This document shows positions 1 through 24,210 of a stretch of DNA of 24,210 bases, in pieces (within the stretch, counting starts at the first letter, position 1; each line of letters starts with the position of its first letter). Source of the DNA: Candidatus Thorarchaeota archaeon. GTDB taxonomy: Archaea; Asgardarchaeota; Thorarchaeia; Thorarchaeales; Thorarchaeaceae. The translations under genes and the position numbers were made by a program. Location of the stretch: assembly GCA_016839605.1 (NCBI GenBank), contig JAEOTX010000124.1:1-24210 (forward strand), in the 5' to 3' direction. The notes under the pieces were generated by a model. That model was given only the letters and a program-made list of their open reading frames with translations, did not search any database and was not told the DNA's origin.

Positions 1-1268
1 ATGTAGCCAGAGTTTAAGAGCTGGCGTGAAACATCACGTGGTGCGATACCACTGATATCCACCCATATCTTTGAGAAGCCCCAACATAGCAGGATCATCA
101 AAAACGCGTATACTGCCACGTGTAGTAATCCATCAGGCGGCGCATCTGGGCCAAAGAGAGCAAACAACCCCTGAGGCGGCGTCACATATCGACTCAGCCC
201 GTATGTTGCTATCATTCTGGCACTCTCTGGATCTTGTTCAAAGACACCGATGAGATTTAGGAATGGGTTGTTTCCCAGCGAATTGAAATTCGTGTAGATT
301 ATCTGTCCAAAGAACAGGATGTTCGCAAATAGCGCCTGAGCCAGAATGACCGGGATGTTCGATGTGTAGAGCAGCTTGATTGGATATCTTGCCTTCATAC
401 CTCTGTATTTGGCATATTGGAGAGGTATCTCCACTCGGACTGTTTCCATCCAAATGACCCCCAATACAATGCCCATCGTGATTATCAGGGTAAATACGCT
501 AGGCGTAAATCCATCTCTGAATAGAAGCCAACCCCATCCAACTGGGTCGCCAGCATCGGTGCCAATATTCATCCAACGCAGCAGATTTCCGATGAGTGCT
601 GCGAAGATGCCCTTTGGCAGGTTTGTACCAATGTTCTCGTCGGGATTGTAGCCGGCTGGTGCGGCAGCCTCTAGGTCGATGAAGTTCAGTGCGTTGAACA
701 TCACTTGGCCTGCAACGTTGGTCATAATGAACAACGATACTCCTGAGCCAAGACCCCATCCCTTCTGAATGAGCTCGTCCATGAGGATCACAACGATACC
801 CGAAATGAACAGCTGCATGAATACAATCACAGCAGCCTCAGGTGTCAACTCACCGTATGCATTGCCCATAATGTAGGCGATTGCTTGGAACGCAGTCATG
901 AACATCGCTAGTACTTTCTGACCACCAGTGAATAGGGCTCTGTCTTCCGGATCACCAAAGTCCACATCAATGATCTTCGACCCTGAGAGCAGCTGCATCA
1001 CTAGTCCTGCAGTGACTATCGGTCCAATTCCTAACTCCATCAGGGTTCCACGTGTGCTTGCGAGGATGACTCGCAGTGCCCATAGATAGTCAGTTCCTAC
1101 TGTTTTGTCCACTCCGTAGAGAGGAATGTGGCTCATTAGTAAGAAAAGTATGAGTATAACAATCGTCCAGACCGCTTTTTCTCTGAACGATACCTCTCTT
1201 TCTGGAGTCTTCACTTCTGGCATTACCCGGACGAAAGGTGATAATGCCCTTAGGAATGTAGACGTCAA
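1..1268 (-). CDS. secY: Preprotein translocase subunit SecY/Sec61alpha (3' end outside window)
   Basis: Not in the ORF track; translated by hand from TTG at 1268 (AGGAG RBS at 1277-1281): [35 protein letters not shown]...HIPLYG...[30 protein letters not shown]...[10 protein letters not shown], which are hallmark SecY/Sec61alpha motifs. Canonical position after uL15. Confidence 0.97.
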   Translation of the reverse strand, partial: [422 protein letters not shown]

Positions 1269-1314
1269 GTTTTCGTCTCCTGCAGGTTTTTCGACCGAAA
1301 GTTAGAGGTCAACA

Positions 1315-1320
1315 CTTAAA
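1315..1320 (-). promoter_or_regulatory. Putative TATA box (TTTAAG) for an internal secY promoter
   Basis: The 77-bp uL15-secY gap is much longer than other gaps in the operon and contains TTTAAG about 47 nt upstream of the start. Confidence 0.4.
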
Positions 1321-1345
1321 GCTTAGGGTCTTGGTGAGAAAGGGT

Positions 1346-1795
1346 CTATTCCTTGGGTAAGTCTATGGAACCACCTTTCGCCTCGATCTTCTCTCTTGCT
1401 CTGACTGTGATAGCTTTTACTCCAACTAGGTCGATAGCATGAGTCACTTTCCCAGAGCCAAGTATCTTGTCAATGCCGATGACAGAAAGGTCCACCGTGT
1501 ACTTGCGTCCCTTCTTTGTCGCTCCACCCCGTTCAACAAGCCTCTCAAGAGCCTCGTCAATATCGCCGATATTGAGGGCAACCATATCATCAACAAGCTT
1601 CTGAGGTCTCTTGAAGCCCCATTTTCCAAAGTAGCGTGGGTTTTCCTGCATGACCTTGATGTAATGATGCTTCTTGGAGCCTGCCATACCCTTGCCTCCT
1701 CTCTGACCTGAGGCTCTATGACCCGCACTAAAACCGTAGCCAGCCGCACGGCGGCCTCGCATTTTATGGATCTTCTTGGATTTCCGTTTCTGCAT
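1346..1795 (-). CDS. rpl15: 50S ribosomal protein uL15
   Basis: RGRRAAGYG...GQRGGKGMAGSKKH, YFGKWGF, KILGSG, KIEAKGG motifs; AGGAG RBS; position before secY. Confidence 0.96.
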   Translation of the reverse strand: MQKRKSKKIHKMRGRRAAGYGFSAGHRASGQRGGKGMAGSKKHHYIKVMQENPRYFGKWGFKRPQKLVDDMVALNIGDIDEALERLVERGGATKKGRKYTVDLSVIGIDKILGSGKVTHAIDLVGVKAITVRAREKIEAKGGSIDLPKE

Positions 1796-1812
1796 GACAA
1801 TTCTCTCCTTGA

Positions 1813-2355
1813 CTATGCTTTCTTCAGTCGTACTTCGAGGACTCCATTCCTCATTGATGATTTCGCATCTTCTTTGCGGACTTTCGCAGGGAGGCTAATC
1901 TCTTTATGATACGGCCTCTGCGGATTGTCCACGTCTATAGTCAAGGTCTTGCCCTTGACTCGAACTTTCAGCTCTTCTTTCTCAACTCCAGGTAGCTCAG
2001 CCACGACGATTATTTCACCATCCTCGTCTATGACATCTACCAATGGCTCCAGCTGGGGAGTCATTCCGCTTCCATCTGGGTCTGGTGTGTTTCCAAATCT
2101 CTGAATCATTGGTCTTCCATCAGGACCAGGACGAATCGAGAAACCGAACGTGAATGGATTCGCTCCATCAGGGTTCTCCCGAAGGAATTTCTCAATGGAA
2201 TCGCCGTCGAACATGGTGCCGCCGTCCATATCTTTCATCATGCGGCGCATCATCTCATCGATCTGGTCGAAGACCTCTTCTGGTAGGAATTCACCAAACC
2301 ATTTCCTCAGTTTCTTCCGAGGATCCTCATCGAACGGGTCATCATCCCAACTCAT
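1813..2355 (-). CDS. hsp20: Small heat shock protein (archaeal Hsp20, alpha-crystallin domain)
   Basis: FGFSIRPGPDGRP..FGN archaeal Hsp20 N-region; EPLVDVID...VVAELPGVEKEEL...YHKEISLP...NGVLEVRLKK alpha-crystallin core; GAGGTG RBS. Confidence 0.95.
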   Translation of the reverse strand: MSWDDDPFDEDPRKKLRKWFGEFLPEEVFDQIDEMMRRMMKDMDGGTMFDGDSIEKFLRENPDGANPFTFGFSIRPGPDGRPMIQRFGNTPDPDGSGMTPQLEPLVDVIDEDGEIIVVAELPGVEKEELKVRVKGKTLTIDVDNPQRPYHKEISLPAKVRKEDAKSSMRNGVLEVRLKKA

Positions 2356-2365
2356 CTAGTTCACC

Positions 2366-2848
2366 TCAGATCATCTTACTTGCAAGCTGATTGATTCCAG
2401 TACCGCGATATCCAGTGATTCCACCCATGCCAATTGGCAGGTACTTCTTGCCCTTGAAGCCTTTACGCGGCGGAGTCAGTCTGAATACAGGCTTCAGGCC
2501 TTCTACATCAGTCACACTAGCCTTTCCGTCAGCTATAGCCTTGGCAAGTGACTTGAATGTCTTGAAGCTGGAATTCTTTCTCAGGTATTCTTCACTCAGT
2601 TTCTTGTTTCCAGGCAGACGTCCACGCTTCTTGAGAAGCACCAGGACTGTTTCCTCATCAATCTCACCCCAAGTGATATAATCCTTCGCCTTGGTGATCA
2701 TTCCCTGGAGACTAGGTGTGAGTTTCAGGACTCTAGCCTGGTGTAGTCTGCCGAGCAAGAGCTTGTCCAGATTGTCCTCAATCTGAGGTCTAACCCTGAC
2801 CTGCCCTCTTACTCGTATTGCTAGAATGACTTTCTCTTCTGAACTCAT
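2366..2848 (-). CDS. rpl30: 50S ribosomal protein uL30 (long archaeal form)
   Basis: AIRVRG, KDYITWGE, KPVFRLTPPRKG, GYRG..IN.L motifs; ATGA overlap with uS5. Confidence 0.97.
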   Translation of the reverse strand: MSSEEKVILAIRVRGQVRVRPQIEDNLDKLLLGRLHQARVLKLTPSLQGMITKAKDYITWGEIDEETVLVLLKKRGRLPGNKKLSEEYLRKNSSFKTFKSLAKAIADGKASVTDVEGLKPVFRLTPPRKGFKGKKYLPIGMGGITGYRGTGINQLASKMI

Positions 2849-3528
2849 TCTTCAGCCACTCCTGATGCAGCCCACTCTTGAGGCGGTAGCATTCTGTAGG
2901 TTTCCGTAAGCGCGTCAACAAAGGCCTTCGCGAAGTTTGAGGCTGTTCTGGTTCGTCCCTTTGTGATAGACCAGACATCCTTCAGACCAGCGATTCTGAG
3001 GACCATCTTGCCAACATCTGCGGTCACAAGGCCCGTCCCTTTCGGTGCAGGTCTTAGAGTCACGCTAACAGAGCCTGACTCGCCCTTTGTCTGAAATGGA
3101 ATGCTGTGAGGATCATGACACCTGCACTCCCAAGAGCCACAGCCCCTGCGGAAGATGGTGGCATTCAACTTGGCTCTGGCTTCTGCAGCACGAACTGATG
3201 GAACGAATTCTGAGGCCTTGCCTATCCCAATACCAATTACTCCCTCGCCGTTTCCTACGACTACGGTGATTCTGAAGCTCTTCTGCTGACCACTATCGGA
3301 CTGTCTCTGTACCATTGTGACATCAACAACTTCCTGTCGGAGGTCGGGAATCAACATGTCGACAATCTCTGATTCGCGGATGATGTAGTTATTCTGGAAA
3401 ACCTCCTCAATACTGTTGATATGGCCTTCTTTGACTAGCTTTCCTAAGGCTGTCTTGGGAACCCAGTCATCAAGGGGATTAACATCTTGTCGTCGTGGAG
3501 GTCTTCGGTTTCTTCTTCGCTTACTCAT
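2845..3528 (-). CDS. rps5: 30S ribosomal protein uS5
   Basis: WVPKTALGKLVKEG, VVVGNGEG.IGIG, RRGCGSWEC.C..PHSIP, LRPAPKGTGLV, G.TRT..NFAKA. Confidence 0.98.
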   Translation of the reverse strand: MSKRRRNRRPPRRQDVNPLDDWVPKTALGKLVKEGHINSIEEVFQNNYIIRESEIVDMLIPDLRQEVVDVTMVQRQSDSGQQKSFRITVVVGNGEGVIGIGIGKASEFVPSVRAAEARAKLNATIFRRGCGSWECRCHDPHSIPFQTKGESGSVSVTLRPAPKGTGLVTADVGKMVLRIAGLKDVWSITKGRTRTASNFAKAFVDALTETYRMLPPQEWAASGVAEE

Positions 3529-3541
3529 CGCTTTTCATCTC

Positions 3542-4306
3542 CTACCTCTTTCGCTTCCCCTTCTTGCCCTTGCCTCTTGACACGAGCTTCTTGGGCTTTG
3601 GCTTTCTAGGTACTGCACGAGGTGCCTTTTCAGAAGGTTTCTCTTTCTTCACCTTCTTAGCTGCTGGCTTCTTCGGTGCAGCCTTCTTAGCTGCCGGTTT
3701 TTTCTTCTTCTTCTTTAGATTCGCTTTGGGAATCTCGAGCATAGCCTTCTTTGTCTTGTCGAACTGCTTTGGAATCGTTGTGATGTTCGTTTTCTTCTTA
3801 CCTACAACAGTGAAATGATGGCTATCTTTCTTCTTCTCAGTCACATACTGGTAGGCTTGAACAATGTGTTCTCCAGACGATCTAGATTCGTCTGGAAGTA
3901 CTTCAGGATTGTGAGGCACATCTAACCCTGCATCCACAGCGCCCTTTAGGGCTGCGTAGAGCTTGGAACCTCGAATAGGCGGGTGGAGGCCGACATCCAT
4001 AATGGCTGTTTCAATACCCCGTGCTTTCGCTCTAAGTCCTGCAAGGAATCCAGTCAAGTAAGCCGCAGGCAGATTTGCCACACCAGCGGACCAGCCAAAT
4101 CCTGCAAGCTCGGAAGATATTGCTGACGCTACGGTGTTGTCTCCGACTACCTTGGCATCTATTACCTGTACTATGATGCGACTGTTTGTCTTTCTAACCA
4201 CAAGACGCGACCCTCTGGATTGGAGGAGTCTTTTTCTCCTGTAGTAGTTTGTCTTTCCTTCTCTGCGGCGTCTAAACTTGACCCTGTAAGTTGGACCATG
4301 TGCCAT
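3542..4306 (-). CDS. rpl18: 50S ribosomal protein uL18 with Lys/Ala/Pro-rich C-terminal extension
   Basis: MAHGPTYRVKFRRRREGKTNYYRR, NLPAAYLTG, YAALKGAVDAGL; about 60-aa basic tail. Confidence 0.97.
   Translation of the reverse strand: MAHGPTYRVKFRRRREGKTNYYRRKRLLQSRGSRLVVRKTNSRIIVQVIDAKVVGDNTVASAISSELAGFGWSAGVANLPAAYLTGFLAGLRAKARGIETAIMDVGLHPPIRGSKLYAALKGAVDAGLDVPHNPEVLPDESRSSGEHIVQAYQYVTEKKKDSHHFTVVGKKKTNITTIPKQFDKTKKAMLEIPKANLKKKKKKPAAKKAAPKKPAAKKVKKEKPSEKAPRAVPRKPKPKKLVSRGKGKKGKRKR
3652..3697. repeat. 30-bp-period direct repeat (CCTTCTTAGCTGCyGG x2) encoding PAAKK units in the uL18 tail
   Basis: CCTTCTTAGCTGCTGG at 3652 and CCTTCTTAGCTGCCGG at 3682. Confidence 0.6.
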
Positions 4307-4758
4307 TATCTCTTCGCCCCCAATTTATGTTCGGCAATATATGTACGGAGGTGTGCGGTGTTCCTAAACGCATTACCCTTTGCCTTGAGGTATAAGTCAC
4401 GATAGACCCTCCTCGTAATCTTTCCCTCATCTCTGAGCTTCTTGAGTTCCTTTCGCATTGGGCGTATCTTCATCATCCATCGGTCTTTGCTAGACAGCTT
4501 GGAAGTGTGTTTCCCTTTTCTTCTTCCAGGCCCTCTTCTCTGACCCTTGCGCTTCTGACGAAGAATGTGGCGAGCTCTACCTCTGCTAACTCCAATCTTC
4601 TGTTTCTGCTGAATGGCTCCTTCATCCACCAATCGTCGGATATCGCTTCTCGTGATAGCAAGAGAGACCTCGTCCTCAAACTCTGGATCTATCCAGACCC
4701 TAGAGGTTCCAACCTTCATGACTTCAGCAGCAAGTCTCTTCTGTGTAGTGAGTTTCAT
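4306..4758 (-). CDS. rpl19e: 50S ribosomal protein eL19
   Basis: QKRLAAEVMKVG..RVWIDP, AITRSDIR.L, SRGRAR, G.RRGPG.RKG, YR.LY.KAKG..F. Confidence 0.98.
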   Translation of the reverse strand: MKLTTQKRLAAEVMKVGTSRVWIDPEFEDEVSLAITRSDIRRLVDEGAIQQKQKIGVSRGRARHILRQKRKGQRRGPGRRKGKHTSKLSSKDRWMMKIRPMRKELKKLRDEGKITRRVYRDLYLKAKGNAFRNTAHLRTYIAEHKLGAKR

Positions 4759-4760
4759 GT

Positions 4761-5561
4761 TTAGTCCAACTCCAAGTCATCGAGGTCTGTAAAGAGATCC
4801 TCTTCGCCAACACTCTCGGGTGCTCCTGGGTTCAGGACTCTGAGTAGCATGGCGTCCGCTTTCTGGATTATTTCCTGACGCTTCCTGAGCCCCACAGTGG
4901 AGCCAATGCGTATCGCATGAATATCAGGATCCAGTCCTTCAATATCCGCTGGTCGATGAACATACACCTCGATGTATCTAGAGGGATGCATTCCTCTGAT
5001 TGCCTTTGGCTTTCGGTATCCTGCTGATACCATAGCTATGCGGCCCTTACGCTTCTCTCTTGTTGCGCTATCGATTCCTCGTACTTTTCGCCATGAGTTA
5101 CTAACTCGCGTCCATCGATGAGCCTGTTCATGTCTGAACTTCGGCTGTTTCTTCCTCTTCGCCTTAGCGATTCTTAACAGCCGCTGGTCTATGAGTGCAT
5201 CTCGAGGAAGGACTGTTTTTGGTTCCTTCTTCCTCTTCTTTGGCTTAGCCTTCGGTTTTACTTTTTTCGGCTTCTCCTCCGCCTTCTTCTTTACTACCTT
5301 CTTAGGCTTCGCTTCAGGCTTTTTTGGAGCCTTTTTGGGTTTTTCTGCCTTAGGTTTATCTGCTGGCGGAGAAACCATCTTCTGGGCGGCAGCAATAAGC
5401 TTAGTAGCCCCAGCCTCACTGAGTCCATCAACTTTTGCGGCCAGTTTCTCTGGTGCAGACTTGGATAGCTTCGCGACTGTCTTGACTCCAGCTTCTCTTA
5501 GCTTCTCCTCCATCTTTGGACCCAGTCCGGGCACATCTGTCAGTGTAGGTTTCTTTGTCAT
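4761..5561 (-). CDS. rpl32e: 50S ribosomal protein eL32 fused to an N-terminal helix-hairpin-helix domain via a Lys-rich linker
   Basis: C-terminal half PKFRHEQAHRW.R...WRK.RGIDS..R...GYRKPK..RGMHPS is eL32; N-terminal LTDVPGLGPK..EKL.EAG is an HhH pattern. Confidence 0.94.
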   Translation of the reverse strand: MTKKPTLTDVPGLGPKMEEKLREAGVKTVAKLSKSAPEKLAAKVDGLSEAGATKLIAAAQKMVSPPADKPKAEKPKKAPKKPEAKPKKVVKKKAEEKPKKVKPKAKPKKRKKEPKTVLPRDALIDQRLLRIAKAKRKKQPKFRHEQAHRWTRVSNSWRKVRGIDSATREKRKGRIAMVSAGYRKPKAIRGMHPSRYIEVYVHRPADIEGLDPDIHAIRIGSTVGLRKRQEIIQKADAMLLRVLNPGAPESVGEEDLFTDLDDLELD

Positions 5562-5574
5562 GAATTACGCCTCC

Positions 5575-6138
5575 TTAGACAATCGACTTAACAACCTCGC
5601 CCTTCTTCTTCCTGATGACATAGATACCGTCAAGGAACACACGTCTGTCCTTGTTTCGGATTTTAGTTGCCAACTGGATGTTCGCAGCACTCTGAGAGAC
5701 CGCCTCAATGTCAATACCACTAATGATGACCTCATCTTCAGTGGTCTTCACTTCGACATCTCCAATCAGTCTTGCACGACGGACGCCTCTCTCGCCGATG
5801 AAGTTCTTGATTAGCACTTGATCTCCTTGAATCTCAACGGACATTGGAAAGTGGCTATAGACAATCTTCATCTCGTATACATATCCGTGTTGAACTCCGA
5901 TGAGCATGTTGCGAATGTGTGCTATTGTAGTGCCAACAAGAGCCTTGGTTCTTTTTCGACTAATAGCTGTTGAAGCCACCACTTCATTGCCATCCATTTT
6001 GATGTCAGCCTGCGGATTGGGAAATGACCGTGTCAGAGTACCCTTGGGGCCGGTAACTACAGCTGTTCTTCCCTCAAGTGAGACCTGACATTCACTGGGT
6101 ATCTCGATCCGCTTCTCGTAGATGTAGCTTGAAGACAT
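5575..6138 (-). CDS. rpl6: 50S ribosomal protein uL6
   Basis: GPKGTL.R, GT..AHIRNM..GV, YSHFPM, NFIGE, DRRVFLDGIY. Confidence 0.98.
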   Translation of the reverse strand: MSSSYIYEKRIEIPSECQVSLEGRTAVVTGPKGTLTRSFPNPQADIKMDGNEVVASTAISRKRTKALVGTTIAHIRNMLIGVQHGYVYEMKIVYSHFPMSVEIQGDQVLIKNFIGERGVRRARLIGDVEVKTTEDEVIISGIDIEAVSQSAANIQLATKIRNKDRRVFLDGIYVIRKKKGEVVKSIV

Positions 6139-6153
6139 TTGTCAGACCTCCAT

Positions 6154-6546
6154 TCAATACACATATGCTAGCAGTCTTCCACCAATCCCTTGGTTCTTGG
6201 CATCTCGATGAGTCATGACTCCTAATGGGGTCGTTACAATCAGAATGCCATAGTTGTAGGCTGGAAGGAATCTCTTCTCATATCTCTCGAATCCGTCACG
6301 CTTCACAGGGAGTCGTGGCTTGATTACACCACACTTGTTTGTCCGTCCCATAAGCTGGATACGGAACCTGCCTGACATCCCATCATCAATGCGTTCGAAT
6401 TCCCCAATGTATCCCTGTGTCTGCATTACCTGCAGAACTCTCTCAATCAGACTGGAAGCCGGCTGAATGATTACCTCAGGCTTTCCAACTATCTCACTGT
6501 TGTAGATGCTTGACATTGCATCAGCCAATGGGTCTAGTAGTGTCAT
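6154..6546 (-). CDS. rps8: 30S ribosomal protein uS8
   Basis: [34 protein letters not shown]...[20 protein letters not shown]. Start moved to ATG 6546, downstream of GGAGG. Confidence 0.97.
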
Positions 6547-6563
6547 TTTTTCTCTGGCCTCCA

Positions 6564-6734
6564 TTAACTATACTTTCTGAATCCGAGCTTCACCGCTGTT
6601 TCTCTGAAGCAGCGTCGGCACATATTGAGCCCATATGAGCGAATTATCGCCTGATGAGTGCCACAACGAACACAAGTTCGGCTACCTTTGCCCATTTTCT
6701 TGCGTCTCTTTACGCGTTCTTTCTTTGTACTCAT
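6564..6734 (-). CDS. rps14: 30S ribosomal protein uS14 (Zn-binding, 56 aa)
   Basis: Below the ORF-track cutoff. Manual translation [56 protein letters not shown]; CxxC...CRxCFRE motif; GAGGTG RBS; canonical position. Confidence 0.97.
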
Positions 6735-6745
6735 TATGGCTCACC

Positions 6746-7342
6746 TCAGAACAGGTATGTTCGCTCCTTAACTTTCTCTAGGATTTCAACACCGAAGGTG
6801 TTCTTGACGAATACCATGCTCTCTTCCGGTGTTAGTCGGTGTCTGTAAGGCACCTTTGTCCTACGCCTTCTCCTTCTCTTCACTCGGAAACCTGGGCGCT
6901 CAATGCACACAGTTATGTTCATTCCCTGAATGCCGAGTTGCGGATCGTACTTCACATCAGGAATATCGATGTGTTCGTTAATCCCAAAGGCGAAATTGCC
7001 ATCATCATCCCAATTGCGGATGAGTAGCACATTCTCCTTGGCCTCTAGTGCCCTGGTCAAGAACTTGTGCGCTTTATCATCCCGCAGTGTGACTCTTACT
7101 GCGATTGGTTCCTTGCGTCGAATACCGAAGTCTCGAACGGTCTGACGCGCTCTAGACTGTACTGGTGCTTGTTCGGTGAGCTGCTCCAGAATTGCTGAGG
7201 CTCGGCTGAGGGGCTCGCCACCTCCTGTACACATGTCGACAACAACTTTGGCAATGAATGGCTCTTTCATTGGGTATGTCTTCCATTCCGACAGGAAGAT
7301 CTTTTCATTGGGAGTTACGTTCTCTTCTGATGTAGCACTCAC
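6746..7342 (-). CDS. rpl5: 50S ribosomal protein uL5
   Basis: PMKEP.I.KVVV, ARQTVRDFGIRRKEPIA..VTLR, GNFAFGI.EHID.P.VKYDP.LGI.GM; GTG start overlapping the eS4 stop. Confidence 0.98.
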   Translation of the reverse strand: MSATSEENVTPNEKIFLSEWKTYPMKEPFIAKVVVDMCTGGGEPLSRASAILEQLTEQAPVQSRARQTVRDFGIRRKEPIAVRVTLRDDKAHKFLTRALEAKENVLLIRNWDDDGNFAFGINEHIDIPDVKYDPQLGIQGMNITVCIERPGFRVKRRRRRRTKVPYRHRLTPEESMVFVKNTFGVEILEKVKERTYLF

Positions 7343-8091
7343 TCGGGTGTACCTCCTGAGCCTAAACTAACTTCGGATGTCTTCTTGCCCAAAACGAATA
7401 CATACTCAAGAGCAGTCTGGAATTGATTACCCTCAGCGTCTTCTATCATCACTGTACTGGCATGAGTCCCAAATCGTTTTTCAATCTCCAAGATCTTCCC
7501 TTCAATTCCAACGTTCTTTCCTTGACTTACAACAGCATATGCGCCCTTTTCCATTGCAATTGTCTTCATGTACTTCTGGTCTGGAATAGATACCTGAATG
7601 GTATCAAGAGTCTTGAAGTCTTCAGGCTTGTTGCCTTGTGGCAGCAATAGATTGCGACCATCATGAAGGGTCATCTGAAGCTGCCCTCCTGGAACCATCA
7701 TTTTCTTCTCCACTCTGCAGAGTTTGTAGCCTGCTTCCTTTGCCTCAATAGACACAAGCCGCAGACCGCCCCTCTTCTTGGGGACCAATCTGAACTTCTC
7801 TTCAGAGCCTTGTATCTCAAGGACGTCCATCATTCCAATTGGATATCTTGGATCCTTGCGTGTTCTGCCATCAACCAGTATTTGGCCTGTATTCAGAATT
7901 GCCTTCACTTCACGCATGTTGTCTGCATAGCCGAGTATCTCTCTGAGTACAATGGCTAGTGTCAGGCTGTGGTCCTTTGGATGTGGTCCTGGGATGGGCC
8001 TGGTTGTGAACTTTGCTTCCTTGCGTTTGATTGGCCAATGTCTTGGCGCTGGTAATCGTTTCAGGTGCTTTTTCTGCCCTCTTCTTGCCAT
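7339..8091 (-). CDS. rps4e: 30S ribosomal protein eS4
   Basis: KKHLKRL.AP.HWPI.RK, P.PGPH, VDGR.RKD..YPIG.MDV, LHDGRN. Confidence 0.98.
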   Translation of the reverse strand: MARRGQKKHLKRLPAPRHWPIKRKEAKFTTRPIPGPHPKDHSLTLAIVLREILGYADNMREVKAILNTGQILVDGRTRKDPRYPIGMMDVLEIQGSEEKFRLVPKKRGGLRLVSIEAKEAGYKLCRVEKKMMVPGGQLQMTLHDGRNLLLPQGNKPEDFKTLDTIQVSIPDQKYMKTIAMEKGAYAVVSQGKNVGIEGKILEIEKRFGTHASTVMIEDAEGNQFQTALEYVFVLGKKTSEVSLGSGGTPE

Positions 8092-8478
8092 CTACTCACT
8101 CTCCGCTATTTTGACTACTTTGTTGTCAATGATCCTCTTCCTGTCATCATCGAGCTCAAGCTTTACGAGCATGAGATTGGAGGGATGTACAGGAATCTGA
8201 GCTTCCTTTCCGTCAGCCTTGGTCGTGGTTGCACTCTCGAGATAGACTCGAATAGCGCTGTAGTCGACCTTCACTACTTTTCCCTCTGTATCCCTGAACT
8301 GGCCACGCATAACTCGGACTAGGTCACCTTTCTTCACAACAAGTGACCTCAGACCGTATTCCTCCCGTAGGAACTCATCAAGTCTGCATTTCAGCATCTT
8401 CTTGTGTGAGTGGATTGGCGACTTGTAGATACGCTTTCTCTGCTTTCCTGGGGACTTGGGGCTGATTTTCTTAGTCAT
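8092..8478 (-). CDS. rpl24: 50S ribosomal protein uL24
   Basis: P.KQRK..Y..P.H, YGLRSL.V.KGD.VRVMRG.F, K.DG.E...PVHPSN. Confidence 0.97.
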   Translation of the reverse strand: MTKKISPKSPGKQRKRIYKSPIHSHKKMLKCRLDEFLREEYGLRSLVVKKGDLVRVMRGQFRDTEGKVVKVDYSAIRVYLESATTTKADGKEAQIPVHPSNLMLVKLELDDDRKRIIDNKVVKIAESE

Positions 8479-8488
8479 CTTTTACACC

Positions 8489-8911
8489 TCACACTATCTT
8501 GGATGCTATTGCTGAAACACGCGGCCATCTCAAAGTAACCTCTCTGGCCATAGGCCCTCGAAGCTCTGAACCTTGTGGCTCACCGCCTGGCTTGATAAGG
8601 ACCGCTGCGTTGTCCTCGAATTGCATCCACGTTCCATCAGGTCTTCGGTAGGGTTTCCTCTGTCGCACAATTACTGCTGAAAGCACTTGCTTCCGGAGAT
8701 CCTGCTTGCCTTTCGTCACAGAAACGTTCACCTTGTCTCCGATACCCGCCTTTCCTAGCTTCCTGAGCTTTCCCTTATACCCAAAGACAGTGATTATCTG
8801 AAGCTCCTTTGCACCTGAGTTATCCGCGCAAAGAATCTTGGCTCCAATGGGCAAGCCACGTGCTATCCTGGGAGTGAACTTCCTGATGCCTCTCCCAACC
8901 TTTCTCGACAT
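8489..8911 (-). CDS. rpl14: 50S ribosomal protein uL14
   Basis: CADNSGAK, AVIVRQRKPYRR.DG....FEDNAAV, GP.AREV..RWP. Confidence 0.98.
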   Translation of the reverse strand: MSRKVGRGIRKFTPRIARGLPIGAKILCADNSGAKELQIITVFGYKGKLRKLGKAGIGDKVNVSVTKGKQDLRKQVLSAVIVRQRKPYRRPDGTWMQFEDNAAVLIKPGGEPQGSELRGPMAREVTLRWPRVSAIASKIV

Positions 8912-8914
8912 GGT

Positions 8915-9274
8915 CTATTCTTCCTCCCTTACTGTCTGACGAGTAGCTGACACCACTACACAAGTGACTGTCTTGCTTAGTGGTCGACATTCAACAGCCT
9001 TGACCTTATCGCCAACGCGCACATCGATACAAGGTGGAAGATGCGCGTGCTTCTTGCTTCGTCGCCTCTCATACCTGGCGTACTTCTTAATCAAACTAAG
9101 AAAGTCCTGCTGAAACGTTATTGTCTTGTGCATCTTTGTGCTTGTGACAGTGCCCTCCATGACCCGTCCACGAACAGGCAGGCTGCCGTGAAACGGACAG
9201 TGGGGATCATCACAGACCTTCTCTGGAGGCTCTACGTTGGGTATCCCTATGTTACGTACTTTTCCCTCTGACAT
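8915..9274 (-). CDS. rps17: 30S ribosomal protein uS17
   Basis: CDDPHCPFHG.L.VRGR, KKY.RYERR, AHLPPC, ECRPLSKT. Confidence 0.98.
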   Translation of the reverse strand: MSEGKVRNIGIPNVEPPEKVCDDPHCPFHGSLPVRGRVMEGTVTSTKMHKTITFQQDFLSLIKKYARYERRRSKKHAHLPPCIDVRVGDKVKAVECRPLSKTVTCVVVSATRQTVREEE

Positions 9275-9275
9275 T

Positions 9276-9560
9276 CTACCATCTCCGACTCTGACGTTTT
9301 TTGATTCTGTTTTCGGGAGTGCCCCTCAGTTTGTGCCCATCAACTCTAACGACTGTGCCATTAGGCAATGTGAAGTCAAAAACACTGGTCATCTTTGAAA
9401 CCATGATATTTCCAGTTTCTGTGGAGATGTGAATCATCTCTTTTGACTCATCAGCAATGAGACCTCGTCTGCATACATGTCCTGGATCCGAGGACATTAC
9501 CACATGTGCCTCCATTCCAATGATTTCATGTCTAGTCAGATTGCCTGGAGTAATCTTCAT
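9276..9560 (-). CDS. rnp1: Ribonuclease P protein component 1 (Rpp29/Pop4)
   Basis: ITP.N...HE.IG....V..S, G.I.DE, VRVDG..L.G.PE.RIKK; canonical position between uL29 and uS17. Confidence 0.93.
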   Translation of the reverse strand: MKITPGNLTRHEIIGMEAHVVMSSDPGHVCRRGLIADESKEMIHISTETGNIMVSKMTSVFDFTLPNGTVVRVDGHKLRGTPENRIKKRQSRRW

Positions 9561-9562
9561 GG

Positions 9563-9769
9563 TTATTCCTCACTCTCCATTTCACTCTGAATAGTCAGGA
9601 TTCGGGCAATTGCCCGTCTCACGTTTTTTATTCTATAGGGGTTATCTGTTCCTCCGCCCGTTGCCATTTGGATTCGAATCTCTGTGAGTTCATTGTAGAG
9701 TTCCTCCAACCTTTTCTTACGTTCAGGGGGAGTCAAGTTTCTGATGTCTTTTGCAGTAAGTCGAGCCAT
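9563..9769 (-). CDS. rpl29: 50S ribosomal protein uL29
   Basis: L.AKDIR.L...ER...L.EL..EL, NP.RIK.VRR.IARILT. Confidence 0.96.
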   Translation of the reverse strand: MARLTAKDIRNLTPPERKKRLEELYNELTEIRIQMATGGGTDNPYRIKNVRRAIARILTIQSEMESEE

Positions 9770-9771
9770 CT

Positions 9772-10677
9772 CTATTCACCAACCTCTTCCAAATTGTCAA
9801 GCTCCTCAAGTTCCTTCAATGACTCTTCTGTCGCTTCTGGAGTGGGTGCTTCTTCAGGCGCGGTGACTTCCTCTGGGCTCTCAGTGCTTTCCGGTTCCGG
9901 TTCAGGTTTATCCTCAGTTTTGACCGGTTCTTCCACCAGCTCCAAACCGTCCAGTTCTTCAAGTTCTCTGAGTTCCTCGATGTCAGTTATTCCCTCAAGC
10001 CCTTCTTCAACATCCACGACCTCGGTGACTTCTTCCTCATCGGGCCTCTTGTGGACTTCTGGCTCAACAGCTTTTCGTGCCTTTGGTGGCTTCACTTTGA
10101 TTACACCTGGAAGTCTGGCCTCTGGTCGCATGATTCTGACCTTAATACCAATCGTTCCCGGCTTGAGAATAGCCGTATCATCAGCTTCATCTACCCATGT
10201 ATCGGCCGGCTCCCCAGTCTTTGCAACGGTGGCTTGTTTGAATTTCTGGTATCTTGCTCTCCTGCTAGAGAGCTTGCCTTTCACAATAATCTCGCATCCC
10301 AAGGCACCTGCGCGCATTACTCTTCTGAGAATCCAGTATGCCATTCTCCTAAATCGGACGCCGCGTTCAAGCTGGCGTGCGAGTCTTGATGCCATGACTT
10401 GTGCGTTAAGCCACGGGTTCTCAATCTCGCTGACTTCAACTTGGACATTTTCGATTCCAAACTCTGTTTCCAGTATCTCAGTCAGCTCTCTGATCTTCGA
10501 ACCACGTCGACCGATGACCACTCCAGGTCGAGAAGCATGAATTACGACTTCTGTCCTCATGGGCATCTTCCTAATCTCGACACCACCATATCCCGCGGAG
10601 TTTAGTTCTCTCATCAGGAACTCGTCAACTTTCAGCCTGCGAGAGTTCTGATCGATGAAGTATTTGACTGCAGACAC
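9772..10677 (-). CDS. rps3: 30S ribosomal protein uS3 with long acidic C-terminal tail
   Basis: DEFL.REL..AGYGG, RPGVVIGRRG..IRELT (KH domain), AGALGCEI.V.GKL...RAR, KPG.IGIKVRIM; GTG start. Confidence 0.97.
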   Translation of the reverse strand: MSAVKYFIDQNSRRLKVDEFLMRELNSAGYGGVEIRKMPMRTEVVIHASRPGVVIGRRGSKIRELTEILETEFGIENVQVEVSEIENPWLNAQVMASRLARQLERGVRFRRMAYWILRRVMRAGALGCEIIVKGKLSSRRARYQKFKQATVAKTGEPADTWVDEADDTAILKPGTIGIKVRIMRPEARLPGVIKVKPPKARKAVEPEVHKRPDEEEVTEVVDVEEGLEGITDIEELRELEELDGLELVEEPVKTEDKPEPEPESTESPEEVTAPEEAPTPEATEESLKELEELDNLEEVGE

Positions 10678-11141
10678 TATACCACTTCCTCCAATACAAT
10701 CTCAATGTGAGTAGTGTTTTCGAAATACGGAGTGCTCTTTCCAAAAGCCCTCTCGATGTACTTCTTGTAGGTACGGCCTCTGTGTGCTGCAGCATGGGCT
10801 ATCCTGAGTCTGTCAATGTCTAACCCCTTCGCATCAGCATTTGCTTCAGCATTTCTTAGTACCTTCAGGATGTTCTCGGATGCTTTGACCGGATGACCGC
10901 CTGGGCTCCACTTCTTCATGCCTGAGTGGTGTCCACGTTTCTTCTTGTGGCGTCTATAAGGAATCCAGGCTTTCTCCTCAATTACGCTGTCCAATAGATC
11001 AATGGCTTTGTCTAGCATCATGCCTCTGATGGCATTACAGACTTCTCTGCTCTGCTTTGGCGAACATCTTACGTTCCTTCCACTCGCCACTGATGTCCTA
11101 TCCGGATCAATGCCTATGATCGAGTATCCATATGTTGGCAT
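10677..11141 (-). CDS. rpl22: 50S ribosomal protein uL22
   Basis: SPKQSREVC.AIRGM, IPYRRH, G.HP.KA, NAEANA..KGLD, RAFG.STP....TTHIEIVL. Confidence 0.97.
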   Translation of the reverse strand: MPTYGYSIIGIDPDRTSVASGRNVRCSPKQSREVCNAIRGMMLDKAIDLLDSVIEEKAWIPYRRHKKKRGHHSGMKKWSPGGHPVKASENILKVLRNAEANADAKGLDIDRLRIAHAAAHRGRTYKKYIERAFGKSTPYFENTTHIEIVLEEVV

Positions 11142-11169
11142 ATCGACTCACTTCCAGTGCTCTAACTAC

Positions 11170-11200
11170 TCTTAGCACACTTTGTTTTAAGCTGCTAAGA
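11170..11200 (-). promoter_or_regulatory. Putative TATA box (TTAAAA, 11185-11190) bracketed by an 8-bp inverted repeat TCTTAGCA-N15-TGCTAAGA
   Basis: Perfect 8-bp arms at 11170-11177 and 11193-11200 around an AT-rich core about 44 nt upstream of the uL22 start. Confidence 0.5.
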
Positions 11201-11246
11201 TGTTGCACGCTCAACAACCACTCCAGAACTTACCGGCACACGTCTA

Positions 11247-11323
11247 CAGGCTAACTCTGCGCGCAGAACTAGAGGCCTGCACTGAATCCATCTGTTCTGA
11301 AACAGTCGTCATAAGAGCGACTG
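11247..11323 (-). ncRNA. Candidate structured 5' leader or sRNA upstream of the r-protein operon
   Basis: Two predicted hairpins on the minus strand, one needing G-U pairs available only on that strand; TTTAAA at 11347-11352 upstream. Confidence 0.3.
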
Positions 11324-11378
11324 GCGTTCGCCGTGTGAAGTCTGCATTTAAACATTGCGAAACAAGGCTATTCTTGTA

Positions 11379-11777
11379 CTACGGGTTGTCCCCAAACTCG
11401 GCAGTAATACGCCTTAGAACTGGCGTATTTATCGAGCTCTTCACAAGATCGATTCCTTTCTCTGTCATTGTGGCCTTGATATAATGTATTCCTGCCGATC
11501 TGACATATACGAGATTCCTTGCCCTTAATTTCTGGAGGCTTGCAAGGACAATTTGTGTCAGTTCTGATTCGGTCAGGTCAATGCCTTTTCCAGGTGTTTG
11601 AAATGTTTCACACATCTTCAGAACAGTTCGCATACTGCTGAGCTGCCTTCTCTTGCTGTCATAAGGATTGGAGAAGAGCCATAGAAGAACAATGAGATCT
11701 ACAACTTCAAGATCGAGATCTGGATTGTTCTGAAGGGCTTTCTTTGCCACAATCTCTACAACTGGCATTCTCTTCAC
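11379..11777 (-). CDS. Hypothetical protein, probable winged helix-turn-helix
   Basis: SLQKLRARNLVYVRS...ATMTEKGIDLV matches the wHTH recognition-helix/wing pattern (L..L...xLV...LTxKG). Start may be ATG 11768. Confidence 0.7.
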   Translation of the reverse strand: MKRMPVVEIVAKKALQNNPDLDLEVVDLIVLLWLFSNPYDSKRRQLSSMRTVLKMCETFQTPGKGIDLTESELTQIVLASLQKLRARNLVYVRSAGIHYIKATMTEKGIDLVKSSINTPVLRRITAEFGDNP

Positions 11778-11815
11778 ACTCTAATTGAAGTCCGGACTAT
11801 TCAATGAATCGCAGT

Positions 11816-12529
11816 TCACACCAGTCCTATTATTCCCGTCTTTGGAACGTAGACTACACCCTGCGTCATCAAACGATCGAGCGAAGTCTCTACAGACTCC
11901 TGAGAAACGCCCATTTGCTTCAGGTATTCAATCACATCATCCACTCTTGCTTCTCCGCCTAGCTCTTCGATGCGAAGCACGATGTCTTTTGTCACATCTA
12001 CTATTGGAGCCTTGACTGTTTTCTCAGTTGGACTGTCGACGAGCTTCACTGTCCAAGGCCTAGGGAATATCAAAATACCACTATTTGACAACTTATTGAG
12101 CTGGTCTTCCACCCACTGCCAGTCTAGCTGATACTCTGGGCAAATTTCAGCGATTCTATCCAAAGAGCAATCGCTCTCACTAGCTTCTTTCTCAAGGAGC
12201 TTCAGAAGCCGCTGGGTTTTTCCAGATGGCAGGTCATCCTCAGATTTGTCAACCACATCCTTCGTACTGAGCTTTTCCGAAGGAAGAAGTGCTTTCACTC
12301 TATCTTTACTTGCCTCAACGACCTTATGAAACGCATCGCCACCCCTTGACGCATTATACTCCTTTACAGCGTCAGATGCTTGTTCAGGAGTGTCAAACAA
12401 TGCGCATGCCGCCTTTGTGATATCGATGATGTGCCCACAATAACTACATCGTCGTCTTTTCTGGCCCGCCGGTGCATTGGTGAAGTTCCTACACTTATGA
12501 CATCTGAATACAAGATATGGCTTCAGCAA
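11816..12529 (-). CDS. Zn-ribbon (DUF1922-like) protein with two C-terminal winged-helix repeats
   Basis: YLVFRCHKC...RRRCSYCG Zn ribbon; repeats ending LNKLSNSGILIFPRPWTVKLV and LDRLMTQGVVYVPKTGIIGLV; TTG start with GGAGG RBS (12542-12546). Confidence 0.75.
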   Translation of the reverse strand: MLKPYLVFRCHKCRNFTNAPAGQKRRRCSYCGHIIDITKAACALFDTPEQASDAVKEYNASRGGDAFHKVVEASKDRVKALLPSEKLSTKDVVDKSEDDLPSGKTQRLLKLLEKEASESDCSLDRIAEICPEYQLDWQWVEDQLNKLSNSGILIFPRPWTVKLVDSPTEKTVKAPIVDVTKDIVLRIEELGGEARVDDVIEYLKQMGVSQESVETSLDRLMTQGVVYVPKTGIIGLV

Positions 12530-12568
12530 TAGTTGTCAGCGCCTCCGCTAGACAGTCAGCTACATTCC

Positions 12569-12611
12569 TATATAATCCCGACTCTCATTGACTACATGAA
12601 TATGGTTATAT
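12569..12611. promoter_or_regulatory. Divergent TATA boxes (TTATATA on minus, 12569-12575; TTATAT on plus, 12606-12611)
   Basis: Each lies about 40 nt upstream of the respective divergent start (12529 and 12649). Confidence 0.55.
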
Positions 12612-12648
12612 CAGGCTTCAGAATGCTCGGAACTTGGAGACCCCATCT

Positions 12649-12870
12649 ATGGCTAAAAAGGCACAGAAGATAGTCATTGACAGCAAGATGTGCAAGGGTT
12701 GCCATATCTGTATCTCTGTTTGTCCACACGCAGTCCTCGAGAAAGCAAATGAGGTGGACAATCGCGGGTTCTTTCTCCCAATTGTAGCTGATTTAGAAGC
12801 ATGTAAAGTATGTAGGCTTTGCGAGATGGAGTGCCCTGACTTCGCGATAGCCGTGGTCAGCGATGAGTAA
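12649..12870 (+). CDS. 2[4Fe-4S] ferredoxin (KorD/oxidoreductase delta-subunit-like)
   Basis: CKGCHICISVCP and CKVCRLCEMECPDFAI; GGAG RBS places the start at ATG 12649. Confidence 0.92.
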   Translation: MAKKAQKIVIDSKMCKGCHICISVCPHAVLEKANEVDNRGFFLPIVADLEACKVCRLCEMECPDFAIAVVSDE

Positions 12871-12945
12871 TACAATAATACATGGACTAAAATGGATTTG
12901 ACGCCATAGATTGTGAGTCTTTTAACACAATAGTGAGGTTGGCAA

Positions 12946-13524
12946 TTGGAGAATCCTGAGATTCGCGTCCTTCTTGAGTTGAGAAGGGAGCTTGATGAAC
13001 AACTGGCTGAACTGAAAGAAAAAGCTGATCAAATTGAGTCATATATCCAAGCCCTTGACTCAGTCATTGGGGTCAGCAGTTTCGCCACTGCAGACACTGC
13101 AATTGGAGCTGCAGCGACGGCTGAAGCATTGAGTACTGGCACTGAGGATAGAGAAGCCCTCACACCAGATGAGCCACGTACTATACAAGTGATGAATAAG
13201 CCCGGCGATCTAGAACTGGCTACAATTGAGTTGGAAGCTCAGAGCCTCACAGTTACTCCAGCTTCTCATGCTATTTATGATATCAAGAGGGGCGCCTTTG
13301 CACGGTTTTTTGTTGAGAGAATTCTTGGTCAGTTTCAACAGGAAGATCGTCATCGAGTGGAGAATGGCGAGATCGAATGGGAACAGGCATTTGATTTTGA
13401 GGTGCAAGCTGACGAAGGTGTTCTTCAACAGATTGTGATTCGCAACTATGGAGAAGGCAACAGACTGAGTGAGATTCAGAACACTCTCCGGTGGGCTCTT
13501 GAGAAAATATACCGGGCTCGATGA
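12946..13524 (+). CDS. Hypothetical protein with N-terminal coiled coil and C-terminal alpha/beta domain
   Basis: Heptad-rich LLELRRELDEQLAELKEKADQIESYIQALD; TTTTAA box at about 12920 and GTGAGG RBS before the TTG start. Confidence 0.8.
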   Translation: MENPEIRVLLELRRELDEQLAELKEKADQIESYIQALDSVIGVSSFATADTAIGAAATAEALSTGTEDREALTPDEPRTIQVMNKPGDLELATIELEAQSLTVTPASHAIYDIKRGAFARFFVERILGQFQQEDRHRVENGEIEWEQAFDFEVQADEGVLQQIVIRNYGEGNRLSEIQNTLRWALEKIYRAR

Positions 13525-13627
13525 AGGCGCCAACAGACACTCACCTTGTCTTCCAGTGCAAAAGTATTAATGCTGGCCCAGATTGGAAGGACACGCCATT
13601 CACGTTCGCGAAGGAGAGCTGAGGCAA

Positions 13628-14236
13628 GTGTCCCATTTCGAGAAGAAGATGGTAGTGAGTCCACAGGTGGTTGTCAACGTGGTTCGGGACGCGCATGAGT
13701 TCTTCAGGGAGAATAAAATCGATGAGCGATACGAGAATATGGCATTAGACCTTATCAGACGATATGTATCACATGAGGGCCTACCAAGAGAGGTGGACCC
13801 TTTCTTTGCTGCTTCACTTTACGTCGTCACAAGACACCCATGGAGCCACCCAAATCCACTCACAAAAAATGAGTTCGCAAGTAAAATCAGGATCAAAGAA
13901 ACTAGTCTTGAGTGGTACACAGAGAGCATCATCGAGAAATTAGAATTCATAACTCTCCACGATCGCAACCGAAATCCGTATTTCTTTGACCCAGATGGAA
14001 CAATAGCGAGCGTCGTGGATTCAATTGTTCGTACAAGTGTCGGCGAGGAAGTTGTGAAGAGCATTGTTAAAGGTGGAGTTGTGTCTCCAAACGCACTTGC
14101 TGACAAAATAGTTGATCGTCTATGCAGTGTGGTCAAGATAGTCCCATCTGCTTTTGAACATGAACTCCATCGTCTGGTACAGCGTAAGATTGAGGAAGAG
14201 AGTGGCCGCCTTCTCGGCCAGCTCGAAGGACGGTAA
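13628..14236 (+). CDS. Hypothetical protein with a TFIIB/cyclin-fold-like repeat
   Basis: FFAASLYVVTR..(P)LTKNEFASKIRIKETSL resembles the TFB core repeat (AAxLYxxxR...PxTxxEIA...V). Start likely GTG 13628 after GGAG/GAGG; ORF is open from TTG 13583. AAAGTATTAA BRE/TATA-like element at 13561-13570. Confidence 0.7.
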   Translation: MSHFEKKMVVSPQVVVNVVRDAHEFFRENKIDERYENMALDLIRRYVSHEGLPREVDPFFAASLYVVTRHPWSHPNPLTKNEFASKIRIKETSLEWYTESIIEKLEFITLHDRNRNPYFFDPDGTIASVVDSIVRTSVGEEVVKSIVKGGVVSPNALADKIVDRLCSVVKIVPSAFEHELHRLVQRKIEEESGRLLGQLEGR

Positions 14237-14240
14237 CCCT

Positions 14241-14546
14241 TCAAGTGTTTTCAGGCTGTAATGTGACTTCTTCCACGAATCGCTTTCCAGCTACCACTTG
14301 ATCTATTGAGTGGATAACTGCGCCTGCCTGTTCAAGAATCTCCTTAATGGATTCATACTGCAGGTTATCACCTTCTAGAGTGATTGTTATGCTCTCTGTG
14401 TTTTGATCAACTTCTTTCAGAGAGATGTTCAATCCGTTGACCTGCTCGTCTCTCGAGAGCATCAACGCAAGATCAGTGAGCCTTGGTGTGTGAGGCTTCA
14501 ACACGTCCAGAACTATTCTTCTAATGCCTTGAGGCAATAAACTCAT
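14241..14546 (-). CDS. DUF211 family protein
   Basis: GIRRIVLDVLKPH.P, VNG.NI...EVD..TE...IT.EG..L.Y..I...LE..GAVIHSIDQV.AG. Start likely ATG 14546; ORF open to 14600. Confidence 0.9.
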   Translation of the reverse strand: MSLLPQGIRRIVLDVLKPHTPRLTDLALMLSRDEQVNGLNISLKEVDQNTESITITLEGDNLQYESIKEILEQAGAVIHSIDQVVAGKRFVEEVTLQPENT

Positions 14547-14785
14547 ACCCCGAAGTCGGCTCTTGAGCCGAGTTTCTTGGCTCTTTCCTTGGGCAGTCAT
14601 AGTTAAACCTTACTACCCAGCAATATCTGCTCTACTTCTGCTTCCTTGGATCAATTTCTCCCAGATGCGCGCCGATGTTTACTCATTCATGATTAACGTC
14701 CGAATGCTTATATCACCGGCAAGCCCCCATGGCTTGGGGGCCTCCGCCAGAGACCTCCCGCCGGGAATAGGTAAGGGAAGCAGAC

Positions 14786-15097
14786 TTGAAGCAGGATAAG
14801 TTGACTAAGCATACTCTGGACAAGGAAAACGACCCTTCTATACCTCCTCCCCGACGAAAGAGAAAGTCAACGCGTCACATTGAGATCAATATTACTGACT
14901 TCAAGACACATCCTCTTTGGGACATTCTCGTGGAAACTGCAAGAAAGAATCCGCGTTATGCCAACCTTGCAGGCCATACGCGAGAATTCATTCTGAGCAA
15001 GCAACCAAATATCAGTGCGAAGGAGCTTGCAGCCAAACTATCCATAACCCTTGGAGAGTCTATTGTGATTCTTGATGATGTGAAGTCAGAACCCTAG
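14786..15097 (+). CDS. Small hypothetical protein with C-terminal HTH-like motif
   Basis: PNISAKELAAKLSITLGE HTH-like helix pair; basic PPPRRKRK patch. Alternative TTG start at 14801. Confidence 0.6.
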   Translation: MKQDKLTKHTLDKENDPSIPPPRRKRKSTRHIEINITDFKTHPLWDILVETARKNPRYANLAGHTREFILSKQPNISAKELAAKLSITLGESIVILDDVKSEP

Positions 15098-15165
15098 ATT
15101 GCACATCCCGCCTACATACAAGCTCTCTTTTATGCTGACACTGGTTCTATGTCATTGATGGGTCC

Positions 15166-16245
15166 ATGTATGAGCATGCTATATTCAGAGATGCGAAATA
15201 TGCGAAAACTCTCGTTAGCAAGATAGAATCTCTCAACGCTGATAGAGCGACTAGGATTGTTCACGTCTGTGGAACACATGAAGACACAATAACTAGACAC
15301 GGGCTCAGGTCACTTCTTCCAAGTCAAATCTCTCTTGTTGCAGGTCCCGGCTGTCCGGTCTGTGTGTGTGCCGCTGAGGATGTCGACTTCGCAATAGAAC
15401 TGTCGCGTAAGGGCCACATCATCGCAACATATGGTGATATGCTTCGCGTTCCCTCTACTTCATCATCTCTCATCAAAGAACGAGCAGACGGTGCTGATAT
15501 TCGGATTGTATACGGGGTCAATGAAGCTGTAGACATTGCCAAAAGGAATCCGGATCGTGAACTAATCTTTGTAGGGGCAGGTTTTGAAACTACTGCTCCG
15601 ACCATGGCTGTAGAGATTCTGAAGAAGCCTCCAGACAACTTCTCACTTCTTACATCGTTGAAGGTTATTCCTCCTGCAATGGAGATCCTTGTCAATATCG
15701 ATGGCTTTGATGTAGATGGGTTTATCACACCTGGACATGTAAGTGCGGTGATAGGCACCAACTCCTATCAACCTCTCGCTGAGAAACACCGAGTTCCATG
15801 TGTTGCTGCTGGATTTGAGCCCCTCGACGTGCTTGAGTCAATCAGAATGATACTCTTACAGATTAAGGAGGGGCGCGCCGAGTCCGAAAACGAGTATACA
15901 CGAGTTGTGCAGCCTGAAGGAAACATTGCAGCACAAAATGTACTTGAAAAGGTGTTCCGGCTTGGAGATGCTCCATGGAGAGGGCTAGGAACCATCAAGA
16001 GTTCTGGGTATTTTCTTCGGGAGCAGTTCACTGAATATGATGCCCGCTTGAAATTTGATCTACCTCCAATTGAGTCGGTGGACATCCTCCCCGGCTGTAA
16101 ATGTCATGAAGTCATCCTCGGTATCACCGATCCCTCTGATTGTTCTCTATTTGGCAATCGCTGCATCCCAGAAGATCCATATGGTCCATGCATGGTGGGT
16201 CATGAAGGTACATGCAGAATTAGACATGAGCATCAAGAAATCTAG
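15166..16245 (+). CDS. hypD: [NiFe]-hydrogenase maturation protein HypD
   Basis: HVCGTHE, GPGCPVC, GFETTAP, PGHVS, AGFEP.D motifs and the C-terminal Fe-S Cys cluster (CKC..V..G...P.DC.LF...C.P..P.GPCMV..EG.C). Confidence 0.97.
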   Translation: MYEHAIFRDAKYAKTLVSKIESLNADRATRIVHVCGTHEDTITRHGLRSLLPSQISLVAGPGCPVCVCAAEDVDFAIELSRKGHIIATYGDMLRVPSTSSSLIKERADGADIRIVYGVNEAVDIAKRNPDRELIFVGAGFETTAPTMAVEILKKPPDNFSLLTSLKVIPPAMEILVNIDGFDVDGFITPGHVSAVIGTNSYQPLAEKHRVPCVAAGFEPLDVLESIRMILLQIKEGRAESENEYTRVVQPEGNIAAQNVLEKVFRLGDAPWRGLGTIKSSGYFLREQFTEYDARLKFDLPPIESVDILPGCKCHEVILGITDPSDCSLFGNRCIPEDPYGPCMVGHEGTCRIRHEHQEI

Positions 16246-16252
16246 GCCTACT

Positions 16253-16864
16253 TCATTTCTCAAGATCTCTCAACTCTTTCTCAGTATTTGCGTTGGAAAA
16301 AGTTGCTAGTTCCGAATCAAACTCAGATAGCACAAGAGTTGAGATGTATAGCACATTTTTCAGTCTGTCCAACAGGTTTCTCATCCTGTACTTGTTCTCG
16401 TCAGCCGTTTCAATTCCAGCTGAATAGGCATGTTCTGCAAGGTAGACTGAGTGAAGGGGCTCAATATATCCTGAGGGCCAAGATGGGACTACTGCTCCAT
16501 GGTCATTACGGAGTTGGTATAGAGTCTTCAACAGACTCACATTGGCAAGCGGCGAGTCAACTGGTAGTAGCTGAGTGTAAGCTGTTTCAGTGTACTCAAA
16601 AGATGTGATAGCACCTGTGAGTGCGCATCTGACAGAATCCTCTGGATCCGCCACTACCTGTAATCCCTGTGCAAATTCCTTTAGGGCTTCACCCTGTTCT
16701 ACGCTAGAAACCACAATCATCACATGAGAAGACAACTTCTTGGCGATGTCAATCATATGCGCAATGAGTGGTCTTCCTTGGAATTCCGCCAGGCTCTTCT
16801 CTGACTTGAAACGAGCTGAGTTTCCCCCAGCCAGAATTGCAACTGTCAAATCTTGGTCACTCAT
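16253..16864 (-). CDS. mobA: Molybdenum cofactor guanylyltransferase (MobA-like NTP transferase)
   Basis: ILAGG.S.RF..EK, L.GAITS, LPVDSP, EPLHSVY, F.N.NT..EL. Confidence 0.88.
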   Translation of the reverse strand: MSDQDLTVAILAGGNSARFKSEKSLAEFQGRPLIAHMIDIAKKLSSHVMIVVSSVEQGEALKEFAQGLQVVADPEDSVRCALTGAITSFEYTETAYTQLLPVDSPLANVSLLKTLYQLRNDHGAVVPSWPSGYIEPLHSVYLAEHAYSAGIETADENKYRMRNLLDRLKNVLYISTLVLSEFDSELATFSNANTEKELRDLEK

Positions 16865-16978
16865 CTTGTGCCTACACTCTCATTTCAGTGCCTGCGGATT
16901 ATCGAATTACTCTTGAATCTGACGATTGGATTCAATATAGCTCAATCCCTATCTATACCAATAGTAAGTTAGTATTAG

Positions 16979-17012
16979 AAAGTAAATTAGGCATGAAAAC
17001 TTACTTTTTAAA
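16979..17012. promoter_or_regulatory. Imperfect palindrome AAAGTAAATT-N9-AACTTACTTT abutting a TTTTTAAA TATA-like box
   Basis: 9/10 matching arms at 16979-16988 and 16998-17007; extra half-site AGTAAGTT at 16963-16970. Confidence 0.45.
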
Positions 17013-17163
17013 CCATAAAACCTACATTTGATTACTCTTCGACACTACAACGCATGACGTCCTGACTTTCTAATTACCTGTTGAAATAGCATAATATTTA
17101 GCAAAAAGATTCCGATGGTCACATGTGATATGAATCACGACTCAAAAGACGGAGGCATTAATT

Positions 17164-17373
17164 CTGTACGAAGTATCTCAATCAGGCCGGAAGTATTCTC
17201 TCCCTGTGCTGCTGCCTAAACGACTCAAGACCGATAGTGATGCGGATCTCCGATTTCAGTTGGTTTCTCTGAAGAACGCTGAGTCTGCACTTGTTGTTCA
17301 TATCAAGAGGATTGAGAGAGAACTTGAGAAAAGAGGTAGTCATACACAGATTTTAGGCTATCACAGAGAGTAG
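17164..17373 (+). CDS. Probable small coiled-coil protein (about 69 aa; non-canonical CTG/ATT start, or GTG 17206)
   Basis: GGAGG at 17151-17155, then in-frame ATT 17161 and CTG 17164; frame open to TAG 17373; amphipathic DADLRFQLVSLKNAESALVVHIKRIERELEKRG; ends 14 bp from the converging hdrA stop. Confidence 0.5.
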   Translation: MYEVSQSGRKYSLPVLLPKRLKTDSDADLRFQLVSLKNAESALVVHIKRIERELEKRGSHTQILGYHRE

Positions 17374-17387
17374 CACACCGTAGAATC

Positions 17388-19349
17388 CTACTCATGTGCG
17401 GATAGAAACTCTTCTATCATAGCTGCTATCTGTCCATCTGTATAATGTTGTGAGCTAATTGCTCCACTAGCACATGTAGCAGTACAAGTTCCACAGCCTT
17501 TGCATAGAGCTGGATTGACTTCCGCCTTGTCTCTCTGGTTCACGGTGATTGCATTGTAGGGACAGACTGAAACGCAGATGTGGCAGCCCGCGCATAGTTC
17601 TTCATCCACCTTAGAGTAATACGGTTCTACGCTGATCTTTCCTTTCCCCATCATTGACATTGCACCCGCAGCTGCAGCCTTTGCCTGGGCTACTGCATCA
17701 GGGATATCCTTTGGACCTTGAGACATTCCTGCCACGAAAATGCCATCATTGAATGAGTCCACTGGTCTTAGCTTTGGATGAGCCTCAAGGAGAAATCCAT
17801 CTGGTGACTGACTGAGATTGAGAACCTGTGCGATTTTCTTTGCGTCCTTTGGAGGCACCACGCCAGTTGACAATACAACCATGTCTACGTTCTCAAGGTC
17901 AATTGGCTTCCCAAGGAGTGTGTCCTCTCCCCTGACTGTGAGGTTATTCTCCTTCTCTTCGATAATCTCCCCCACTCTGCCTCGGATAAAGCTGACACCT
18001 GCTGCGGCAGTATCTTCCATGAACTCCTCATACCCCTTGCCAAAAGCACGCAAATCAATATAGAAGATATACACATCAGCACCTGTCTTATCGCGGATCA
18101 TACGAGCCTGCTTGATTGCAGTCATACAGCATATTCGAGAGCAGTATCTGTTTGTCCTCTGATCTCTACTTCCCACGCACTGAATGTAGACTATTCTCTT
18201 TGGTTCCTTCAGGTCTGATGGGCGTGTGACGTGTCCTTGGGTAGGTCCCGCAGAATTCAGCATTCGTTCAATCTCAGCTATATTGACCACATTTGGAAAC
18301 GTTCCATATCCATACTCTGCTTTCTCAGTTGCATCAAACACCTCAAAACCAGTGGCTACTATTATTGTGCCCACCTTGAATGTCAATTCCTTCATGTGGT
18401 CATCATAGAAGATAGCTCCTGCTTCGCATGCATCTTTGCATTTACCACAACGAACCGCATCAATACCTAGGCAGTTTTCCATGTCCAAGGTATAAGCTGA
18501 TGGAACCGCCTGAGCAAAGGGGATGTAAATCGCATTTCTGTACCCAAGGTTTGAGTCAAACTCAGATGGAACATCTACTGGACAGACTTCTAGACAATCA
18601 CCACATGCTGTACATTTCTCTAGATCAACATACCTTGGTTTCTGACGGACAGTCACCTCGAAGTTACCAACAAATCCGTCCACCTTCTCCACCTCTGCGA
18701 GAGTTAGGAGTTCGATATTAGGGTGTGATCCTGCCTGTGCCATGCGTGGCGTCAGGATGCATGAGGAGCAATCCAAGGTTGGAAATGTCTTGTCCCATCT
18801 GGCCATATGACCTCCAATCGTGGGTTCTTTCTCCACAAGATACACTTGATAGCCCGCATCTGCTAAGTCAAGTGCGGCTGAGATGCCTGCTATACCTGCC
18901 CCTACTACCATAGTTGACTTTCTGACAGTAACCTCGGTTTCCTCTAGCGGCTCTAGAAGTCGTGCCCTTGCTACAGACATTCTGACAAGATCAATGGCTT
19001 TCTCGGTTGCCGCATCTGAATCATCTGAATGAACCCAGCTAACGTGCTCTCGAATGTTAGCAATCTCAAGAAGGTAGGGATTGAGACCTGCCTCTCGCAT
19101 TACTGTTCGAAAGGTAGGTTCGTGCATTCGCGGCGAACAGGACGCAATCACAATACGATTTAGTCTGTATTCCTTTACTCGGTCCTTCAGGATCTGCTGA
19201 CCTGGTTTTGAACAGACAAACTTGTAGTCTTCAACATGCTCGACGTCAGGGAGGCCTTTCACGCCTTCCAGGAGTCTGTCAAAATCCACAACTCCCTTTA
19301 TGTTGGATCCGCAATGACACAGGAATATCCCGATACGTGCACTAGCCAT
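17388..19349 (-). CDS. hdrA: Heterodisulfide reductase subunit A (stand-alone HdrA)
   Basis: RIGIFLCHCG.NI, ASCSPRMHE.TFR, ANIREH.SWVH, GAGIAG FAD site, KTFPTLDCSSC, inserted ferredoxin, QCVGSRD...CSRICC, HPKLRPV, C-terminal ferredoxin. Start likely ATG 19349; ORF open to 19412. Confidence 0.96.
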   Translation of the reverse strand: MASARIGIFLCHCGSNIKGVVDFDRLLEGVKGLPDVEHVEDYKFVCSKPGQQILKDRVKEYRLNRIVIASCSPRMHEPTFRTVMREAGLNPYLLEIANIREHVSWVHSDDSDAATEKAIDLVRMSVARARLLEPLEETEVTVRKSTMVVGAGIAGISAALDLADAGYQVYLVEKEPTIGGHMARWDKTFPTLDCSSCILTPRMAQAGSHPNIELLTLAEVEKVDGFVGNFEVTVRQKPRYVDLEKCTACGDCLEVCPVDVPSEFDSNLGYRNAIYIPFAQAVPSAYTLDMENCLGIDAVRCGKCKDACEAGAIFYDDHMKELTFKVGTIIVATGFEVFDATEKAEYGYGTFPNVVNIAEIERMLNSAGPTQGHVTRPSDLKEPKRIVYIQCVGSRDQRTNRYCSRICCMTAIKQARMIRDKTGADVYIFYIDLRAFGKGYEEFMEDTAAAGVSFIRGRVGEIIEEKENNLTVRGEDTLLGKPIDLENVDMVVLSTGVVPPKDAKKIAQVLNLSQSPDGFLLEAHPKLRPVDSFNDGIFVAGMSQGPKDIPDAVAQAKAAAAGAMSMMGKGKISVEPYYSKVDEELCAGCHICVSVCPYNAITVNQRDKAEVNPALCKGCGTCTATCASGAISSQHYTDGQIAAMIEEFLSAHE

Positions 19350-19491
19350 ATCTTTTGCCTCTGCTAGAGACCCTTGAATGTCTCCTGTTGAGCATATTGC
19401 GCCCGGCAACATCTGCTATTAAGACATTGTGGAACCGACACCCTCTCAACGCATCCAAAGACAGAAATCGCACCCTTCAGTATCGTCACAT

Positions 19492-20130
19492 ATGCTTGAC
19501 TTTTCCATCGCTGGACCTGTTGTAAGCATACTAGCTATATCAGATGTAACGCTTCATCTTATTCTTGATGTGAAGAAATCGAGGAGGACAGGTAATCGCG
19601 CATTCAGCGAGCCGCGTACCAAAATACCATCATCAGCACTGGGTGCAGCGTCAGTGTCAACGTTTCTTGCCTTTGGGGTAGTGCTTCTAATTCCTGTAGC
19701 TTGGTTCTACGGGACCGGAAGTGAATTCTCCCACCTTCTCATCCCGCTCCTTGATCCAGCAATTTCCATTTGGCTCCCGGGACTCTTTCTTCTTGTTGCA
19801 GGAATCATTCTGCATGGGTGGTCACGATATGTTCGCAAGGAAATGGCATCATCATGGGCAATGAGCACTGGTCATGATTTGATTCAAATCGGTCCCTATT
19901 CAAGAGTCAGACATCCATCCTATACATCATATTTCTTGTGCTTCACAGGCCTACTCTTGATGTTACCTTCGCTGGTCACTCTTGTGATGCTTCTGGGTTT
20001 TCCAGGCTACTATCTAATTTCCTTGGTAGAGGAGAAGCATCTATTGCAGCACTTTGGGGAAGAGTACAAGCAATACAGGTCACGCACTGGTCGTTTCGTG
20101 CCATCACTTAGAAGAGGCCCATCTCATTGA
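19492..20130 (+). CDS. Isoprenylcysteine carboxyl methyltransferase (ICMT/Ste14/PEMT-like) family membrane protein
   Basis: Several hydrophobic helices; H.LIQ.GPY.RVRHPSY...EEKHL...FGEEY.QY...TGRFVP signature. Start likely ATG 19492. Confidence 0.9.
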   Translation: MLDFSIAGPVVSILAISDVTLHLILDVKKSRRTGNRAFSEPRTKIPSSALGAASVSTFLAFGVVLLIPVAWFYGTGSEFSHLLIPLLDPAISIWLPGLFLLVAGIILHGWSRYVRKEMASSWAMSTGHDLIQIGPYSRVRHPSYTSYFLCFTGLLLMLPSLVTLVMLLGFPGYYLISLVEEKHLLQHFGEEYKQYRSRTGRFVPSLRRGPSH

Positions 20131-21035
20131 GATGTCGTATTCTCTGGCTGTACCTGTTGCTCAGCCGCGCTCTTATGAACTAGAGGAAAATCTGGCTTCA
20201 CTCTATGACCAGCCAGAAACTCCTCAACTTCTGGGAGTCCCATGGCTACAGCCAAGAGCTCTGTATAGTAATAGACTGGAATCTTGAATTCAGTCCCAAA
20301 CATCCTATTGACAATCCGTTGGCCAGACTCAAAGGATATGAAACAGGTTGGGCAGAAGACCACTGCTGCATCTGGGTTGACCATTGCCATACTGTCCAGT
20401 TTCTCCTTCAAGATGGAGAAAGATATGTCGGATGCCTGTCCTCTGACTCCAGCTCCACAACACATTGTCTTATCCATGTACTCGAGTGGCTCCATTCCTA
20501 GAATCTCTACCAGTTTGTCAAACTTGACTGGGGCCTCTGAGGAGTCGACTTGAAGAATCTCCTCAGGTCTGAGGAGATGGCATCCAGAATGTGTCACAAC
20601 TCTCATGATTACAGGAGTTTCCACTTTCTTGCTAATCTCCTCGGCTCCTAGCTTGTCATGGAAGACCTGATGAAGATGGATTACTGAAGACGTTCCCTTA
20701 TACTCAAGATCTACAGCGGATAGATGTTCATTTGCTAGGCTCTTCCTTTCTGGTTTTGTATCAAGCTCATGCTTGGCCATGGAGAGTGATTCATGACAAC
20801 CCGCACAGGCTGTGAGAATATCAAGGCCCTTCTCTTCAGCAAGTGCGATGTTACGAGCAGCGAAGACCAGCCATGTATCATCTGAAAACGATCGAACCCC
20901 ACTTGGTTCTGGACAGCATGTGAATGGTAGATCTACAAGCTCTATGTCAAAATGTGGTGCCACCATCCGAATCGATTTCTCCGCAAAGGGAAGGCGATAA
21001 GCCATAGTGCACCCTATGAAGAATGCGTACTTCAT
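20124..21035 (-). CDS. hdrB: Heterodisulfide reductase subunit B
   Basis: Two CCG domains: FIGC...TCCPEP...ARNIALAE...TACAGC and HSGCH..RP...MCCGAG...CPTC; PVYYYTELLA.AMG. Confidence 0.94.
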   Translation of the reverse strand: MKYAFFIGCTMAYRLPFAEKSIRMVAPHFDIELVDLPFTCCPEPSGVRSFSDDTWLVFAARNIALAEEKGLDILTACAGCHESLSMAKHELDTKPERKSLANEHLSAVDLEYKGTSSVIHLHQVFHDKLGAEEISKKVETPVIMRVVTHSGCHLLRPEEILQVDSSEAPVKFDKLVEILGMEPLEYMDKTMCCGAGVRGQASDISFSILKEKLDSMAMVNPDAAVVFCPTCFISFESGQRIVNRMFGTEFKIPVYYYTELLAVAMGLPEVEEFLAGHRVKPDFPLVHKSAAEQQVQPENTTSQ

Positions 21036-21523
21036 TCAGCCAAGCTCTCCTTCGCCAAGTTCTTCTCCAGAATCTCCAAGCCTCCAGTTCCTTCAAACAG
21101 GATCTTAATCTGTTCTGGATCGGGTTTCGGTATTTCCGGAAGTCCAAGTTTGTTTCTCTTTCTCTCTACTCCAGTAGTGCCAGGTGCAATTACTCCTATT
21201 GTGAAGAATGACTCAACTGCTTTTGTAATATTGAACGGTGCATTTCCTTCAGCAGCTGAGAGGTTCTTGAGACCAATCAGAATGTCAGTCAGGGACACTC
21301 CCATAGGACACCTCTGATCGCACATGAGACAGTACGCGCAAAGCCACTCATTGCCTTCTTCTGTCAGCTCACCTGTCGATACCACTGCATCTATCGCAAG
21401 TCGTGGGTTGACCTCGGGTGCTACTCTGAACACTGGACATGATGAGGAGCATATCCCACATTGGAAGCAGGGCTTTGCAGCTTCCCTGAGTTCTTCGATG
21501 CGTTTTTGTGATTCGTCTGTCAT
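21032..21523 (-). CDS. hdrC: Heterodisulfide reductase subunit C
   Basis: CFQCGICSSSCP and WLCAYCLMCDQRCP; R.KLGLP tail; ATGA overlap with hdrB. Confidence 0.93.
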   Translation of the reverse strand: MTDESQKRIEELREAAKPCFQCGICSSSCPVFRVAPEVNPRLAIDAVVSTGELTEEGNEWLCAYCLMCDQRCPMGVSLTDILIGLKNLSAAEGNAPFNITKAVESFFTIGVIAPGTTGVERKRNKLGLPEIPKPDPEQIKILFEGTGGLEILEKNLAKESLAE

Positions 21524-21531
21524 CTTTCCAC

Positions 21532-24081
21532 CTACTTCTTCGACTGCTTCTTCTTTGGCTTGTTTGCTTTCTTCGCTGCGGTCTTTGATTTTGAAGTCGC
21601 CTTCTTCTTGGTGGTCTTCTTTGCAGCAGTCTTGGGTTTGGACTTTGCCTTCGGCTTTCTCTTAGGTTTTGGTGCTGGTTTCGTTTTCTTGTGTTTTTCA
21701 ACAATCTCTGCCATGTCCTGCATGATACCTTGCCATTTCTTCCCCTCACTTGCTGAAACCCAGTCTACCCTAAAGCGGTCATCTGCAATGCCTTTTCTTT
21801 CCATCCATCTACGGATCCTAGGTTCACGCTTTGCCATCCAATGGTTTCCTGTCTGGAAGTGACAATCTGCAGGTAAGTGACAGCCAGAATAGAGTACCGC
21901 TCCAGCTCCGAGTTCGAATGCCTTCTGCGCGAATTGGACATGGTACCGACCAGAACATAATGCACGTATCACTCTTGCATTGGTGGGGTACTGCATCCGG
22001 GAAACGCCAGCAAGATCTGAGCCTCGGTATGAACAGAAGGTACACGCAAAGGCGACAATCTTCTCTGATGGATTCTCCTTGAGTGCCATCTCGATTTGAG
22101 AATGCAATTGCTCATTTGTGAAATTGGGCATGTAGATTGCATCCTGTGGGCAATCACCAGCACATGTACCACATGCCTGACATAGTGCGCCCATCACCGT
22201 GTGTTTTCCAGTGCCATCCACAACAATCGCCCCATAGGGACACCTATTCACACATGTGCCACATCTGGTGCATTTGTCTTGGAGTATTTTGGCACTTAGG
22301 GCTTCAATTGGATATCGTCCCTTCTGAAGGATTATGGATGCCCGTCCTGCAGCCGCACTAGCCTGAATGACTGAATCTCTGATGTCCTTTGGTGATTCCG
22401 CACCTCCACAGATGAAGATGCCAGCTGAGCTGGTGTCAACAGGTCTTAGCTTCGGATGGGACTCAATGTAGAATGAGTCTTCTGTGCAGGATATCGGCAA
22501 TGGGAAGTCACCAGCAGTTCCTTCTGCACCCATTGATAGAATGACCATGTCATAATCTACCATGAGCAGCTTGTTGTGAGTTGTATCCTCCACTGCAACC
22601 CTGAGATTCTTTGTGTCAGGATACTGCTGAATCTCTCCAACTCGCCCCCGAATGAACTTGACACCCTCCTCTCTCGCCTTTCGATATTGGTCCTCAAAGT
22701 ACTTTCCATGCATCCGGAGGTCTTGATAGTATATTGTCACCTCAGTATCTGGATAATGTTCCTTGATGAGCAACGCGCACTTGACTGACTCTGCACAGCA
22801 GTAGTTTGAGCAACCCGTCCTTGTGGAGATGCTGCGTGAACCAACACACTGTGCAATTGCCACCGATTTAGGTTTCGACACATCCGAGGGTCTAACAAGA
22901 TGACCCTCTGTTGGTCCTGCTGCATTGATCAGTCTCTCAAACTCAAGCGTAGTGATGACATTAGGATACCTTCCCCAACCTAATCGCGGGACTTTGTTCG
23001 GATCTGCTGGAGCAAATCCTGTGGCGAGGATGATGACACCAACCTCAAACTCAATGATCTTCTCCCTGTCCGAGGGGATTATTGCCTCTTGTTCACACCT
23101 GTCAATGCATTTTCCACAGCGTATAAGATCCATTCCAAGGCATGCATCGGGATTGATGAAGAAGGATGAAGGGACTGCTTGTGGGAATGGAATACTGATT
23201 GCCTTATTCCAGGTAAGATTCTGATCTGTGCGACTAGGCACATCCACCGGACAGACCTCGACACAGTCATTACATGCTGTACACTTCTCTGGGTCCACGT
23301 ATCGTGGTCTCTGTTTCACTCGTACATTGAAATTGCCAACATAGCCTGAGACCTCATCAACCTCCGCAATGGTTATGAGATTGATATTGGGATGCTTTGC
23401 CACATCTACCATTTTGGGTCCCAAAATGCAAATACTGCAATCGTTCTGTGGGAACACCTTATCGAGGATTGCCATTATGCCACCGATGGTGGGCTCACGC
23501 TCAATCAGGTGAACTTTGAAGCCTGACTCGGCAAGGTCCAAGGCAGCCTGCATCCCTGAAACACCTGCTCCCACAACCATTGCAGCCTGCGTGACTGGAA
23601 CGTCCAGTTCTTGCTGAGCCTCAAGTGTTCTCGCTTTCGCCACAGACATTGCAACTAGTTCTTTGGCTTTCATAGTGGCTTCTTCTGGTTCATGCATATG
23701 TACCCAAGAGACGTGCTCCCGGATATTTGCCATTATGCAGAGGTATGGATTCAAGCCAGCCGCTTTCACCGCCTTTCTGAAGGTGTCCTCATGCATGGTG
23801 GGTGAACATGACGCCACAACTACTCTGTTTAGTTCGTGTTCTTTGATGGCTTGTTGGATCTCATTCTGTCCAGGATCTGCACAAGTGTATCTGTTGGTCT
23901 GAACGAAGACCACCCCCGGTAAGGATTCTGCATACTTGGCTACCTCATCTATGTCTACAACGGCACCAATGTTCTTCCCACATGCACAGGGGAACACTCC
24001 AATCCTTGGTTCTCCGTCTGCAGAAACAACCTCAGCATCTTCAGCAGTTTCGGTCTGGGGTTTCGGATCACTTGTGGTCAT
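21532..24081 (-). CDS. hdrA: HdrA-MvhD fusion protein with Lys-rich C-terminal tail
   Basis: Full HdrA motif set (CACG.NI, SCSP.MHE, GAGVSG, FPQNDCSIC, CVGSR..CSNYCC, HPKLRPV), then MvhD [2Fe-2S] motifs (FAC.FCSY.G.DLAG.SR.QYP, LCSGR, GCH...DCHF..GN, WVSASEG), then a 54-aa basic tail. Confidence 0.95.
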   Translation of the reverse strand: MTTSDPKPQTETAEDAEVVSADGEPRIGVFPCACGKNIGAVVDIDEVAKYAESLPGVVFVQTNRYTCADPGQNEIQQAIKEHELNRVVVASCSPTMHEDTFRKAVKAAGLNPYLCIMANIREHVSWVHMHEPEEATMKAKELVAMSVAKARTLEAQQELDVPVTQAAMVVGAGVSGMQAALDLAESGFKVHLIEREPTIGGIMAILDKVFPQNDCSICILGPKMVDVAKHPNINLITIAEVDEVSGYVGNFNVRVKQRPRYVDPEKCTACNDCVEVCPVDVPSRTDQNLTWNKAISIPFPQAVPSSFFINPDACLGMDLIRCGKCIDRCEQEAIIPSDREKIIEFEVGVIILATGFAPADPNKVPRLGWGRYPNVITTLEFERLINAAGPTEGHLVRPSDVSKPKSVAIAQCVGSRSISTRTGCSNYCCAESVKCALLIKEHYPDTEVTIYYQDLRMHGKYFEDQYRKAREEGVKFIRGRVGEIQQYPDTKNLRVAVEDTTHNKLLMVDYDMVILSMGAEGTAGDFPLPISCTEDSFYIESHPKLRPVDTSSAGIFICGGAESPKDIRDSVIQASAAAGRASIILQKGRYPIEALSAKILQDKCTRCGTCVNRCPYGAIVVDGTGKHTVMGALCQACGTCAGDCPQDAIYMPNFTNEQLHSQIEMALKENPSEKIVAFACTFCSYRGSDLAGVSRMQYPTNARVIRALCSGRYHVQFAQKAFELGAGAVLYSGCHLPADCHFQTGNHWMAKREPRIRRWMERKGIADDRFRVDWVSASEGKKWQGIMQDMAEIVEKHKKTKPAPKPKRKPKAKSKPKTAAKKTTKKKATSKSKTAAKKANKPKKKQSKK

Positions 24082-24152
24082 CAGGCCACTTCCTTGTCCG
24101 ACGTGCGGACAAACTGTTCTCTAGCCTATTTCTAGTCTGGACAAATGTGAGC

Positions 24153-24160
24153 TAAATAAA
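24153..24160 (-). promoter_or_regulatory. Putative TATA box (TTTATTTA) of the hdrA-mvhD/hdrC/hdrB operon
   Basis: Reverse complement of TAAATAAA, about 72 nt upstream of ATG 24081. Confidence 0.5.
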
Positions 24161-24210
24161 GGTTGAGAATCGTAAGCATTCCCGTTCAATATAGTTCAGA
24201 AGCAAACACA

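Follow-up and report, generated by a model that had tools for sequence, protein, structure and literature searches.

Few gene adjacencies in prokaryotes are as stable as that of uL30, uL15 and secY. Asgard archaea are the prokaryotes most closely related to eukaryotes. Archaeal ribosomal operons are known to carry passenger genes, such as the gene of the RNase P subunit Rpp29 between uL29 and uS17, and SecY, adenylate kinase and a DUF106/YidC-like gene after uL15. Small heat-shock proteins (sHsps), by comparison, are textbook stress-induced proteins. Their C-terminal tail docks in the beta4/beta8 groove of a neighboring dimer, thereby building a storage oligomer, and N-terminal contacts are also able to build oligomers. 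An Hsp20 gene has been described as an 'addition' to the S10-spc cluster in Thorarchaeota bin8, bin27, FW25 and BC and in Odinarchaeota LCB_4, where it was given as a member of COG0071 and horizontal transfer was suggested (Tirumalai et al. 2023, Archaea, PMC10833476). The position of hsp20 between uL30 and uL15 is thus already published for Thor and Odin, and gene, place and lineage are the same as in our study, with CP070658.1 (isolate bin8) among the loci analyzed here. As the basic arrangement is in the literature, the added value of the present work lies in breadth, tail loss and testable hypotheses. New, besides the occurrence in the Asgard family of GCA_048939465.1, are several points that PMC10833476 does not contain, namely the occurrence in Hermod, Frey and Bathyarchaeia, the sole-copy status of the gene, a selection level (dN/dS) on par with that of its neighbors, and the loss of the C-terminal tail.

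We analyzed a window of 24,210 nt, positions 1 to 24,210 of contig JAEOTX010000124.1 (assembly GCA_016839605.1). All features of the window described in the following lie on the minus strand, where the gene order is uS5, uL30, hsp20, uL15, secY. The uL30 gene (rpl30, 160 aa, 2366-2848; Pfam Ribosomal_L30, 1.6e-9) adjoins hsp20 (180 aa, 1813-2355) upstream and uL15 (rpl15, 149 aa, 1346-1795; Pfam Ribosomal_L27A, 6.5e-10) adjoins it downstream, followed by the part of secY encoding the N-terminal 422 aa (3-1268; Pfam SecY, 5e-55, and Plug_translocon), which continues past the window edge. Only 10 nt separate the uL30 stop codon TGA (2366-2368) from the hsp20 start codon ATG (2353-2355), and 17 nt separate the hsp20 stop codon TAG (1813-1815) from the ATG of uL15 (1793-1795). 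The final two bases of the uL30 stop codon are at the same time part of the Shine-Dalgarno sequence GAGGTGA of hsp20 (2361-2367), which is located 5 nt ahead of the ATG, while the corresponding AGGAG of uL15 (1805-1809) lies within the 17-nt spacer. Gene order, common strand, both gap lengths and the ribosome binding site (RBS) of hsp20 had been claimed in an earlier, sequence-only reading of this DNA and agree with the ORF coordinates; the range 1795-2366 given there takes in one base of each flanking gene. Like the passengers Rpp29 and SecY, which are also encoded in the present ribosomal operon, hsp20 is a non-ribosomal gene in a fixed cluster slot with minimal spacers.

The hsp20 product was identified as a genuine sHsp of the archaeal Hsp20.1 type (NF041800). 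It scored above the cut-offs of ArsA_HSP20 (PF17886; 3.4e-10, 39.8 bits, cut-off 22.5), of HSP20 (PF00011; 6.8e-9, 36.2 bits, gathering threshold 20.8) and of the NCBIfam model NF041800 'archaeal Hsp20' (E 3.2e-43, 147.1 bits, equivalog cut-off 140), the latter aligning residues 29-179 with profile positions 1-149 of 162. The AF2 model, Foldseek and a comparison of C-termini complete this assignment. The alpha-crystallin domain (residues 103-180, 1816-2049) was modeled with seven strands and without a beta6 swap loop (pLDDT 90-97), and its best solved match by Foldseek was 4RZK_A, the Hsp20.1 domain of S. solfataricus (E 5.9e-9, rmsd 0.9 A, 54% identity, TM 0.86 by target); hmmsearch of a profile against PDB gave 4.4e-34. 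An N-terminal beta-hairpin motif, GFS..GPDG.P.I..FGN (residues 66-89, 2089-2160), comprises strands 70-76 and 82-88 in the AF2 model, and in 66 sequences its G71 is invariant, while G77, P78, G80, P82, F87, G88 and N89 are invariant or nearly so. The protein therefore resembles the Hsp20 of Sulfolobus/Saccharolobus (SsHsp20.1, PDB 4RZK; S. acidocaldarius Saci_0922) in its family, in the short crystallin domain without beta6 loop and in the GFS..GPDG..FGN motif. It differs in a near-invariant Tyr two residues ahead of the NG motif, which is replaced by Met, Ile or Leu in Thor, in lacking the C-terminal extension with I-x-I, and in an acidic disordered N-terminal arm; unlike the stand-alone Sulfolobus gene, the Thor gene lies within the spc operon. 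The arm has six Asp/Glu among the first 12 residues of the present protein, which are modeled as disordered (AF2 pLDDT <50), and it is limited to Thor, as other in-operon copies begin with basic residues.

With its C-terminus ...GVLEVRLKKA, the protein stops one residue past RLKK. Since it ends at NF041800 position 149 and tail-bearing homologues extend to positions 159-162, the I-x-I extension is truly missing. Profile coverage and C-terminus comparison thus sustain what the sequence-only reading had stated on this point, just as its calls of an sHsp and of an acidic N-terminal arm hold. The copies of Thor, Hermod and Frey end directly after strand beta9 without an I/V-x-I/V tail. Among the homologues with examined C-termini, such a tail (IKVE, LKIE etc.) is present in almost every one from outside the operon and in almost every in-operon copy from Odin, Bathyarchaeia and the GCA_048939465.1 family; four of these homologues do not end in this way. 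Because Odin, the GCA_048939465.1 family and Bathyarchaeia keep the tail in the operon, its loss is no requirement for operon life. As the tail is a typical and not a defining feature of the family, Thor Hsp20 can be treated as a truncated NF041800 member. A comparable architecture is found in C-terminal deletion variants of StHsp14.0 made for in vitro work (PDB 3VQL and 3VQM), entries that were among the structural matches. These likewise consist of crystallin domain and N-terminal region without I-x-I tail, but they are engineered and derive from another archaeal sHsp (Hsp14 type), whereas the Thor truncation is natural, fixed and family-wide.

A homodimer model of Thor Hsp20 reached an ipSAE of 0.54 (best control 0.05) and passed. 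The mark for a pass was attained by 20 of the 30 proteins solved as pairs and by one of the 23 single-chain structures. At least 51% of contacts were common to the runs, with a partner pLDDT of at least 64. The predicted interface falls on family-invariant motifs (residues 66-75, 120-125 and 169-172) and also takes in residue 85, so that, as in Sulfolobus Hsp20.1, dimerization would proceed through the invariant AELPGV and NG loops; since the structure of the close relative 4RZK was itself solved as a dimer, the score may mirror no more than this likeness. Hsp20.1-type proteins are marked by ATP-independent holdase activity and by a switch from oligomer to dimer that depends on temperature. 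In Sulfolobus, Hsp20 and Hsp20.1 are active as dimers (review PMC9133787). With the tail building the storage oligomer and the dimer being active in Sulfolobus, the tail-less Thor protein should stay a dimer or small oligomer and would always be in a client-binding state.

A synteny survey of uL30-uL15 showed that the insertion recurs. It was present in all 61 distinct Thor loci and, in overlapping surveys, in 20 of 20 family loci and 58 of 58 named Thor loci. The spacers in the 61 loci measure 9-22 nt upstream of hsp20 and, in 59 of them, 11-19 nt downstream; TGAGGTG at the hsp20 start is kept across Thor loci, as is a GGAG-type motif ahead of uL15. The same layout occurs in Hermodarchaeia, Odinarchaeia, Freyarchaeia, the Asgard family of GCA_048939465.1 and many Bathyarchaeia. 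Altogether, the slot is filled in five of approximately 28 sampled Asgard families and in nine of 61 evenly sampled Thermoproteota species, the named examples of which are Bathyarchaeia, whereas Rpp29, SecY and similar passengers are near-universal in archaea. In the other approximately 23 Asgard families, including the sister family of the same order, uL30 lies directly beside uL15, and Hsp20 is encoded elsewhere as a stand-alone gene. Non-operon Asgard hsp20 copies have upstream gaps of 33-733 nt and a divergent upstream gene in 13 of 18 cases. The source MAG is fragmented (259 contigs) and 80% complete, so that the insertion might be an artefact of assembly, or of recent foreign origin and confined to this MAG; however, dozens of independent assemblies share the layout, including the closed chromosomes CP070658.1 and CP147778.1, and hsp20 matches its neighboring genes in GC (0.490) and GC3 (0.519). 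The probability of such an explanation is therefore negligible, and an assembly artefact was ruled out by the identical layout in the relatives.

In nearly all Thor genomes, the in-operon gene is the only Hsp20.1-type gene: of the 75 genomes of the Thor family that gave a match at E<=1e-12, the present one included, 73 gave exactly one. The median dN/dS in Thor loci was 0.065 for hsp20, 0.069 for uL30 and 0.055 for uL15; purifying selection on hsp20 is as strong as on its ribosomal neighbors. The present genome has one PF00011 match. Another Hsp20-like gene is located directly upstream of Cdc48, and Hsp20-Cdc48 is a classic archaeal heat-shock pairing.

As to expression, hsp20 shows the features expected of an operon member: it shares the strand of its neighbors, its spacers are too short to house a promoter or terminator, it has its own RBS, and the layout is conserved in relatives. 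The gaps of 10 and 17 nt bear out the earlier remark that there is no room for a promoter on either side of hsp20. Upstream of the cluster there is a single TATA-like hexamer, TTTAAA at 11347-11352, which lies in the leader before uL22 and is a candidate operon promoter. The motif TTTAWA, a consensus for archaea in general to which Asgard promoters may not conform, was absent between uL22 and secY and had only two sites in the 24-kb window. Gene spacing and motif scans thus suggest that hsp20 is co-transcribed with the operon. Four metatranscriptome runs yielded only short contigs, 90-99% alike, that matched conserved stretches of the uL15, uL30 and uS5 genes of relatives; none covered hsp20 and none spanned one of its junctions. 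Ranked by how closely its codon usage resembles that of ribosomal-protein genes, hsp20 is at the 60th percentile, a measure that does not discriminate as an expression proxy, as true ribosomal proteins span the 39th to 99th percentile in leave-one-out analysis.

The expression data also bear on an independently regulated stress gene, in which a heat-inducible promoter within the 3' end of uL30 would drive hsp20 and the operon position would be functionally meaningless. sHsp genes are usually stress-induced (PMC9133787). In Freyarchaeia, the gaps of 144 and 202 nt leave promoter room, so that separate regulation is possible there, and archaeal promoters can sit within coding sequence. On the other hand, besides the lack of a TATA-like hexamer from uL22 to secY, synonymous positions over the final 40 codons of uL30 were no more conserved than elsewhere in the 61 Thor loci. 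A separate transcription start within uL30, which the sequence-only reading had named as an outcome speaking against it, thus left no promoter sign in either analysis. Moreover, an RBS overlapping the uL30 stop is expected for coupled translation, and the second Hsp20-like gene upstream of Cdc48 could take the inducible role. We regard this explanation as unlikely.

In the reading that we prefer and consider fairly probable, hsp20 is a passenger gene of the Hsp20.1 type that became fixed in the spc operon, and its product is a constitutively co-expressed holdase staying a dimer or small oligomer. Transcription of the gene would start at the operon promoter upstream of uL22, and its translation would keep pace with that of the ribosomal proteins and SecY. 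Given operon transcription and coupled translation, an ATP-independent holdase would be produced constitutively and in proportion to growth rather than under stress alone. The tail-less dimer or small oligomer would then suit the role of a housekeeping holdase made together with the machinery of translation and secretion. With a chaperone gene built into the ribosomal operon of Asgard archaea and Bathyarchaeia, holdase output would thereby scale with this machinery. The natural tail loss in three lineages offers a ready comparison for the relation of sHsp oligomer and activity, and the locus offers a test for an archaeal chaperone tied to ribosomes or translocon.

The sequence-only reading had gone further and proposed an sHsp co-opted for ribosome biogenesis, for example as a holdase for basic ribosomal proteins or as a factor acting where ribosome and SecY meet. 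From this, a growth-coupled, co-expressed sHsp with derived tail-less architecture is retained (61 of 61 loci, no TTTAWA), while the dedicated role, a holdase made in fixed proportion for basic, tail-extended ribosomal proteins, appears improbable. Co-expression with ribosomal proteins and a dN/dS equal to that of the neighbors would suit such a role, uL18 and eL32 of the operon bear long Lys-rich extensions, the acidic arm specific to Thor could bind basic tails, and tail loss frees the beta4/beta8 groove for another ligand. Against it, nothing ties the protein physically to ribosomal proteins, the acidic arm is confined to Thor with basic starts in the other in-operon copies, and a general need in ribosome assembly is unlikely because approximately 23 Asgard families with direct uL30-uL15 adjacency keep Hsp20 outside the operon.

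Loci with an interrupted cluster are informative with respect to the partner of hsp20. In seven Thermoproteota loci, probably Bathyarchaeia, the cluster breaks directly upstream of hsp20, which heads a unit hsp20-uL15-secY; the region upstream of hsp20 gave no match to uL30 or uS5 in these loci, and the upstream ORF was divergent wherever one was called. Two named Bathyarchaeia loci have the same break. As clusters break just upstream of hsp20, its linkage to uL15-secY outlasts that to uL30, a hint at uL15-secY rather than uL30 as partner. This arrangement would fit a SecY-linked holdase, which keeps precursors or membrane proteins translocation-competent in a SecB-like manner or protects the membrane, and Hsp20 of S. 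acidocaldarius is reported to bind and stabilize membranes (review PMC9133787). Linkage is the sole evidence, however, and with uL15 lying between hsp20 and secY it may concern uL15 or the usual break point of the operon, so that we assign a low probability to this function.

Very unlikely, in our estimation, is a docking chaperone, in which the constitutive dimer would use its beta4/beta8 groove, left empty by the loss of its own I-x-I tail, to bind an I-x-I-like motif carried by a ribosomal protein or by the SecY complex; such a holdase would act at the ribosome or translocon exit, and the arrangement would predate the split of Asgard archaea and Bathyarchaeia. To our knowledge, archaea have neither trigger factor nor SecB for such a task.

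For the origin of the in-operon gene, two maximum-likelihood trees of hsp20 were calculated, and the backbone was unresolved in both. A 180-residue protein cannot decide between ancient origin and repeated insertion or transfer. A single clade for all Asgard in-operon copies was not rejected by the AU test (p 0.32), and with Thermoproteota added the best tree requires six changes. Relocation of a gene that the lineage already had explains the data no worse than an import from outside.

The genes of the ribosomal cluster considered here all lie on the minus strand of the window, a Thorarchaeota (Asgard) contig whose nearest relatives carry the name Candidatus Thorarchaeota, in the order uL22, uS3, Rpp29, uS17, uL14, uL24, eS4, uL5, uS8, uL6, eL32, eL19, uL18, uS5, uL30, hsp20, uL15, secY. 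The small heat-shock protein (sHsp) gene hsp20 (1813-2355; 180 aa) starts 10 nt after the uL30 stop codon (2366-2368), and 17 nt separate its own stop codon (1813-1815) from the uL15 ATG. These coordinates bear out the spacing and common strand described in the sequence-only reading, which proved right at each point that could be checked. The GAGGTG ribosome binding site that it had assigned to hsp20 was also recovered, as GAGGTGA (2361-2367) overlapping the uL30 stop, and AGGAG is found in the hsp20-uL15 spacer. A leader of some 237 nt (11141-11379) precedes uL22, the first gene of the cluster, and further upstream a DUF1922/wHTH-like ORF (11816-12529) stands in place of the usual uL3-uL4-uL23-uL2-uS19 block. 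Within the cluster, eL32 (4761-5561; 266 aa) combines an N-terminal helix-hairpin-helix domain (HHH_5, 6.9e-12), a Lys/Pro/Ala-rich linker and the L32e domain, while uL18 (3542-4306; 254 aa) has a C-terminal Lys-rich tail of about 60 residues. A published survey (PMC10833476) notes a pseudogene annotation of uL18 for Thor bin8 and bin27, which this tail may explain.

The arrangement uL30-hsp20-uL15 was present in 20 of 20 loci of the window's own family (f1, Thor) and in all 58 named Thor loci. Upstream gaps in 61 distinct Thor loci spanned 9-22 nt (mode 10); downstream, 59 of the 61 had a gap of 11-19 nt (mode 17). TGAGGTG at the uL30 stop was conserved. The slot between uL30 and uL15 was occupied in five of about 28 sampled Asgard families, i.e. 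Thor, Hermod (f12), Freyarchaeia (f19), f21 (assembly GCA_048939465.1) and f3, which has a closed genome and which we take to be Odin. Freyarchaeia are represented by the closed genome CP147778.1 (PMC11291895; locus L237), in which the following uL15 is intact (145 aa); in the read-run assemblies L236 and L238 uL15 was called in two pieces (55 + 77 aa), owing to a frameshift in the strain or else to faulty assembly. In the remaining sampled Asgard families uL30 directly adjoins uL15, including f2, a member of the taxonomic order to which Thor belongs, and f13, a match to Atabeyarchaeia. Where the slot is empty, the homologue is encoded at another site, 33-733 nt from its upstream gene, which is usually divergent. 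The addition of an Hsp20 gene (COG0071) to this cluster has already been reported for Thorarchaeota bin8, bin27, FW25 and BC as well as for Odinarchaeota LCB_4 (Tirumalai et al. 2023, PMC10833476), and the core observation is thus not new; the present analysis extends that report by a broader distribution, the loss of the tail, data on selection and the context of copy number.

Outside the Asgard archaea, the slot is likewise occupied in many Bathyarchaeia. A layout unique to this assembly, which had been considered as a possible objection, is therefore not the case, since 61 distinct Thor loci, other Asgard families and Bathyarchaeia share it. In an even sample of Thermoproteota, hsp20 was located directly upstream of uL15 in 9 of 61 species; in the inspected loci of Nitrososphaeria, Methanomethylicia and Desulfurococcales it was located elsewhere. 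In seven Thermoproteota loci (L204, L212, L214, L216, L217, L219, L221), probably Bathyarchaeia, the cluster is interrupted just upstream of hsp20. No uL30 or uS5 was found upstream of hsp20 in these seven, and the upstream ORF, where called, is divergent and separated from hsp20 by some 170-650 nt of non-coding DNA; hsp20 therefore heads an hsp20-uL15-secY unit. The persistence of the linkage of hsp20 to uL15-secY in such broken clusters is the sole hint in favour of a SecY-linked role of the Hsp20, a possible minority reading.

The Hsp20 family is nearly universal: at E<=1e-12 it was matched in 269 of 301 genomes of Asgard archaea, and at E<=1e-20 in 243 of 251 from Thermoproteota. Among genomes with a match, the operon copy is the sole copy in 73 of 75 of the Thor family and in all 18 of Hermod. 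For the added gene, horizontal transfer has been proposed (Tirumalai et al. 2023, PMC10833476); the sole-copy pattern is explained no less well by relocation of a resident gene than by acquisition from an outside source. When the tree was restricted to Asgard sequences, the Odin, f21, Hermod and Frey copies located in the operon formed one group (support 85/80), with the Thor clade in a polytomy; enforcing one clade for all in-operon copies was not rejected (AU p 0.32). The backbone collapses once Thermoproteota are added. Both one ancient insertion with losses and a spread of the uL30-hsp20-uL15 segment among co-resident sediment archaea are possible. In the tree with Thermoproteota, stand-alone Hsp20 proteins of the Asgard families f7 and f13 (L022, L033, L107) nest within a clade of Thermoproteota, with support of 100/92 and 100/99, which suggests inter-phylum transfer of that stand-alone gene.

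The hsp20 product belongs to a known family, of which it is a truncated form. Both Pfam ArsA_HSP20 and HSP20 scored over threshold, and the NCBIfam equivalog NF041800 (archaeal heat shock protein Hsp20) reached 147.1 bits (cut-off 140). An AlphaFold2 model (mean pLDDT 77.9), based on an alignment of 66 sequences, shows three N-terminal helices at low confidence, a beta-hairpin (residues 70-88) and a seven-stranded crystallin domain (103-180; pLDDT 90-97). Among solved structures, the S. solfataricus Hsp20.1 crystallin domain (4RZK) matched best, at 54% identity and an rmsd of 0.9 A (profile E 4.4e-34); both domains lack the long beta6 loop, whereas classical sHsps have it. The homodimer model cleared its controls (ipSAE 0.54 vs 0.05 for the best control; this mark was attained by 20 of the 30 proteins whose solved structure is a pair and by 1 of the 23 whose solved structure is a single chain), with shared contacts between runs of at least 51% and a partner pLDDT of at least 64. 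Its interface maps to the family-invariant motifs GFS strand (66-75), AELPGV (120-125) and NG turn (169-172). Because the dimer of a close relative is already solved, this result indicates likeness and is not proof.

The product covers profile positions 1-149 of 162 and ends one residue past RLKK. Together with a comparison of C-termini over all fetched homologues, this confirms the proposed absence of the C-terminal I-x-I motif. Nearly all outside-operon copies (Asgard, Desulfurococcales, Bathyarchaeia and others) have a tail, some 10-18 residues long, that closes with an I/V-x-I/V-type motif; inside the operon, such a tail is kept in Odinarchaeia, in f21 and in almost all Bathyarchaeia. The only copies that terminate right after beta9 are those inside the operon in Thor (all), Hermod (all) and Frey. 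In Thor copies, the near-invariant Tyr two residues ahead of the NG motif is replaced by Met, Ile or Leu. In sHsps generally, the I-x-I tail joins dimers into storage oligomers. For Sulfolobus relatives, the dimer was reported to be the active form (PMC9133787). From the oligomer-linking role of the tail and its natural, fixed deletion, the Thor protein is predicted to be a permanently 'open' dimer or small oligomer.

The motif TTTAWA occurs at just two places in the 24-kb window, one of them (11347-11352) in the leader upstream of uL22, and none between uL22 and secY. Across the 61 Thor loci, the last 40 codons of uL30 show at least as much synonymous-codon diversity as is seen elsewhere, and therefore no conserved element is hidden there. 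A separate hsp20 start site within uL30, the other objection considered, thus found neither a TTTAWA nor conserved synonymous sites in its favour. The dN/dS value of hsp20 (0.065) lies beside those of uL30 (0.069) and uL15 (0.055), and its GC and GC3 contents agree with its neighbours. The hsp20 insertion is genuine, conserved and subject to selection. The best-supported account, based on gene context, is a putative housekeeping holdase that would be co-transcribed and translated with ribosomal and secretion genes; the role in ribosome biogenesis put forward in the sequence-only reading is a possible minority view.

In the window's own genome (80% complete), the operon gene is the single PF00011 match. 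Locus L239 (C135) of this genome carries a divergent 143-aa Hsp20-like ORF (1560-1991, plus strand; 29% identity to the operon Hsp20, E 6e-6) with no Pfam or NCBIfam match, followed 13 nt downstream by a Cdc48/VCP AAA ATPase gene (2005-4233, plus strand). Hsp20 directly ahead of Cdc48 is the classic archaeal heat-shock pairing, and this ORF may be the stress-inducible sHsp of the Thor lineage. Weaker second matches of about 142-153 aa in other Thor genomes are possibly the same paralogue. Adjoining the pair, an N-terminal AN1 zinc finger is fused to an M50 (site-2 protease) membrane domain (L239:400-1287, minus strand), suggesting a proteostasis neighbourhood. Elsewhere in the window, two paralogous HdrA-like flavoprotein/ferredoxin proteins are encoded (17388-19412 and 21532-24081, both minus strand), the second fused to an MvhD/FlpD domain, with HypD (15166-16245) near both; these electron-bifurcation-type genes have no relation to the hsp20 finding.
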